Origin: a virus
Reading direction: 5' to 3' (one strand)
DNA length: 64,000 bases
IMG/VR virus record: IMGVR_UViG_3300002056_000074
Shown here in pieces: positions 1 to 64,000 of the stretch (its first letter is position 1; every line of letters starts with the position of its first letter). Made by a program: the position numbers and the translations under genes. The notes beneath the pieces are model-generated. The model searched no databases and had not been told where the DNA came from. It saw only the letters and a program-made list of their open reading frames with translations.

Positions 1-96
1 TACTTCTAGCTTGGCTCAGGATTGCCTCAAATGAGGTTTCCCTGAATTCACCCGGTTATCACTTTAATATTTCTATTAAAGGCTCCACATATCTTT
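1..96 (-). other. Group I self-splicing intron, 5' part (continues beyond window start), in the DNA polymerase C-terminal gene
   Basis: Minus strand after exon AAC TCT|: IGS GGAG pairs with exon CUCU with a U.G at the splice site. P2 is UAAUA-GAAA-UAUUA, the P element GAAUUCAGGGAAAC and Q element GGCAAUCCUGAGCCAAGC pair as P4 (UUCAGGG/UCCUGAG), and P5 is CCUC-AUUU-GAGG. The pol frame hits TAA shortly inside. Confidence 0.88.
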
Positions 97-216
97 AGAG
101 TTTAATTTAATTTTCATAACATATTGTAGCGAATCCCAATAGTCTGCTTCATTCATCAGCCTATCATATTCTTCAGCATCTTCTTCTGTAATTTCTATAC
201 CACCTCTTTTCGGCAT
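97..216 (-). CDS. polB: Family B DNA polymerase C-terminal subunit, exon 1 (40 aa MPKRGG...DSLQYVMKIKLNS); not in ORF track
   Basis: ATG at 216 with AGAGGA RBS. Translation ends in PolB motif B (Q-x3-K-x3-N-S), exactly the motif missing from the 587-aa upstream ORF. Confidence 0.85.
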
Positions 217-1385
217 AAATTATCCTCTCTAGAAATTTCTGACTTCATTATATCATGTATGTATGAAATATACTCGTTTTTATTTTTTGGAATATTTTCT
301 TCTTTAATTCTAATTACTTTATATCCACATCGCTTAGCATATAAATCAAACGTAGCATCCCTCCTTTTTGCATCATCAAACGAATGCCAATATGTTCCAT
401 CCATTTCTACCAATATTTTAGTATCACAAACAAAGAAATCATATCTATGCCAATTTTCTTTTAATTGATATTCTCTTTTTATACTAACACTATATTCATT
501 TGCCCAATCAATAAATGCCTGTTCTATCCAAGTAATTCTATTTGCGTTAAGCGGTCTCTTATAAAAATTTGTTCGATGAACTTCTCGCAATTCTGGTTTT
601 TGTGTGTAAGTGTTATCTCCAGCAATTTTATAGTCTCTCAATTCAATTCCATAATAAAGGAAATCATAACGTACTGCTGTTCCATTATTATAATATTTAA
701 GTTTTGTAGCTATATCATGAAGTGAATATTTTTTTGTGTGGTACATATACCGCAATACATTTTCTGGATATTTGGGTAAACATAATTCATTTTTACCGTT
801 TTTTAATCGTGTATCAATGTTATAACGTCTCAGAGAATTTAGTACCGTTGCAGGAGTTATCCCAAATTTTACACTAATTTCTTGCATCGACAATTTTTGA
901 TTTATATACAGTTCATATAAGTCATCCTTATTCAATTTTCTACATTTTCTTCTAGCTTTATTTGTAGATAAGCTTTTACCATTAATTTCCTGAATATTTC
1001 GGTATTTGATTTTATTTGTTTTGATGTAACTATAAAGTGTATGATATTTGATATCGTATTTAACGCTAAGTTCACTGATATTATATTTGGTTAATAATTT
1101 TTCCAATTCACTATTATTAGCCACATTTAATAATTTTAATACACCCAGTTTATTATCCATTAAAACTTTAGTTTTTTTAATTGCACATGATGTGCATCCA
1201 TGCTTTGAATCTAGGTGAATTCTAGGCTTTTGTTTAAAAGTAGATTTACATTTTTTACATATTAATGTTATCGGTGAATTACCATTAACGTACTCTACAC
1301 ACAAATAATCAAATGCGTTTCCAAATTTATAAACACTTCTTTTTATAAATCTTTCTTTTAGGTATTCTGGTGTGATTTTACTCAT
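195..1385 (-). CDS. Free-standing homing endonuclease-like protein (zinc-ribbon repeat, HTH repeats, C-terminal DUF559/Vsr-like PD-(D/E)XK domain)
   Basis: CKKC...H...GCTSC zinc ribbon; C-terminal YDFF...ILVEMDGTYWH...RD motif; start overlaps the polB-N stop (ATGAGTAA). Confidence 0.8.
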   Translation of the reverse strand: MSKITPEYLKERFIKRSVYKFGNAFDYLCVEYVNGNSPITLICKKCKSTFKQKPRIHLDSKHGCTSCAIKKTKVLMDNKLGVLKLLNVANNSELEKLLTKYNISELSVKYDIKYHTLYSYIKTNKIKYRNIQEINGKSLSTNKARRKCRKLNKDDLYELYINQKLSMQEISVKFGITPATVLNSLRRYNIDTRLKNGKNELCLPKYPENVLRYMYHTKKYSLHDIATKLKYYNNGTAVRYDFLYYGIELRDYKIAGDNTYTQKPELREVHRTNFYKRPLNANRITWIEQAFIDWANEYSVSIKREYQLKENWHRYDFFVCDTKILVEMDGTYWHSFDDAKRRDATFDLYAKRCGYKVIRIKEENIPKNKNEYISYIHDIMKSEISREDNLCRKEVV

Positions 1386-3141
1386 ATTTTTTCAGTATAT
1401 CAAGTGCAGCATCTTTTGCAACTGCCATATTCTTTTGATATTTTTTACGAGATGTGTACCAATCTTCTAAAATCATTGGAATAACACCCTTTTTATCCTT
1501 CGTAAACACTGTACCAAAAGAACTCATGCACCAATTTCTTTCGATTAATTCATTTTTCCATTCGTATGCTGGTAAAGATTCTGATGTTCCATCCGAATAT
1601 ATTAATTCTAGATCATCATCAGTTTTAGAATTGATTGCATTAAATGCGTCCTCTTCTATTAGGAATTGTCCCATTTTGGTATCTGGTGATATATTGCATG
1701 TGCGAATAGCAGATGGGTAAAGTGAATTTAAATCTATTGAACTTACCCAATCATGCATTCCTACTACTGGATCAAGAACGATAGCGCCCTGTATCTTTTC
1801 CTCTCCCCAATCCTCCTCAATTTTGTCATTAACAATTACATCTAGCTCGTGGTGACAGTAATTTATAACCGCCATTTCCGTTAGCATTATAGTTCCGGCA
1901 ACATCCTTAAATTGACCAGTTGATATATGAACCATTGTATTAGCTAGTGCAACATATTTGAATTTATCTTCAAAACCCTTCAGGATTTCAGTATCACGTA
2001 TATTGTATCTAATAAAATAAAGAAAATTATCTTTATACAATGATGCGAGTGATCCTTCATATTCCAGTTTTGGTAAATCTGGTTCTCCATTAGTTCTCAA
2101 GAATTTATCAGCAATGAATTCCAATGAATATGATGGTTGATTTTCAACCATGTATTTCTTAAACAAGGTTAAGTAATCCAGACTCACTCTACCGTTCAAT
2201 CTAATGATAGGCTGCTTCTTTCCGAAGATTTCAACATCTTCCCATCGCGGAGGTGGAGCATCAGGAAAACATAAGCGCTTCAGGAATTTATTACCCATCT
2301 TCTCCAATCGCTTGCCAACATAAGGATCATCAAATCCACTGTTGTTCCAACCACAAATAATATCACTACTCTCAATTTCCTCTAGAAATAATCGTAGTAA
2401 AGTTCGTTCACTGGATACAATCTTAATTTCTACCTCAACACCATCAATTATCGGAGCAATATCATTCATCTTCTTGAGATAATTATCTCCCATTGTGCCC
2501 ACATTGGGAACTTCACAATTGGGATTTTCTGGTGGTATAGCAATCACTACAATTTTATTCAGATGCATATGGATTAATGCAACCGAATTTACTATTGCAT
2601 AGGGATCAGATACTGATGAGAATCCAGTCTTTCCTGTATACATATAATCAGATTTATCAACTTCCATCCACTTTTCAGTATATTCGTCAAAGACTTCACA
2701 TATATTTCTATCGGGAATTGCACGAAGCTCACCAACTGATATATCCTTCTCTTTTCCGTTGTAGCGTATACGCACTATATGTTCAGAATCATACTTTATA
2801 TTTTTATAATCAACCTCTATATCGTAAAATGTGACATTTAGGTCGGGATCTTTGACACCATAATAATTATCAGTGAGTACTTTATATACTGGAGATATAT
2901 CAGACTCAAACATAGGTACTTTACTAGCCTCAAATTGCTTCTTAGCGTTGTAAAACTCTTTACCAGTGTGGAAGTCTAGGCGCTGTAGTTTATCCCCGTA
3001 TAGGCTCTTATAATCGCCATCTTCAGACGGAACATAGAAGTAATAGGGAGCAGGATATTCAACGGTCTTTCGATTTCCCTCTTCATCCCTCTCCCATATA
3101 GTAACAGTGTCACCATTTTTGACGCCTGATATATAACTCAT
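1378..3141 (-). CDS. polB: Family B DNA polymerase N-terminal subunit (3'-5' exonuclease plus palm motif A), ending in the fingers
   Basis: YDIEVD (ExoI), GWNNSGFDDPY (ExoII), YNIRDT (ExoIII), SIDLNSLYPSAI (motif A); lacks motifs B and C. Confidence 0.95.
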   Translation of the reverse strand: MSYISGVKNGDTVTIWERDEEGNRKTVEYPAPYYFYVPSEDGDYKSLYGDKLQRLDFHTGKEFYNAKKQFEASKVPMFESDISPVYKVLTDNYYGVKDPDLNVTFYDIEVDYKNIKYDSEHIVRIRYNGKEKDISVGELRAIPDRNICEVFDEYTEKWMEVDKSDYMYTGKTGFSSVSDPYAIVNSVALIHMHLNKIVVIAIPPENPNCEVPNVGTMGDNYLKKMNDIAPIIDGVEVEIKIVSSERTLLRLFLEEIESSDIICGWNNSGFDDPYVGKRLEKMGNKFLKRLCFPDAPPPRWEDVEIFGKKQPIIRLNGRVSLDYLTLFKKYMVENQPSYSLEFIADKFLRTNGEPDLPKLEYEGSLASLYKDNFLYFIRYNIRDTEILKGFEDKFKYVALANTMVHISTGQFKDVAGTIMLTEMAVINYCHHELDVIVNDKIEEDWGEEKIQGAIVLDPVVGMHDWVSSIDLNSLYPSAIRTCNISPDTKMGQFLIEEDAFNAINSKTDDDLELIYSDGTSESLPAYEWKNELIERNWCMSSFGTVFTKDKKGVIPMILEDWYTSRKKYQKNMAVAKDAALDILKKYE

Positions 3142-3153
3142 AATATAATACTA

Positions 3154-3459
3154 TTATTCTTCAGATTCTTCTTCTAATGAATCACTTTCATTGGATGTTA
3201 TCATTCCTTCAACAATAGATTCGTACATCAACTCAAAATCCTCATTTTCCTGCTGAAGTGTGGAATATGATCGGTCATACATAGTTTTTGCCATTTTTCG
3301 AGATATTTTTGGTTGTATCTCAAATTTTTCTTTGAGCATACCAAAAACATCTTTGATATGATCCTTTTCCGCTGCAATCCGATCCATAGATGCGGTGATT
3401 TGTTCAAGTGCAACTTTAATATTTTGGCGGTCTGATGGACTAGATGGTACTGTACTCAT
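3154..3459 (-). CDS. T4 DsbA-like double-stranded DNA-binding protein
   Basis: Helical ~100 aa with IAAEKDHIKD...LKEKFEI.PK..RKMAK pattern, next to the polymerase. Confidence 0.55.
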   Translation of the reverse strand: MSTVPSSPSDRQNIKVALEQITASMDRIAAEKDHIKDVFGMLKEKFEIQPKISRKMAKTMYDRSYSTLQQENEDFELMYESIVEGMITSNESDSLEEESEE

Positions 3460-3468
3460 ATATTTCTC

Positions 3469-4056
3469 CTAAGATAAGTGACTGAACCAATCAATATAAG
3501 TTCCCTTAAATTGATCTGACTCATATATGTACATTGTATCAGATCGATGAAATATGCGCAATACGTCTAATTTCCCAATTTTGATTTCTGATATTGCATT
3601 TAAAAAATTTGGAACACAAGGAAATGTAACAGAAGTCCCTCGCTCGGGATTTAATCCAAAACCAAAAGATGGAAATTCTAATTTTCCACCATATACCTCA
3701 AAGTTTGTATCTATGGGTGGCGTCTCTAAAAAACTCTTTAGGAAAATAACAGTCTCAAAATCATAATCTTTATTTCGAAACCACATATTATTTTTTCTTA
3801 CTGTGCTGGCACATGTAAACTCTGGAATATAACTTTCAGTATAAGAATCTAAACTAATAATTGAGTTAATTATTTTCGTATTAAAATGTGACCCAATTTG
3901 TGCCTCTAAAAAAGAATTATGTATATTGATATAATTATGACTAAGGGGTTCACTATATACCTTAGTCTCATTTGAAATATCAAGCGTCAAATCGACTATC
4001 TCTTGACAGATTTTTTGGGGGATAAAATTTTGTTGTATTAAAAAGGGTGATTTCAT
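3469..4056 (-). CDS. 2OG-Fe(II) oxygenase-fold protein, apparently degenerate
   Basis: YGGKLEFP..G...P.RG..V.FP motif; no intact HxD...H iron ligands seen. Confidence 0.55.
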   Translation of the reverse strand: MKSPFLIQQNFIPQKICQEIVDLTLDISNETKVYSEPLSHNYINIHNSFLEAQIGSHFNTKIINSIISLDSYTESYIPEFTCASTVRKNNMWFRNKDYDFETVIFLKSFLETPPIDTNFEVYGGKLEFPSFGFGLNPERGTSVTFPCVPNFLNAISEIKIGKLDVLRIFHRSDTMYIYESDQFKGTYIDWFSHLS

Positions 4057-5132
4057 TATCGATCCAATGTTGACAACTCATCACTCACTGGTGACATTTC
4101 ACCATCAACAATATCTGAAGATTCTAAGTGTGTAATTATATCACTAAATGAAATGTCACTTTTTCGAAGTATTTCAACCAATGAGTGTATATCTTCATCA
4201 TGATCCACTCCATGCATTTCATCATGAACATCTACTTCATCATTTATATCATCCATCACGTTAGTTTCTACTCGATCTTCATCTGGATTCGGCAATAAAT
4301 CATCTACCACACTATCTGGAATACTACGTGCAATCATACTCAAATGTTCCCAGTCAACATCATGTGTTTCTAATTTTTGATCTTCCATAATAGATTCTTT
4401 TGAGGGATCGATTAAAAATTTTCCAGCATCTAAAATATTCTGACCTATTAATACTGGATGTTCCATATCCGCACGATTTTTTAGATTAAATTTTACATTT
4501 TCGATTACTTTATCACCCACCTTAATTGACAATTCAATTACTGGTCTATTTTTAACACCATCAGCAGTTTTCACTGCTTGAATATCATTCAGTGGTAGTG
4601 TGATATTATTATTTGAAAGATGTGAACATGAAAAAGTAATCCTATTGGAAGCTTTATCTATATCATAATTATCACAATGTAATGAACTTATATCAGCACC
4701 AGTATCTACCTTCCCCTTCAAAATATTACTTGATGGGAGATTTGTGAATCGTAACTCCATAGTTTCGCCAATGACATCCCTATTATTTGTCGCATCCCTT
4801 TCTACAATATTTGACATACTTTCTTCCCTGTTTAGATTGCGATTATGTCGTGCTCTACTAGTCATTAATATTTTTATGGGCTTCATTTTTTTATAAACAA
4901 ATACCATCCATTCCCGCATATTTTTTTCTTTAATTTGATCCCGATGTTTTGGAATAACTATATAGACGAGATATCCAAAATCTTTCCCGGTTACTATATG
5001 CTTAAATGGTATATTTGAAGATGTTTGGTATTGATACACCATACCTGCAATTTCAATTTTGGTATCTGATGGTTCAATATCACCATTCCTAAAAGCTCTT
5101 GTAGCATCTTCGATTTTTTCAAATTTAAGCAT
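4056..5132 (-). CDS. Retropepsin-like aspartic protease (RimK-associated 'Zn_protease' family) with acidic tail
   Basis: GKVDTGADISSLH and FNLKNRADMEHPVLIGQN motifs. Confidence 0.8.
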   Translation of the reverse strand: MLKFEKIEDATRAFRNGDIEPSDTKIEIAGMVYQYQTSSNIPFKHIVTGKDFGYLVYIVIPKHRDQIKEKNMREWMVFVYKKMKPIKILMTSRARHNRNLNREESMSNIVERDATNNRDVIGETMELRFTNLPSSNILKGKVDTGADISSLHCDNYDIDKASNRITFSCSHLSNNNITLPLNDIQAVKTADGVKNRPVIELSIKVGDKVIENVKFNLKNRADMEHPVLIGQNILDAGKFLIDPSKESIMEDQKLETHDVDWEHLSMIARSIPDSVVDDLLPNPDEDRVETNVMDDINDEVDVHDEMHGVDHDEDIHSLVEILRKSDISFSDIITHLESSDIVDGEMSPVSDELSTLDR

Positions 5133-5817
5133 GATGTAACTCCAATCCGTGATTTGTTTTGTTGAATTTTTTAATATCAGCTTTTAACGGTTTTATCCAC
5201 TTATTCACGGGTTCAATAAATTCGATAGGAACAAGACTATTTTTGACTGTCATTAAAATTGCAATACTATCTATACTTATGCCAGTTAACTCTTCCCACA
5301 TAATAGAATATGCAGCACCTTGCTTAAAGTAGTTTGAAATTTTACTTTTATCCTTGATGTTGGTAGACGTTTTAAAATCAATAATTGATAATTTCCCTTT
5401 ATATTCACCAATACAATCAACTCTTCCAGCGATTCCCAATTCTTCACTATACAACCCTTGTTCTTGAGTTACTATATTATCTATATGTTTCAATAAAAAC
5501 CTAAGTCTATGAAACATAATAATATGAATATGTTCTCGGTTTAATATGACCTCTTTTCTATCCATATTATTCAGATAATTTTCGGTCATATCATGCACAG
5601 CATCACCGCGCACAGTAGCAATTTTTGAAATTTGGTTTGCTCGAAAGTCTCCTACATCCCTCCTCCACTCTTCCAACCACTCTTCATCATTAATTGATAG
5701 TACGGTTGTGATAGATGGAACGACACTACCTGACGGCAAAGTATATGTTCTACCTGCTTCAGTTGTGGTTGCTGATATTTCTGGGATTATGAAATTTGTG
5801 GGTACATGTTTAAACAT
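5125..5817 (-). CDS. PD-(D/E)XK exonuclease
   Basis: PSITTVL, RGDAVH, AGRVDCI...IIDFKTS, YFKQGAAYS motifs. Confidence 0.85.
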   Translation of the reverse strand: MFKHVPTNFIIPEISATTTEAGRTYTLPSGSVVPSITTVLSINDEEWLEEWRRDVGDFRANQISKIATVRGDAVHDMTENYLNNMDRKEVILNREHIHIIMFHRLRFLLKHIDNIVTQEQGLYSEELGIAGRVDCIGEYKGKLSIIDFKTSTNIKDKSKISNYFKQGAAYSIMWEELTGISIDSIAILMTVKNSLVPIEFIEPVNKWIKPLKADIKKFNKTNHGLELHHA

Positions 5818-5855
5818 CTAATAATTTTAACATGGATGGGACTGGGTGTGAACTA

Positions 5856-6212
5856 TTATTTTTTAGATAATAATTGATTCATCTTAGCAACTCGCTTTGT
5901 TCCAGCACGCTTCTTTGTGATGGACCCCTTTCGCCTAATAATGGCACCCTTCTGTTGCATAACCCGCCGACCAGCTCTAATTTTTTTGGGATCTTTTCGA
6001 ACTCCACAATCACCGGGCTTAGACACTAATCTACCTGCTTTTGGTCCTGCTAAACATCTAAATCGCTTTTCAATTTTACCACCAACCATTTTAAATTGTC
6101 GAATGGCATTTTCATCAAGCAATTCATTACCATCCGAATCTAAATAAACAACTTCACAACCTTCTAAAATATCATCAGGATTGTTATTATCAAAAATATC
6201 AGAGAGTAACAT
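5856..6212 (-). CDS. Hypothetical basic protein
   Basis: 118-aa ORF in co-oriented operon, K/R-rich C-terminal half. Confidence 0.65.
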   Translation of the reverse strand: MLLSDIFDNNNPDDILEGCEVVYLDSDGNELLDENAIRQFKMVGGKIEKRFRCLAGPKAGRLVSKPGDCGVRKDPKKIRAGRRVMQQKGAIIRRKGSITKKRAGTKRVAKMNQLLSKK

Positions 6213-6223
6213 TTATATATTCC

Positions 6224-6736
6224 TTATGCTGAGTTATTATCAGAATTACTCATGTCATCTGACATGCGCTGAATGCTAAGCTTGATTTCTTGTTTTCGCT
6301 TAGGGTCTTTTTCAGTTTTAAGTTGTTCACGAGCTGCAAGAATTTGCTTTCGCATTAACATTTTTGGGTCCATACGAGCAGCCATAGCTGCGTCTTGTTT
6401 GAAAGATTTTGATTCGGTATCAAGAGTCACCTTTGCTTCAGCTAACTCTGCTTCATGTAAAAGAAAGTCTGAAAATGTACCAACAGATTCTTTAACCTCA
6501 CCAGAAGCATCCTTCATTGCTTCCTTTTTGTCTGGGTCACGTTCCTTAGATTCTTCTTTGGTATCAGCATCAACTAGCAAATCAAGCTGCCTGCGCTGTG
6601 TAGAGCTTAGTGATCGCTTTACATTTGCATCCGCAATTGCAGTAGCATTACCACCGGCACGAATTACTTGAGTCAACTTTTTTACAGTTGCATCGTCAAT
6701 GTCAAAAACGCGCTTCATAAGTTTTTCAAAATACAT
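6224..6736 (-). CDS. Hypothetical protein
   Basis: 170-aa ORF with AAGGA RBS region and operon context. Confidence 0.65.
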   Translation of the reverse strand: MYFEKLMKRVFDIDDATVKKLTQVIRAGGNATAIADANVKRSLSSTQRRQLDLLVDADTKEESKERDPDKKEAMKDASGEVKESVGTFSDFLLHEAELAEAKVTLDTESKSFKQDAAMAARMDPKMLMRKQILAAREQLKTEKDPKRKQEIKLSIQRMSDDMSNSDNNSA

Positions 6737-6753
6737 AATAATTTTTCCTTGGG

Positions 6754-7851
6754 TTATTCTTGTGTTCGTGCGTATTTAATAATAATATCTGCTAATTGCT
6801 CCTTTGAAAGTGCCTTCACTTTAGCACTTCCTCCAGCTACTTCCTCTTGCTCTGATGATGAAGTAATCTTGTCTACACTATCAAGAGGTACTCCAACATC
6901 TGGATCATCGCTAGTCTCTTTTTTATATTTAGCTAATTTGGCGAGAGTTTCTGCTTCTTTTTTTGCTTCTTTTTTTGCATTCTCATGGTCTTTCATGGCC
7001 AAAATATCTTCTTCTTGGGAAACTTTGGCCTTTGCAGCATCTGCAGCATGGGCAGAAATCGCAGCTTCAGCTTCAGCCTTTCGTGCTTCAGCATCTGCCA
7101 ATTTTGCTTTGGCCTCAGCTTGCATCATGTTTATAACGGCCTGTAATGCACTGGTAGCTTCCGTCTCACTTTCATCTGCGACATCATCACCACCCGCTAA
7201 ACCTTCACCTTCTAAACCAGACTCATCACCACCCTCTCCAGCTTCATCACTTGATGTCGAATCATCACCTTCTAGATCACTAGGTTCATCAGATGAAACA
7301 TCAGTATCCTCTTCCTCTTCTTCATCGCCTACAATCCTTCCCCATTCAACATCAATTATATCAAATTCACTTTTTAATTTGAATAAAATCTCTGCAATTT
7401 CGGTAGCATTTTTTGGCTCAACATCATCAACAAACATTTGATCTTGATCGGCTAGCATATTAGCTAAGGCACTTTCAAAAGAATCCGCCTGATCTTTATT
7501 AACAAAAACTTTGATAATTTTACCTTCATCATCCTCAAGGCCAAATACTGCAACATCATCACGATTCTCTGCCGCTGTTTTAACGGCTTGATCAAGCTTG
7601 TTTATTGTTTCTTGATAATCATAAGGCTTAACGGTATTGTCCAATCCTTCTGACACACATATTTTACGACGCTTCTTCTTTTTAGACGGAAGATCATTAA
7701 CGGGAACATATCCCATTCTGCGCATTATCATGGTTCCACCATTTTGCCCACCAAATAAATTTCCTGATGAATTGGCAATTGCACCACCACTGGTTCCACC
7801 ACTCATTGATTCTTTTAGAAGAGTTGACAACAATGACATATATTTTTCCAA
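6754..7851 (-). CDS. Hypothetical acidic/coiled-coil protein, possible virion protein
   Basis: 365-aa ORF with long E/D-rich linker and Ala-rich coiled coil; TATAAATA upstream. Confidence 0.7.
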   Translation of the reverse strand: MEKYMSLLSTLLKESMSGGTSGGAIANSSGNLFGGQNGGTMIMRRMGYVPVNDLPSKKKKRRKICVSEGLDNTVKPYDYQETINKLDQAVKTAAENRDDVAVFGLEDDEGKIIKVFVNKDQADSFESALANMLADQDQMFVDDVEPKNATEIAEILFKLKSEFDIIDVEWGRIVGDEEEEEDTDVSSDEPSDLEGDDSTSSDEAGEGGDESGLEGEGLAGGDDVADESETEATSALQAVINMMQAEAKAKLADAEARKAEAEAAISAHAADAAKAKVSQEEDILAMKDHENAKKEAKKEAETLAKLAKYKKETSDDPDVGVPLDSVDKITSSSEQEEVAGGSAKVKALSKEQLADIIIKYARTQE

Positions 7852-7874
7852 TTAATTTATACTACAATATAAAG

Positions 7875-7882
7875 TATTTATA
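7875..7882 (-). promoter_or_regulatory. T4-type late promoter-like TATAAATA
   Basis: Exact TATAAATA about 25 nt upstream of ORF 6754..7851. Confidence 0.5.
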
Positions 7883-7956
7883 GTCACTAAACAAAAGGGG
7901 AGAGTAAAATGAATTACTCTCCCCTTTTGATAAAAAATACTGATTTCAATTTTTTA

Positions 7957-8214
7957 TCAATTAGTAGAACCTTCTGTCGCTGCTTCATTATCAGCATTTA
8001 ATTGTGCTACAATTTGATGCTCAACCTGCTTAACGGCAGCCGAAGCCTTATTTGCCTCATTATTTAGTTTTGCTAGTGCAACATCAGCTTCTTGAGACCA
8101 TTGAGCATGAACTGCCAACAATTGCTGAACTTTCTCGGAAAGGTCTGATGTTTTATAACTCTGTCCGTTAATTTCTACAGTTGGTTCGTTATTTTCATTC
8201 ACTTCTTCACTCAT
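7957..8214 (-). CDS. Small coiled-coil hypothetical protein
   Basis: 85-aa ORF with GAGGA RBS; downstream GGGGAG...CTCCCC hairpin with T tract. Confidence 0.65.
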   Translation of the reverse strand: MSEEVNENNEPTVEINGQSYKTSDLSEKVQQLLAVHAQWSQEADVALAKLNNEANKASAAVKQVEHQIVAQLNADNEAATEGSTN

Positions 8215-8237
8215 TATTATTTCCTCGGTATATAAAA

Positions 8238-9539
8238 TTAATCAATGTTATCGAACATATCTATGATGCTAGCCCCACAGTCTACATGATTGGAATTCTT
8301 TTTACTACTGTTTTTTCCAATCAATGATAAATCATTTGATTCTGCTGATATTCGTAGATTTTCATTAAATGTCATGTTAATACTAGAACCCACTCCATCA
8401 CTATTGCGTGTTTTCTGAAAACTCATTTTCATATCACCAGAAGTTCGCATTAAAGTATTCATGTATATAGTTACAAAGGTGTCAGATTCATTAATTTTTG
8501 ATATACCACCGGCAATATGAGAATGGTTATGTTCATCTTCTCCTACTGCTGATCTATTCAATTGTGATGCACTAACAATTAATGCATCGTGGTCAACACC
8601 GATCTGTCGCAATTGTTCTGATATTTTTTTATCGATATCAAAGGAATTTCCGTTTACTCGTTTATTGGGTGTCATCTTATCTAAGTAATCTACCAAAATG
8701 ACATCGGGCATACATCCTCTATGTAGGTGATAATTTTTTAGATATGATCGCAGCTCCATAGGTTTTGACTCAGAGGGCATATAGATAACATCCATCTGTC
8801 CAGTTTCAGCAGTCCTATAATTCCTAACACCATTGATAATTTCGGGAATATGGTCAATCCATACTTTCCGCGAAATGCCAGTAATCATGGTATCAAATCG
8901 TTGACATACTATATCTTGTGATAATTCAAGTGATACATATAGGACATTATAGCCATTGTCTGCATAATCCAATGCCAGATTAGACATACACACTGATTTA
9001 CCACCACCAGAACCAGCAGCAAATAGCAACAATTCTTTTCTAGCTGGTCCACCACCTAATTTTTCATTAAAATTTGGCCACTTAGTTGGTAATATCTCAT
9101 CGGCATGTTTAAGGCGCTCTAGGCGTTCCTCAATATCTTCATAATAATTAACACCCAAATCATTATGTACTGATAGGAGAAGGGCTTCTTTTATTAACTC
9201 TTCAATATCATCACTATTTTCAGTGTCTATTAATTTAGCCGATTCCATAATGGCATCTTGGAGCGCCATTTTCTTGCAAAACTTTTCTATTTCATTGACG
9301 GTATAATCAATTTGATGCTTTTCAATTTCATACTCTTCTAATAGAAGATCGGTTTCAGAATCAATTTGTTTTGGTGAAGGGACCGCGCTATATTCTTCAT
9401 AATAATCAAGAATAAACTTAACCACGGGCTGTAGGCTAGGATCGAAAAACTCATGATCAATTATAGAATGACAGATAGTAAATGTATCTGGGGATGAAAT
9501 TAGATATTCAATTAGTTCCCGCTGCTTTTTAAGTTTCAA
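8238..9539 (-). CDS. Replicative DNA helicase (DnaB/T4 gp41-like)
   Basis: Walker A AAGSGGGKS, YVSLELS, VILVDYLD, SASQLNR, KTRN motifs. Confidence 0.93.
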   Translation of the reverse strand: MKLKKQRELIEYLISSPDTFTICHSIIDHEFFDPSLQPVVKFILDYYEEYSAVPSPKQIDSETDLLLEEYEIEKHQIDYTVNEIEKFCKKMALQDAIMESAKLIDTENSDDIEELIKEALLLSVHNDLGVNYYEDIEERLERLKHADEILPTKWPNFNEKLGGGPARKELLLFAAGSGGGKSVCMSNLALDYADNGYNVLYVSLELSQDIVCQRFDTMITGISRKVWIDHIPEIINGVRNYRTAETGQMDVIYMPSESKPMELRSYLKNYHLHRGCMPDVILVDYLDKMTPNKRVNGNSFDIDKKISEQLRQIGVDHDALIVSASQLNRSAVGEDEHNHSHIAGGISKINESDTFVTIYMNTLMRTSGDMKMSFQKTRNSDGVGSSINMTFNENLRISAESNDLSLIGKNSSKKNSNHVDCGASIIDMFDNID

Positions 9540-9554
9540 ATAGAATACCTACAA

Positions 9555-10496
9555 TTATGAAATTGTTAACTCAGGATAAACTGTGTTAATGATCTCATTA
9601 TTGCAAAATATTTCATCGTTGTCAAAGAAAAGAGAGTTTGGATTTTTATCCACCATAACCCTTTCAATAATTTGTGAGCGAATTATGTCTGCACGATCAA
9701 AGGGTGAATTTGCCAATAAAATATGGGTTATTTCACTCGAAGAATTTTCTTCATTAAATGATATCGTGGTTCCAGATGCGATTAATGCTGTATTAAATCC
9801 AGATGCGAAAAAATTAGCAATTCCTACGTAGTACATTTTATTTCTAATAATAACACTTCTAATACCATTCCACGGAGAATTACTATTTATATTACTTAAT
9901 TCCAATGTTGCTCGCTCAACTCCTCCAGTCGGTGTTGTTATATTTAACGCAACAACATCATTATTTCGTGGCTCCTTTGTTAGAAAGGCAATAGTTCCAT
10001 GAATCAGTGATGTACTTATTTGTGTTTTATTGTTCGATATAACAGAGGAGTCTTGGGCAATGGGAACTATATTTGAAACTTCCCTAACATACATTTGTGC
10101 AGTTCCAGCGACTGATCGCCTGAATGTTAATGATATGGTATTTTTATCAATGAGTTTAACTGAAAATTCAGTATCTGGAATTATTTCTTTATCCACTCCA
10201 TAAACAGTGATGACTGGAAATGCATTCAAATTATGACTGATATACCAAACTTTTTGTTCAAACTGTTGAGAAAAATTTGAAAGTTTTCTTCTAGGTGAAA
10301 AATTTTCTAACCCAAACACCTCTTCAGTTGTGGATAGAAAGGGTGTAGTGGTCTTAAGAATATCTGAAATATACAATTTTCCACGACAATTTTTAGTAAT
10401 TATGCACCCACCCACAGTCTCCAAACCAAAACGATTTCGTTGTAGTTGGGTGGTTCTATCACAAACGTTACAGGTGTATACTACTATATCTCTCAT
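9555..10496 (-). CDS. Hypothetical protein, possibly structural
   Basis: 313-aa beta-rich ORF with N-terminal CxxC...C...C; CTAAATA upstream. Confidence 0.65.
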   Translation of the reverse strand: MRDIVVYTCNVCDRTTQLQRNRFGLETVGGCIITKNCRGKLYISDILKTTTPFLSTTEEVFGLENFSPRRKLSNFSQQFEQKVWYISHNLNAFPVITVYGVDKEIIPDTEFSVKLIDKNTISLTFRRSVAGTAQMYVREVSNIVPIAQDSSVISNNKTQISTSLIHGTIAFLTKEPRNNDVVALNITTPTGGVERATLELSNINSNSPWNGIRSVIIRNKMYYVGIANFFASGFNTALIASGTTISFNEENSSSEITHILLANSPFDRADIIRSQIIERVMVDKNPNSLFFDNDEIFCNNEIINTVYPELTIS

Positions 10497-10512
10497 CCAT
10501 CTATTTAGGTGT

Positions 10513-10845
10513 TTAGACGAGCGATATCGCAGATGTATCTTTTACAAAATTGTCATATAAATCATCTGACACATTCATGTGTTCAACCATGATAGCTGAT
10601 TTATAAATTTTCATCTCAACAGAAGCCTTAATATCAACAAACAATCCTTGATCTGTAACCATTAGTGGATGTGGTGCAATGTGCATTCCCTCAGCAGATT
10701 CTTTAATTCCTAAGATTCTTGGATGGGTTACGGTAAATGTCGTATCATCCTCACTTTCAATTCGAGCAATACATTCTTCACCTGTTGTGAGACGAAACAT
10801 CCTAACATCTACTGCTCTATTATTAATTTTTAGCATTACATACAC
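10513..10845 (-). CDS. Hypothetical Sm-like-fold protein
   Basis: FRLTTGEECIARI pattern typical of small T4-like phage proteins. Confidence 0.5.
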   Translation of the reverse strand: MYVMLKINNRAVDVRMFRLTTGEECIARIESEDDTTFTVTHPRILGIKESAEGMHIAPHPLMVTDQGLFVDIKASVEMKIYKSAIMVEHMNVSDDLYDNFVKDTSAISLV

Positions 10846-11393
10846 TCCAATAGTTGTTTATATGGGACATTAGCTCGCACCACATAAAAGTAGGGTATAT
10901 TATATATGATGATTTCTACTTTATCAAGTATTGCCTTTTCGAGATCAACTTGCTGATAATTATACTGTATTAAATCTCTAAACATACTTTCTGAAGTTGC
11001 CTCATTTTTCATCATATTTTGCATTTCGGTAAGTGTTGTACCATATTGATTTTTAGAATTTTTGATGTTGGGTGAATATAAAAATTTAAATCCGTCAATT
11101 GGAAAAACGTAAAACATTTCATCTAAAATATTTTTATAATCATCATTTATAATAATTGATCGACTACGAATAGAGGGATATTCTACACTAAACACTCTAT
11201 TAAATAATTCATTGAATTTGATGTTGTCGCGGTGTTTCCGCTTTCTAACCTTTACTTTATGTAGATTGGGATATTCAGTTGAGCAATATTTCAACAGGGG
11301 GAGTCCACCAGACTCCTCTAGGAATTGTTGGCACTCTAATGATATTTTTTTATAGTCATCAGTATTAGTACGGGTGACATTATGAAGTTTCAT
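10836..11393 (-). CDS. Hypothetical protein
   Basis: 185-aa ORF, translationally coupled. Confidence 0.65.
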   Translation of the reverse strand: MKLHNVTRTNTDDYKKISLECQQFLEESGGLPLLKYCSTEYPNLHKVKVRKRKHRDNIKFNELFNRVFSVEYPSIRSRSIIINDDYKNILDEMFYVFPIDGFKFLYSPNIKNSKNQYGTTLTEMQNMMKNEATSESMFRDLIQYNYQQVDLEKAILDKVEIIIYNIPYFYVVRANVPYKQLLECM

Positions 11394-11629
11394 TTATCTT
11401 TTATTGGATTTATTGAGATATTTTTTCTCATATAGTATTCATCATATTCAATTTTCAATACAGTGGCAATACCACCCACTGCGGCGGCTGCGAGAATGCT
11501 AGGGGATAGAAAATAAACATTTGCGATGAATACACCATATATCGATATTCCAATCAAGACTAATAAGAATGCTATCACTAAGTAACTTATAATTGTAATG
11601 TGAAAAAATCTATAAAATAAAAATTTCAT
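11390..11629 (-). CDS. Two-TM membrane protein (paralog 1)
   Basis: Two hydrophobic segments followed by EYDEYYMRK. Confidence 0.7.
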   Translation of the reverse strand: MKFLFYRFFHITIISYLVIAFLLVLIGISIYGVFIANVYFLSPSILAAAAVGGIATVLKIEYDEYYMRKNISINPIKDK

Positions 11630-11883
11630 TGTAATTTTCTCGTTGAAATTACTACAGGTGTATTGGGGTATTTTTTTCTCATGTGATATTCATCATATTC
11701 AAAATGTAATATTCCCGCCATACCACCCAAACATCCTGATATAAGTAGAGTTGGAAAGAAGAAAAATATATCTTCGATAAAAATTGCATGAAGTGATAAT
11801 CCAACTAGAAATAAAAGAAATGCAACTGCTCCGTAACTTACAACCATAATTTGAAAAAATCGCCGACTTAAAATATCATACAT
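11626..11883 (-). CDS. Two-TM membrane protein (paralog 2)
   Basis: Two hydrophobic segments followed by EYDEYHMRK. Confidence 0.7.
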   Translation of the reverse strand: MYDILSRRFFQIMVVSYGAVAFLLFLVGLSLHAIFIEDIFFFFPTLLISGCLGGMAGILHFEYDEYHMRKKYPNTPVVISTRKLQ

Positions 11884-11935
11884 TGGATTGCTTACCTAGA
11901 TTAATTGATTTAGGATTATAGCACAATGTTTCTGG

Positions 11936-12118
11936 TTATACGACTTCCGATCCAGTAGGTTGTGTGATGGACTGCTTCATTTCAGTCAATACTCGAAGTG
12001 TTATCGCATAAATTTCTTGCTCATTTATATCTTCCTTGAGATATGGTCGTAGTTCATCTACCATACCAATAAGATTGAATTCGAGATAGTTCATTAGTGC
12101 TAATTCTTGTCGAGTCAT
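11936..12118 (-). CDS. Hypothetical protein
   Basis: 60-aa ORF with AGAGGA RBS. Confidence 0.6.
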   Translation of the reverse strand: MTRQELALMNYLEFNLIGMVDELRPYLKEDINEQEIYAITLRVLTEMKQSITQPTGSEVV

Positions 12119-12264
12119 TTTGTTGTCCTCTTGAGAATTATTTATGTGATTGATGTCATATTTTAAAAAAATAAAAGACGTGACAAACTACGCATAAATC
12201 TTTATGATGGTTGCTAAATATTCAAACAAAAATATTACACACAAAAAACGAGGAAGTATTTCGT

Positions 12265-15200
12265 ATGACAAACAAAGCCCCAACTACAATTTTTAAAAAC
12301 AGTTTTTCGGAAGAAATTTGGGATAGTACATATCAATATTATAAAGATGATAACGTAGATGACACCATGTATCGTGTTGCCAGAGGGATTGCAGAAGGTG
12401 AATATACCGAAGAGGCAAAAAAATTATGGACTGAAGAATTTTTTGAGATGTTATCAGAGTTTAAGGGTACTACGGGTGGTCGAATTTATGCGAACGCTGG
12501 TACAGAAAGTAAAGGGACTACACTTTTCAATTGTATTAGTGGTGAAACATTAGTTCAAACTGATAATGGATTAATCAGGGCTGATGAAATTCCACAAAAT
12601 AAAATTATTAATGTTCTAACTGAAAATAGTAAATATGAGCCATCAACATGGAATTCTTATGGCCAGCAAAGTTTATATAAAGTAATTTTTAATACGGGTG
12701 ATTATGTTTACGCTACCGATAAACATGAATGGGTAGTTACCATTGGTAATGGCAAGACGAAAAAAACTACGACATTAGATTTAGTTGGAAATAATATTCC
12801 GCTCATTGGAAATGACAAATATGAATATTTGTCAGATGATGAATACATTAAAGGCATACAAAATGGATTGATGTTTGGTGATGGTTATGTATATACCCAT
12901 CTTTCATTAGGTGAAAAATTTTCCAAATTACCACAGTTTGGAGATAGCCGTCACTTAATTCAAGATTATTTTGGTCATTGTTGTATTGCACCATATAATG
13001 GTGATGATGAAGGTATGCATTATGTCAATGGATTGCCCCCCGAATTAAAAGAAGTACCAATAGTTGAAAATCATTCGATGGATTATTTGAGAGGGTTTAT
13101 TGCTGGTGCAATTGGAGCAGATGGATGTGTTGATTCTCGTGGCTCAGTTTCTCTTTTTAGTGCCAATTATGATAAATTAACCACTATTCGAAATATTGCA
13201 TCGCATTGTGGTTTACCTTCGATCTCTTTGCGATTAGAAAGATCAAATATAGCATATGATGGAACTGAAAAAATGGGTAGTAATTTATGGAAATTAACAT
13301 TTGTTAAGAAATTTTTTCAGAACGATGAAAAATTAATAATAAAAAATGCACATAAAGAAAAAATGCAAAATTCACCAGTGTCGAAAAATAAAACATCAAT
13401 AAAATGCATCAGTGTTGAAGAAACAGACCGATTTGAAGAAGTATATTGTTGTGAACAAGAATCAACTCATACATTCACTATTGAAAATGGAATTTTAACA
13501 GGAAATTGTTTTGTTGGAGGATTGACCAAAGATCCAGATTCTATTGAAGGAATTATGACACATCTTAAATGGCAATCTAAAACTCTATGCTCAGAAGGTG
13601 GCTGGGGAGAGAATTTCTCGTATATTAGACCCCGAGGCGCGTTTATTCATGGTATTAATGTTGAGTCTCCGGGTGTTGTTAAATTCATGGAAATGTTTGA
13701 TTCTTCTTCTGATGTAATTACATCAGGCTCTGGATTGGTAAGTAAAAATCCCAAAGCTAAGAAAAAGATAAGAAAAGGTGCTCAAATGGCTATTCTTTCT
13801 ATATGGCACCCGTCAATTTTTGAATTTATTTCAGCCAAACAAAATCAAGGCAAATTAACTAAATTTAATATGTCAGTTGATTGCTCTGATGAGTTTATGC
13901 AAAAAATTATCAAAGTTAAAGAATTGCAATCACAACTGAATGATGATATGAGTGAAGAAGATCTCATGGAATTAAAAGCGAAAATTGCTGAGGAAGATAA
14001 ATGGGATTTAGTTTTCCCTGATACTCAAGATCCACAATATAAACAAATATGGGATGGAGATATTCAAACGTGGAAAAGTGCTGGTGGAAAAATTGACGTT
14101 TATGAAACAGTATCTGCAACTGACCTATGGAATGCAATCACAGATAAAACTTATAATAGAGCAGAACCGGGAATTTTATTTCTGGACAGAGCTAATGCAT
14201 TGGCTCCAGCTACCTACCATCCAGAAGAACGCCTTCGAGCAAGTAATCCTTGTGCTGAACAGATCATGAGTGCGTTTTCCATCTGCTGCTTAGGAAGTAT
14301 AAACTTAACTCAAATGCTAAATGATAATTTTACTGATTTCGATTATGATAAAGTAGCTCGAACTGCAAAAACAATGGTAAGATTTTTAGATAATGTAAAT
14401 AATGTATCTAAAACACCACTACCACAATACGATCATTCGCGTGATCACAAACGAAGAATTGGTGTTGGTGTACTTGGTTGGGGTTCAGCCCTTCTGATGT
14501 TGAAGACCAAATTTGCATCTCCGAAAGCATTAGAGCTTCAAGAAAAATTAATGTCTTTAATTGCCAGATCTTCATACGAAGCTTCAATCGATCTAGCGAT
14601 TGAGCGAGGTATGTATACTAATTGTATCCCCGCGAAGCACGCGGAGGAGATATTTGTAAAAAGGCTCAATTTATCAGACGAATACATGGAAAAACTTCGC
14701 ACAACTGGAATTCGAAATAGTTCAATTTTGTCAATACAACCTACGGGCAACACTGGTATATTTGCCAACAATGTTTCTGGTGGCCTTGAACCAGTTTTTA
14801 TGCATGAATACATTCGAACTGTGATTGTTAATTCAATGCCCGATGATATTGCACACGCATGTCCAAAGTGGTATCAAGGTGAATGGTATGAGACTGAAAT
14901 TTTTAAGAAAGCAAAGGAAGGTGATGAAGATATTCTCAAGGGTGTTGGACCTGACGGAACAGTTTATAAAATTGATGTCAATCGTGGCCTAACCAAAGAG
15001 GTACTTTGTGAGGATTATGGTGTGGCTGAACTAAAGAAGCGCGGAGAATGGAATCCAGATGCTGATTGGGCTAGTTCCACTATGGATCTTAGTGTACAAG
15101 ATCATCTAAATGATATGTCAGGATTTGCAAAATATATTGATTCTAGCATGTCAAAAACCATCAATGTACCAAATGATTACTCATTTGAAGATTTTCAGAA

Positions 15201-15858
15201 TGTATATCTAGATGGTTACAAGACTGGTAATATTCGCGGAATCACTACCTATCGTGATGGGTCTATGACTTCAGTTTTATCTGCTGCTGAAGAGAAAACT
15301 ATTGAAGGAGAAGAAGAGATCATTCTTGATGATGTCAAACTACCAGAAAGTTCTCCAGCCGAAATTAAAATTCTTCGAGCAGAAGGCAAAAAATATTACG
15401 TAACTACCAGTTTTTTTCCAGAAACAAATCGACCATTTGCTATGTTTGTTAAATCAAACTATATTGAAAAATCAGTAGTTGCTGACGAAGCAGTTGAATT
15501 ACTTATTGAATTAGCAGAATCGAAGGGAATCCCATCTGCTTATATTCAAGATCAAGTCAAGAAAATGGTGAATGATAATAATATCAATAAGGTTGCCCGC
15601 GCAATTTCTCTATGTCTTCGTCACGGGGTGCTGATTCGTAATATTGTATTAACTCTTGAAAAATCCGAAACTGCCGTCATTGGATCATTCACACATGCCA
15701 TCAAGCGACATTTATTAAATTATGTTAAAGACGGAGAAACTGTAGAAGTAGGGGATGTGATGAAAGACACATTATGTGGAGAAGCTTGTAGTGGAATTAT
15801 GAAATTTGAGGCAGGGTGCGCAGTTTGCACAACTTGTGGGCTTGGTGCATGTAATTAA
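12265..15858 (+). CDS. nrdJ: Class II (B12-dependent) ribonucleotide reductase with intein
   Basis: GGRIYANAG..TLFNC, SNPCAEQ, CCLGSINL, IQPTGN motifs; C-terminal TSCPD-like domain ending in CxxCxxCG; likely start MTNK at 12265 with GAGGA RBS; no nrdB in window. Confidence 0.85.
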   Translation: MTNKAPTTIFKNSFSEEIWDSTYQYYKDDNVDDTMYRVARGIAEGEYTEEAKKLWTEEFFEMLSEFKGTTGGRIYANAGTESKGTTLFNCISGETLVQTDNGLIRADEIPQNKIINVLTENSKYEPSTWNSYGQQSLYKVIFNTGDYVYATDKHEWVVTIGNGKTKKTTTLDLVGNNIPLIGNDKYEYLSDDEYIKGIQNGLMFGDGYVYTHLSLGEKFSKLPQFGDSRHLIQDYFGHCCIAPYNGDDEGMHYVNGLPPELKEVPIVENHSMDYLRGFIAGAIGADGCVDSRGSVSLFSANYDKLTTIRNIASHCGLPSISLRLERSNIAYDGTEKMGSNLWKLTFVKKFFQNDEKLIIKNAHKEKMQNSPVSKNKTSIKCISVEETDRFEEVYCCEQESTHTFTIENGILTGNCFVGGLTKDPDSIEGIMTHLKWQSKTLCSEGGWGENFSYIRPRGAFIHGINVESPGVVKFMEMFDSSSDVITSGSGLVSKNPKAKKKIRKGAQMAILSIWHPSIFEFISAKQNQGKLTKFNMSVDCSDEFMQKIIKVKELQSQLNDDMSEEDLMELKAKIAEEDKWDLVFPDTQDPQYKQIWDGDIQTWKSAGGKIDVYETVSATDLWNAITDKTYNRAEPGILFLDRANALAPATYHPEERLRASNPCAEQIMSAFSICCLGSINLTQMLNDNFTDFDYDKVARTAKTMVRFLDNVNNVSKTPLPQYDHSRDHKRRIGVGVLGWGSALLMLKTKFASPKALELQEKLMSLIARSSYEASIDLAIERGMYTNCIPAKHAEEIFVKRLNLSDEYMEKLRTTGIRNSSILSIQPTGNTGIFANNVSGGLEPVFMHEYIRTVIVNSMPDDIAHACPKWYQGEWYETEIFKKAKEGDEDILKGVGPDGTVYKIDVNRGLTKEVLCEDYGVAELKKRGEWNPDADWASSTMDLSVQDHLNDMSGFAKYIDSSMSKTINVPNDYSFEDFQNVYLDGYKTGNIRGITTYRDGSMTSVLSAAEEKTIEGEEEIILDDVKLPESSPAEIKILRAEGKKYYVTTSFFPETNRPFAMFVKSNYIEKSVVADEAVELLIELAESKGIPSAYIQDQVKKMVNDNNINKVARAISLCLRHGVLIRNIVLTLEKSETAVIGSFTHAIKRHLLNYVKDGETVEVGDVMKDTLCGEACSGIMKFEAGCAVCTTCGLGACN
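12532..13506 (+). mobile_element. Intein (325 aa) with LAGLIDADG homing endonuclease in NrdJ
   Basis: Starts CISGETLV, ends IENGILTGN|C; LAGLIDADG blocks GLMFGDG and GFIAGAIGADG; extein junction TLFN/CFVG. Confidence 0.92.
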
Positions 15859-15918
15859 TACTTTTTAAAATAATATGTGTTATAATACATTAATATTAAA
15901 ATTTAAATAGTTTAATTC

Positions 15919-17619
15919 ATGCCAAAAAAGGTAAATATTGAGAAAATGATCGCCGATGCAATAGAGTATCATGGTGATCATTATTCTTTTGAAAATTTCA
16001 CATATAGTGGAAATAAAAAATTTTGCACTATAACATGTAAATATCATGGTGATTTTCAAATTCGAGCAGGGCAATTTTTCAATCCATCCTCTCTAACTGG
16101 GTGTAGAAAATGTGGAATTATAAAAAATTCAAAATCTAAAAAATTGGATAGGGAAGAGGTATTTGATCGAATATATAAAAAATTTAATAATGCGTTTAAT
16201 ATAGATACTGAGTCATATACTTTGGTTAATTCACCATTAACATGCATCTGCCCTAAACATGGGGAGTTTGTTACTAGCGCAAATAGATTATTAAATCCTA
16301 AAATGAAATATGGGTGCAATTATTGTGCAACAGAACATGGATCTAAGAAGTTAAAATTATCAGATTCGGTACTTGAAGAAAGGTTGTTGGGAAAATATCC
16401 GTCATTTAAATTTGATATGAGTACTTATACTGCTGTCAATAAAAATATTAAATATGTATGTCCCGATCATGGAATAATGTTCTCAACGCCAAAAAATTTA
16501 TTACGTGATGATGTTAAACATGGGTGTATAAAATGTAGCCATGATTCAAATGCAGAAAAATTATTATTAACGGCTGATCAAATAAACGAACGTTTGATTA
16601 ATCGATTTAATGGAAAGATTAAATTTTTAAAATTTCCCAAAAACGATGATGGAATGCATACATTCGAGTGTTTACATCATGGAAAATTTGAAAATTTATT
16701 ATTTAATGTATTACAACCAAATAATGTTCATGGATGTAGAAAATGTTCTCGAATGGGAAATTCTAAATTTGAGGAGGGTATTAAATTATACTTATCTCAA
16801 ATATCACACTCAATCCAACGAGGAAATAGGAAAGTAATAAAACCACAAGAATTAGATTTTGTTTTAAATAACGAAATAGCAATTGAGTGTAACGGAAATT
16901 ATTGGCATTCAGAATTACAGGGGAAAGCGAAAAACTACCATTTAAATAAAACAGAAAAATGTAATGAATCTAATATTCGATTGATACATATTAGAGAGGA
17001 TGAATGGGAACATAAATCTGATATTGTTAAATCTCGCTTATCAAATATTTTACACTCAGATAATATAAAAAAATATCATGCTAGAAAACTAATAGTTAAA
17101 ATAGTCTCTAAGAAAAATGAAATGCAGTTTTTGGTCGATAATCACATACAAGGAAAATGCCCAAGTTCATTGGCCATAGGGTTATACGATGGAGTTGAAT
17201 TACTATCTATTATGACTTTTGGTAAATCAAGGTTTAATAAGAATTATGAATATGAACTTATTAGATTTTGCTCTAAAAATTTTACTTTGGTTCGGGGAGC
17301 TGCCAGTAGGTTATTTTCATATTTCATAAAAAATTATGATCCTAAGTCTATAGTGTCTTACTCTGATAGAGCGTGGAATACCGGAAAGTTATATGAATCT
17401 TTAGGATTTGAATTTAGTCATAACTCAACACCCAATTATAAATATTTTCATAGAAGTAGCGTATTACATTTAATGTCTAGACAAAAATTCCAAAAACATA
17501 AACTATCGAATATTCTAGAACATTATGATTCTAATAAGACCGAATGGGAAAATATGCAAGATAATAATTATGATAGAATTTGGGATTGTGGAAATTCGGT
17601 ATATGTATGGATGAAATAA
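15919..17619 (+). CDS. Homing endonuclease-like protein (CxxHG zinc-ribbon repeats, PD-(D/E)XK domain, C-terminal Hef-like domain)
   Basis: Repeated C..HG.F...L....GC..C units; ELDF..IAIECNGNYWH; C-terminal YDRIWDCG. Confidence 0.8.
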   Translation: MPKKVNIEKMIADAIEYHGDHYSFENFTYSGNKKFCTITCKYHGDFQIRAGQFFNPSSLTGCRKCGIIKNSKSKKLDREEVFDRIYKKFNNAFNIDTESYTLVNSPLTCICPKHGEFVTSANRLLNPKMKYGCNYCATEHGSKKLKLSDSVLEERLLGKYPSFKFDMSTYTAVNKNIKYVCPDHGIMFSTPKNLLRDDVKHGCIKCSHDSNAEKLLLTADQINERLINRFNGKIKFLKFPKNDDGMHTFECLHHGKFENLLFNVLQPNNVHGCRKCSRMGNSKFEEGIKLYLSQISHSIQRGNRKVIKPQELDFVLNNEIAIECNGNYWHSELQGKAKNYHLNKTEKCNESNIRLIHIREDEWEHKSDIVKSRLSNILHSDNIKKYHARKLIVKIVSKKNEMQFLVDNHIQGKCPSSLAIGLYDGVELLSIMTFGKSRFNKNYEYELIRFCSKNFTLVRGAASRLFSYFIKNYDPKSIVSYSDRAWNTGKLYESLGFEFSHNSTPNYKYFHRSSVLHLMSRQKFQKHKLSNILEHYDSNKTEWENMQDNNYDRIWDCGNSVYVWMK

Positions 17620-17634
17620 AACAATTTAAATTTT

Positions 17635-18837
17635 TTGAAAAGTATTTTAATGCCTACTAAAAAACTAACCTTTGATACCTTTATAGAACGTGCTGTTGAG
17701 AAACACGGCACGTTCTATGATTATTCTAAAATACAACTTACAGATTCAGGACATATTATATCAACAAAAAAGAAGGTTGATATAATATGTCCATTACATG
17801 GACCGTTTAAACAAACTCCAGCCAACCATTTTAAATCAACGTGTAAACAATGCTCGTTTGGGCACAGGTCATATACATCTTCTTCATTTATTGAAAAGTT
17901 GAAAACTTTATACGGCACAAAATATAATTATGATTTAGTCAAATTTGAGAATTATGATACTAAAATTATATTAATATGTAATAAACACGACACACGAATA
18001 AAAGTATCCGCCAAGGGTGCATTAACCAAACCACAATACATAAGATGTTCTTCGTGTAGAAACGAATTATACAAAAAACAAGAAGTTTCTATTGATAAAA
18101 TAAAACAGATACATGGTGATGATATTGATTTAAGTAGATTTGTTTTCAACGGAATCAGAAATAAATCTACGTTTGGATGTGAAGTACATGGATGGTTTGA
18201 TAGGGTTCTGTGTGACATAATTGCTGGCGCGGGTTGTCCAAAATGTGGGGTTGAGAATAAGCATAATAAATTTAGATTATCCAAACGGGAGATGTTGGGT
18301 AGATGTAGAATTATACATGGGGAGAAATATAATTACGATTTTTCAAATTATTATAATCTTAAATCTAGTATTTCTATAAAATGTCCTGAGCATGGAAATT
18401 TCAATCAGACAATTGAAACCCATTTAAATGGGTCAGGATGTCCCCTTTGCGCTAAATCTGGTAATATATCTGAATTAGAAATTTTTAATTATTTACTTGA
18501 ATATTTTGGTGATGATGCACAAATAATTAATGGAATAAGGCCAATATTTTACGAACATACAAATTCTTTTTTGGAACTTGATATATATTTTCCCGAACAT
18601 AAATTAGCAATTGAATATAACGGCCATCAACATTATCATAAAGACTCATATTTTAATCGAATATCAAAATCAAAAACATCAATATTTGATCGAGATGAAT
18701 ATAAGCGTCAATGGTGTGAAGAGCGTAATATAAAACTTATAGAAATACCCTATTGGGAGTTTTCTATGCAACATACCAAACAAGAGCGAGATGAATATCT
18801 TGAAGATTTGACAACACTACTTGAAGAATATTTATAA
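17635..18837 (+). CDS. Homing endonuclease-like protein (zinc-ribbon repeats plus PD-(D/E)XK)
   Basis: ICPLHGPF, CPEHGNF..HLNGSGCPLC; LELDIYFP..LAIEYNGHQH. Confidence 0.8.
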   Translation: MKSILMPTKKLTFDTFIERAVEKHGTFYDYSKIQLTDSGHIISTKKKVDIICPLHGPFKQTPANHFKSTCKQCSFGHRSYTSSSFIEKLKTLYGTKYNYDLVKFENYDTKIILICNKHDTRIKVSAKGALTKPQYIRCSSCRNELYKKQEVSIDKIKQIHGDDIDLSRFVFNGIRNKSTFGCEVHGWFDRVLCDIIAGAGCPKCGVENKHNKFRLSKREMLGRCRIIHGEKYNYDFSNYYNLKSSISIKCPEHGNFNQTIETHLNGSGCPLCAKSGNISELEIFNYLLEYFGDDAQIINGIRPIFYEHTNSFLELDIYFPEHKLAIEYNGHQHYHKDSYFNRISKSKTSIFDRDEYKRQWCEERNIKLIEIPYWEFSMQHTKQERDEYLEDLTTLLEEYL

Positions 18838-19025
18838 TGAATGAAATAAAATCCCCATGCATCAACATATGCAAGATAGAAATTATCAATAATGAAAAAA
18901 CTTGTGTTGGATGTTACCGAACCTTAGAACAGATTCGAGATTGGGGATTGTATTCAGATGCGGAGCGTGATAAAATTATTGAAGAACTAAAACCTAATGA
19001 ATGCCGTGGTAATATCTATAAATAA
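18837..19025 (+). CDS. DUF1289-family small Cys-rich protein
   Basis: SPCINICKI...CVGCYRTLEQIRDW. Confidence 0.75.
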   Translation: MNEIKSPCINICKIEIINNEKTCVGCYRTLEQIRDWGLYSDAERDKIIEELKPNECRGNIYK

Positions 19026-19036
19026 TGATCAAATAA

Positions 19037-19112
19037 CTGGGTATAGCTCAGTCTGGCCAGAGTGCCGCTCTTGGAGTGCGGAAGTTCGCAGGTTCAAATC
19101 CTGCTACCCAGA
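19037..19112 (+). tRNA. trnP: tRNA-Pro(UGG)
   Basis: Acceptor CTGGGTA/TACCCAG, D arm GCTC/GAGT, anticodon loop CTTGGAG, T arm GCAGG-TTCAAAT-CCTGC; CCA not encoded. Confidence 0.92.
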
Positions 19113-19119
19113 CATTCGA

Positions 19120-19146
19120 ATGGGGAGCCTTAGCTCCCCATTTTTT
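19120..19146 (+). terminator. Rho-independent terminator after tRNA
   Basis: ATGGGGAGC-CTTA-GCTCCCCAT followed by T run. Confidence 0.8.
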
Positions 19147-19205
19147 AAATTTTACCCCCTTAGAATCTTAAAAATAATAAATAGAGTCATACTGAGGGGA
19201 AAATT

Positions 19206-19415
19206 ATGCCACGCATCACAACCACAAAAAGTATTTCGAAAACTGGAAATATTGTTACCGTCACTATGGATAATGATGATGTATACACCACCGATTTATC
19301 TGATTCGGTCATGACTATTAAGGACGCCACTGGCTCAGTGGTGACTCCTGCTAAAAATACCACCATTTATAAGAACGTAGAAACGGCATTTAATGTCATG
19401 CAAAAAATCAATTAA
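19206..19415 (+). CDS. Hypothetical protein
   Basis: 69-aa ORF with GAGGGG RBS; ATAAATA upstream. Confidence 0.6.
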   Translation: MPRITTTKSISKTGNIVTVTMDNDDVYTTDLSDSVMTIKDATGSVVTPAKNTTIYKNVETAFNVMQKIN

Positions 19416-19468
19416 AGTTATCGGCTAGCAGTAGGAATCCCCCGTCTTTAGGCGTGGGGAGATGTCAA
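19416..19468 (+). mobile_element. IS200/IS605-family right-end remnant
   Basis: GAAT guide, CCCC..GGGG hairpin and terminal TCAA (IS608-type RE layout); preceded by TTAA. Confidence 0.75.
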
Positions 19469-19552
19469 TCAGGTTTCGTGATCGAATAGTATTTAATTTG
19501 TAATTTTTGGTGTATAATCCTCAATCACATTTTAAAATTGGGGATGTCAATA

Positions 19553-22225
19553 ATGAATCGAATAACGTTTTTGGTTGTATCCACATTGATAACAGCCAAT
19601 GCTTTCGGACATGGTGCCACCCATGTTGGAGAATTGTCTCCTGAATGGACCTTGCGTGCAGATACTACAAATGTTGAAGGTGGGGCATGGTCAGAACCAG
19701 AAGATTGGCCTGTATTGGCAGTTCATGCGACCGTGTTGCCAACAGGCAATGTATTTGTATGGGATGCAACACCTGATGATTTTGATATCGGGTTTGGAAC
19801 TCGGGAATATCACGATCCTCAGAGAAATCAAACTCGGGTAACAGTCTGGAACCCAACAACCAATGAACATGTTGAAACCTTTAATCCAGATGGAAGTGGT
19901 GATTTGTTTTGCGCTGGTAGTGTTCACTTAACCGATGGAAGAATTATTTTTGCTGGTGGTGATTCTGGTGTGTCCGGGAAAAATGGTGCATCTATAAACA
20001 GTACTATATATAATCCGTGGACGAATCGATGGAAGAGTACTGATAGTATGCACGCTGCTCGATGGTATTCATCTGCTACTTCATTATCAAATGGAGAAGT
20101 ATTGACTGTAGGGGGTTCATATAACCCTGAAACGTATTCAGAAATTTTCGGATTTAATGAAAAGTGGCGAGTATTTGATGCTGAAAGTAATGGCAATGAG
20201 ACATTATCTGGAGATTATGCTTGGTTGGTGGGGGCATCGGATGGATCAGTGGCTTACGTCGGCCCACACAACCGACTAGACAAGATATATGCTGAACCTA
20301 TATTCGACCAAGATGCTTGGGTTAATGGCCCTAAGCGGGATGCACAGGAGCTTGTAGGTGAGTTGGGTTCTTATCGCGGTTATGGTAGCTTTGCCATGTT
20401 TGATAAGGATAAGGTGTTGGTATCTGGTGGTGGATCATCCTCAACATCATCTGTCGTCATTGATATTAAGAATCAAACTGTTACAGAAACCACACCCATG
20501 AATTTTGGTAGGAGACAGCACAACCTCACTGTCCTACCAGATGGTACAGTTTTAGCCACGGGTGGTAATTCATCTGGCGTTGATCTATACGATCCAAATA
20601 ATGGAATCTTGACTCCCGAAATTTGGTCGCCAGATACCGGAACGTGGACTACTATGAACGATATGCAGATTGACCGCCAGTACCATTCAATTGCACTTCT
20701 ATTGCCTGATGCCCGCGTACTTCTTGCAGGTTCTGGTTATTGTATTCCATGCTTTGATTATGGACATGAGGAGCAAAATGCTGAAATATTTTCACCACCT
20801 TATCTTTTTGAGGGTGAACGTCCAGTATTGAACAATGTCCCATTGGCTGCAAATTATGGTGACACTTTGGGGATTACAGTATCTGGTGGTATTGATGCTG
20901 CAAATTTGGTGAAGTTAAGTTCTGTCACACATTCTCAGAGTCAAGATCAGAGATTGGTTAAATTGGAATTATCTGGATCGGGTGATAATTATGATTTGAA
21001 AATGCCTGCAAATCGCGAAGAGGCTCCACCCGGCCCTTATATGTTGTTTGTCCTGAGAGATGGTGTCCCGTCAGTATCTTCAATTATCCAAATCGGTCAA
21101 CCATTGGTACAAACCGAGGATGTTATTTACGGCAATGCTAAACCGAATCGGTGGGAAATGTATGAAATCAAGGGTTTTGATGATCACACATTAACCGTCA
21201 ATTTCAATGGAAATGTTGATGCAACTCATCTTCATGTAGCATCTGGTCGGTGGCCCACACATGACGATGGATTTGAATCATGTTCGATGAAGTCTGAAGA
21301 TGTATTGCAGTGTGTGGTGAGTGCCAACAATGATGCACGTTGGTATGTCGGTGTTTATGGTGAGGATCATAGTGAATTCTCACTGTCTTTTGATATGCGA
21401 GATGGTGTAGTGACTCCTATTGAATCGACAGTATCAACTCCTCGCAATTTTTCAATTCGCCAATTGGACTTGGGTGAATATGAACTAAATTGGTATGGTG
21501 TGCCAGAGGCTGAACATTATGAAGTGATACGAGATGGTCGAATTATGGCTAGGTCTGAATTTACATCATTCATAGATAAAAATTTGAATGCAATGAAATT
21601 CCACTCTTATTCAGTAGTAGCAATTGATGTTGATAATAATCGCTCTGAACCATCAGAGACATTAACGATTCGAACATCAGACACGCCTTACGTTAATGAT
21701 CCTACGACATTTTATAATCCAGTAGTTCCCACCATCCCCGTTGGTATCCGCCTATACAAAGAAGAGGCATCTTCTGGGTATTTAATATGGGAGCGTTCAT
21801 TTGATGATATTGGAGTTGATGGATATTTAATTTATAGAAATGGAGAATTGATTGGTGATCGGGATGATGCTGGTGTGTCATTCCCTCAAAATGATTTGAT
21901 CGTAGGAGAAACTTACACATATCAAGTGAGTGCATATGATCGTGATGGTAATGTTTCAGCACGATCTCAACCATTTACTACAACGGGAACCACATTACCC
22001 ACCTCTCAAGATGTTGTTCCGAATTTAATTGATCCTGATTTCAATCCAGTCGATGTGGGTGGGTATATTAAACCAGAAATACCAACACCAGAACCAGAAG
22101 TAGAGATTGGAGGGGGGGAGGAAACATCTCCCCCACCCAGAAAGGGTGGTGGATCAATTGCGCTGTATATGTTGATGTTGCTCGTTAGTGGTAATGTCTG
22201 GCGTAAACTTTTTAGGAAGGTTTAA
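19553..22225 (+). CDS. Secreted galactose-oxidase-like copper radical oxidase (AA5; Kelch + DUF1929 + PPC + 2 FN3) with GlyGly-CTERM anchor
   Basis: Signal peptide; LFCAG (Cys), ARWY (Tyr), RQYHS (Tyr/His) and VTHS (His) ligands; C-terminus KGGGS-hydrophobic helix-RKLFRKV. Confidence 0.88.
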   Translation: MNRITFLVVSTLITANAFGHGATHVGELSPEWTLRADTTNVEGGAWSEPEDWPVLAVHATVLPTGNVFVWDATPDDFDIGFGTREYHDPQRNQTRVTVWNPTTNEHVETFNPDGSGDLFCAGSVHLTDGRIIFAGGDSGVSGKNGASINSTIYNPWTNRWKSTDSMHAARWYSSATSLSNGEVLTVGGSYNPETYSEIFGFNEKWRVFDAESNGNETLSGDYAWLVGASDGSVAYVGPHNRLDKIYAEPIFDQDAWVNGPKRDAQELVGELGSYRGYGSFAMFDKDKVLVSGGGSSSTSSVVIDIKNQTVTETTPMNFGRRQHNLTVLPDGTVLATGGNSSGVDLYDPNNGILTPEIWSPDTGTWTTMNDMQIDRQYHSIALLLPDARVLLAGSGYCIPCFDYGHEEQNAEIFSPPYLFEGERPVLNNVPLAANYGDTLGITVSGGIDAANLVKLSSVTHSQSQDQRLVKLELSGSGDNYDLKMPANREEAPPGPYMLFVLRDGVPSVSSIIQIGQPLVQTEDVIYGNAKPNRWEMYEIKGFDDHTLTVNFNGNVDATHLHVASGRWPTHDDGFESCSMKSEDVLQCVVSANNDARWYVGVYGEDHSEFSLSFDMRDGVVTPIESTVSTPRNFSIRQLDLGEYELNWYGVPEAEHYEVIRDGRIMARSEFTSFIDKNLNAMKFHSYSVVAIDVDNNRSEPSETLTIRTSDTPYVNDPTTFYNPVVPTIPVGIRLYKEEASSGYLIWERSFDDIGVDGYLIYRNGELIGDRDDAGVSFPQNDLIVGETYTYQVSAYDRDGNVSARSQPFTTTGTTLPTSQDVVPNLIDPDFNPVDVGGYIKPEIPTPEPEVEIGGGEETSPPPRKGGGSIALYMLMLLVSGNVWRKLFRKV

Positions 22226-23615
22226 TAATATTCTCTATATCAGATAACAATTGAGAGATTTTATCAATATCAGATTTTGATAGAGTAATGGTATCAACTT
22301 CCTCCACGGTTGGAACATTGATTTTTGGGGGGAGTTGTGGTGATGGTTTTACTTCTGCTTTTATTTTTTTACCGAATCTATGACTTGATACATATCCATA
22401 TTCTGGCTCAATTTTAATATTATTAGCTGGCCGACGTTCATTTGTTTTGGTTAGGAAACAGGATAGGTATCCATAATATTCAGCCCGTCGATCAACAACC
22501 ATTTTCGTTCTTGAGTTAGTAACACCAGAACTTATTTTATGACTTTTACCGACTGATCCATCCGACATTAATTGGGTCATGGTAACGTCATCTCTAAAAT
22601 TACTAACAGTAAAAATATCACCATCGAAAGTAGTGACTTCCATAGTCCTATCTGATTTGACATTTTTTATAGGAGTAGTGACCCACTCAGTATTTTTTTC
22701 ATTTCGTCTAATATAATAATATTTCTTTTGGCGATCAGGTATAATCATGTGGGGCATACCAGAATCATCTACAGTGATTGATAACATGTTAAATGGTTTT
22801 GGATCACCCTTAGATGTATCCCAGATCAATTGTGTTTGGCTACCGGATTTCGAATTATGATAATAAGCGAATGGCAACTCGGCATGAGTTCCATCGATAT
22901 ATGTCCAATCTGTCCCGTTCATAGACATGATATGAAATAGATCCTGTTGCTTATCTGGACCTCCCCCATTTTTTTCATCCCTCCATAACCCACATAAATG
23001 GAGTCCAGACGGCCCCATTGCAATATTCGAGACATACATCCTCACCCAATCACTCGTATTAATTTGTGCCATTTCGGACCACTTTCCGGTTCTAACATCA
23101 AGTTTTTTCAAATACCAGATGAATAATGGAGCAGTTTTTCCTGAAATTCGTGTATGGTCCTGCTCTCTATATGAGAAACATAGATCATCACCATGATAAA
23201 AGAATTCTGGATAGGTAACTCGATCAGTATCCTTAGTGCCCAATAAACTCCGATTAACATTAGAAAATCCTGAATGTATGGTATATGGTGCATCTGATTT
23301 ACACATGTATAGGGGGTCAACATGATGATCTCCCGCCACGTAAATATATCCTAGAGTGTCAATACCAATTGTAATATTATTGTGACTATCACCATCAACA
23401 GTATTACAACCTAGGGCATCTGAAACATCAACTTCTTTAGACCATTCTCCTTCTGGAAACCTTCGAATGGAAACTTTTGCCCGCCGATCATCCCCCCAAT
23501 AAGTAACTAATTGTGACAGATCTCCATCAACATCTTCGAATGTTGTAAGGTTTTCATTGCCAGATACATTATATTGAAATGAACCATCTAATTTACTAGG
23601 AAGTTTTGCTTGCAT
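22212..23615 (-). CDS. BNR_4-family beta-propeller (family includes PL24 ulvan lyases)
   Basis: DSHNNITIGIDTLGYIYVAGDHH, RVTYPEFF, FSYR motifs; no signal peptide. Confidence 0.7.
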   Translation of the reverse strand: MQAKLPSKLDGSFQYNVSGNENLTTFEDVDGDLSQLVTYWGDDRRAKVSIRRFPEGEWSKEVDVSDALGCNTVDGDSHNNITIGIDTLGYIYVAGDHHVDPLYMCKSDAPYTIHSGFSNVNRSLLGTKDTDRVTYPEFFYHGDDLCFSYREQDHTRISGKTAPLFIWYLKKLDVRTGKWSEMAQINTSDWVRMYVSNIAMGPSGLHLCGLWRDEKNGGGPDKQQDLFHIMSMNGTDWTYIDGTHAELPFAYYHNSKSGSQTQLIWDTSKGDPKPFNMLSITVDDSGMPHMIIPDRQKKYYYIRRNEKNTEWVTTPIKNVKSDRTMEVTTFDGDIFTVSNFRDDVTMTQLMSDGSVGKSHKISSGVTNSRTKMVVDRRAEYYGYLSCFLTKTNERRPANNIKIEPEYGYVSSHRFGKKIKAEVKPSPQLPPKINVPTVEEVDTITLSKSDIDKISQLLSDIENIIKPS

Positions 23616-23727
23616 ATTATGTTTTTTATTGAGGATGATAATATATTATATTTATGGTGAGTAAAATAGAATATTGACATTTACCATCCAACTCAGCATA
23701 ATACATAAAATTTCTCGGGGTAATAAG

Positions 23728-23946
23728 ATGTCTGCACAAGGAAAAATTGAATATTACGAAACTGAATCTGGATGGGAGTGGCGATTTATCGCGGCAAATG
23801 GTGAAGTACTCGCCCACTCAGGCGAAGTGTTTAGTAGTAAACAAGCTGTTCTAAAAAGCATAGAAACCACTACTGAATATTTTATTAATTATGATAAATT
23901 TGGGTTGTTGGTAGAAGTTGATTATAAAAATGGAGAAGAAAAATGA
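23728..23946 (+). CDS. DUF1508/YegP-like protein
   Basis: WEWRFIAANGEVLAHSGEVFSSKQ. Confidence 0.8.
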   Translation: MSAQGKIEYYETESGWEWRFIAANGEVLAHSGEVFSSKQAVLKSIETTTEYFINYDKFGLLVEVDYKNGEEK

Positions 23947-24512
23947 ATTTTAAAGATTTTACACAAAACGCACTTCGAACGGAAAGTGTACCGGATGTAG
24001 TAAGGATACACACTGAATTATTTGAAACTATGCAAGCAGTGTCAGTTAGTGTGGCAGATAATCTCGATCTGATTAAGAAAAATGTTTTTTATGGCAAAGA
24101 TCTTGATCAGGAACGAGTAGTTCGAAATTTGCGACATTGCAAAGTAATGCTAGAAAATCTATCAAAAAATATAGATGGAGATTCGGGGACATTTTCAAAA
24201 ATTGATGAGATGGTCATTAACCCGAGAGAATTTCATGGTGTATTGGGAATTTTGACAGAAGCCAATGAATTATTAGACTGTGTAAATTTAGGTTCAAAAT
24301 CATTGCCCGTAAAGGAGTGCGTGGATGAGTTGGGTGATGTTATGTGGTATACAGCAATTCTGGCGGATGAAAAAAATATTGATGTGGAAGATCAGGTGTT
24401 GGTGGCTGTTATTGATAAACTAAGAACTCGCTTCCCTGATAAATTTGATGCTGCGTTAGCGATTTCAAAAAATAAGGATATTGAAGGTGAAGTAACACAA
24501 AAATATGTTTGA
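23943..24512 (+). CDS. MazG-like nucleotide pyrophosphohydrolase
   Basis: HGVLGILTEANELLD and DELGDVMWYTA. Confidence 0.8.
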   Translation: MNFKDFTQNALRTESVPDVVRIHTELFETMQAVSVSVADNLDLIKKNVFYGKDLDQERVVRNLRHCKVMLENLSKNIDGDSGTFSKIDEMVINPREFHGVLGILTEANELLDCVNLGSKSLPVKECVDELGDVMWYTAILADEKNIDVEDQVLVAVIDKLRTRFPDKFDAALAISKNKDIEGEVTQKYV

Positions 24513-24554
24513 GGGTATTGACAACACACATTCATTTTTGATATAAATATAGTT

Positions 24555-24607
24555 ATCAGATGCCTTATGGGTCTGATATGACATTAAACTTGCTTAACTA
24601 AGAGGAG
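24555..24607 (+). promoter_or_regulatory. ROSE-like RNA thermometer in the hsp20 leader
   Basis: 5' hairpin, then CUUGCUU pairing with SD GAGGAG around a bulged G (ROSE UYGCU signature); TTGACA at 24518 and TATAAATA at 24542 upstream. Confidence 0.6.
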
Positions 24608-24615
24608 AAAATATT

Positions 24616-25044
24616 ATGTCAACTAGAACTTTAGATAGTTTAATGAATGACCTTTTTCGATCAGCTATTGGTTATGACGATCTATTTCGATCTATATCGA
24701 GAGCATCGATCAAACAACCAAATTTCCCACCCTATAATATCGTCAATACCGAAGATGGGCATGTAATAGCTGTTGCTCTAGCAGGATATGGTAATGATGA
24801 TATTGAAGTTACCGTAGATGCCGAAATTCTGACCATTAAAACAGTGGATGAATTGGATACTGCCAAGGATGAAGATGGTTTGGAAAATGTTCAGTATCGA
24901 GGTATTTCAAAACGGAAATTTAATCTTACCTTTTCATTGAATCGAAAATTGGAGGTATCTAGTGCTAAACTAGAAAACGGACTCTTAATGATAGATATAC
25001 GTAATGTAAAAAATGAAGATGTTAAGATGATACCCATCCTCTAA
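24616..25044 (+). CDS. hsp20: Small heat-shock protein (IbpA-like)
   Basis: FPPYNIV, AVALAGY, YRGISKRKF, LENGLLMI. Confidence 0.93.
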   Translation: MSTRTLDSLMNDLFRSAIGYDDLFRSISRASIKQPNFPPYNIVNTEDGHVIAVALAGYGNDDIEVTVDAEILTIKTVDELDTAKDEDGLENVQYRGISKRKFNLTFSLNRKLEVSSAKLENGLLMIDIRNVKNEDVKMIPIL

Positions 25045-25061
25045 TATTATAATGCCGAGTT

Positions 25062-25601
25062 GTGGTGAGGAATTTTTCCTCACCACAACAAGGTTTCAAT
25101 AGGAAGGAGTATTATATTATCGATACTAATGAAACCATAAATTCAATGATCTCTGCAATGAATAAAAAGGATAGAAAAAAATTCTTTAATATAAATTTTA
25201 TGAGTAGACTCATTGATAATTTTTATTGGGGGATGGTTCATCGATTCCACCCCAAGAACAAATACAATACTATAAAAATTAGAAGTCTGAAACCCGGATA
25301 CTATGACCCAGATCAGCGAATTTTGCATGGTTGTTTTGATTTGTTTTGTGAATGGTTTGAAGACGAAAATATATCTAAAAATATAAGAGATGACATGAGC
25401 ACATATTCCAGAGAATGTGTTGATTTATATCACTATTGGATGGTAATCAGGCCCAAATATCTCGATCTTATAGACACCAAATTAATCAACGACGCAACGA
25501 GTGGCAAAACTTCAATGGATCTTCATGAAAAATTAGATGAAATTGATAATAAAATGTTAATTCGATTGATTCACATTAGAACTAGTATATGGTATCTCTA
25601 A
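25062..25601 (+). CDS. Hypothetical protein
   Basis: 179-aa ORF; start uncertain. Confidence 0.6.
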   Translation: MVRNFSSPQQGFNRKEYYIIDTNETINSMISAMNKKDRKKFFNINFMSRLIDNFYWGMVHRFHPKNKYNTIKIRSLKPGYYDPDQRILHGCFDLFCEWFEDENISKNIRDDMSTYSRECVDLYHYWMVIRPKYLDLIDTKLINDATSGKTSMDLHEKLDEIDNKMLIRLIHIRTSIWYL

Positions 25602-25695
25602 TAAAATCAAATAGTTAGAAGTTATTTTTTACTATTTCAAATTTTACCCTAAATAAGTTTATCTTACATTTTTAAGATACTAGAGGATAAAATTT

Positions 25696-26460
25696 ATGGG
25701 TAAAAAGGCTCGCAGATATTCACCCAACGCCACCCAACAGACAGATAACGTAGTATCTCTAAATTACCATGACCAACAAGCGAGATTGCATGGCCCTAAA
25801 AAGAAAAATTGGAGTATACATGATCTCCACAACGTAACTCCCCTAACAGAAAAACAAGAAGATATGTTTCATGCTTGGTTTCAGGGTGATGATATATGCG
25901 CTCATGGTTCAGCGGGAACAGGAAAATCCTTTTTATCGCTATTTTTAGCATGTTCGGAAATGTTAGACCGTGGAGAGCATGATAGGATAATTATTATTCG
26001 ATCTGCAGTTCAGGGGAGAGATATGGGCCATTTGCCCGGATCACTCGAAGAGAAATATGCAGAATATGAGGCTCCATATCAAGCAATTTTATCTGATTTA
26101 TTTGGACGTAAATCAACATATGCAGATATGAAAGAAGCTGGAAAAATAGAGTTTATGACAACTTCATTTATTAGGGGATTAACATTTGACAATGCCATTA
26201 TTATTCTTGACGAATTCCAAAATTGTACGTTTGCAGAAATCGACTCTGTAATGACGCGAGTGGGAAAGAATAGTAGAGTATTGGTGGCTGGTGATGATAA
26301 GCGTCAGTGTGATCTGAGGCACCATGAAGAGACGGGAAGTAATCGAATGATTAGTGCATTTAAGAAGATGGGGGAATTTTCTACTATCGAATTTAATACT
26401 GAGGATGTAGTAAGGTCTGCATATGCTAAATCGTGGTTGTTAGCAACTGGACAAGCCTAA
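25696..26460 (+). CDS. phoH: PhoH-family ATPase
   Basis: GSAGTGKS, GHLPGS, FIRGLTFDN, DEFQN, GD..QCDL. Confidence 0.95.
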   Translation: MGKKARRYSPNATQQTDNVVSLNYHDQQARLHGPKKKNWSIHDLHNVTPLTEKQEDMFHAWFQGDDICAHGSAGTGKSFLSLFLACSEMLDRGEHDRIIIIRSAVQGRDMGHLPGSLEEKYAEYEAPYQAILSDLFGRKSTYADMKEAGKIEFMTTSFIRGLTFDNAIIILDEFQNCTFAEIDSVMTRVGKNSRVLVAGDDKRQCDLRHHEETGSNRMISAFKKMGEFSTIEFNTEDVVRSAYAKSWLLATGQA

Positions 26461-26533
26461 ATTTGGGGTTGATTTAATGAAGTGAATCGTCTATAATCCA
26501 ACAAAATATAATCCAACAAAATAGGATTCATAG

Positions 26534-26749
26534 ATGAAAGAAAAAATTCCATATATTTACTTCAATAATGATTCATATGTTGAAGTGGAGACTACTGGCA
26601 GGGTAGCTAAAAAAACTATCCCTGCGGTGGGGACGATGAGAGCCAGAGTAGAACTTCTGGTAGAAGTTAAACCATCCAAAATGGAAGATGGAAGATGGGT
26701 TAAGTTTGTCAATGAATCCGAGCTACATGAGATTCTTGACGATGAATAA
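26534..26749 (+). CDS. Hypothetical protein
   Basis: 71-aa ORF coupled to thyA. Confidence 0.6.
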   Translation: MKEKIPYIYFNNDSYVEVETTGRVAKKTIPAVGTMRARVELLVEVKPSKMEDGRWVKFVNESELHEILDDE

Positions 26750-27641
26750 TTATCTATTATCTGAATACGACGATAATCTTCGAGCCATTTATGAAAATGG
26801 ATTTGATATATCTGGAGATCGTACTGGAGTTGGTACTAGGTGTTTATTTGGACTTAACACTACGATTGATTTATCAAGTGGTAGAGTTCCTATCTTAACA
26901 AAGCGGCGAGTAGCATACAAAAGTATCATACGCGAGGTGTTGTGGTATATCAGCGGCTCTTCAAATATTAATGATTTAGAGGCTATGGGATCTGGGATAT
27001 GGACTCCTTGGAAAAGTAAGGAGTTTACAGATAAACATGATTTACCAGAAGGTTCTGGTGGTTATTTGTATGGTCATAATTTGATACATTTTGGAAAAGA
27101 TATTAAAAATCCTGATGATGTGGGATTTAATCAGTTAGATTATGTAATCAATACACTGAAACAGAATCCAAAAAGTAGACAGGCATGTTTTACATTCTGG
27201 ATGCCGGGGAGTGGAAATAATGGCATAATCAGCGATTTCACCAAACCCGCATTGCTTCCGGCATGTCATGCTTTTTATTCTTTTATTGCGAGTCCAGATG
27301 AAAATGGTGATATTAAAAATTTAAATGTTGCTATACATCAACGCTCTGTTGATACTGCAATCGGTTTAGGAATGGGAAATTTATTAACGGGTGCAATCTT
27401 TTTACATTTGGTAGCACATCAAGTTGGATTATCTGCCAATAAAATTTTTCATTCAGGTGCACATTGCCATATATATCACAACCAATTTGATGCTGTTGAA
27501 GAATATTTGAAAAGAACTCCCATTGATTCTCCGATGATGCAAATCAATCATCATGATTCAATTTATAATTACAGTGATGAAGATTTCGAAATCATAAACT
27601 ATCAGGCTCATGAAAAAATAAAATTCGAAATTGCAGTATAA
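26742..27641 (+). CDS. thyA: Thymidylate synthase
   Basis: DRTGVGT, EVLWYISG, SRQ, LPACH (catalytic Cys), QRSVD, HIYHNQ; likely start MNNY at 26742. Confidence 0.95.
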   Translation: MNNYLLSEYDDNLRAIYENGFDISGDRTGVGTRCLFGLNTTIDLSSGRVPILTKRRVAYKSIIREVLWYISGSSNINDLEAMGSGIWTPWKSKEFTDKHDLPEGSGGYLYGHNLIHFGKDIKNPDDVGFNQLDYVINTLKQNPKSRQACFTFWMPGSGNNGIISDFTKPALLPACHAFYSFIASPDENGDIKNLNVAIHQRSVDTAIGLGMGNLLTGAIFLHLVAHQVGLSANKIFHSGAHCHIYHNQFDAVEEYLKRTPIDSPMMQINHHDSIYNYSDEDFEIINYQAHEKIKFEIAV

Positions 27642-27644
27642 AAT

Positions 27645-27992
27645 ATGGCACAAAAAACTACAGAAAAGTTTATTGAACAAGCGAAGGCTGTTCATGGAAA
27701 TCGTTATGATTATTCAAACACGATTTATATCCATTGGTCAGAAAAAATTAATATAGTTTGTAAAAAACACGGCGAAATTTCAATAAGACCAAATGATCAT
27801 TTGCAGGGTTATAATTGTAAATTATGTGCAATTGAAGGAAGAACCAACGATAAAGAGGGTTTCCTAAGAAATGCATTTGAGGCTCATGGTGATTTGTATG
27901 ATTATTCCCAAGTAGTTTATAAAAGTAACAAAAAGAAGGTTGATATAATTTGTCCAATCCACGGAATATTTAAATTTCCAATTGCAGTATAA
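27645..27992 (+). pseudogene. Truncated homing-endonuclease gene (zinc-ribbon repeats only) fused to a second copy of the thyA 3' end
   Basis: CKKHG/ICPIHG repeats without a nuclease domain; ends KFPIAV*, and 27972-27992 matches thyA 27621-27641 at 18 of 21 nt. Confidence 0.75.
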
Positions 27993-28100
27993 TTTACTGG
28001 CAACCGTAAACAAATGTCAACAATCCTTCTATACCCACTTTCCTATTGACATAATTGATATATACTTAGTCACTAACCAATAACAATAATATAAATTAAC

Positions 28101-28724
28101 ATGAATACTTTAGTTAAAAATAGAAAAATAGAATCCATACCACACATTAATTCCAAGCGAATGTTGGATATCGCTGGTGCATCATTGGCACTATTATTTC
28201 TTGCAGTACCAATGCTTGTTTCTTGTATATTAATAAAACTCACTAGTAAGGGCAGTATTATATATAAACAAACACGAGTCGGATTAAATGGCGAAGAGTT
28301 CGAAATTTTCAAATTTCGAACTCTTTATAGTGATAGGTGTGCTAGTGGCTTTCAGGCAAATTCGGACGATTCTGTAAAAACACCATTTGGAAAATTCGCA
28401 AGAAAATATAGTATTGACGAACTCCCCCAATTATTTAATGTACTGAGGGGTGATATGTCTTTAGTTGGTCCACGTCCCGTTGCACGATATTTGGATGAAC
28501 AGTTTTCTAGTGTTAGAAACTTACAACATCGATATAAAGTACTTCCCGGTATAACAGGTCTTGCACAAATAAATGGTTGTAGGGGTGAAACTACCACTAT
28601 AGAGGAATATCAAAAACGCATCAATTATGATATTTTATATGTCAAACATGCGTCACTATTGTTGGATTTTAAAATATTATTAAATACAGTTCGCACCGTT
28701 TTCACGTCAAACACGGGATCATAA
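28101..28724 (+). CDS. Monotopic phosphoglycosyltransferase (bacterial sugar transferase, PglC/WcaJ catalytic domain)
   Basis: KRMLDI, FKFRTL, SIDELPQLFNVLRGDMSLVGPRP, PGITGLAQING. Confidence 0.93.
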   Translation: MNTLVKNRKIESIPHINSKRMLDIAGASLALLFLAVPMLVSCILIKLTSKGSIIYKQTRVGLNGEEFEIFKFRTLYSDRCASGFQANSDDSVKTPFGKFARKYSIDELPQLFNVLRGDMSLVGPRPVARYLDEQFSSVRNLQHRYKVLPGITGLAQINGCRGETTTIEEYQKRINYDILYVKHASLLLDFKILLNTVRTVFTSNTGS

Positions 28725-28725
28725 A

Positions 28726-29256
28726 TTGAATTTAAATTTGATAGTGGCCGTTGATGAAATGGGTGGATTTGGGAAATCAGGAAAAATCCCTTGGAACGTT
28801 CCCGAAGATATGAAACATTTTAAAGAAGTAACATCTAATCATGTATGTGTAATGGGGAGAAAAACTTATGCTGATATGCTGAAGATGTACCAAGATAGAC
28901 TTGGTGACTCATTTGAATCTACACTGGGTGATTCACTGTTTCAAATTTTGCCCAATCGAGATTCTTATGTAGTTAGCAGAAACTCAGAATTGGAGGCTAT
29001 TGGTGCAAAGCGAGTTAATAGTCCAAGTGAAGTATTTGATAAATTTGTGAAGACTAACCGAAAAATCTTTGTGTTGGGTGGATACCAATTATTTGTAGCA
29101 GCATTAAATGAGGGTGCAAAGGTTTACATGACTATTATAAAAGGAGACAATTACAGTTGTGATGTTAAATTTCCCATCAAAATATTGGATAACTATAAAA
29201 TTGTTAATGGTAGGGAAACCAAAGATTGTTACTTCATTGAGTATGAACATAAATAA
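28726..29256 (+). CDS. folA: Dihydrofolate reductase
   Basis: LIVAVD..GG.G..GKIPWN.PEDMKHFK, VMGRKTY, LPNR, FVLGG. Confidence 0.93.
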   Translation: MNLNLIVAVDEMGGFGKSGKIPWNVPEDMKHFKEVTSNHVCVMGRKTYADMLKMYQDRLGDSFESTLGDSLFQILPNRDSYVVSRNSELEAIGAKRVNSPSEVFDKFVKTNRKIFVLGGYQLFVAALNEGAKVYMTIIKGDNYSCDVKFPIKILDNYKIVNGRETKDCYFIEYEHK

Positions 29257-29293
29257 GTAAATAAATATCAAATAACATTGTTATGGAGAATGT

Positions 29294-29524
29294 ATGAGTA
29301 AATTAATCGAAAGTTTAGCCCGTTGGATCGAAGAGGTAGAGTCTGGTGAGCGAAAGGCTCCCAGTAAATATGAATTTGATCGAATTAAAAAAATTGTTGA
29401 TGAAAGTTCAACTACAGAAGATGAAGTAGTTGAAGATGAAGTAGTTGAAGATGAAGTAGTTGAAGAATTACTAGAAAGTTGTTTCTACCGGGGGTATGTT
29501 GATGATTTTGGAAGAATTATTTGA
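29294..29524 (+). CDS. Hypothetical protein with EDEVV x3 repeat
   Basis: 76-aa ORF with GGAG RBS; 15-bp unit GAAGATGAAGTAGTT x3 at 29417-29461. Confidence 0.6.
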   Translation: MSKLIESLARWIEEVESGERKAPSKYEFDRIKKIVDESSTTEDEVVEDEVVEDEVVEELLESCFYRGYVDDFGRII

Positions 29525-30020
29525 GTCAGAAGAAAAACCCCCCGGTACTTATGCTGCAGCCATATTTGATAAAGATTCTCAAAAAATAGTTGCAGACTAT
29601 ATTCGAAAAAATGAAATTCCAAATTCTACCAAACCGACAAAAATACATTGCACTATAATTTACAGTAGAGAACATATTCCAAATTTTAAAATAACTAAGA
29701 ATTATGATACTCCCTTAAAATGTGTACCTAATGGCCTTGTCGTATGGAAAACTCAACCAGATGATGACGGCAATACTAAAAACTGTTTAGTATTAAAATT
29801 GAAGTGTCCTGAAATTGTTAAGCGCCATGAGGAATTAATGCAAAAATACCCGATGGCAACATATGATTATCCAGAATTTAAGGTGCATATGACATTATCA
29901 TATGATATAGATGATATGACTAAGGATGATTTCCCAGATTTCGATGAAGAATTATATCTAAGTGGAGAAATTACAAGTCCATTGGATACTGTTTGGGCCA
30001 AGAAAAACACCAAAAAGTAA
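29496..30020 (+). CDS. acb1: Acb1/T4 gp57B-like 2H phosphodiesterase (anti-CBASS candidate)
   Basis: GTYAAA start, HCTIIYSR and HMTLSYD HxT motifs, LVLKL. Confidence 0.8.
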   Translation: MLMILEELFESEEKPPGTYAAAIFDKDSQKIVADYIRKNEIPNSTKPTKIHCTIIYSREHIPNFKITKNYDTPLKCVPNGLVVWKTQPDDDGNTKNCLVLKLKCPEIVKRHEELMQKYPMATYDYPEFKVHMTLSYDIDDMTKDDFPDFDEELYLSGEITSPLDTVWAKKNTKK

Positions 30021-30073
30021 AAATAGTGTAAAAATTTGCAGATAAATAATATTATTCCTTAAAGAGTAATAAT

Positions 30074-30838
30074 ATGATTTCCAATAATTCATCTACTTTA
30101 GAGTTGACTTCCGAGCCAAATCCACCCGTACATTATTACCAAGAACATATCACTAATATAATACACCATTTTTATCTATCAACTGATATTGGTCCCGCAA
30201 CACATTATGTAGAGATGATTCACGCCATACGTACAGCAGCGCCTACTGATGTCGTCTTCATTCACTTAAATTCTGCTGGTGGTCACTTAGATACTGGAAT
30301 CCAAATAATCAACGCTATGCGCGAATCAAGAGCACATATTATATGTAGTATCGAATCCGAAGCGTACTCAATGGCATCATTAATCTTTTTGAGTGCTGAT
30401 GAATTTATTGTACATGAGAATTGTATGCTAATGATTCATAATTTCAGTAGTGGTATGGTTGGGAAGGGTAATGAACAGCGTTTGCGCCTAGATGCAACAT
30501 CTACACTTTTTGAGCGGTTTGCTCGTCCACTGTATGTACCGTTTATCTCAGAAGATGAATTTGATGGTGTGTTAGACGGGAAAGATATGTGGTTTCACAC
30601 AGATGAAATTCGGGATCGACTCATTAAAAATATGAATATCGCGAATGAAGATGAGATGCTTGGTGTTTTAAATCATGAAGAGGATGATGTTGAAGAAGAG
30701 GAGGTGGAGGTAGTGAAACCCAAACCGAAGCACAAGAAACGCCCGACACCACCACCAGTTAGGGATATAAAAGAGAGTGATGAACATAAGAAACGCATCT
30801 CATTATTAAAAAGTATTGACGCTGATGACGAAGTTTGA
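30074..30838 (+). CDS. ClpP-like serine protease
   Basis: HLNSAGG, AYSMASLIFL (Ser), LMIH (His). Confidence 0.85.
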   Translation: MISNNSSTLELTSEPNPPVHYYQEHITNIIHHFYLSTDIGPATHYVEMIHAIRTAAPTDVVFIHLNSAGGHLDTGIQIINAMRESRAHIICSIESEAYSMASLIFLSADEFIVHENCMLMIHNFSSGMVGKGNEQRLRLDATSTLFERFARPLYVPFISEDEFDGVLDGKDMWFHTDEIRDRLIKNMNIANEDEMLGVLNHEEDDVEEEEVEVVKPKPKHKKRPTPPPVRDIKESDEHKKRISLLKSIDADDEV

Positions 30839-31175
30839 TCCGAAAACAAAAGAGCTGCTAGGAGCCGATGGCTTGGCTAGGTATGAAGCTTTTCAGCAAT
30901 TTAGCCCAATCTCCGGTGAAAGCTCGATGTCGAAACTGTCCGTGGCTGTCATGAGCACATTCGTTTCCGCACTAGATAAAATAGACTTTGAGCCAAGTTT
31001 GTTCTTAACAAGCTCGGGTAATCTGGAATTGGGATGGGAAGACGAAAGTGGTCAACAAATTTCTGTCGAATTTTATTCAGATAGAATTGAATACTTCATC
31101 GAGAAGAATGATTGTGAAGGTGAGGTAGGTGTTGATATCGCAGAAATAAAATCGATTTTTTCCGGGTCACGTTAA
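30825..31175 (+). CDS. Hypothetical protein
   Basis: About 116-aa ORF overlapping the ClpP-like stop. Confidence 0.6.
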   Translation: MTKFDPKTKELLGADGLARYEAFQQFSPISGESSMSKLSVAVMSTFVSALDKIDFEPSLFLTSSGNLELGWEDESGQQISVEFYSDRIEYFIEKNDCEGEVGVDIAEIKSIFSGSR

Positions 31176-31276
31176 TACTCTTCCCTATCTCCGTAATCTA
31201 TGAGTTCGATAGAATTGCTGACCGATGAGATGGTTGTATATGATATAATGGATCTTCCAAAAGATGAACAAAAATC

Positions 31277-32296
31277 ATGTCCGAATTAGAAGAATTAATT
31301 AAAGAGAATATTGAATTGCACGGCGAATCTGCAAAGGGTTGGCAGGCATGTTTGCATATTGGGTGTGATCATGGACGAAAAGGCAATCGTGCAGGATTTA
31401 ACTTTAATGGTGACACCATTTCATTTCAATGTTTTAATTGTTCAACTGCTGCTGTGGTTAATGTCACAGAAAATAAAAAAATGTCTATTAAGTTCCGTGG
31501 AGTATTAGAAGATTTTGGTATTGATAAAAAATCATTGGATGCAATAGATTTTAATTTATTTCTTCAAAATGGAAAGTCAACTTCACAAAAATCATCAAAA
31601 AAGAAGAAAATTGAATCACTAATTCCTAAAAAAATTGATCTCCCTCACGAATTCATGTTGTTGGATAGGTGCAAAAATAAAAAATTTAAAGAGCAGTGTG
31701 AAAAATATTTAATCGATGAGAGGGGTATTTCTCCCGACGAATATCCATTTATGGTTTGTGACCGGGTTAACAATTTAGGCATGAAATCATGGGAACAACG
31801 ACTTATAATTCCAATTATAAACAATGATAATATAGTCTTTTATCAGGGACGTGATATGACGGGGTATGCACCCAGTAAATATTTAAATGCGTCCGGTTCC
31901 AATATTGATAGGGAGAAATTGTTAAGTAATTATGATGTTTTATTTGAGAAATTAGAAAAGCCACTATATATAGTGGAAGGATGGTTTGATGCTCATCTTT
32001 TGGATGGTATAGCATTGTTTGGAAATCGTATAATGGATGGACAACGAGCATGGATAGGAAAATCTCACAGAGATAAAATTTTTATTCCTGATCGGTATGG
32101 TGATGGTGTGGATATAGCAAAAAGTGCGTTAGAATTAGGTTGGAAAATCTCGGTTCCTTATGCTAAACTTGACGAAAATATTAAAGACGTGACTGATATG
32201 GTAGTGCGATATGGAAAATTATTTACGTTGAAACAGATTAAAAAACATACATCTACTTCTATTACAGAGGGAAATATAATGTTGAGTCTTTTATAA
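31277..32296 (+). CDS. DNA primase (T4 gp61-like)
   Basis: Zn-binding C..C...CFNC, FYQGR, TOPRIM IVEGWFDA, PD..GDG, KDVTD. Confidence 0.9.
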   Translation: MSELEELIKENIELHGESAKGWQACLHIGCDHGRKGNRAGFNFNGDTISFQCFNCSTAAVVNVTENKKMSIKFRGVLEDFGIDKKSLDAIDFNLFLQNGKSTSQKSSKKKKIESLIPKKIDLPHEFMLLDRCKNKKFKEQCEKYLIDERGISPDEYPFMVCDRVNNLGMKSWEQRLIIPIINNDNIVFYQGRDMTGYAPSKYLNASGSNIDREKLLSNYDVLFEKLEKPLYIVEGWFDAHLLDGIALFGNRIMDGQRAWIGKSHRDKIFIPDRYGDGVDIAKSALELGWKISVPYAKLDENIKDVTDMVVRYGKLFTLKQIKKHTSTSITEGNIMLSLL

Positions 32297-32298
32297 AA

Positions 32299-32742
32299 AT
32301 GAGCCAACAAAATATTCAAGATATAAGAGATTTAATTAAAACTGCCATTAAAATTGGTAGACGTGTTCCTATCACAGTCGATAAAAGGACTACGATGCAC
32401 TGGTGGGAATTAATAAACCAATCTCTTTATGATAACAAACTAACACCACCAGTAGATTTTGAGTTCAAATGGTTTTATAATGACGTATTGGGTTGGTGTA
32501 GACCATATGGGAAATCTAGGAAAGATGGTAAGCGTCGTGTTAAATTGGGAATGTCAACAGACTTAGATACCTTGGATGAATTTCTAATTATTCTCATACA
32601 TGAAACAGTGCATCAGTGTGAATATGAACTTGAGGGTGTATGGCATGATGCAGTGGCACATTCAAAATATTTCTATTCGTGGCGAAATAAAATTGAAGAA
32701 TATTATGATGCCCCACTGAAGGCTAAATATGCGTTTACATGA
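32299..32742 (+). CDS. SprT-like metalloprotease
   Basis: ILIHETVHQ (HExxH) and H...F. Confidence 0.75.
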   Translation: MSQQNIQDIRDLIKTAIKIGRRVPITVDKRTTMHWWELINQSLYDNKLTPPVDFEFKWFYNDVLGWCRPYGKSRKDGKRRVKLGMSTDLDTLDEFLIILIHETVHQCEYELEGVWHDAVAHSKYFYSWRNKIEEYYDAPLKAKYAFT

Positions 32743-33020
32743 ATAGACCATATTTAATCTCACCAGATTCTAGAAGTCCTAACAGAACAAATGGAGATTT
32801 TCTTGACATAATTATTGGTGGAGACTATAGTTACTTAGATGTACATATAAAATTAGACGGTGAATATATTGAGCCTATAGCTATTGAGCGAATTACAAAT
32901 TTCATGGGTGGGTACCAACCATTCCATAAAATAACGGTCAGGGGAGTTGAATTGGGGCGACATACAATTCAGATTAATAATGGACATATACATGTTTTTT
33001 ACACCAACCCATTGTATTAA
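32739..33020 (+). CDS. Hypothetical protein
   Basis: 93-aa coupled ORF. Confidence 0.55.
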   Translation: MNRPYLISPDSRSPNRTNGDFLDIIIGGDYSYLDVHIKLDGEYIEPIAIERITNFMGGYQPFHKITVRGVELGRHTIQINNGHIHVFYTNPLY

Positions 33021-33035
33021 AATGGAGCAAATAAC

Positions 33036-34907
33036 TTGAGTAAGAATTATAGTGAAGATGATATTAAGGTATTGTCTGAAATTGAGCATATTCATAAGCG
33101 AACATCCATGTATCTCGGAACTACTGAGGAGACTGAATATCAAGTACCACTATTAAATAATACTTTTGAGATAGCAAATATTAGTTTTATTCCGGCAGTA
33201 ATGAAATTATTTTCCGAGATTGTTGATAACGCCAACGATGAGTTAATACAGGCTAATGTTAAATCACCTACAATAACAATAACCGCAGATTATGAAAGTC
33301 AAATTTTTTCAGTGGAAGATAATGGTAGAGGAATTCCTATTGGTAAGCATGAAACCGGGAAGTATACACCCGAGGTTGTATTTACATCTCTTCGATCAGG
33401 AAGGAATTTTTCCGATAATAAACAAAAGGGTGTTATAGGGTTAAATGGTGTAGGCTCTAGTATAGTGTGTATGTGCTCTGAATGGTTTGAGATTGAGATA
33501 TATCGTGATGGTAAGTGTTATAAGCAACTGTTTAGTGATGCATCTCGAATCATTGGCGACCCAATTATTTCAAAATCAAAGCGAATATCAGGAACTAAAG
33601 TATCTTTCAAATTGATGGATGGTATATTTAAAGATAAAACTCTACCAGAATCGTTAATTAGAAATCGGGCTGTCGAATTAGCAGCAACCAATCCCAATAC
33701 TAAAATAATTCTCAATGATGAGGAGTTTTTATATAAGAGGGGATTTCCAGAATTGGTATCTAATTATTTTGATGAAAGTATTCTCTTCGGTAATGATGAA
33801 ATAGAGTTTCATATTATTCGTGACTTTCATAAGGGACAAAATGAGCTTATTTTTTCATGGGTTAATAGTTCATTTTTGTATAATGGTGGTATTTGTAATA
33901 CGCAATTTATGAATGCATTCGTTGATAAAACTATTTCTCATTTAGCTACAATAGCAAAAAAACGAAAAATTAAATTGACTCGGGGGGATGTCCTCACAAA
34001 TTTACTATTTCTTGGAAATCTTAAAGTTAGTGATCCACAATATGATTCTCAAGCAAAAACTAAATTGACTGGCCCAAATTTGCGAAAGCCGATGGATGAT
34101 ATTATTGAGGCTAAGTGGAAGTTGTTTGTTCGAAATAATAAAGACTGGTTAGAAGAAATTGTTGAGCGTGCTGTTAGGAGAAGTAATGTTGCCGCTACAA
34201 AAGATATTTTAAAAGATGTTGGGAAAAGCAAGAAAATAAAATTAGAAGGATTTATGGATGCGACATCAAAGCAGCGCGAAGAATGTCAGTTATTGATAAC
34301 AGAAGGATTATCTGCAAGGGCCAATATAGTTGAATCCCGGAATCCAGAGACTATGGCTGCTTTGCCCCTAACCGGAAAAATAAACAATGTATATGGGGCT
34401 TCAGTGGCAGAATTAATGAAAATGGGCAAGGTATCTGATTTAATTAATGTCATTGGTTTGGTTCCCGGAAAAAGGGCAATTCGATCAGAACTTCGATATG
34501 GAAAAGTACATATATGTTCAGATGCAGATACTGATGGTGATCATATATGCGCTCTATTAATAAATCTGTTTTATCAATTTTGGCCAGAATTATTTGATCC
34601 ACGCTACCCACCATTTTTTCATAGAATGGTTGTTCCAAATATTGTTGCAGTTAAAGGGAAGAAAAGAATTCATTTTCCAAATAGGGGATCATATGAGGTG
34701 GTGAAAAATAAATATAAATCGTATGAAATTTCATATTTAAAGGGGTTGGCAACCATGAGTCGTGTAGATTGGGCAATGATTCTTGGTGGAGAATTTGATT
34801 CCTGTGATCCGATTCAGGATATTGATGGGACACTAGCTGACGTTATGAAGTTATTATTCAGCCCTGATGTTGATGCAAGAAAGGAATGGTTACACGCTGA
34901 TGAGTAG
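33036..34907 (+). CDS. Type II DNA topoisomerase large (ATPase+TOPRIM) subunit, T4 gp39+60-like
   Basis: EIVDNA.DE, DNGRGIP, GLNGVG, TEGLSA, DAD.DG.HI, YLKGL. Confidence 0.95.
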   Translation: MSKNYSEDDIKVLSEIEHIHKRTSMYLGTTEETEYQVPLLNNTFEIANISFIPAVMKLFSEIVDNANDELIQANVKSPTITITADYESQIFSVEDNGRGIPIGKHETGKYTPEVVFTSLRSGRNFSDNKQKGVIGLNGVGSSIVCMCSEWFEIEIYRDGKCYKQLFSDASRIIGDPIISKSKRISGTKVSFKLMDGIFKDKTLPESLIRNRAVELAATNPNTKIILNDEEFLYKRGFPELVSNYFDESILFGNDEIEFHIIRDFHKGQNELIFSWVNSSFLYNGGICNTQFMNAFVDKTISHLATIAKKRKIKLTRGDVLTNLLFLGNLKVSDPQYDSQAKTKLTGPNLRKPMDDIIEAKWKLFVRNNKDWLEEIVERAVRRSNVAATKDILKDVGKSKKIKLEGFMDATSKQREECQLLITEGLSARANIVESRNPETMAALPLTGKINNVYGASVAELMKMGKVSDLINVIGLVPGKRAIRSELRYGKVHICSDADTDGDHICALLINLFYQFWPELFDPRYPPFFHRMVVPNIVAVKGKKRIHFPNRGSYEVVKNKYKSYEISYLKGLATMSRVDWAMILGGEFDSCDPIQDIDGTLADVMKLLFSPDVDARKEWLHADE

Positions 34908-36402
34908 TAAAAAATCTCAAGAGCAAGTTATTCATGAATTTAAAGAAAATCACGGAAATAAATTTGATTATAGTGAAGTTGTTTACGAAGGCACTAATAA
35001 CAAGGTTTCTATAATTTGTCCCATACATGGAAAATTTTATCAAACTCCACGAGAACATATAAAGAGAAGTTTTGGTTGCAGGGAATGTAGTATAGAGTAC
35101 GCAAGAACAAAGACCACTATTTCAACAGAAGACTATATCAATTCGATAGATATTAATCACAGAAATTTGTATGATTTATCAAAGGTTAAATATGTTAGAA
35201 ACAAAAAAAAGATAATAGTTATATGCCCGAAGCATGGAGAATTTACTATATCGGCCGCAGTATTTAAAAATGGTGGTGGATGCACTAAATGCCAATATGA
35301 AAAACTTTCCAACCTTAATAGAGATTCTGAATCTTCTTTTATAGAAAAAAGTAAATTACTCTTCGGCAAAGATTATTTTAATTATTGGCCCATGCAATAT
35401 GGTAAAAATGGACTAGACTATATATATCTGTGGTGCAATAAACATAGTAAACTAGTTAAAACAAAGCCTCAGTATCATTTACAGGGAAATAACTCATGTA
35501 GGAGTTGTAGGAGTTGTAGTATGTTTGAATTGACCATTAAAAATTTTTTAGATGAGCATAATATAGAATATATCGAAAATGATAAAAGGTTACTACATCC
35601 CAAAGAGATAGATATTGTAATACCTGACCACAATATAGGAATTGAATGTGATGGTATATATTGGCACGGTGAAAGTAAGGGGAAATATAAAAAATATCAT
35701 TTGGAAAAAACTTTATCTGCGAATAATAATAATTATAGATTGATACATATTTTTGAAAATGAAATAATTAATAATGAAGAATTGGTTAAATCGAGATTAT
35801 CGGTAATTTTAAAATTATCAAATATTAAAAAATATGGCGCTAGGGAATTGCGTGTTGATTATGTTGATAAACAATTATGTGTTGATTTCTTAAACGAAAA
35901 CCATATACAGAAAAGTAGTAGTTCTAGTATTGATATTGCATTATTTCGGGAGACTGAGATAATTGCAGTGATGACATTTGGTATGGCGAGGTACAGTCAA
36001 CGACACGAGTATGAATTGATACGATTTTGTTGTAAAAAATTTGTTACTGTTAGTGGTGGTGCTTCTAAATTATTTAAATATTTTATAAAGAATCATAATC
36101 CAAAATCGATAGTATCATATTCAGATATTCGCTGGAATACGGGCAAATTATACAAAAATCTCGGATTTCTCGAAACTCATAAATCTGCACCCAATTATAA
36201 ATATTTTTGCAAACCCGACATATATAACCTACTATCTAGGGTTTCTTTTCAAAAGCACAAACTAAAATCTAAATTACTCCACTATGATGAAAAACTCACA
36301 GAATGGGAAAATATGCAAGCAAATGGATATGATAGAATATGGGATTGTGGGAACATTGTATTTGAATGGTTGCAACCTGTTAAAGATAATGATATAATTT
36401 AA
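34900..36402 (+). CDS. Homing endonuclease-like protein, paralog of 15919..17619
   Basis: ICPIHG/ICPKHG repeats, IGIECDGIYWH, YDRIWDCG; likely start at 34900 overlapping the topo stop. Confidence 0.8.
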   Translation: MSSKKSQEQVIHEFKENHGNKFDYSEVVYEGTNNKVSIICPIHGKFYQTPREHIKRSFGCRECSIEYARTKTTISTEDYINSIDINHRNLYDLSKVKYVRNKKKIIVICPKHGEFTISAAVFKNGGGCTKCQYEKLSNLNRDSESSFIEKSKLLFGKDYFNYWPMQYGKNGLDYIYLWCNKHSKLVKTKPQYHLQGNNSCRSCRSCSMFELTIKNFLDEHNIEYIENDKRLLHPKEIDIVIPDHNIGIECDGIYWHGESKGKYKKYHLEKTLSANNNNYRLIHIFENEIINNEELVKSRLSVILKLSNIKKYGARELRVDYVDKQLCVDFLNENHIQKSSSSSIDIALFRETEIIAVMTFGMARYSQRHEYELIRFCCKKFVTVSGGASKLFKYFIKNHNPKSIVSYSDIRWNTGKLYKNLGFLETHKSAPNYKYFCKPDIYNLLSRVSFQKHKLKSKLLHYDEKLTEWENMQANGYDRIWDCGNIVFEWLQPVKDNDII

Positions 36403-36405
36403 AGA

Positions 36406-37068
36406 ATGAAAACAGAAAAATATAGAAAAGAGTACCTCGCTTCATTATTTGGAAGTGTTTACGATTCTGTACTTGATCGAACATTTCCCATTGTAAATAA
36501 TCCCCAAAAATATACCAATTGGTGTGATTTAAATCCAGCGTTGGCTGAGCACCGAGATGTTATTAACAGTAAAGTGTGGGTGGTAAGTGATCACCATTTT
36601 AATCATGCAAACATCATGAAATACGCGAATCGAAAATTCAGTAATGTCCCTGAAATGAATCAGTTTATGATTGATCAACACAATGCGGTTGTTAAGTCTG
36701 ATGATGTTGTCATTCTCGGTGGCGATGTTGCATTTTGCGCAACGAACAAGGCGAACGACTTCCTTTCTCAATTAAATGGTTACAAAATTTTGATTATCGG
36801 GAACCATGATTGGGAACGAAAGACTGGCAAGTTGAAAGTCTATGATGTGGATGAAATCCATATGAGTTATTTCATTGAACTTGATGGGACTGATATATTG
36901 ATTACTCATGTACCATTTTATTCAACAGTCATGATGGATAATAAAAATTTAAAAAATATTCATGGTCATATACACGACAAAAAAATGAATCATCCGCGAT
37001 ATATTAATATGTGTGTAGAACACATTGATTATCAACCAGTGTTATTATCAGAACTAATCACAGGATAA
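36406..37068 (+). CDS. Calcineurin-like metallophosphoesterase
   Basis: SDHHFNH, GGD, GNHD, TH.P, HGHIH. Confidence 0.9.
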   Translation: MKTEKYRKEYLASLFGSVYDSVLDRTFPIVNNPQKYTNWCDLNPALAEHRDVINSKVWVVSDHHFNHANIMKYANRKFSNVPEMNQFMIDQHNAVVKSDDVVILGGDVAFCATNKANDFLSQLNGYKILIIGNHDWERKTGKLKVYDVDEIHMSYFIELDGTDILITHVPFYSTVMMDNKNLKNIHGHIHDKKMNHPRYINMCVEHIDYQPVLLSELITG

Positions 37069-37072
37069 TATA

Positions 37073-38428
37073 ATGGGACAGGCATTATCATCAGAAAGAA
37101 TTACTGAAATGTGTAGGCTTTTTTCATTATATACCCTACAGTCAAGGGCGCTGCCACATGTTACAGATGGTCTTAAATCTGCTGCTAGAAGAGTGTTGTG
37201 GTGTGCAAAAGATGGAAAAAAATATAAAACAGCATCTTTAGCTGGTGGGACTCTACATTTACACCCGCATGCACCCCCAGAATCCGCGATTAATACAATG
37301 GCTGCATATTGGTCTAATAATATACCATTGTTATCGGGGACTGGTGCATTTGGAACTCTAATAAGTCCGGGGGATTATGGCGCTGGGAGATATACTTACG
37401 TACAAACATCTAAATTTACTAATGATGTAATATTTCGTGATATTGAAATTGTTCCCATGATGGAAAATTATGATTCGACTGAAATGGAACCCATACACTT
37501 TCTACCGTTAGTACCAACAGTTCTATTGAATCCACAGCAGGGGGTAGCCACCGGATTTTCAACTAATATTTTACCAAGAGCATTAATCGATATTTTAATA
37601 GCACAAATAAATCATCTTAATGGTGAAAATATTAAAGAATCTCTTCCGAATTTTACAACAACCAACAATAAGTGCATTAAAACGGAAACTGATTCAAAGG
37701 GGCAATTGAGATATATATTTCGTGGTGAATATAAAAAAACTAGTGCTACTACAGTTAAAATAATTAATTTACCCTATGGAATAACACACGCCAAGTTTAT
37801 GAATAAATTAGATAAACTTGAAGATAATTCAGATAAAATTGTTAATATTATTGATAATTCAAAAGATATATTTAACATAGATATACAATTTAAGCGTGGT
37901 TTTTTATCTAATAGTACTGAAGAGGAAATATACAAATTTCTTGAATTGGAAACAAAATGTACCGAAAATTTAAACGTGATTGATTTCAATTCAGAATCTA
38001 TACACAATACAAATTACAAAGAACTAATTCAAGATTTCAGCGACTGGCGACTGAGTTGGTATTCAACACGTTATAAACGCCTAAAAAAACTGTTAGAATT
38101 GGATATACAAAAATATAGAGATATCATAACTGCAATTGATAACGATGTTGGTGGACTTGCTAAAGAAATTCCATCCCGGAATGATTTGAAGCATGAACTT
38201 AAGTCGTTTAATATTGTCAATGTAGACTACATAGCTGACCTTCCTGTGTATCGCTTCACGGTTGATGAAAAAAAGAAGATCAAAAATAAATTATCTGATG
38301 CATTAAAGCAACTTAAGGATTACAATGATATTCTTAGAAGTGAAGATCGACGTAGAGACATCTATGTAAGTGAGTTGCAAGAAATCTTGGTTAATGCGAA
38401 GAAAGGCAAATATAAAACCATAATGTGA
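37073..38428 (+). CDS. Type II DNA topoisomerase medium subunit (T4 gp52/GyrA-like)
   Basis: DGLKSAARR, HPHA, GAGRYT (catalytic Tyr), GVATGFSTNI.P. Confidence 0.95.
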   Translation: MGQALSSERITEMCRLFSLYTLQSRALPHVTDGLKSAARRVLWCAKDGKKYKTASLAGGTLHLHPHAPPESAINTMAAYWSNNIPLLSGTGAFGTLISPGDYGAGRYTYVQTSKFTNDVIFRDIEIVPMMENYDSTEMEPIHFLPLVPTVLLNPQQGVATGFSTNILPRALIDILIAQINHLNGENIKESLPNFTTTNNKCIKTETDSKGQLRYIFRGEYKKTSATTVKIINLPYGITHAKFMNKLDKLEDNSDKIVNIIDNSKDIFNIDIQFKRGFLSNSTEEEIYKFLELETKCTENLNVIDFNSESIHNTNYKELIQDFSDWRLSWYSTRYKRLKKLLELDIQKYRDIITAIDNDVGGLAKEIPSRNDLKHELKSFNIVNVDYIADLPVYRFTVDEKKKIKNKLSDALKQLKDYNDILRSEDRRRDIYVSELQEILVNAKKGKYKTIM

Positions 38429-38500
38429 TTTACTTCCTAAATTTTTGAGTAAATAAGAGTATGATAAACCTACCAACCAATAGAGAACTAAGAAAGACTT

Positions 38501-38728
38501 ATGAGTAAAAATTCTTTTAATGAGCGCGTTATCCTGAATGACATCAAAACGATGGATAGTGAAGAATTACTATCTGTTCATGGCATTCGAATTAATGAGG
38601 ATGGCACTGTTTATGATCAAGCCTATGATAAATCCTTCCCGAATGTAGATGAATGGATTTATTTTTCGAGTAATGATGAGGATGTTGCTTTTGAAAAATT
38701 TGGATATGATGATGTCGAATTCCAGTAA
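38501..38728 (+). CDS. Hypothetical protein
   Basis: 75-aa acidic ORF. Confidence 0.6.
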   Translation: MSKNSFNERVILNDIKTMDSEELLSVHGIRINEDGTVYDQAYDKSFPNVDEWIYFSSNDEDVAFEKFGYDDVEFQ

Positions 38729-39122
38729 GGTTGGATACAGTGCGTTTCTTTTACCCAAGAATCACAGACTAACCCTACTTGAATTGATACCGCCTACGCA
38801 TGATAAGATCATTGCACATCATGTGACTTATCAATTCGGAATATCTCGTGAGCACTTCAATATGAGTAGTATTCTAGATGCTATTATAAAGCCGTATGCG
38901 GTGGTTGATGATGGAGATAGTATACAGGCATTGGCAGTAACGGTTGATGGCGAGAGTGAGCGTACCGATGGGAATTACTACCATATAACATGGTCATTAG
39001 ATCCAAGTAAGGCAAAGCCGGTTGATTCAAATAAAATTTTGAAAGATAAGACGTTATATACACCACTTGATGGTGCCAGCACAAAATCGATGGTATTCAA
39101 CCACGAATTTACAGAATTTTAA
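38712..39122 (+). CDS. Second 2H-phosphoesterase-like protein
   Basis: GYSAFLL start, AHHVT and YHITWS HxT motifs. Confidence 0.65.
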   Translation: MSNSSKVGYSAFLLPKNHRLTLLELIPPTHDKIIAHHVTYQFGISREHFNMSSILDAIIKPYAVVDDGDSIQALAVTVDGESERTDGNYYHITWSLDPSKAKPVDSNKILKDKTLYTPLDGASTKSMVFNHEFTEF

Positions 39123-39139
39123 TAAGTTTTGAGGTATTT

Positions 39140-39433
39140 TTGATGATTACAAGTGCAATATTAGCAGCATGGCTAGCTACAAATTTGGATCATCAATTTT
39201 GTGGAAGAATAGAAACCGTATTAGATTCCATCATAACCTATGGAATTCCTTTGGGAGTGGTGGCAGATTCACCAAATCACTTCGTCTTAGGATGGCCAGT
39301 AGATGATAACTATAATCGTTATTTGAGGGTGGCTGCGATAGAGCATGATGGATTCACTGTATGTCAGTCCGATTTTCGCTTTTATAATTCATCAAATCAG
39401 CGTGTTGATTCGAGTGGAAAAATTTTAGATTGA
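39140..39433 (+). CDS. Hypothetical, possibly exported protein
   Basis: Hydrophobic N-terminus; GAGG RBS. Confidence 0.55.
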   Translation: MMITSAILAAWLATNLDHQFCGRIETVLDSIITYGIPLGVVADSPNHFVLGWPVDDNYNRYLRVAAIEHDGFTVCQSDFRFYNSSNQRVDSSGKILD

Positions 39434-40348
39434 TTGGGATTCATCACTATGTATCCAATTTAAATCCCAAAGACACTTAACCGGAATAAGAAAGTGATAT
39501 CGATTTATGCTATACAATTTATATTTGTCGGCTAATTTTATATGAATGAAATCATTTTCTGATACTTTATTTTTCCTATCTCCCATATTATAGGAATATA
39601 ACGAATTTATTCTTACTAATTCTGCACCCACCAACGAATGGCGATTATTTCGTCTCGTTGCATATAGCCACTGTCGAGCCAGATTCCAGCTCGTGTATTC
39701 AAAATTTTCTGATATTTTATCATCCATCTCTAGATATTGTTTTTTAGAAATAAAATTAAATTGATCTGAAGAATCATATAAATCCATAATAGATTCAAAC
39801 GTTTTGAAATTACTCACATCCTCGGGAAAAAATTCCAAATGTGATGCGATCTTCTCATTAACTTTAGATGCATAGGTCGGTAAGTATGGACTTCCACATA
39901 AAAGTAGATAATCTGGAAATGAATCTTTAATTGCCTTAAAATCGATAGTATCTTCTCTGGTACTTGAAAGAATTAAATTATGAAAAATATCTGTAGATTT
40001 TCTTTTTTGTACGAGTAATATTATATATAAATCTCGGTATGCATAATACCACTTATCATTCCAAGCATATCCATTTTTCAATTTTTGAATATTTAAATTT
40101 GGTTCGAATCCACGATATACATCATATCCCAGAATTAAATTTCTTAAAAGAATTAATGCTGATGAATAATGCATATCAATATCGTAAGTAATTCTAGGAT
40201 GCTTCTTTCTTTTTTTATCGAGGAGCCGCTGCTCATTAATAGTTTTTTTCCACAACTTTGAAAAACGATTCATTAATTCCTTATCACGTTTATCTATTTT
40301 ATATGGAAAATTAGAAATTAACGGTCTTTTATGTTTTTGGTCACTCAT
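39425..40348 (-). CDS. Hypothetical protein
   Basis: 307-aa ORF. Confidence 0.65.
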   Translation of the reverse strand: MSDQKHKRPLISNFPYKIDKRDKELMNRFSKLWKKTINEQRLLDKKRKKHPRITYDIDMHYSSALILLRNLILGYDVYRGFEPNLNIQKLKNGYAWNDKWYYAYRDLYIILLVQKRKSTDIFHNLILSSTREDTIDFKAIKDSFPDYLLLCGSPYLPTYASKVNEKIASHLEFFPEDVSNFKTFESIMDLYDSSDQFNFISKKQYLEMDDKISENFEYTSWNLARQWLYATRRNNRHSLVGAELVRINSLYSYNMGDRKNKVSENDFIHIKLADKYKLYSINRYHFLIPVKCLWDLNWIHSDESQSI

Positions 40349-40410
40349 TTTGGTCCCATATATAGCTCAACCAAAAATGTGATTGAGCTATATATGCCTA
40401 TGTTGATGTG

Positions 40411-41946
40411 TTAATCTTTATCTGATCTTTTCAATAGTTTCATTAGAAGTGCAATTATCCTCTTAATGATCGAAGATGTTGATTCTTCCCCATCGTCCTT
40501 CACTTCTTCTGACTCCATAACTTCTGGTTTAATTATATCACTTCTTCCGATTTTATATACAACTTTTTCGGAATTAATGAATGGTCCACCATCAGGTGTT
40601 GATGTAACATAATATTCTCCTTCAGCACTACCTTCAGGGATAGTCCATTCGGTGCCCACCATCGAAGCTGTGTACACATTATCATTGAATTTGATATCAT
40701 ATTTACTATCTTTATTGACATCATTCCATCGCATGATATTACCATCAATAGTGATATTGAAATCATTAGAATCATTTGCTTCTGTGGTGGTATCAACAGG
40801 CTTAGATGGGGTGGTTACTGTAGATACAATAACTTCATCACTATCTTCAACACCACTTAAGTCGCGCCAATTAGGAGCCAACCAGTTTCCTTCCTGATCT
40901 TCATTTTGGTATACACGAACATATAGGATTGCACTTTTATCAGTCTCCAGTCGCTCATTAGACATAGTTCCGATATTATAACCCCAGAGGCCCGCATCGC
41001 GTTGGATATAGGGTGGATCTGCAGCGATTCCATCACCGCCACCAGCAGCACTATTCCCTTCGCGAGTTAAATATAGTGCCATTGCGATATGTACAATTGC
41101 AACATCATCCCTCGCAACTTCAATTCCATCGACATACCAAATAGTAACGGTGTTATCCCAATATACTGCAATAGTGTGATCACCTTTAGTGATATCAATG
41201 CCAAATTTTCTACAATCAACGGGTGGAATTTTTTTAGAATTTGCACCAATATTTTTACAAAGCAGAAAATGTTCTGCACCCGGTGATGGCTCATATTCAA
41301 AAATGTCACATTCTAAACCGTTTGCAGCAGAATCATCATATGTTCCACCAACCAGCGATCTATCTTCATCAATTGGATCGACGGCTGGTAATAACCAAAC
41401 ACTATTCCTACCACCTTCAACGTTGGTCTGTTCGAAATTTACACCAACTTCTACAAATCCATAACGAAAATAAAAGTTGGGACTATCTTGGCGAGCTGGC
41501 CTAACAGCACCATCATGCCATGACATCGCATAGGTATCTAACCATGAGGTATAAATCTTTTTCCTAAAATCTGCAACGTCACCGTTCCGGGGATTCGTAT
41601 ATGGGTGATGGCTTGATTTAATAGTGGGATCATCTTCATCACTCCTATAAAATCCCATATAAAGAGCACCATCCTTAACTTCAATAGTTTTGTCATGATG
41701 TTTGTCGTACCAAACAGCATGGCGCTTACCATGTGGATACTCACCATCTCTCCTGTTTCCCTGAGTATCAAAACCGAAAGTATTAGTTACATGTTGACTC
41801 ATCTGAGCATTATTTCCCTGAAAATCAGGAAGAATTTTTTCAATTCGCCACTTATCTTTATTCAGGCTATTGCCATTAAATTCATCATTCCAGACCATTT
41901 TCCAGTTTTTATTTTTATATGGTCCATCGTTTATAATTGGTAGCAT
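40411..41946 (-). CDS. Glycoside hydrolase family 16 protein with C-terminal extension
   Basis: WNDEFNG, YGFVE, GLECDIFE (ExDxxE catalytic motif), WYVDG, YVRVYQ; no signal peptide. Confidence 0.85.
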   Translation of the reverse strand: MLPIINDGPYKNKNWKMVWNDEFNGNSLNKDKWRIEKILPDFQGNNAQMSQHVTNTFGFDTQGNRRDGEYPHGKRHAVWYDKHHDKTIEVKDGALYMGFYRSDEDDPTIKSSHHPYTNPRNGDVADFRKKIYTSWLDTYAMSWHDGAVRPARQDSPNFYFRYGFVEVGVNFEQTNVEGGRNSVWLLPAVDPIDEDRSLVGGTYDDSAANGLECDIFEYEPSPGAEHFLLCKNIGANSKKIPPVDCRKFGIDITKGDHTIAVYWDNTVTIWYVDGIEVARDDVAIVHIAMALYLTREGNSAAGGGDGIAADPPYIQRDAGLWGYNIGTMSNERLETDKSAILYVRVYQNEDQEGNWLAPNWRDLSGVEDSDEVIVSTVTTPSKPVDTTTEANDSNDFNITIDGNIMRWNDVNKDSKYDIKFNDNVYTASMVGTEWTIPEGSAEGEYYVTSTPDGGPFINSEKVVYKIGRSDIIKPEVMESEEVKDDGEESTSSIIKRIIALLMKLLKRSDKD

Positions 41947-41997
41947 GTCTGTTGATCCTTTAGAAGTTAATATTTATTTAGTATTAATATTTTTTTC

Positions 41998-43710
41998 TTA
42001 GTTACCAACCCTAACCAACTCAATATAATCAATAGCATGGTTCTGAGATCTTCCCGAAAACTCTAAGGTATATGTGTTACCAGCTTCTAAACGAACCTTA
42101 AATTGTTCGTGAGCTGATTGACCTTCTACATCAGCACTTGAAGATACTACCCATTTATTAACAGCTCCACCACTAAACACTTTTGTCCAATCGGTGAAAT
42201 CAGCAGAACCCGATACCCTACCAGCATTAATTTTAAACCATGAATCATTAAAAAGATCAGATCGTGTGGGATTTACTGCCTGTGCCCGCATCCGAAACAC
42301 ATATTCTCCTGATTGTGTTGCATCAATAATAATTTTAGAAGCGCCTCTTCCCGCAGTGCTATGTGCAAATGAGTCACCACCATTCCAGCGAATATAACCA
42401 TCTCCTGAAAATCCAGAAATTGAAGATTCTTTTACCCATCCAGTACCTAGATTGGCCCTTTCTATTTCAACTCTAATCGTGCTTGATGTTTGATTAACTC
42501 TTAAATCATCACTACCTCCAGTATTATCACCACTCACATTTCCTGTAGGTGTTGTTGTAGTTGGAAGGAAAGCATCAGCAAATTCGAACCAATTTGCAAT
42601 ATCCCCACTATCAAGTCCAAGTACCCACATCATTTCAACCGCATCAGATCCGTCAAATTTACTTCTAGGATTTAACAAATCAAATGCAACATTCCATTCG
42701 TCGCCATATTCTGCATTGTTACGAAATCGATTTACTAACCCAGCATTAAAATTACTTCCAGAAATATTCAAGTTAGCAGTTCGGTTATTACTCACATTTC
42801 CATTATCAATTGTGAGATAATTTGCACGCGATGACATATAAGAAAGGTTTGAATTTAATGTATTATTCTGATTCCAAGCAGTGCTATGCTGGACTATGTT
42901 GATCTTTTTAAGATTTCCAGAATATCCAAGACTCTCAATTCTGCGAATGACCTCAGTTGAAAAATCCATTGGTCCACCATCTAATGCCCAAACAGAATTG
43001 CCTGCCTGTAACGTAGCTAACCACTTATTTGCCACTGCATTAACGGTGCTAGTATCAAAGGAGTTTGTTGTTCCAGATCTTCCCGCTGATTCATCATACG
43101 CATTAAACCACGTATTAATTGAACCTTCATTTCCATATAATTTATTAAAAATTCTTGGACTATCTTGGATGTAATTACTTCTTGGTCTATCAAAACCACA
43201 TGTTCCATTAACAACAATGTAGTCAGTTCCTCGCTCAAGTGCATAGAAATCCAATAACATTCTTCCCGCAGTAGCAGCATGAATATCATCTGGATCTGGG
43301 CAGCTATCGTACTGTGCAGAAATCAAATCACCATCTTTGAATAGGGCATTTGAAGGAATTGTTCCATCCCCCAAATTGACCGCACCTCCTCCGACTGGGG
43401 TGGTTATATTTCCACCAACATTATTAGTGACATCAGATAATGTTGGGTTATTAAAACCTGCACAAATCCATCTACCATCTCCTACGGGATCACAATCAAC
43501 ACTGGCTTTCCCTGCTGCATCAAAATAGCCATTGCGGGCGGCAAGGATATTATTTCCCATGATTGCAATAGGATCAACTACTGGTGTTGGTGTTGGTGTT
43601 GGTGTTGGTGTTGGTGTTGGTGTTGGTGTTGCAGATACATCTGCCATTGTGGGGTTGTTAAAACTTGCACAGACCCATCCACCATTCAAGATCAGTTCCA
43701 AATACTGCAA
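41998..43710 (-). CDS. C-terminal part of a broken mosaic secreted protein (PT linker, Cys repeat, nucleoside-hydrolase-like domain, CBM-like beta-sandwich)
   Basis: DSCPDPDDIHA, LDGGP, VQHS; C-terminal GFSGDGYIRW...SGRS..HAID domain; weak TTG start. Confidence 0.7.
   Translation of the reverse strand: MQYLELILNGGWVCASFNNPTMADVSATPTPTPTPTPTPTPTPVVDPIAIMGNNILAARNGYFDAAGKASVDCDPVGDGRWICAGFNNPTLSDVTNNVGGNITTPVGGGAVNLGDGTIPSNALFKDGDLISAQYDSCPDPDDIHAATAGRMLLDFYALERGTDYIVVNGTCGFDRPRSNYIQDSPRIFNKLYGNEGSINTWFNAYDESAGRSGTTNSFDTSTVNAVANKWLATLQAGNSVWALDGGPMDFSTEVIRRIESLGYSGNLKKINIVQHSTAWNQNNTLNSNLSYMSSRANYLTIDNGNVSNNRTANLNISGSNFNAGLVNRFRNNAEYGDEWNVAFDLLNPRSKFDGSDAVEMMWVLGLDSGDIANWFEFADAFLPTTTTPTGNVSGDNTGGSDDLRVNQTSSTIRVEIERANLGTGWVKESSISGFSGDGYIRWNGGDSFAHSTAGRGASKIIIDATQSGEYVFRMRAQAVNPTRSDLFNDSWFKINAGRVSGSADFTDWTKVFSGGAVNKWVVSSSADVEGQSAHEQFKVRLEAGNTYTLEFSGRSQNHAIDYIELVRVGN
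43582..43629. repeat. TGGTGT x8 (Pro-Thr linker)
   Basis: Direct 6-bp tandem repeat encoding TPTPTP. Confidence 0.9.
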
Positions 43711-43773
43711 TTCTATTATTAGTAGGTGTGGTTGGTATTACAGGTTCAATTGGTGTTGGTGTTGCAGATGTAT

Positions 43774-44751
43774 CTACATCTGCCATTGTGGGGTTGTTAA
43801 AACTTGCACAGACCCATCCACCACATTTCGTGCATCGGGTAAAGTTTTTCCGAATACTGCAACTGTTTGGGTTTCAAATACTATTGGAGTTTGATTTACT
43901 GGTGTTGTTTCAACTACTATATTATTAGTAATTGGAAAAAACTTATCAGCAAATGCTGATATTGTTGAATATTCACTAGTTTCTACTCCAAAAATATGCA
44001 TTACTGCAACAAACTCAGAAAAATCAATTATTCTGGGACTTGATTGGGGGTCTACGTAAGAATACGCGGTAGACCACTGTGGACCATAATCAGAATTTAA
44101 TGATCTCTCCTTAAAGTCATTTCTATCTTCTAATGTTGCATGTTTTCCGTTAAATGCTGGGGTACTGTTTGGGTCATTTCCATCATCAATATTAATATAA
44201 GTTGTTAAATTTTTAACTATTGTAAGTGAAATATTACTAGTACTACGCTCATTTGCATTGAAACTGTTTTGTACGACACGAATTTTTTTTAAATTTTCAA
44301 CCCCTCGATTATTTAATATATTAACCACTCGTGCAGTAAATTCAGATGGACCACCCTCAGCAACGTGAATAGTCCCTCCATTATTAAGAATTGCTTCCCA
44401 TGTATTAGCAACTGTTTGTGTTGTGGTTGGCCAATTTTTAAATCGGGCATCTATACCAGTTGGAAACATATTAATCATATGCTCATAGTTTCCCACTAAA
44501 GTAGTTGTTCCTGCTTTTGCGGAGTTTACGGTTGTCCCAACTACAGCAAGATAATTCACTTCACCATAATTATCAAATAATTCTCTAGTGGCAATCATTG
44601 CTTGCAAGTCATCATAATCTGGCAAAGCATCCCAATGTAAAGCAACTAAATCGCCCGGTTGATATGTTGAATTGGGTGTATTGTTAGATTGTCCGAATGA
44701 CGTACCGAAGAAAAAGATGGTTAAAAATATTACACTTAAAAAACGTCTCAT
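43774..44751 (-). CDS. N-terminal part of the same mosaic protein (signal peptide plus nucleoside-hydrolase-like domain)
   Basis: MRRFLSVIFLTIFFFG signal; DALPDYDDLQA, AEGGPSEF, VVQNS are paralogous to the downstream ORF; same frame as 41998..43710. Confidence 0.75.
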   Translation of the reverse strand: MRRFLSVIFLTIFFFGTSFGQSNNTPNSTYQPGDLVALHWDALPDYDDLQAMIATRELFDNYGEVNYLAVVGTTVNSAKAGTTTLVGNYEHMINMFPTGIDARFKNWPTTTQTVANTWEAILNNGGTIHVAEGGPSEFTARVVNILNNRGVENLKKIRVVQNSFNANERSTSNISLTIVKNLTTYINIDDGNDPNSTPAFNGKHATLEDRNDFKERSLNSDYGPQWSTAYSYVDPQSSPRIIDFSEFVAVMHIFGVETSEYSTISAFADKFFPITNNIVVETTPVNQTPIVFETQTVAVFGKTLPDARNVVDGSVQVLTTPQWQM

Positions 44752-44775
44752 TGAATATGCTCCTCTATATAAACA

Positions 44776-44783
44776 TATTTATA
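44776..44783 (-). promoter_or_regulatory. T4-type late promoter-like TATAAATA
   Basis: Exact TATAAATA followed by AGAGGAG RBS of ORF 44751. Confidence 0.55.
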
Positions 44784-44804
44784 AATCTTAAGAGGAGAAG
44801 AAAA

Positions 44805-45344
44805 TTAAGAATTTTTAGTGATAATCGCGACAGCTTCTGTGATAGTATTAACCTCTGGGAGATGATCTGATTCTACAATATTCATGACAATTTCTGCTTC
44901 TAATTCAGTTTTAACCGTCTGGTTTTGAGTTTTGCGATCAAAATAAGTGTATTGATACCTACCTGTATATTTTTCACCATGTGCCCATCTAAAAGGAGTT
45001 GGTAAATCAGGTGATCCTAAAACTCTTACAGTAAGAAGGACAAGATAGGAAAATATCCAATAAAAACATCTCTTAAAAATATTTTGATCTAGTCCACATT
45101 CTTTTATCCCCCAATGGAGATCATAATCTGCATATTTTCTTTGCCCACGTGTCCCACCATAAAAATATCGTTCATCATGTTGATGGCAGAATCGCAGAAA
45201 CGGTAATGTTCTCTCCTCACCGTAAATTAACTTGGTAATTTTTCGATATAAAATAGAAATACCACTACATCCATCAGAGTTTTCTAAAATAAATGGACCC
45301 TCTCCACGTTTGACACGTTTTGACATGGTTTTTCTTCTCCTCAA
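44805..45344 (-). CDS. Phospholipase A2-like (C-x2-H-D) membrane-associated protein
   Basis: DGCSG...FCHQHDERY...RKYADYDL and a hydrophobic segment. Confidence 0.5.
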   Translation of the reverse strand: MRRRKTMSKRVKRGEGPFILENSDGCSGISILYRKITKLIYGEERTLPFLRFCHQHDERYFYGGTRGQRKYADYDLHWGIKECGLDQNIFKRCFYWIFSYLVLLTVRVLGSPDLPTPFRWAHGEKYTGRYQYTYFDRKTQNQTVKTELEAEIVMNIVESDHLPEVNTITEAVAIITKNS

Positions 45345-45416
45345 GTTATATATTCTATTTATTGATTGAGGGTAAAATCACAACATTAGAATTTACTGTA
45401 AGATATAATATATTCC

Positions 45417-45731
45417 ATGAAGAAAACAAAGCAACAAAACGTGACCGCCATTATTTATGATAAGCGTGGACGGGTATTATCCATCGGGAAAAATTCTTAT
45501 ATTAAGACACATCCTCTTCAGGCACACCATGCCGAAAGAGTTGGCCTACCGGAGAAAGTGTATCTTCATGCAGAAATTGCTGCCATTGTCCGCTGCAAAA
45601 ATTTGAAACGAGCACATAAGATATTAGTATCTAGGGTGCTTCGTGACGGATCACTGGGAATAGCGAAGCCATGTCCCGTATGTGCAAGTGCAATAGAAGC
45701 TGCTGGAATAGAAATTATTGAGCATTCGTAA
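45417..45731 (+). CDS. Cytidine/dCMP deaminase-like protein
   Basis: HAEIAAI and PCPVC zinc motifs. Confidence 0.85.
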   Translation: MKKTKQQNVTAIIYDKRGRVLSIGKNSYIKTHPLQAHHAERVGLPEKVYLHAEIAAIVRCKNLKRAHKILVSRVLRDGSLGIAKPCPVCASAIEAAGIEIIEHS

Positions 45732-46371
45732 AATTTAACAATTCTTCATATTCCTCAAATCGATTTTTATCGATTATTTCTATTTTATTATCGATATACC
45801 ACATGATCCGTCTCTCCGCCTCTTTAAGTATTAATTCTTGAGTATCAAGGACGGAAAGTTTCGGAACCGGTACTGATCTCTCCATTCTTTTTGGTTTTGG
45901 TGAACATGCACTAATCACTGTACCAATGGCTTGCCAAGAACCTTTTAGGTCGATATCCTGTATATAAACAGTATCGCCAAAAGAAGTATACATCGTAACA
46001 TTATTACCACGTCTCAGGACATCTAATATAGTCTGATTTGATATATCATAGAACATTATATTATTTGAATTTATAGCAACTTTAGTAGCAAATCTAAATG
46101 CTCTATCATCATCTATCTCAAATGTTACACTATAATCAGTAGGGACTTTTGTGGATTGTCCACCCCTTGACATTACCATGTAGAGGTTGGGTGGTCGATC
46201 ATCAATTATTGAACATGATATAGATAATGAAGTATTTCCTGATGCCGTGGTTATCTTCTCGTCAGGAGCTTGGCGTACTTTTACTGACCACTCGGAAAAT
46301 ACTTCTACAGGAAACAACACTAAGCATGTACCGAAGATCAAATTTCTTAACAAGAAACAACATTTTCCCAT
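45715..46371 (-). CDS. Hypothetical exported protein
   Basis: Signal-like N-terminus. Confidence 0.6.
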   Translation of the reverse strand: MGKCCFLLRNLIFGTCLVLFPVEVFSEWSVKVRQAPDEKITTASGNTSLSISCSIIDDRPPNLYMVMSRGGQSTKVPTDYSVTFEIDDDRAFRFATKVAINSNNIMFYDISNQTILDVLRRGNNVTMYTSFGDTVYIQDIDLKGSWQAIGTVISACSPKPKRMERSVPVPKLSVLDTQELILKEAERRIMWYIDNKIEIIDKNRFEEYEELLNFTNAQ

Positions 46372-46377
46372 ATTACA

Positions 46378-46701
46378 TCAATTATTATTTTTGGTATATA
46401 TAGTATGGGCCGCAATTTTAGTATTGATTGCAGCATTAACAAGTGCGGGAAGTTTCGATTCCATGTCAGCGGAATTAGTAACTAAATTGTTTTGAAGATT
46501 GTAAATATCCATTAATAGCTGACTTATAGAATTTTCTATATCTGATATTCTCTGCTCAAAATTAACATGGATGTCTGGAGCACGCATATAATGTTGATGA
46601 ATTAACGAATCACTTTCCTGTTTATTCGAATCATAACAATTACACAGTTTATCAGCAATTAAATTTCCCGTCGTATCAATAACACTTCCGTAATTATTCA
46701 T
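46378..46701 (-). CDS. Hypothetical coiled-coil protein
   Basis: Coupled ORF. Confidence 0.55.
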   Translation of the reverse strand: MNNYGSVIDTTGNLIADKLCNCYDSNKQESDSLIHQHYMRAPDIHVNFEQRISDIENSISQLLMDIYNLQNNLVTNSADMESKLPALVNAAINTKIAAHTIYTKNNN

Positions 46702-47125
46702 TATTCTCTCCCCGTTTATTCCAAAACAATGGAAACTTTTTTGGTTTATTATCTAATTGATTTTTTGTAGATGAATTCATAACCTGATTGGCATCATGAA
46801 TCTCGCGCTTACGTTCACATACTTCCAACACAAAGCCCAAATCGATAAATGGTAATTCATCATCTATTCGTATTTCAGTTATAGCATCTTCTATTCTATC
46901 AGTAAGTATTTCGATTAATTGTTCAAGTTTTTGAGCACAAAAATGCACATTACCATCATCAATGGTTGTTTTCCCAAACATGGCTTGAATTTCGGGTGGC
47001 TCATCATCCCTAGAATGTCTTAATAGTACTGACTCTAACATCCATTCAAACTTTCGCTTCTTGAGAAATAATTTTTCAACATTCTCATATTTTGAGGCTG
47101 GCACATCTCCTATAGAATCATACAT
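46694..47125 (-). CDS. Hypothetical protein
   Basis: 143-aa ORF. Confidence 0.6.
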   Translation of the reverse strand: MYDSIGDVPASKYENVEKLFLKKRKFEWMLESVLLRHSRDDEPPEIQAMFGKTTIDDGNVHFCAQKLEQLIEILTDRIEDAITEIRIDDELPFIDLGFVLEVCERKREIHDANQVMNSSTKNQLDNKPKKFPLFWNKRGENNE

Positions 47126-47128
47126 AAT

Positions 47129-47380
47129 CTATGATTGTCCTATTTTTTTCTTTCGATATCTGGCAGGGCCGGGATCATCAGAACAGTTCCACATACTAGT
47201 TCCTGTGTGCTCCCCCGGAATTCTGAAACTCCCTGCAGGAACAATAATCCTTCGTAGTGTTCGCTGCCCACATTTTGGACATTCTACAAGTGGATCATCT
47301 TTCATGCTCTGAGTGACTTCAAATTGATCACTATGGAGTGGACAATCTTTATTATCGCATGTGTATGTATACGTTGCCAT
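47129..47380 (-). CDS. FmdB-family zinc-ribbon protein
   Basis: MATYTYTC...C...QSMKDDPLVECPKCG..LRRII. Confidence 0.8.
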   Translation of the reverse strand: MATYTYTCDNKDCPLHSDQFEVTQSMKDDPLVECPKCGQRTLRRIIVPAGSFRIPGEHTGTSMWNCSDDPGPARYRKKKIGQS

Positions 47381-47605
47381 AGAAAATATTCCTGTAATTT
47401 CTATGTATTATATCAAAGAATATACATCAATGCTAGTAGAATAATCACACTGGTGATGATCACCAAATCTATCCCCCAAAAGGTAAGATGATGAATATTA
47501 TTGTGATAGAATTTTTTAAGTTTATGACTAATAGTATTCATGTTCTATGGCCCGATATATTTGAAGTTATAGATTACACAAATCAATCTCTTAAGTCAAT
47601 GAGAG

Positions 47606-48193
47606 TTAGTCCTTGCCTTTATCTTCCAGTGCTTTAGCTTCACGCGCCTTTTGAAGATTGGTTGGACTCTTTCGCTTCTTCCTCCCCGCACCTCCCGCAA
47701 CATCAGTTAATGATGGTTTATCTTCTCCAACACGCTTCCTTGATAGAAACGCTATTGCTTTATCAAATGTGCTATTCATATGTTCTGCACTTGAAACCAT
47801 TTTTTCATGGTGTTCCTTATTTCGATTATCCTGCCCATGTGAATCTTTTTGTGGTAATCGCGCTCGAATTTTTGGAAGTTCAATTAATGCTAATTTTAGT
47901 GCTGCCTGAACAGTATCTACATCATTCTCTTTAATTGCATCACTTGTTGCTTGGGATACTGCTCTTGAATTACCGATAGTGTAGGGTCCGAGTTTCTGTT
48001 CACCAGTAGTATAGATAGTGTGAATTTTTTTAGCACCGCGCTTTGCAGCTGCATCATCTGCGACTTCTCTAGCCTTTCGTGCATCAACATCAAATCGATT
48101 TTTGTTTAATCCCCCCACTACTTTATTAGTGGCAGTTCGAAATTTTCGTGGTCCTTCATACAATTGTTCAAGATTCATGTGTAGCATTCCCAA
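47606..48193 (-). CDS. Hypothetical basic protein
   Basis: 195-aa ORF; ACTAAATA upstream. Confidence 0.6.
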   Translation of the reverse strand: MGMLHMNLEQLYEGPRKFRTATNKVVGGLNKNRFDVDARKAREVADDAAAKRGAKKIHTIYTTGEQKLGPYTIGNSRAVSQATSDAIKENDVDTVQAALKLALIELPKIRARLPQKDSHGQDNRNKEHHEKMVSSAEHMNSTFDKAIAFLSRKRVGEDKPSLTDVAGGAGRKKRKSPTNLQKAREAKALEDKGKD

Positions 48194-48266
48194 AGATTAA
48201 ATGTTATGCTATTATTTAGTCGTTTTTACCTGCGAAGTAATAAATATCAATAAAGGAGTGTATTCC

Positions 48267-48557
48267 ATGAAACTGAAGCAACTACACGAAAAAATTAAAT
48301 TTGCACATTCTGGGTTTGATCATATTCGAAAAGAGTTGGCGAAAGATCTTACAAAGGGTGAGAGGAATCAATTGGATGATCTTGATAGAAAAATAACAAA
48401 TGTCACCGATGAGGAAGATAAAGAGCGCCTTGAGACTATGGCACATGCATTACATTTAAAATTAATGAATAAATATCGATCCAAGGCACATTCTCGTGAT
48501 GATCTTCGAAATAAGAAGGAAGATAAGCGATTTAAAAAGGAAATGCGAGGGGAATAA
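48267..48557 (+). CDS. Hypothetical charged helical protein
   Basis: AAGGAG RBS; likely start MKLKQLHE at 48267. Confidence 0.6.
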   Translation: MKLKQLHEKIKFAHSGFDHIRKELAKDLTKGERNQLDDLDRKITNVTDEEDKERLETMAHALHLKLMNKYRSKAHSRDDLRNKKEDKRFKKEMRGE

Positions 48558-48558
48558 T

Positions 48559-48843
48559 TTAATATTTCCTTTTTAGTCTTTCTAAATCTATAGATTTCAT
48601 AACAATATCATATACAGATATGCACGGACATACTTCTAAGCAACTCGATGAACCAGAACCAGACTGTGCTACCCTCTTCCTAAAGTCCCTATCAGTATTT
48701 AACCGACGTATAATATCTACGTATCTAGCATCAGCTTCTTCTCGTGATTCAAATATAGTCCCCTGTATAATGTCGGGGACCATATTATCATGTGAATCAC
48801 TCCAAAAATAATCATTTGGTTTAGTATTTCTTATAAAAAACAT
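48559..48843 (-). CDS. Array paralog
   Basis: GTIFESREEA; C-term IDLERLKRKY. Confidence 0.75.
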   Translation of the reverse strand: MFFIRNTKPNDYFWSDSHDNMVPDIIQGTIFESREEADARYVDIIRRLNTDRDFRKRVAQSGSGSSSCLEVCPCISVYDIVMKSIDLERLKRKY

Positions 48844-48864
48844 ATACTTATTTATCCCAAAAAT

Positions 48865-49173
48865 TTAACACCGATTTATACGCTTTAAATTATCAATAGA
48901 CCTTTGTAATGCAGTAATTTCCATCGCAACAAGATTAGTATCGCAATGTAGTAAAAATTGGCGAGTGGAAAAAAGTGTATTCTTAATCATGTTAGATTCT
49001 AACCTATTTTTCATAAGATCTATAACTTCCTGCGCCTCAGCAGATGAAGAAAATATTTTTGCACCCATTTGACTATGAAAAACACTAAGACCCAAAATTC
49101 TATCGTAGTCCAACTCATAATCTTCTAGATAGAAATTTGTGCTGGTGTTTCTTATTGAATATAATCGCTTCAT
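48865..49173 (-). CDS. Array paralog
   Basis: AKIFSSSAEA; C-term SIDNLKRI. Confidence 0.7.
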   Translation of the reverse strand: MKRLYSIRNTSTNFYLEDYELDYDRILGLSVFHSQMGAKIFSSSAEAQEVIDLMKNRLESNMIKNTLFSTRQFLLHCDTNLVAMEITALQRSIDNLKRINRC

Positions 49174-49472
49174 CGTATAGCTCGCATTCGTTCAATACCT
49201 AGAAAATCACCAAGATCATATTCATAAATTCGTAGCCCATCAGCTATAAACTGTAGCATCAAGACACCTTCACCATCATAAGCCAAAGCAAATATGTCTT
49301 CTTTGAATTTAGTTGCATCTGTCATACAATCAAATAAGTGTGCCTCACCCACAACGGTTGTCAACAATTCTAAAGACCGCCCACCTTCGGAATTTCTATC
49401 ATCATTAATGAATAATTTGTTGGTGGAAATAAAATGATTAAATTCTTGATGGTATAGAAGATATTTTATCAT
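49170..49472 (-). CDS. Array paralog
   Basis: AHLFDCMTDA; C-term LGIERMRAIR. Confidence 0.78.
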   Translation of the reverse strand: MIKYLLYHQEFNHFISTNKLFINDDRNSEGGRSLELLTTVVGEAHLFDCMTDATKFKEDIFALAYDGEGVLMLQFIADGLRIYEYDLGDFLGIERMRAIR

Positions 49473-49768
49473 GTTTTAATTTTTTGCATTCTTTCTAGTT
49501 TGAGAAATTTTTTCATCTTTTCAATGGTTATAGCTTCTATGTTTATTATATCAGATAGGGTGTTGGAGATCAATATACTACCTGATGTTAGCATCAATAA
49601 TGATTTATGTTTATCTGCTGAGTGATATGTATCAAATAGTGCAACCCTAGTCATATTAGACGAAAATATATTGGTTAACAAATCAACAGATTCGGACGCG
49701 AATGCAGCATCGGTGGTTACATAAGAATTATTAGCAACGTTCCTCAATACAAAATATTTAACAGTCAT
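49469..49768 (-). CDS. Array paralog
   Basis: VALFDTYHSA; C-term LKLERMQKIK. Confidence 0.78.
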   Translation of the reverse strand: MTVKYFVLRNVANNSYVTTDAAFASESVDLLTNIFSSNMTRVALFDTYHSADKHKSLLMLTSGSILISNTLSDIINIEAITIEKMKKFLKLERMQKIKT

Positions 49769-50105
49769 ATCGAATATTCTTTAAACGTTCAAGATTGAGA
49801 TATCTTTTAAACTTCGTCGTATAGTCATTGTCGGTAACAATAACGAAATCATTCATTATAATACAGTTGTCCATGTTTTTACTAATATCTCCATTCCAAT
49901 ATTTTATTTTATTCAATGCATCTTCTGCAGATTCTTCTGATGTATAAGGACGTGCTTTACTTGGATCACCTGAAAGAATCATTTCATCAAAAATAAAACT
50001 AGCTGATACTGGTGGAGAATTTGATTTATCGATATAAAATCCCATTTTTGTTTCGGTTATTCCGGTGAAGTAACTCATGGTTTGTGGGCGAATAATATAA
50101 AACAT
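49758..50105 (-). CDS. Array paralog
   Basis: ARPYTSEESA; C-term LNLERLKNIR. Confidence 0.78.
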   Translation of the reverse strand: MFYIIRPQTMSYFTGITETKMGFYIDKSNSPPVSASFIFDEMILSGDPSKARPYTSEESAEDALNKIKYWNGDISKNMDNCIIMNDFVIVTDNDYTTKFKRYLNLERLKNIRYDC

Positions 50106-50149
50106 AGTGAAGATTCCTTAAAACAACATTTTTATATTTTTATAATATA

Positions 50150-50462
50150 TCATATACCTGTAAATGCCAATAACTTCATTCGGTTGATCCCCACCATATC
50201 CTTGAAATAGGGCTTAGAGAATGATACCACTCGCATTCTACCAATTAGAAATGTCATTAATAATGAAGTATTTTTCATATTCTGGAACCGTTTAACGTGT
50301 GCATCGGCGTCACTATATTCAGGAAAAAAAATAAGCCCCACATAGAGTTTGGGTTAATATAGATTTAGTGGTATCGTCTGAGCCATCTGTTGAGACAGCA
50401 ATATCAACAGTCGTTAGGTATGCCCCAACTGTATCTATCTGTATTACATAAACATTATCCAT
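50150..50462 (-). pseudogene. Array paralog frameshifted in a T8 run
   Basis: MDNVYVIQI... frame stops just after T8 (50324-50331); T7 would give GAYFFPEYSDA...VGINRMKLL. Confidence 0.7.
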
Positions 50463-50464
50463 AA

Positions 50465-50731
50465 TTAAACTTTCTGTAATCGTCTAATAGCATCATATAT
50501 TGGATCTTTTACAACCTTCTGATTAAATCGTTTGGTACTAATAAAATTCTCAATTATATATTCTTCTGCTGCCTCGCGACTTTTAAACTGCATACACCCA
50601 TTAAACCATATGCGAAATTTGCAACCTATTATATCATGATGAAGATAATAAATTGTGCCCTCTGGGTCGTCATCACGTATTCTATCACAAGTTATTATAA
50701 ATTTATCGTCCACGTTAACTATAACCACCAA
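50465..50731 (-). CDS. Array paralog
   Basis: CMQFKSREAA; C-term AIRRLQKV. Confidence 0.7.
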   Translation of the reverse strand: MVVIVNVDDKFIITCDRIRDDDPEGTIYYLHHDIIGCKFRIWFNGCMQFKSREAAEEYIIENFISTKRFNQKVVKDPIYDAIRRLQKV

Positions 50732-50774
50732 GAAATGGCACGAAAATAGTATATTTTAAATTTTCTTCTTTTTG

Positions 50775-51110
50775 TTATACGATACTCTTGAGTCTTTCTA
50801 GACCAATAACTTTTGACATATATTCTCTATTGACTTGGCGAACAACTATACCATCCTCATACAAAGATAACACATTTTCTGGATCATGAGATACTTTATA
50901 CCTGATCATTCCCCGAGCATCTGCCGACCTCCTCACATATTCCATTGCATGTAAAGCATCTGCTATATTGAAATACAATATAGCACTAAAGACATCATAG
51001 GTAAAATAATCATAATCAACAAACCTGTTTTGAAAATGCATATCACTATAGGCTATTTTTACCGTATATATTTTTTCAATATTGCCGAATGGTATATTAC
51101 GTTTCAACAC
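50775..51110 (-). CDS. Array paralog
   Basis: AILYFNIADA; C-term IGLERLKSIV. Confidence 0.78.
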   Translation of the reverse strand: MLKRNIPFGNIEKIYTVKIAYSDMHFQNRFVDYDYFTYDVFSAILYFNIADALHAMEYVRRSADARGMIRYKVSHDPENVLSLYEDGIVVRQVNREYMSKVIGLERLKSIV

Positions 51111-51484
51111 CGACTAATATCCTGCATTCGGAAAATAGTTTCCGGTAATGATATTTGATTTACATAGAAACCATCTCGAATACATAAACAATTTACATCA
51201 ATTACTTTTGGTTTTTCAAGATTGAAACTACATAACATTTTACCTTTATGATATTTGATGGCAGTATTTACAATTGTTTCGAGAAATTCATATGCAGTTG
51301 ACCAACCCATAAAACTGTAAGTAATCTCGTCTGAAAGATTTAATATTCTTATTCTATTATTACTAGAATAAACAGCACTACTAATCGAAAAATCAGTATA
51401 TTTCACACTAATGGCGTAGGCACTATCCAACTTTTTATAAAATAGTCTATCATAATTCTGTAAAATTACATTATTATAATCCAT
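51104..51484 (-). CDS. Array paralog (diverged)
   Basis: YSFMGWSTA; C-term IFRMQDI. Confidence 0.6.
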   Translation of the reverse strand: MDYNNVILQNYDRLFYKKLDSAYAISVKYTDFSISSAVYSSNNRIRILNLSDEITYSFMGWSTAYEFLETIVNTAIKYHKGKMLCSFNLEKPKVIDVNCLCIRDGFYVNQISLPETIFRMQDISRC

Positions 51485-51502
51485 TTCTTGATAACTCTCT
51501 CT

Positions 51503-51816
51503 TTGACATCCACCCCACGTCTAAAAGACGGGGGATTCCTCCAGCGAGACGGCCATGCCCGACCGCGAAATATATTTGTTCGTCCGCATCACTGGCAAAT
51601 ACATTCTTATTCAAGTTATGCCAAATGGCACGAACATAACTCGGTTATATTGCTTTATTGCTTTATTGCTTTATTGCTTTATTGTTACAACCCGATGGCC
51701 TAATAACCGGATACGTCGAGTTGATGGAAAGATGTTACTTGATTTGATTGAATATGTCAAGCACTTTCGTGCCTTATATCCCCATATCTGAAGAAAGGGG
51801 ATTTACAGCACATTTG
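51503..51816 (-). mobile_element. Non-autonomous IS200/IS605-family miniature element (314 bp)
   Basis: Minus strand: TTAA target, LE CAAATGTGCTGT-AAAT-CCCC..GGGG-ATATAAGGC, RE GAAT-CCCCC..GGGG-TGGATG-TCAA; internal TTGCTTTA x4. Confidence 0.85.
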
Positions 51817-51910
51817 TTAATCTATCAATTTTTATATCCGCCCTCAAATAAGCTTCGAAAATATTCGAAGCTATTAAAATATCTACAGATTCTTCAGTTT
51901 TGGTTGTCAC
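51817..51910 (-). pseudogene. Mini array paralog duplicating the 3' end of 52182..52523, interrupted by the MITE
   Basis: TEESVDILIASNIFEAYLRADIKIDRL vs TEESADILIASNIFEDYLKADIKLDRLKR; removing the MITE restores DRLKRELSRNGL*. Confidence 0.7.
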
Positions 51911-52185
51911 GAGATTTCTTCTCCGCTTCTTCGAATTTCCTTAGTTCTCCGAAGTTCTATTAAATTCATAAAATCACATTTAATAATTTCACAATCACGA
52001 AACATCATCATATATAAATATGAAGCACTACTCAGCAGTTCCAAGTGATCTTCGGCCTTCTTTACTGATGTAAAAAACAAAGCTTTCTTGATATCCACTA
52101 CAAACATATTTTGAATGTCAGTCGATGAATCAAAGGCAATGTAAGAATTAATTGAACTGTCATATATTGCATATACATTTTTCAT
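51907..52185 (-). CDS. Array paralog
   Basis: ALFFTSVKKA; C-term IELRRTKEI. Confidence 0.72.
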   Translation of the reverse strand: MKNVYAIYDSSINSYIAFDSSTDIQNMFVVDIKKALFFTSVKKAEDHLELLSSASYLYMMMFRDCEIIKCDFMNLIELRRTKEIRRSGEEIS

Positions 52186-52523
52186 CGAATAACTCTTTTT
52201 AATCTATCGAGTTTTATATCTGCCTTCAAATAATCTTCAAAAATATTCGAAGCTATTAAAATATCTGCAGATTCTTCAGTAATACATTCAGGATATCCAT
52301 CAAAAAAATATTTAAATTTCTTTCTTTTTGGCATCCTAGCTTCTAATATATAATCAATAGACCAAATAGCATTTTGTTTAGAAGAAAATGTGTAACAATC
52401 AAGAATGTCATCAGTAAACATTATTAATTCTTTACCCTCATCGAAATTTTTATAATATGCTGGTCTATTGGTAAGTATGAGCGTATACAATTCGGTCGAA
52501 GATTTTGACATTCTAGTTTTCAC
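52182..52523 (-). CDS. Array paralog
   Basis: CYTFSSKQNA; C-term IKLDRLKRVI. Confidence 0.78.
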   Translation of the reverse strand: MKTRMSKSSTELYTLILTNRPAYYKNFDEGKELIMFTDDILDCYTFSSKQNAIWSIDYILEARMPKRKKFKYFFDGYPECITEESADILIASNIFEDYLKADIKLDRLKRVIR

Positions 52524-52590
52524 TTAATTTTTCATAGCCATATCTTACCATGATTGGAATACTATTAATATGAAATAGGTCAGTTAATAT

Positions 52591-52881
52591 CTAATCTAAA
52601 TCATCCATACCGAAGAGCGGTAGCCGCTTAATTTGTTGCAGCCTATCGAGAATACTTTTAAAGGGTGATTTTTCAATTTTATAAGAATATACACCATGTT
52701 CAAATACTATATCACAGAAAGTATTCGCTTCTTCAAGTGTATTAAATGTAATACAACCAAGTTCTACTGATTTGAAATCATAAAGGCTGTTAATGATATT
52801 ATTTTCTTCATGAAGAAATATTGTTTTCATGTTTGGATTAGAAGAGGGTTTATTGAGTATGATTACATATTCTATTTTCAT
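52591..52881 (-). CDS. Array paralog
   Basis: CITFNTLEEA; C-term ILDRLQQI. Confidence 0.75.
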   Translation of the reverse strand: MKIEYVIILNKPSSNPNMKTIFLHEENNIINSLYDFKSVELGCITFNTLEEANTFCDIVFEHGVYSYKIEKSPFKSILDRLQQIKRLPLFGMDDLD

Positions 52882-52917
52882 TGTGGTGTTTTTCTAATTT
52901 TCTGCAATCTGGGTACA

Positions 52918-53193
52918 TTAATTAATGTTTTTTCGTAATACTTCACACATCCTATCAACATTAATAATTTTAGACAAGTGAATTATTTCGAACATCCCAT
53001 CAGCAAAACCATACATTTTACTTGCTCTGTGAACTGCCTGATTAGCATTATCCATAGTTTTCCAAGCAGTTGCATTGTTTATAATTCCAGTGAGATTCAT
53101 ACTGGAATCATCACCACCACATAGATAGACGTTTGGTAATATAATTCCATCCTTACCATCGGGGTAAACTGTTAATTTAACAATATACATCAA
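52918..53193 (-). CDS. Array paralog
   Basis: ATAWKTMDNA; C-term INVDRMCEV. Confidence 0.75.
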   Translation of the reverse strand: MMYIVKLTVYPDGKDGIILPNVYLCGGDDSSMNLTGIINNATAWKTMDNANQAVHRASKMYGFADGMFEIIHLSKIINVDRMCEVLRKNIN

Positions 53194-53456
53194 TATTGCC
53201 TAGTGACAGTCTTCATCCTTAAAATTTCAAGACTACCAAACAAATCATATTCAACAATTCGTAAGTCCTTAACAATTCTTACGTGATGGAGACTGTTTAT
53301 GGCATTTTCAGCACTTTCCATACTAGTAAAAAGTTGCGCATGATGTATATGTCTGGTGAACAAACTATTAGGATTGTTGGGGCTAGCAAAATATGTCCGA
53401 AAGTCCGTATTTAAAACATACATATCCCGCACAAACTCACGAATAATATAATTCAT
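53190..53456 (-). CDS. Array paralog (true start MNYII at 53456)
   Basis: AQLFTSMESA; C-term LEILRMKTV; the upstream in-frame extension is IS-derived. Confidence 0.75.
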   Translation of the reverse strand: MNYIIREFVRDMYVLNTDFRTYFASPNNPNSLFTRHIHHAQLFTSMESAENAINSLHHVRIVKDLRIVEYDLFGSLEILRMKTVTRQY

Positions 53457-53739
53457 AATCTTTGACATCCACCCCACGTCTAAAAGACGGGGGATTTGCG
53501 ACACATTCACTAATTAATTCAGAAGCATGGATTATTAGTATATTACTATTATCCATATTATGATATTCAACCATTAAATCATCTACAACTTTACTGACTT
53601 CGTAGTATGTATACCAGAGTTTCGCAAGGTTACAATTATCAAATAATTTCATTTCGCCTGAAATTTCCCCAACATACTTGGTTGAGTTTGGTACAGACCA
53701 AATGGATGGTTGCCAATCTTTTATTTCAATAATATACAC
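53437..53739 (-). CDS. Array paralog with C-terminus overwritten by an IS605 mini-element
   Basis: MYIIEIK, AKLWYTYYEV; last residues SECVANPPSFRRGVDV are read from the element. Confidence 0.7.
   Translation of the reverse strand: MYIIEIKDWQPSIWSVPNSTKYVGEISGEMKLFDNCNLAKLWYTYYEVSKVVDDLMVEYHNMDNSNILIIHASELISECVANPPSFRRGVDVKDYELYYS
53462..53509 (-). mobile_element. About 48-bp IS200/IS605 left-end/right-end hybrid (single hairpin)
   Basis: LE-like lead TGAATGTGTCGC-AAAT joined to a hairpin and TCAA end identical to the 51503 RE (36-bp exact match). Confidence 0.75.
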
Positions 53740-53740
53740 A

Positions 53741-54022
53741 TTAACACCGCTTAATTTCTAACAATCTATCAAGTTTGCACAAACCCCAAATATCAATTCT
53801 AATCACCTCAGCTGCTACAATATCAAGTCGAATATGACACAGCTTCTCTAGTTCATCATTAGCCTCTTCTTTACGTTTCCATACCATCGCATCTTCTAGG
53901 CCATTACAAAACCTATTGTGGCCGATTGTGGTGATATTATTATAGTCAAGTATATAGGTATTCTCCAAAGATGAAACAGCAAATCCCGGTGGCCTACACT
54001 TAGTAATTTTAATAGTGTACAT
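53741..54022 (-). CDS. Array paralog
   Basis: AMVWKRKEEA; C-term CKLDRLLEI. Confidence 0.78.
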   Translation of the reverse strand: MYTIKITKCRPPGFAVSSLENTYILDYNNITTIGHNRFCNGLEDAMVWKRKEEANDELEKLCHIRLDIVAAEVIRIDIWGLCKLDRLLEIKRC

Positions 54023-54141
54023 AATTAATCAGTATAGCATTTTTAGTCGTGATAAGTTTATACCATACCTCATTACATCCATTATAGAAATTAATAATAG
54101 ATAACTAGTTCACATTTTATTCGGAAAAAATTTTCTCTGGA

Positions 54142-54411
54142 TCAAATTTCGGATTTACAATTACTCAATATTGATTTCATTTGTTTCAACCCAATTAAAT
54201 CTTTAAGAATATCTTCCATATCGATTATTTCAGAAGAGCTGGCAGCGCCATTCCAATCATTTACGGTCCCGATTGCAGATTCAACTTCATCTCTAGTATT
54301 CCACACTCTAGCATCTGATGCATCTACTGTAGTGTCAATCCGCACAAGAGAAACCCACTTGATGAAATAAGTTTTATCATCAAAAACAACAGTAATTCCA
54401 TAAAATTTCAT
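54142..54411 (-). CDS. Array paralog
   Basis: ARVWNTRDEV; C-term IGLKQMKSI. Confidence 0.78.
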   Translation of the reverse strand: MKFYGITVVFDDKTYFIKWVSLVRIDTTVDASDARVWNTRDEVESAIGTVNDWNGAASSSEIIDMEDILKDLIGLKQMKSILSNCKSEI

Positions 54412-54418
54412 AGTTTTA

Positions 54419-54700
54419 TTATATCCTAATAATATTTTTCAATCGAGTTAAACCTAAATCATATTTGCCAATTTCATCTAGATTAACAATCTCAACTTTC
54501 CTTAATCCTTTAATTCCAAGCAACCACTCTGTTAATAATTTCATATCCTCATTAGCATCATCCTCTGTTATCCATATCCGAGCTGCCCATGCATATGAAG
54601 TCATATCACAATATGTCTGATTAATTATAGGCAATACATTGATGTTACTTGCATAATAACAACTATCATTAATGATTATTCGAATTCCATAATATATCAT
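54419..54700 (-). CDS. Array paralog
   Basis: ARIWITEDDA; C-term LGLTRLKNI. Confidence 0.78.
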   Translation of the reverse strand: MIYYGIRIIINDSCYYASNINVLPIINQTYCDMTSYAWAARIWITEDDANEDMKLLTEWLLGIKGLRKVEIVNLDEIGKYDLGLTRLKNIIRI

Positions 54701-54972
54701 TTTATACTCACAGATTTCATTCTATCTATACCCAATTCTCCTCGAATTTTAGTACATTCAACAATAGAAGAATTTACCAACTCTTGAGTAAATGCAGTCA
54801 TATGAATAAACTCTACTTTTATTTGAGTAAGCACTGCAGTTGCAGCTTCTCTGCTTGTGAATATAAATGCTTTGTGTGGATTGGGAGATGCAAATATATA
54901 ATCTTTGTCATATGGATTATTACTCGCAATAAAAATATTATATTGCTCGTTAAAAATAATATATACCTTCAT
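54697..54972 (-). CDS. Array paralog
   Basis: AFIFTSREAA; C-term LGIDRMKSV. Confidence 0.78.
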   Translation of the reverse strand: MKVYIIFNEQYNIFIASNNPYDKDYIFASPNPHKAFIFTSREAATAVLTQIKVEFIHMTAFTQELVNSSIVECTKIRGELGIDRMKSVSIK

Positions 54973-55259
54973 GTCAAATTCTTCATTCGATTGATGTTAA
55001 TTTGATCTCTAATTATTTCTTCTGCATCAATGACATGTATTGATAATCGCATACTCTGTATTTTATTACAAAGCGCCAATATTTTTTTTACTAATTCTTC
55101 GTCATAAAATATCACTGCGTTTGCGATATTTTGGCCAAATGTTGGCCAATCATCAACATCAACATTAACAACGTAATCAAAATTTTCGATAGTTCGTGTG
55201 TTGAGATCCACAGTACGCATTTCAATAGCCATATATTTAAGATTATATAATTTTCCCAT
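54969..55259 (-). CDS. Array paralog
   Basis: AVIFYDEELV; C-term ININRMKNL. Confidence 0.78.
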   Translation of the reverse strand: MGKLYNLKYMAIEMRTVDLNTRTIENFDYVVNVDVDDWPTFGQNIANAVIFYDEELVKKILALCNKIQSMRLSIHVIDAEEIIRDQININRMKNLT

Positions 55260-55293
55260 GAGATGCCATCTTATTTTAATTCATCTGGATTAT

Positions 55294-55512
55294 TTAATCA
55301 CCACCTTCTATCGCTGCCATCATATCTTCATGTTCCAAAATAGTAACATCAAGCATTTTGGCCATTCGCCTATACATTCGTAACACGCTGGGCGTCTGGT
55401 CAGAGTCATTACAACTCGAATCAAATATATCTCGCAAATCTGCGATTTCTTGTATAGAAGCATTGGCAATAGTTTCGATGATTATTAATGTTTCATCCGG
55501 ATCAATTTTCAT
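55294..55512 (-). CDS. Hypothetical protein (not array family)
   Basis: 72-aa helical ORF. Confidence 0.6.
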   Translation of the reverse strand: MKIDPDETLIIIETIANASIQEIADLRDIFDSSCNDSDQTPSVLRMYRRMAKMLDVTILEHEDMMAAIEGGD

Positions 55513-55517
55513 TATAT

Positions 55518-55733
55518 TTACCTACGTGGATTTCCTGTTAGTGCATCTAATAGTTGAATCATATGTTGGAGTTCGGATCTTTCCACTTCCAATAAACGAC
55601 ACGTCGAAATAATGTCACCAAGCTCTACTCTAACATTATGTATACGACCAGTGGTTTGATCTGATTCACATTTATCATCAAATGCGTTTTCTTTGTCTAG
55701 TTGTTCTGCTGCCCACTTTCGACCATCACCCAT
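55518..55733 (-). CDS. Hypothetical coiled-coil protein (not array family)
   Basis: 71-aa ORF with AGGAGAG RBS. Confidence 0.65.
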   Translation of the reverse strand: MGDGRKWAAEQLDKENAFDDKCESDQTTGRIHNVRVELGDIISTCRLLEVERSELQHMIQLLDALTGNPRR

Positions 55734-55811
55734 TTCATCTCTCCTAATTGTTTTTAGAACATGGATTATACCTATATCCTATCACATCCTAATATCATTT
55801 AGCCAACATAA

Positions 55812-56081
55812 TCAAATTCTCTGTATTGCCAACATTTGGTCAATTTTACATTCATCACGTAAGAAATCACTTAGATTTGTGGTAGTATATTGCATAACAT
55901 GCTGTGATTTATTTAACTCATCTACGAATTCATCAATATCATCCTTATTATTCCAAATTTCTGCGGCTGTTATATTAGCAGAATGTCCACATACTATATT
56001 CGTGTTATTTTTGTGTGATGTTATATAACTTACACGGCATAGAAATATGTCAGTACACTTAACCACATACATATTAACCAT
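55812..56081 (-). CDS. Array paralog
   Basis: AEIWNNKDDI; C-term CKIDQMLAI. Confidence 0.75.
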   Translation of the reverse strand: MVNMYVVKCTDIFLCRVSYITSHKNNTNIVCGHSANITAAEIWNNKDDIDEFVDELNKSQHVMQYTTTNLSDFLRDECKIDQMLAIQRI

Positions 56082-56260
56082 CTTCGTATTTCCTTTTTAA
56101 TTTTTCCAAGAGAGCCAATTCAATTTCCCGTTTATCTCTTGATTGGCGGCACTTCGAAAAGATCAACGCTTATAATCTCCCCCTCTGAATTACACACTTC
56201 ATCATTTCATGTCCTCATCAATATTTTAATATAACACAAACTAAAATATGTATTTGTGAA

Positions 56261-56449
56261 CTAATACTGCTTCAATCGCAATATAATAAGATAAAGTTCA
56301 TCCAACTCATCATTCATCTCTGCCAATATTGTCTTGGCTTCCAAAAACTTTTTTATATGGCGTCTAGAAAGCTTTCCTGTGTTTTGTCTGGCATTGTAGT
56401 ACGCAACAACACCCTTCATTCTATCCATATTAGCGGGTGTGTATTTCAT
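56261..56449 (-). CDS. Hypothetical protein
   Basis: 62-aa coupled ORF. Confidence 0.55.
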   Translation of the reverse strand: MKYTPANMDRMKGVVAYYNARQNTGKLSRRHIKKFLEAKTILAEMNDELDELYLIILRLKQY

Positions 56450-56715
56450 AAAAGTCTATTTACTAACTTCATTCTATTCAATTTAATACATTCAGTTCGT
56501 ATAATATGAGTGGCGTCAATAATTTCTAATGCTTCTTTTACTGCTGTAGATCGAATACGTGAAATAATTTTATAAACATCTACCATACTAAAAAATAGAG
56601 ATGCCTCATTTATACGGTCAGTTGCTAATAATGCACCTCCAGGATTTTCATACATGTAAAGTGGGATATTGCTGCCGCGCAAAAATTTATCTACTCTAAT
56701 AACATACATAATCAA
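56446..56715 (-). CDS. Array paralog
   Basis: ASLFFSMVDV; C-term IKLNRMKLV. Confidence 0.78.
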   Translation of the reverse strand: MIMYVIRVDKFLRGSNIPLYMYENPGGALLATDRINEASLFFSMVDVYKIISRIRSTAVKEALEIIDATHIIRTECIKLNRMKLVNRLL

Positions 56716-56957
56716 GATTTATCTATTGCCCTTAGTCTGTCAATATTAACAAATTCTCGAAGATGATTTTTAATATTAGTTACAACACCATAACAGTTCC
56801 ATTCGTATTTGAATGTGTTGAGTGTATCGTATGCTTCGTCAAATGTCTCCCACAATCTGGCTTCACGAAGTCTGGGTGTCATGAATATTTCCTCTTCATT
56901 CCAATGAGTAACATAACGTATATTATTGATGCCGATTTCTATTATATACATAATCAA
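56712..56957 (-). CDS. Array paralog
   Basis: ARLWETFDEA; C-term VNIDRLRAI. Confidence 0.78.
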   Translation of the reverse strand: MIMYIIEIGINNIRYVTHWNEEEIFMTPRLREARLWETFDEAYDTLNTFKYEWNCYGVVTNIKNHLREFVNIDRLRAIDKS

Positions 56958-57211
56958 ATCCTTTTTACAGATGCCATTCGTTTAAGCCCCAATTGATCCC
57001 TAACATATGAATCCTCAACCAAATCCACCCTATATTTCTTGGGGGATTTATCATAGATTAGTGTAAATTTTGAAAGCCATAACTGTGCATCCTCTTTCTT
57101 ATACCACATATACGCATTACGCAAAAGGTAGGTGGCCTCAATAGGCTCCAGCTCTCTAATATAATGCCCATGATTTTTATCTTCCTTAACGATATACATA
57201 ATTTTTATCAA
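56954..57211 (-). CDS. Array paralog
   Basis: AYMWYKKEDA; C-term LGLKRMASV. Confidence 0.78.
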   Translation of the reverse strand: MIKIMYIVKEDKNHGHYIRELEPIEATYLLRNAYMWYKKEDAQLWLSKFTLIYDKSPKKYRVDLVEDSYVRDQLGLKRMASVKRI

Positions 57212-57319
57212 TCACTTGTTTAGGATACAGGATAGTTTATCATATTAATGTATAGTCGTTCACTAATAATGATTTTCAAACTATGATATAGTCCCTATCC
57301 CAAAGAGGACAAAATCTCC

Positions 57320-57616
57320 ATGCCAGAAATATCAATCAAGACCGGCTACTTTTTTGCTATCATCTTCACTCTATTCGGATGGATCACGGCCATCAACCTC
57401 AGTCTCGTTCCACAATTCATTATATACGCCTCCCTTGCTTGGTTCATCACCACCTCATGGAAAGTCCAACAACTTGAATTAGGAGCAATTCCTTATTTTA
57501 TCATCTTTATTGGATATAGTCTTGGAGTATTAGCGGGCAATGCTGCCTACTTTCTCAAGTATGGATATACATCATCAAACACGTTATCTTTTCTATGGGA
57601 TCTAATCACACCTTAA
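57320..57616 (+). CDS. Multi-TM membrane protein
   Basis: Three hydrophobic segments; AGAGGA RBS. Confidence 0.7.
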   Translation: MPEISIKTGYFFAIIFTLFGWITAINLSLVPQFIIYASLAWFITTSWKVQQLELGAIPYFIIFIGYSLGVLAGNAAYFLKYGYTSSNTLSFLWDLITP

Positions 57617-57662
57617 CTCGTTATTTTGTGTTATAGTCTATTCAAACAAAGGAAAATTAATT

Positions 57663-57962
57663 ATGAAATCATTTATTAAGTTTGCATCAGCCACCCTTTT
57701 AGGTAGTGTCCTGACAGTAGGATTCATCTTCTCCAGTGCTCATGCATTTAGTCTCTGGAATATCGTCACGACAGGTGATTGGGAAACTATCATTCCACTT
57801 AAACAAAAGATTGATGTTAAGGGAGAGGACTTGCGAATCTATACATGGCCTGCACCATTAAACTCTAGTTATGCGTGTTCCGCAGTCTTTTCAAATGCAG
57901 GCACTAGTACAGTATGTTTCCCCGTTGATCCAAATCATGAATTAGTGAATGTTGAAGATTAA
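57663..57962 (+). CDS. Exported small protein
   Basis: Signal peptide ending AHA; AAGGA RBS. Confidence 0.7.
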   Translation: MKSFIKFASATLLGSVLTVGFIFSSAHAFSLWNIVTTGDWETIIPLKQKIDVKGEDLRIYTWPAPLNSSYACSAVFSNAGTSTVCFPVDPNHELVNVED

Positions 57963-58054
57963 AAAGGTCTGAGAGAATCCAAAATTTTTTTAGAAATTTT
58001 TAGAGATGTCGGGAATAATGGTGGGGTATTGTTTTTAGAGAGTTAGAAGAGTCG

Positions 58055-58104
58055 TTTTAGAAAGAATGATTTTAGAAAGAATGATTTTAGAAAGAATGAT
58101 TTTA
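58055..58104. repeat. 15-bp tandem repeat TTTTAGAAAGAATGA x3
   Basis: Direct reading. Confidence 0.9.
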
Positions 58105-58506
58105 AACTTTTTTCTAGAATACTTGCCGAACTGTGATGACCTTCAGATTGTGACATATCTCCCAGTGGTATCCCATCACAAAACAAAACATTCTTAAATT
58201 GTCTACCACATCACACCACGATGGCATCACAAAAAATAATTCTAATACCTAGACACCATCACAAAGTTACTACAAACATTTCTCTATAGTGTGAACATCA
58301 TTCCATATCATGAAGAACTACATCACATGTTAGATATCATGTTACTGTGTCACATAAATGAATATCCAATTGTGTGATGGATGCACAATGTGAGGAATGT
58401 CTCATATGAACTGTGTCACAAAAAAGAAAGAACTATGTCTCTCTTTTGATTATTGTGGACTGTAGCACAAAAAGAAGATTCCATTCTTCTTTTGTTGATT
58501 TGTGAT

Positions 58507-58785
58507 TCAGTACTCATTCCAGAACATTGAGTAATCATCTTCCATTATTGGGTGATCCATCACAAAATCACCCATCTCTTCGCGCACATTTTCCATTTCT
58601 GAGGCTTCATCCACAATCTCGTTAATTGCCCCGTGATCTATCTCATCATAATTGTGTCTTGTGTGCTCATCCACATAACGATCAACACACCCATTCACAA
58701 AACTCGATTCTGTGAAACCATTCACAAAATCAAGGACAATTTCACGAACAGCAATAACAAGAGCATCTTGTGATACAGTAGACAT
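58507..58785 (-). CDS. Early-cassette hypothetical acidic protein
   Basis: TATAAT promoter (58821-58826) and CAGGA RBS. Confidence 0.7.
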   Translation of the reverse strand: MSTVSQDALVIAVREIVLDFVNGFTESSFVNGCVDRYVDEHTRHNYDEIDHGAINEIVDEASEMENVREEMGDFVMDHPIMEDDYSMFWNEY

Positions 58786-59168
58786 ATTTGAATTCCTGTT
58801 TAGGATGAGAGGATGTGTCCATTATACCGCGCTGCCCGAGAATATTCGTGCTCCCATCACAAATTTGTTCGCAATCGAAAATTATTTTTTGTGATCGAAG
58901 TCCGATGATATATTTGTCCCGTTTTTGTGATCGCGTTCGCAGAACGTACATCTGGGATAAATGTCTCACCGTGCATAGTAGACATTGAGACATTTCTTCC
59001 AATAATGCGTTTTGTGTGGTTCATCACAAAAACGAGACAAATCTCTCAAGGGACTTGCATCACAAAAAATAATTCTGAAAGCTGTGCTTTTTTGTGCGCT
59101 ATGCACGGACAGGGCCGATAGCTCGGCCTATAATGGTCACATCTTCTACGCAATCAGGTACACGCAAC

Positions 59169-59417
59169 ATGGCTAACACTGAATCACTGTTCAAAAATCT
59201 TGAAGTTCTCACCATGCGTGAGCGCGGTGACTATAGAGAGTGGTCACTGGATAGTGACGAGGCCACCGTCATAAAGACGGTAAAAGGCGAATACTTTTAT
59301 GATAGTCTTTTTCATGTATCGGAAGCCCTGTTGGGTGATGTCCGTAGGACAGTGCCATATGAATTCTTCAGAAGTGAGGATTGTAGTAAACAAAAGTTTG
59401 AGATCTTCACAATGTGA
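59169..59417 (+). CDS. Early-cassette hypothetical protein (start MANTES)
   Basis: TATAAT at 59129-59134; ends at a terminator. Confidence 0.7.
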   Translation: MANTESLFKNLEVLTMRERGDYREWSLDSDEATVIKTVKGEYFYDSLFHVSEALLGDVRRTVPYEFFRSEDCSKQKFEIFTM

Positions 59418-59425
59418 TCTAATTC

Positions 59426-59451
59426 AAAAAAGGGGCTTCGGCCCCTTTTTT
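59426..59451 (+). terminator. Rho-independent terminator (GGGGC-TTCG-GCCCC)
   Basis: UUCG hairpin with flanking A and T runs. Confidence 0.85.
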
Positions 59452-59914
59452 GTGATCTATTTTTATTTTTGTAGGTTTGAGATATTTCTCACATGTCAAA
59501 TCAATCACAAAAAATAATGTGAACTTCTCGCATCGTTTTTTCTTTGTATGCCTTCGAGATAGTTACCCTATACACTGACATCACTCGCACCTATACGGCT
59601 CGGTATCGACGCTCAGAGCATCAGGAAACGATAGTTTGAACCAACGGCTGACAGTAATCTATAGCTAACAGACCAAAGGATCAACCCACAAGATATTGTG
59701 ATGGAGTAGACATTACAACATTTCTCACATTGTGATGTAAGTTTGTTGAGACATTTCTCTCAATACCACGTTCTGCGAACGCGATCACAAAAAAGGGACA
59801 AATACCTCATCGGACTTCGATCACAAAAAAATAATTCCAGAACCGATCCTTTTTTGTGACCCAAGCACGGGACATAACCGATCAATCGACCTACAATGGC
59901 ACCACACCAACGCA

Positions 59915-60382
59915 ATGAGACACACGACTATGACCGCATCTGCTACCCAGTTCGCTATTGTTGCCGTTTTTCAGGTTCGTGAGAACTACGCCGCCCATGA
60001 TGGTTTTACGGGCGAGTATTACTGGAAGTGTAAGGGAGGCGAGGAGGCCGTGTCCGATCTTATGTCGCTCGATACCCTTATGGGTATGGATCAAGCCGCT
60101 AAGGAAGCGCTGGTCGCTTCTATTGCGCCCGAGTCTAACGACTATTATGAGCACACGCTCATAGATTGGGAAATTGTTTCCCTTGACTCCGAATCTGCGA
60201 ACAGGGTCGCAGATTTTATTGCCGAATCTCCGGGCGAGGATATTGATTTCCTGCGGTACAAGTTTGGTAACGATTTCCTATTTGATTGGGCCGTGAAGCA
60301 GCGCCCAGAAATAGCAAAAAATACTTCCGACCCTTTCGGATATGCGAGGCGGTTGGGGATTGAGCTACCGACCGCTGCGTAG
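59915..60382 (+). CDS. Early-cassette hypothetical protein
   Basis: TACAAT at 59892; VxxQxRENYAAH..F.G..YWKCKGG motif; start may be 59930. Confidence 0.75.
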   Translation: MRHTTMTASATQFAIVAVFQVRENYAAHDGFTGEYYWKCKGGEEAVSDLMSLDTLMGMDQAAKEALVASIAPESNDYYEHTLIDWEIVSLDSESANRVADFIAESPGEDIDFLRYKFGNDFLFDWAVKQRPEIAKNTSDPFGYARRLGIELPTAA

Positions 60383-60390
60383 TTCACAAA

Positions 60391-60424
60391 ACAGAAAAGG
60401 GAACCAAAAGGTTCCCTTTTCTGT
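60391..60424 (+). terminator. Terminator hairpin
   Basis: ACAGAAAAGGGAACC-AAAA-GGTTCCCTTTTCTGT. Confidence 0.8.
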
Positions 60425-60664
60425 GATATAATTTTATTTTTATAGGTCTGAGACATTTTACACAAAAAACTTACATCACAAAATAAAAATGTGAAGTTAT
60501 CGCATCATTTTTTCTCTGTGTACTCTCATCCCAGTTATCCTATACGATGATACTACTGACACTTATACGGTCGCATACAGAGCCAATGGCTGGCACTGTT
60601 GGGTATTTATTGGCATATATACTGAAGTACCACCTCTCAATTCATTCGGTTGATGACGAGGAAT

Positions 60665-60707
60665 TGTGAGGTAGATCACCGAAAAATACTTTCGTACCCC
60701 CTATAAT
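60665..60707 (+). promoter_or_regulatory. CRP class II-like promoter: TGTGA-GGTAGA-TCACC centred at -41.5 plus TATAAT
   Basis: Box 60665-60680, -10 at 60702-60707, no TTGACA. Confidence 0.6.
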
Positions 60708-60744
60708 AGTTTACACACCAACGCAAAAACGAGACTTAAATCAC

Positions 60745-61188
60745 ATGAAAACTCGATTCACTAATGTTGATGCAGTTCGCACTTTCCTTGCCCAATCTCA
60801 GGATTATGGCACAAATGCTGGTGGATCGTTTTATTTTCGTGATTCCGTCGCATATTCGTATGGGGATCATTATCCGTTGGCGCGCTTCTTGTCATGTGGT
60901 ACGCTTCTCATTTCTGAGCGCGATAGCTCACCTACTACAAACAAACTCAACACATTACTAAGGCGTGAAGCCCGCTGTGAGATTATCGAAGTGCAAGATG
61001 TACTAGCAGATACCCGTGATGATCGTGGCGCTAACATGGACCGCTTGAATGCTCTAGCAGAGCAATCTAAAGCTAAGGCTAGCCGCTCGCGCAAATACGC
61101 TGAGCTTCATCTAAACGATGCCAGCCGCTACTATAATATGCTAACCCGATATATGGAATTGACGGTTCCCGATGCGATAGCCGCCTAA
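60745..61188 (+). CDS. Early-cassette hypothetical protein
   Basis: 147-aa ORF (YSYG.HYPLAR motif) between promoter and terminator. Confidence 0.75.
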   Translation: MKTRFTNVDAVRTFLAQSQDYGTNAGGSFYFRDSVAYSYGDHYPLARFLSCGTLLISERDSSPTTNKLNTLLRREARCEIIEVQDVLADTRDDRGANMDRLNALAEQSKAKASRSRKYAELHLNDASRYYNMLTRYMELTVPDAIAA

Positions 61189-61198
61189 CACAAACACG

Positions 61199-61236
61199 AA
61201 AAAGAAAGTGAGAGATGATTCTCACTTTCTTTTTTT
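61199..61236 (+). terminator. Terminator hairpin
   Basis: AAAAGAAAGTGAGA...TCTCACTTTCTTTT plus T run. Confidence 0.75.
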
Positions 61237-61468
61237 AATACACTTTTTTGTTTTGTGATCGGATACCAGTGAGACATTTTTCACACTGTGATCCAATTCT
61301 TTTGAGACATTTCTCACAAAAGTATTCTATCACAAAAATAAAGTGTGATCTAGTTCCAGTTGATCCACGTCACAAAAATAAAATAAAAAATCATCACAAA
61401 AATTGTGAACCAATGCCACCATTTTTTATTCATCGCAGTATAATGATCGCACACCAACCAACGTAGGA

Positions 61469-61744
61469 ATGGATATGCACAAGCTGACTGTCGTAGAACT
61501 TGATATCTGGGGCGACGAGGTAGACGGTTTTGAGGTGAACAATGCGTTCTATACGTCTTATTCACTGGGTGTCTCCGAGGATTGTAGCGATGCGAAAATC
61601 ATTCAAGGTTTGATCGACATTGATTACCTGTCAGTTGATGTGACCGAGGATGATGTAGAGATCGACGGAGATCCTGAGCACGGTCTTTATATCAACCTCG
61701 CAGAGAATGGTAAGCCGTTGATCCATCTCCTCCCCAGATACTAA
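61469..61744 (+). CDS. Early-cassette hypothetical acidic protein
   Basis: TATAAT at 61439; LDIWGDEVDGFEVNN motif. Confidence 0.75.
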   Translation: MDMHKLTVVELDIWGDEVDGFEVNNAFYTSYSLGVSEDCSDAKIIQGLIDIDYLSVDVTEDDVEIDGDPEHGLYINLAENGKPLIHLLPRY

Positions 61745-61786
61745 TAGGTAGGCGCTGGTAAGGTTTCTATAATTTACCAGCGCCAT

Positions 61787-61834
61787 ACACTTTTACACTT
61801 TTACACTTTTACACTTTTACACTTTTACACTTTT
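61787..61834. repeat. ACACTTTT x6 directly upstream of TATAAT (61837-61842)
   Basis: Direct reading. Confidence 0.9.
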
Positions 61835-61874
61835 CCTATAATGGACACCATACCAACGTAAACGGGCAAGCATT

Positions 61875-62084
61875 ATGAATAAGTCATTCCTATCTATTGA
61901 GCACACGTTCAAAAATGTTGAGAATGGTGAACTACTTAACATTGCAGTTGAGCGAACGGTGCCGCCCGAGAATGGTGTCTCAGAATGTGAGCACGTTACT
62001 GCCATTGGGCACAAAATGGCGAAAGCCATCACACTTTCTGGAACATGGGTATATTTTATGTCTCAATGGGTAAACTGTGAATAA
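61875..62084 (+). CDS. Early-cassette hypothetical protein
   Basis: TATAAT at 61837; 69 aa. Confidence 0.65.
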   Translation: MNKSFLSIEHTFKNVENGELLNIAVERTVPPENGVSECEHVTAIGHKMAKAITLSGTWVYFMSQWVNCE

Positions 62085-62326
62085 AATCACTAAATAATCC
62101 TACAGACTAATATAGGAAATTATTGTTGAGAACCAAATAACACAGATTTTTGTGTTATTTGGTCCATAATATACACAAAGTATGTCAGACTTCTTTATCA
62201 GACAACGATAGTGAGAGATAGATCACAAATTAACTTTTGTGATCTATCCTACAGCGAGACATTTCTCACAGATGTATTGGTCCACAAAAAGAAGATTCCA
62301 TTCTCTTTTTTGTGGACTACTGCTCA

Positions 62327-62521
62327 TTATTTTTTCGTAGCAGCCCGTTCTTCCTGATAGGAAAACAGTGTAGCTTGTGCATCTGTTAATGCTTTAATGC
62401 GCTTTTCAATTTGACTATATTCCATATCTGCATGGACAGCTTCTAATTCATTTGCACGGCGGATGACCGCCAGCTTAAAACCACGTTCGATCATGTTAGC
62501 AGTGTCAGTAGATACGCTCAT
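62327..62521 (-). CDS. Early-cassette hypothetical protein (true start MSVST at 62521)
   Basis: Minus-strand TATAAT (62558-62563) and CAGGA RBS; the longer ORF call runs across the promoter cassette. Confidence 0.7.
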   Translation of the reverse strand: MSVSTDTANMIERGFKLAVIRRANELEAVHADMEYSQIEKRIKALTDAQATLFSYQEERAATKK

Positions 62522-62557
62522 ATTTAGATTCCTGTATAGGTCGATTCGATGTGGTCC

Positions 62558-62669
62558 ATTATAACGCCATGTCTTAAAATATCCGTGATGTCGATCACAA
62601 AAAATAATTTCAAATCCGATTCTTTTTTGTGATCGTATTCTCTCCAATTTTTTTAGTCGCTGGTATAAT
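62558..62669. promoter_or_regulatory. Symmetric bidirectional promoter cassette
   Basis: ATTATA...CGTGA-N6-TCACA-AAAAA...TTTTT-TGTGA...TGG-TATAAT. Confidence 0.7.
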
Positions 62670-62700
62670 GGACATATTCCCACCAATGAATATGTAAACA

Positions 62701-63120
62701 ATGTCTGATCTTATCAATATGCGTGTTTTTCGCGTTGAACACATGACAGACAAGCATGATAGTTCTAAGCATTTCTTAGGTCCATTCGGTCACAATAGTT
62801 GTATGTTTGCCTACGCTTGTAACACGTTGCTAGATGATGATCCGTATTCCCATCCTATCCCTAGCAATGATGGAATATCCTTGCGATGGTTTGAAGGCAA
62901 CCGTGTATGTGCAGTGCAGACATTGGATATGGTAGCAGAATGGTTTGAGTGCCCGTTGGGAAGGCGAGCGATGGCTAGTCTAGGTTTTCATGTAGTCGAG
63001 TATCAAGCATCTGTTAACGCCGCTCATATAGGCGATATGCAAGTAGTATTTGATCCATCACTAGCCGAGCCTGTTTCGACCTATCATCTCGAAACCTTGC
63101 AGAAGTTCACAAATTGCTAA
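62701..63120 (+). CDS. Early-cassette hypothetical protein
   Basis: VFRVEH...GP...HP.P..DG...WF pattern; TATAAT at 62664. Confidence 0.75.
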   Translation: MSDLINMRVFRVEHMTDKHDSSKHFLGPFGHNSCMFAYACNTLLDDDPYSHPIPSNDGISLRWFEGNRVCAVQTLDMVAEWFECPLGRRAMASLGFHVVEYQASVNAAHIGDMQVVFDPSLAEPVSTYHLETLQKFTNC

Positions 63121-63295
63121 TAAAAGTTGTTTTGTGATTGGTTGATGGGTGATATTTTTCACAAATAGATGAGTTCACAAACCTCCATCACAAAAAATAA
63201 TTTTCAAATAGGAGTATTTTTTGTGAGTTAGTTACTGTACCTATCAATCCAATTTACCTATAATAGCCCCATCAACCAACGAGAGATTAGACGTT

Positions 63296-63490
63296 ATGAG
63301 CAAAGAGCAAATGCAAAAGATTTTCGCTGAATATGATTGTGAAAACAAGACTCAGTATCTTGAGATGCTCGCTGACGAGAATGATGTACCGTTGTCTGAT
63401 GTTCAGATGCTCGCTGATATTCTAGGTGATAATGAGTTGTTTGATGGTCTAGTGACTAGTGTTGAGGACATGGGAGGCGGTTGGATGTAA
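63296..63490 (+). CDS. Early-cassette hypothetical acidic protein
   Basis: YLEMLA...V..LADILG.NE.FDGLV motif; TATAAT at 63259. Confidence 0.75.
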   Translation: MSKEQMQKIFAEYDCENKTQYLEMLADENDVPLSDVQMLADILGDNELFDGLVTSVEDMGGGWM

Positions 63491-63537
63491 TTTTCTGTAG
63501 TGTGTTGTGTGTAGCAGAATCGTGGTGGATTCTGTAG

Positions 63538-63559
63538 AAGGGGCTTCGGCCCCTTTTTT
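63538..63559 (+). terminator. Rho-independent terminator (GGGGC-TTCG-GCCCC)
   Basis: Same hairpin as at 59432, with T run. Confidence 0.85.
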
Positions 63560-63574
63560 GTGATCTATTTTTAT

Positions 63575-63618
63575 TGTGACATTTCTCACATAAAAATAAT
63601 TATGTGAAATTGATCACA
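63575..63618. promoter_or_regulatory. Two perfect CRP-consensus cores TGTGA-N6-TCACA (63575-63590, 63603-63618)
   Basis: TGTGACATTTCTCACA and TGTGAAATTGATCACA. Confidence 0.7.
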
Positions 63619-63721
63619 CAAAAATAATATCAAATAGCACTATCAAATTGTGAATCAATACCACCATATTTTTATCCATCGCGCTATAATGACTCCACAT
63701 CAACCAAAACAGGAATACAAA

Positions 63722-63991
63722 ATGTCATCTGTCGAATCACTCAAGTTCGTAATTAACAACAACGGTGATGCTGCGAAAACGTTGATGGAAAACTATCGCA
63801 ATGTGTTCTTGCTTGCGATGGATTTAGACAAGGCTATGGCTCTTGCAAGCCCTCACGCTCGCAATTACCAGACTGCCGAGGTTGGAGAATTCGAGGCTGA
63901 TGTGAAGCTCTGGAATGAGCTGAGAACGCAACTAAAAAATATTGAGAACGTGGCTGCAAAAGCAGGCTACCGCGCAATCCAAAAGAAGTAA
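63722..63991 (+). CDS. Early-cassette hypothetical protein (start MSSVES)
   Basis: TATAAT at 63683; CAGGA RBS; VINNNGD...L motif. Confidence 0.72.
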   Translation: MSSVESLKFVINNNGDAAKTLMENYRNVFLLAMDLDKAMALASPHARNYQTAEVGEFEADVKLWNELRTQLKNIENVAAKAGYRAIQKK

Positions 63992-64000
63992 TAACAAAAT

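Follow-up and report, generated by a model that had tools for sequence, protein, structure and literature searches.

A small-gene array in an uncultured giant phage carries -35-less promoters with CRP-type sites at fixed distances

The window analysed here is a stretch of 64,000 nucleotides from an uncultured giant phage (IMG/VR record IMGVR_UViG_3300002056_000074). Positions 58000-64000 hold the left part of an array, a run of about 14 kb with about 29 small ORFan transcription units, which public contigs of the same phage extend by about 8.5 kb past the end of the window. The units served are probably early or host-takeover genes. The left part of the array contains the following features:

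58105-58500, no strand: ORF-free, site-packed stretch with about 14 TGTGA/TCACA pentamers and 9/10 cores at 58132, 58149, 58389 and 58405; left border of the array
58507-58785, minus strand: small ORFan gene of 92 aa, transcribed from the promoter at 58826; perfect TGTGA-N6-TCACA at 58711
58821-58894, minus strand: class-A promoter cassette; -10 58821-58826, proximal half-site 58857-58861, distal half-site 58890-58894
59013-59134, plus strand: promoter of the 82-aa gene; far site 59013-59028 (9/10), distal TCACA 59060-59064 with A6 and TAATT after it, proximal T6-GTGC 59087-59097, -10 59129-59134
59169-59417, plus strand: small ORFan gene, 82 aa
59425-59509, plus strand: post-terminator composite element; hairpin 59425-59452 joined directly to TTTTGTGATCTA, 9/10 core 59478, further core adjoining it at 59494
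59774-59897, plus strand: promoter of the 150/155-aa gene; far site 59774 (9/10), distal TCACA 59821-59825, proximal TGTGA 59855-59859, TACAAT 59892-59897
59915-60382, plus strand: small ORFan gene, 155 aa, with an alternative ATG at 59930
60391-60424, plus strand: intrinsic terminator hairpin, then TGTGATATA
60665-60707, plus strand: promoter of the 147-aa gene; full site 60665-60680 (9/10) centred at about -41.5, -10 60702-60707, distal site absent
60745-61188, plus strand: small gene, 147 aa, whose N-terminus matches phrog_7247 (function unknown)
61199-61444, plus strand: intergenic module; hairpin 61199-61234, three tiled 16-mers at 61270, 61287 and 61303, TCACA at 61330 and 61370 (distal), proximal TGTGA 61404-61408, -10 61439-61444
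61469-61744, plus strand: small ORFan gene, 91 aa
61786-61842, plus strand: (TACACTTT)x6 tandem repeat, directly adjoining the -10 box (61837-61842)
61875-62084, plus strand: small ORFan gene, 69 aa
62327-62521, minus strand: small ORFan gene of 64 aa, transcribed from the promoter at 62563
62558-62669, both strands: bidirectional module; -10 boxes 62558-62563 (minus) and 62664-62669 (plus), 9/10 core at 62584, common quasi-palindrome from TCACA 62595-62599 to TGTGA 62628-62632
62701-63120, plus strand: 139-aa gene of Pfam family PF26820 (Phage_T4_Y00F)
63148-63264, plus strand: promoter of a 64-aa gene; 9/10 core 63148, TCACA 63175, distal TCACA 63188-63192, proximal TGTGA 63222-63226, -10 63259-63264
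63296-63490, plus strand: small ORFan gene, 64 aa
63538-63690, plus strand: terminator-promoter module; terminator 63538-63559 joined directly to TGTGATCTA, perfect core 63575, second perfect core 63603 serving as the distal site (TCACA at 63614-63618), proximal TGTGA 63649-63653, -10 63685-63690
63722-63991, plus strand: small ORFan gene, 89 aa

Hairpins at 59425, 60391, 61199, 62132 and 63538 are each followed by a promoter module, and terminator and promoter are fused in every gap of the array. As RNA, the ORF-free stretch at 58105-58500 folds no better than its shuffles (z = -1.8).

Across the array we identified 17-18 promoters that have CRP-type sites and a perfect or near-perfect -10 but no -35 element. 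Perfect TATAAT makes up 16 of 18 hexamers and is usually followed by GG. The best match to TTGACA at a spacing of 16-18 nt averages 2.72/6 in the 18 promoters, against 2.57/6 at random positions, which bears out the first-pass annotation of this DNA in its statement that TTGACA is lacking. An extended -10 occurs in one promoter only. We also looked at C at -13, directly before the -10, a feature of sigma-S type -35-independent promoters, which is present in 12 of the 18. Since canonical -35-bearing promoters occur elsewhere in this phage, the cassette promoters form a special class.

The first-pass annotation had described ten -10 boxes in this part of the window, and all of them exist, the last TATAAT starting at 63685 rather than 63683. 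Nine, the number it had reported, carry TGTG(A/C) starting 35-37 nt upstream of the hexamer, but the T-tract it placed before this motif is a true one in six, the other three having AAT or AAAT. The box at 61837 is the only one of the ten without the TGTG cassette, and represents a deletion variant. The TCACA-A-tract claimed for eight boxes is present, at 68-71 nt upstream. Counted from a start site assumed to be 7 nt past the -10, the centres of these sites lie at -83.5 (one), -84.5 (four, where five had been counted) and -86.5 (three).

In 17-18 promoters of the array TGTG begins 35-37 nt and (T/C)CACA 68-72 nt upstream of the -10. In 18, 19-21 bp separate the end of the proximal 16-mer from the hexamer, so that the proximal site is fixed within 1 bp; the position of the distal site varies by 2 bp. 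These tolerances fit a class II site together with an upstream site reached by flexible contact. For transcription starting 7 nt past the -10, the proximal centre falls at -39.5 to -41.5 and the distal centre at -83.5 to -87.5, and on this assumption the proposed class II/III CRP-like geometry holds. The second upstream site is found in 16 of 18 promoters, with 32-36 bp between the pentamers and about 44 bp from centre to centre. The resulting 44-bp quasi-palindromic cassette reads TCACA, A5-6, TAATT, about 15 nt, T5-6 and GTGA, its distal site having the form nnnGA-N6-TCACA about 44 bp upstream of the proximal TGTGA half-site. One such palindromic cassette is common to two divergent promoters, with the spacing mirrored. 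The window contains approximately 186 further TA[TC]AAT hexamers, and TTTGTG is correctly spaced from none of them.

The proximal site itself is uneven: 16 of 18 promoters have a perfect upstream half, its downstream half is near random (mean 1.8/5), and only two of 18 score at least 9/10, most being a half-site with a T-tract. These promoters share with class II promoters a predicted centre near -41.5 and a weak or absent -35 but not two recognisable proximal half-sites, and share with class III promoters a second site upstream at a fixed, roughly helically phased distance.

The sites are concentrated in the array, far more so than chance would give. Of 32 strong sites, 28 are intergenic, and half-sites occur at 19.7 per kb of intergenic DNA versus 4.4 per kb of coding DNA. 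There are 20 TGTGA-N6-TCACA sites scoring at least 9/10 in 58000-64000 versus eight in 1-57999 (shuffles, 0.16), and 31 in the whole array of 14.4 kb, six of them perfect (shuffles, 0.5). TGTGA/TCACA pentamers number 76 in 6 kb versus about 1.8 per kb elsewhere, and TCACAAAA has 29 copies in the same 6 kb versus two in the other 58 kb. The spacing is specifically N6, as expected of the CRP-family core that had been recognised earlier: other spacers (2-11) give 0-8 sites in the array, compared with 31, and the partner half of TCACAAA words matches at 4/5 or better in 10 of 36 cases at N6 versus 0-2 at other spacings. Nine further near-perfect cores had been listed as well; all are present and eight score 9-10/10, the one at 62255 scoring 8/10. 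Overall, the CRP-site promoter observation is confirmed, and is stronger than first described. The reading first placed on it, first-wave transcription wired to host cAMP-CRP or a CRP-family mimic, is supported in part.

Because promoters without a -35 carry CRP-type sites at fixed distances, the presumed early genes are probably activator-dependent, and we consider that the array promoters probably depend on a CRP-type activator. We give about an even chance to a dimeric activator of the CRP/FNR type, with host cAMP-CRP as the simplest candidate, driving these promoters. RNA polymerase with the host primary sigma factor would then be unable to use them unaided and would be brought in by the activator. 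Host cAMP-CRP, if it is the protein, would occupy the proximal site, centred at about -40.5 in the class II position, and the upstream site would help by way of the alpha C-terminal domains, in the manner of class II/III activation. Activation rather than repression is our reading of the geometry, and early timing is presumed.

Several features exceed textbook CRP, including half-sites with a T-tract, an asymmetric word, a 16-bp register and a low coding share. The commonest word, (G/C)ATCACAAAAAA, is a half-site with an A-tract and is also the best conserved. Site flanks are A/T-rich (TTTT-TGTGA ... TCACA-AAAA), with T preferred 5' of TGTGA. The E. coli CRP consensus is a 22-bp site with the flanks AAATGTGA ... 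TCACATTT; the polarity in the phage is the opposite. TGTGA to TCACA distances peak at 11, 27 and 43 nt and TCACA to TCACA distances at 16 nt, a 16-bp register that is too tight for neighbouring CRP dimers, and 48-bp half-full-half elements in this register follow the terminators. The asymmetric word, the flank polarity and the register count against plain CRP, as do three further observations: the decisive position at -40.5 conserves the upstream half-site only, the 3-6 sites per promoter, many of them as far out as -115 to -175, are more than activation needs, and CRP requires neither the spacer (C/T)ATTT(C/T) nor the A at core position 3 (TGAGA) common to about 12 sites.

A phage-made protein, virion-delivered or early, may instead be the real ligand of the ATCACA-A-tract words. 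It would assemble along intergenic DNA in the 16-bp register, and would either turn the promoters on, as middle rather than first-wave promoters, or coat them for later shut-off. We regard this as a rather doubtful reading, although the asymmetric word with its A-tract, the 48-bp elements, the conserved spacer CATTTC, the very high density of sites and the low coding density all favour it. The array is also a lineage-specific feature, with no copy in IMG/VR and 0-1 perfect sites per 300-440 kb in the nearest cultured relatives, and a canonical promoter at the array border, TTTACA-N17-TATACT, could make such a factor first. However, no ORF of at least 40 aa was found 3' of that promoter, a DNA-binding domain is absent from all 20 array proteins scanned, and the core and its N6 spacing match CRP exactly, which a new protein would not require. 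Weak evidence for the host's own CRP as the activator is that none of the 40 proteins scanned, from the smaller part of the genome, has a CRP or cNMP-binding domain.

The cassettes are 80-100% identical over 38-106 bp beside genes that are unrelated ORFans. Near-identical assemblies differ only by cassette-sized indels, namely a whole 168-nt cassette and an 84-nt promoter segment, some of which may be assembly artefacts; in the present variant the 168-nt full cassette is lost between 61834 and 61835, and four other assemblies have it at the 61837 box. Together with the fusion of terminator and promoter in every gap, these data would suit portable promoter-terminator modules kept alike by duplication and recombination, with the TGTGA words as passengers. 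Such modules would fire without an activator by virtue of a perfect -10, a GG discriminator and an UP-like element formed by the T-tract or by upstream curvature; the T6 tract spans -53 to -48, the region of the distal UP subsite. Modules of a similar kind, the PeSLs, are documented (PMC2839356, PMC4122927). We nevertheless consider this improbable. Published PeSL promoters carry -35 and -10 hexamers, whereas the cassettes here have no -35, and N6-specific palindromes are found outside the cassettes too. Moreover, from one cassette to the next TGTGA, TCACA and the A/T tracts are constant in sequence and in distance although the spacers are free to vary, which indicates selection on the sites and not plain homology.

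The sites could also serve mainly to soak up host CRP. About 150 half-sites, including about 30 strong full sites, would do so as phage DNA replicates, reprogramming host catabolite control or shutting off the array by diluting its own activator. Many strong sites would be useless for activation, as in the ORF-free block at 58105-58500 and at about -115 to -175; further, and better, palindromes lie at the latter distance and directly 3' of terminators. The intergenic half-site density of 19.7 per kb and a coding share of only 49-62% in the array would fit as well. Titration is nonetheless very unlikely as the main role: it depends wholly on CRP as the ligand, and the strict promoter geometry assigns a promoter role to two or more sites in each unit.

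The phage promoters can be compared with the CRP/CAP-dependent promoters of Gammaproteobacteria of class II and class III (tandem-site), examples being galP1, melR and the synthetic CC(-41.5) derivatives in the scheme of Busby and Ebright. They resemble these in combining a good -10 with the lack of a -35, in having a site of TGTGA-N6-TCACA type centred about 28-29 bp upstream of the -10 hexamer, and in having a second site about 44 bp further upstream. They differ in that a half-site with a T-tract usually takes the place of the full proximal site, the flank polarity is the reverse of that in the E. coli consensus, each promoter has 3-6 sites, of which some follow a 16-bp register, and 14 kb of a giant phage of lytic type contain about 18 copies of the predicted activator design. 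A -35-less promoter is also activated by p4 of phi29, at late A3, from an upstream inverted repeat flanked by A-tracts, and there too the same sites serve divergent promoters. However, the sequence of the p4 sites is another one and their centre is near -82, the genome has a single regulatory region of this kind, and the phage itself encodes the activator.

The promoter-early stem-loop cassettes (PeSLs) of T4-type phages are likewise terminator-like hairpin and promoter modules between small ORFan genes in plastic regions, are more alike than the genes they flank, and have indels at the cassettes between close variants, as the assemblies of this phage may (PMC2839356, PMC4122927). Their promoters are of the sigma-70 type with a -35, near-consensus TTGACA-N17-TATAAT in RB49/phi1 and looser in other pairs (PMC4122927), whereas this phage has a TGTGA/TCACA activator-type cassette in place of the -35. 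In phage T1, which is regarded as lytic, cAMP-CRP controls the promoters pir, dam and recE (PMC6737242). As would be the case here, host CRP acts directly at several promoters, but T1 is an experimentally shown case of repression at few promoters (PMC6737242), while the geometry of the array points to activation. Finally, T4-like cyanophages have 1-16 predicted sites for the CRP-family regulator NtcA spread over the whole genome, proposed to tie phage expression to host nutrient status (PMC3037559). They too are T4-related phages with predicted sites for a CRP-family global regulator of the host. However, the NtcA motif is GTA-N8-TAC rather than TGTGA-N6-TCACA (PMC3037559), and its scattered sites accompany genes of diverse function, in contrast to the approximately 30 strong sites within 14 kb of an ORFan cassette array found here.

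We found all ten of the -10 boxes that the first-pass annotation had placed between positions 58000 and 64000, although the last of these begins at 63685 rather than 63683. Six of the promoters (58826 and 62563 on the minus strand, and 59129, 59892, 62664 and 63259) share the same hexamer-anchored cassette, which runs in the order TCACA, A6, TAATT, about 15 nt, T6 and GTGA, and in which TTTGTG precedes the -10 box by 37-39 nt and CACAAA precedes it by 67-70 nt. The window has approximately 186 further TA[TC]AAT hexamers, none of which shows this arrangement. Promoters 61439 and 63685 are laid out in the same way and have a weaker T-tract; promoter 60702 carries a full site, matching 9 of the 10 core bases of TGTGA-N6-TCACA, at the proximal position and lacks a distal site. 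In addition, an element at 62594-62637 is common to two divergent promoters with mirrored spacing. The public locus L007 (ENA contig k119_108531) of the same phage is identical to the window sequence except for two indels and extends about 9 kb further. Its 20.4 kb contain 17-18 promoters with TGTG 35-37 nt and (T/C)CACA 68-72 nt upstream of the -10 box; the hexamer is TATAAT in 16 of 18, C is present at -13 in 12 of 18, and GG follows the -10 box in most of them. The proposed absence of a -35 element was borne out, with a best -35 match of 2.72/6 across the 18 promoters, equivalent to the 2.57/6 of random positions. The proximal position is kept within 1 bp of its place relative to the -10 box and the distal position within 2 bp, the pattern expected of a class II site with an upstream site acting via a flexible contact. 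Between the proximal 16-mer and the hexamer lie 19-21 bp. A phiKZ-like virion RNA polymerase promoter was rejected, since the phage has T4/XacN1-like replication genes and, elsewhere, canonical sigma-70 promoters.

Judged by its bases, the core of the motif is CRP-like. TGTGA and TCACA pentamers number 76 in the 6 kb of the array within the window, whereas the remainder of the window has about 1.8 per kb. Sites of at least 9/10 to TGTGA-N6-TCACA occur 20 times in 58000-64000 and eight times in the other 58 kb, compared with 0.16 in shuffled sequence. Similarly, positions 5200-19600 of L007 contain 31 such sites, six of them perfect (0.5 in shuffles), whereas other spacers of 2-11 gave 0-8 sites. 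N6 is also the only spacing at which TCACAAA words show enrichment of the partner half-site, and such specificity suggests a dimeric CRP/FNR-type protein. Strong sites are intergenic in 28 of 32 cases, and half-site density in the array is 19.7 per kb between genes versus 4.4 per kb within genes.

Centres of strong sites relative to the inferred start site, assumed to lie 7 nt after the -10 box
-40.5 or -41.5: two sites
-84.5 to -87.5: five sites
-102.5: two sites
-114.5 to -122.5: eight sites
-140 to -207: six sites

With the start site so placed, the distal and proximal sites together have the putative geometry of class II/III activation. The fixed distances and two pentamers, with variable sequence between them, argue for selection on protein-binding sites over mere cassette homology. 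A purely structural or recombinational role, like that of the promoter-early stem-loop (PeSL) cassettes of T4-type phages, would fit the terminator and promoter between ORFans and the 80-100% likeness of the cassettes; as PeSL promoters have a -35 element (PMC4122927), we regard this explanation as quite unlikely. The host's own regulator is the most economical choice, since the earliest transcription has to rely on what the cell or virion already has, and a host CRP-type regulator may well drive the putative early promoters in a class II/III manner, a reading that we hold with middling confidence. By geometry the array is a predicted class II/III design and a candidate, unproven member of a CRP regulon, for which we infer early timing, start sites and ligand.

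The sites also depart from plain CRP sites. Conservation at the proximal position is limited to the upstream half and its T-tract; the downstream half averages 1.8/5. The distal site, nnnGA-N6-TCACA, is better than the proximal one, and its strongest feature is the A5-6 TAATT that follows. The most enriched words are asymmetric, including (G/C)ATCACAAAAAA and TCACAAAA, which occurs 29 times in 58000-64000 versus 2 in the other 58 kb. The flanks read TTTT-TGTGA ... TCACA-AAAA and run opposite to those of the E. coli consensus. About 12 sites form a subfamily, T-GAGA-CATTTC-TCACA, in which the spacer is conserved and core position 3 is A. All intergenic gaps share one order of parts, namely a terminator hairpin, TTTTGTGATCTA, the T-GAGA-CATTTC-TCACA 16-mer and, 16 bp on, ATCACAAAAA. 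For perfect pentamers, the TGTGA-to-TCACA distance shows maxima at 11, 27 and 43 nt and the TCACA-to-TCACA distance a maximum at 16 nt; neighbouring CRP dimers would seem to have too little room in this 16-bp register. The asymmetric words, the tiling at 16 bp and the surplus of sites would suit a phage-made ligand in place of host CRP, while the 40 proteins scanned, part of a genome of at least 280 kb, contain no CRP or cNMP-binding domain; we consider such a ligand possible but doubtful. A more elaborate proposal, and an unlikely one, is that TGTGA words serve as the address of a dedicated phage nucleoprotein system. Here a phage protein, with or without captured host CRP, would polymerise along half-full-half elements and 44-bp quasi-palindromes, keeping to the 16-bp register, switch on the -35-less promoter bank and later silence or insulate it, and replicating DNA would strip CRP from the host regulon. 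Titration of CRP by the sites, as an additional role, seems very improbable.

A 400-bp ORF-free block at 58105-58500 contains about 14 pentamers; its RNA folding was no better than that of shuffled sequences. Rfam returned nothing credible. DnaA boxes, IHF, Fis, and LacI-type and lambda-type operators, compared by eye only, were set aside for misfits of word or spacing. Involvement of Dam was likewise rejected, since GATC is not enriched beyond the motif's own share.

The array covers approximately L007 5200-19600 and includes about 29 small genes, with only 62% of the sequence coding (49% in the window's share). Of the 20 array proteins scanned, all but a member of the Phage_T4_Y00F family (62701-63120) and those with weak PHROG matches of unassigned function are ORFans, and neither tblastn nor a peptide-pattern search found relatives of the array proteins. 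Plus-strand units have a common C/A-rich leader, CAC(A)CCAAC(G/C)(C)AA, which starts about 7-13 nt after the -10 box (for example 59900-59918, 60712-60728, 61450-61466 and 63270-63285), and both minus-strand units have CCTAnACAGGAAT-TnAAAT-ATG in the 5' leader. These common leaders may be a translation-enhancing or RNA-level signal. The minus-strand gene 58507-58785 carries, near its 5' end at 58703-58734, a perfect TGTGA-N6-TCACA and two TCACAAAA words, which together also form a terminator-like hairpin.

Small features of the array
62687-62698: mini-ORF of three codons (ATG AAT ATG TAA) in the leader, just 5' of the ATG (62701) of the Y00F-family gene
61786-61842 (L007 8918-9142): (TACACTTT)x6 tandem repeat bordering a 168-nt promoter cassette on the left

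Promoter 61837 had been singled out as the one exception to the common layout. It is atypical in the window, but the complete 168-nt cassette is present there in L007-L010 (L007 8967-9134). The window and L006 lack this cassette, so that the (TACACTTT)x6 repeat abuts the -10 box at 61837. A further 71-nt deletion at the TACACTTT repeat in L009 removes the end of the gene for a 91-aa protein and its terminator, and the repeat looks like a deletion hotspot. L006 also lacks three segments of 160-168 nt found in L007 (11699-11863, 12792-12951 and 18415-18582), two of which start at the same point in identical promoter cassettes, after CCACCATA, and end in the downstream gene. Their equal size suggests an assembly artefact or recurrent deletion, and some of the indels between assemblies may be artefacts. 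The window also lacks an 84-nt segment adjoining a 15-bp tandem repeat, TTTTAGAAAGAATGA, of 3.3 copies (window 58055-58104, L007 5152-5235). The same segment of L007 contains TTTACA-N17-TATACT, the one canonical promoter at the array border, and this promoter points into the ORF-free, site-dense block. Two non-coding stretches, 59500-59720 and 60470-60700, are 75% identical and share the blocks AATGTGAA...TCGCATC...TTTTTTCT, AGTTAyCCTATAC and ACyTATACGG. Neither stretch has a convincing ORF, -10 box or Rfam match; they could represent promoter cassettes in decay, or else a small RNA.

The window belongs to a large uncultured phage and encodes ribonucleotide reductase, a split topoisomerase II, a B-family DNA polymerase, homing endonucleases, PhoH, MazG, Hsp20, a ClpP-like protease and an Acb1 homologue. 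Genes for the homologues of Acb1 (29496-30020; anti-CBASS nuclease family, Pfam E 9e-29), PhoH (25696-26460), MazG (23943-24512), Hsp20 (24616-25044) and the ClpP-like protease (30074-30838) are clustered; PhoH, MazG and Hsp20 form a set typical of marine T4-like phages. Two large HNH/homing-endonuclease genes (15919-17619 and 34867-36402; phrog_559, E ~1e-120) are also present, one 3' of the ribonucleotide reductase gene and the other between two topoisomerase II subunit genes.

Nine public contigs, the longest of 280,865 bp, carry the same phage, and a homology search with the 139-aa protein of the array returned only the phage's own copies (loci L006-L010). Searching phage records for DNA similar to 58000-64000 gave no match, and the window DNA is without a match in the phage collection. 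The best cultured matches share only 34-38% protein identity and are jumbo phages of Proteobacteria, namely Xanthomonas Xoo-sp13 and XacN1, Stenotrophomonas CM1, Ralstonia RsoM2USA and Rak2-like phages. Counts of perfect sites in five of the closest cultured jumbo phages are 0-1 per 300-440 kb. One relative, 58% identical in its DNA polymerase, is represented by a 26-kb fragment with one motif copy and without the early region. No clusters of matches turned up when IMG/VR was scanned with the composite motif, GAGACATTTCTCACA and ATCACAAAAAATAATT, and one metagenome motif scan gave only three chance matches. The site array is lineage-specific. In the host search, no genome relatives of the oxidase and no match to the GlyGly-CTERM model were found, Atlas taxa gave no host pointer, and sugar-transferase homologues were spread over many phyla at no more than 50% identity.

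If the sites bind host CRP, the entire presumed bank of takeover genes of a giant, lytic-type phage would be conditional on the carbon/cAMP state of the host, providing a built-in check of host conditions before infection commits, and infection success would be predicted to depend on glucose or cAMP. If a phage protein binds instead, the array would represent a new early/middle transcription switch in large phages without a MotA/AsiA-type system. On either reading, it offers about 18 natural variants of one candidate activator-dependent promoter, including one bidirectional form and one natural cassette deletion, and hence an unusually rich test bed for relating activator-site position and half-site strength to promoter output.

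Sites for host CRP-family regulators have been described in phages before, as predicted NtcA sites in T4-like cyanophages (PMC3037559), and cAMP-CRP represses promoters of phage T1 (PMC6737242). The units of terminator and promoter between ORFans resemble PeSL cassettes, from which they differ in that PeSL has a -35 element (PMC4122927). Compared with known cases, the array is new in its scale, with roughly 18 promoters and roughly 30 strong sites across 14 kb, in its design of a half-site and tract at the activating position, in a quasi-palindromic cassette working in both directions, and in its tiled extra sites and very low coding density.
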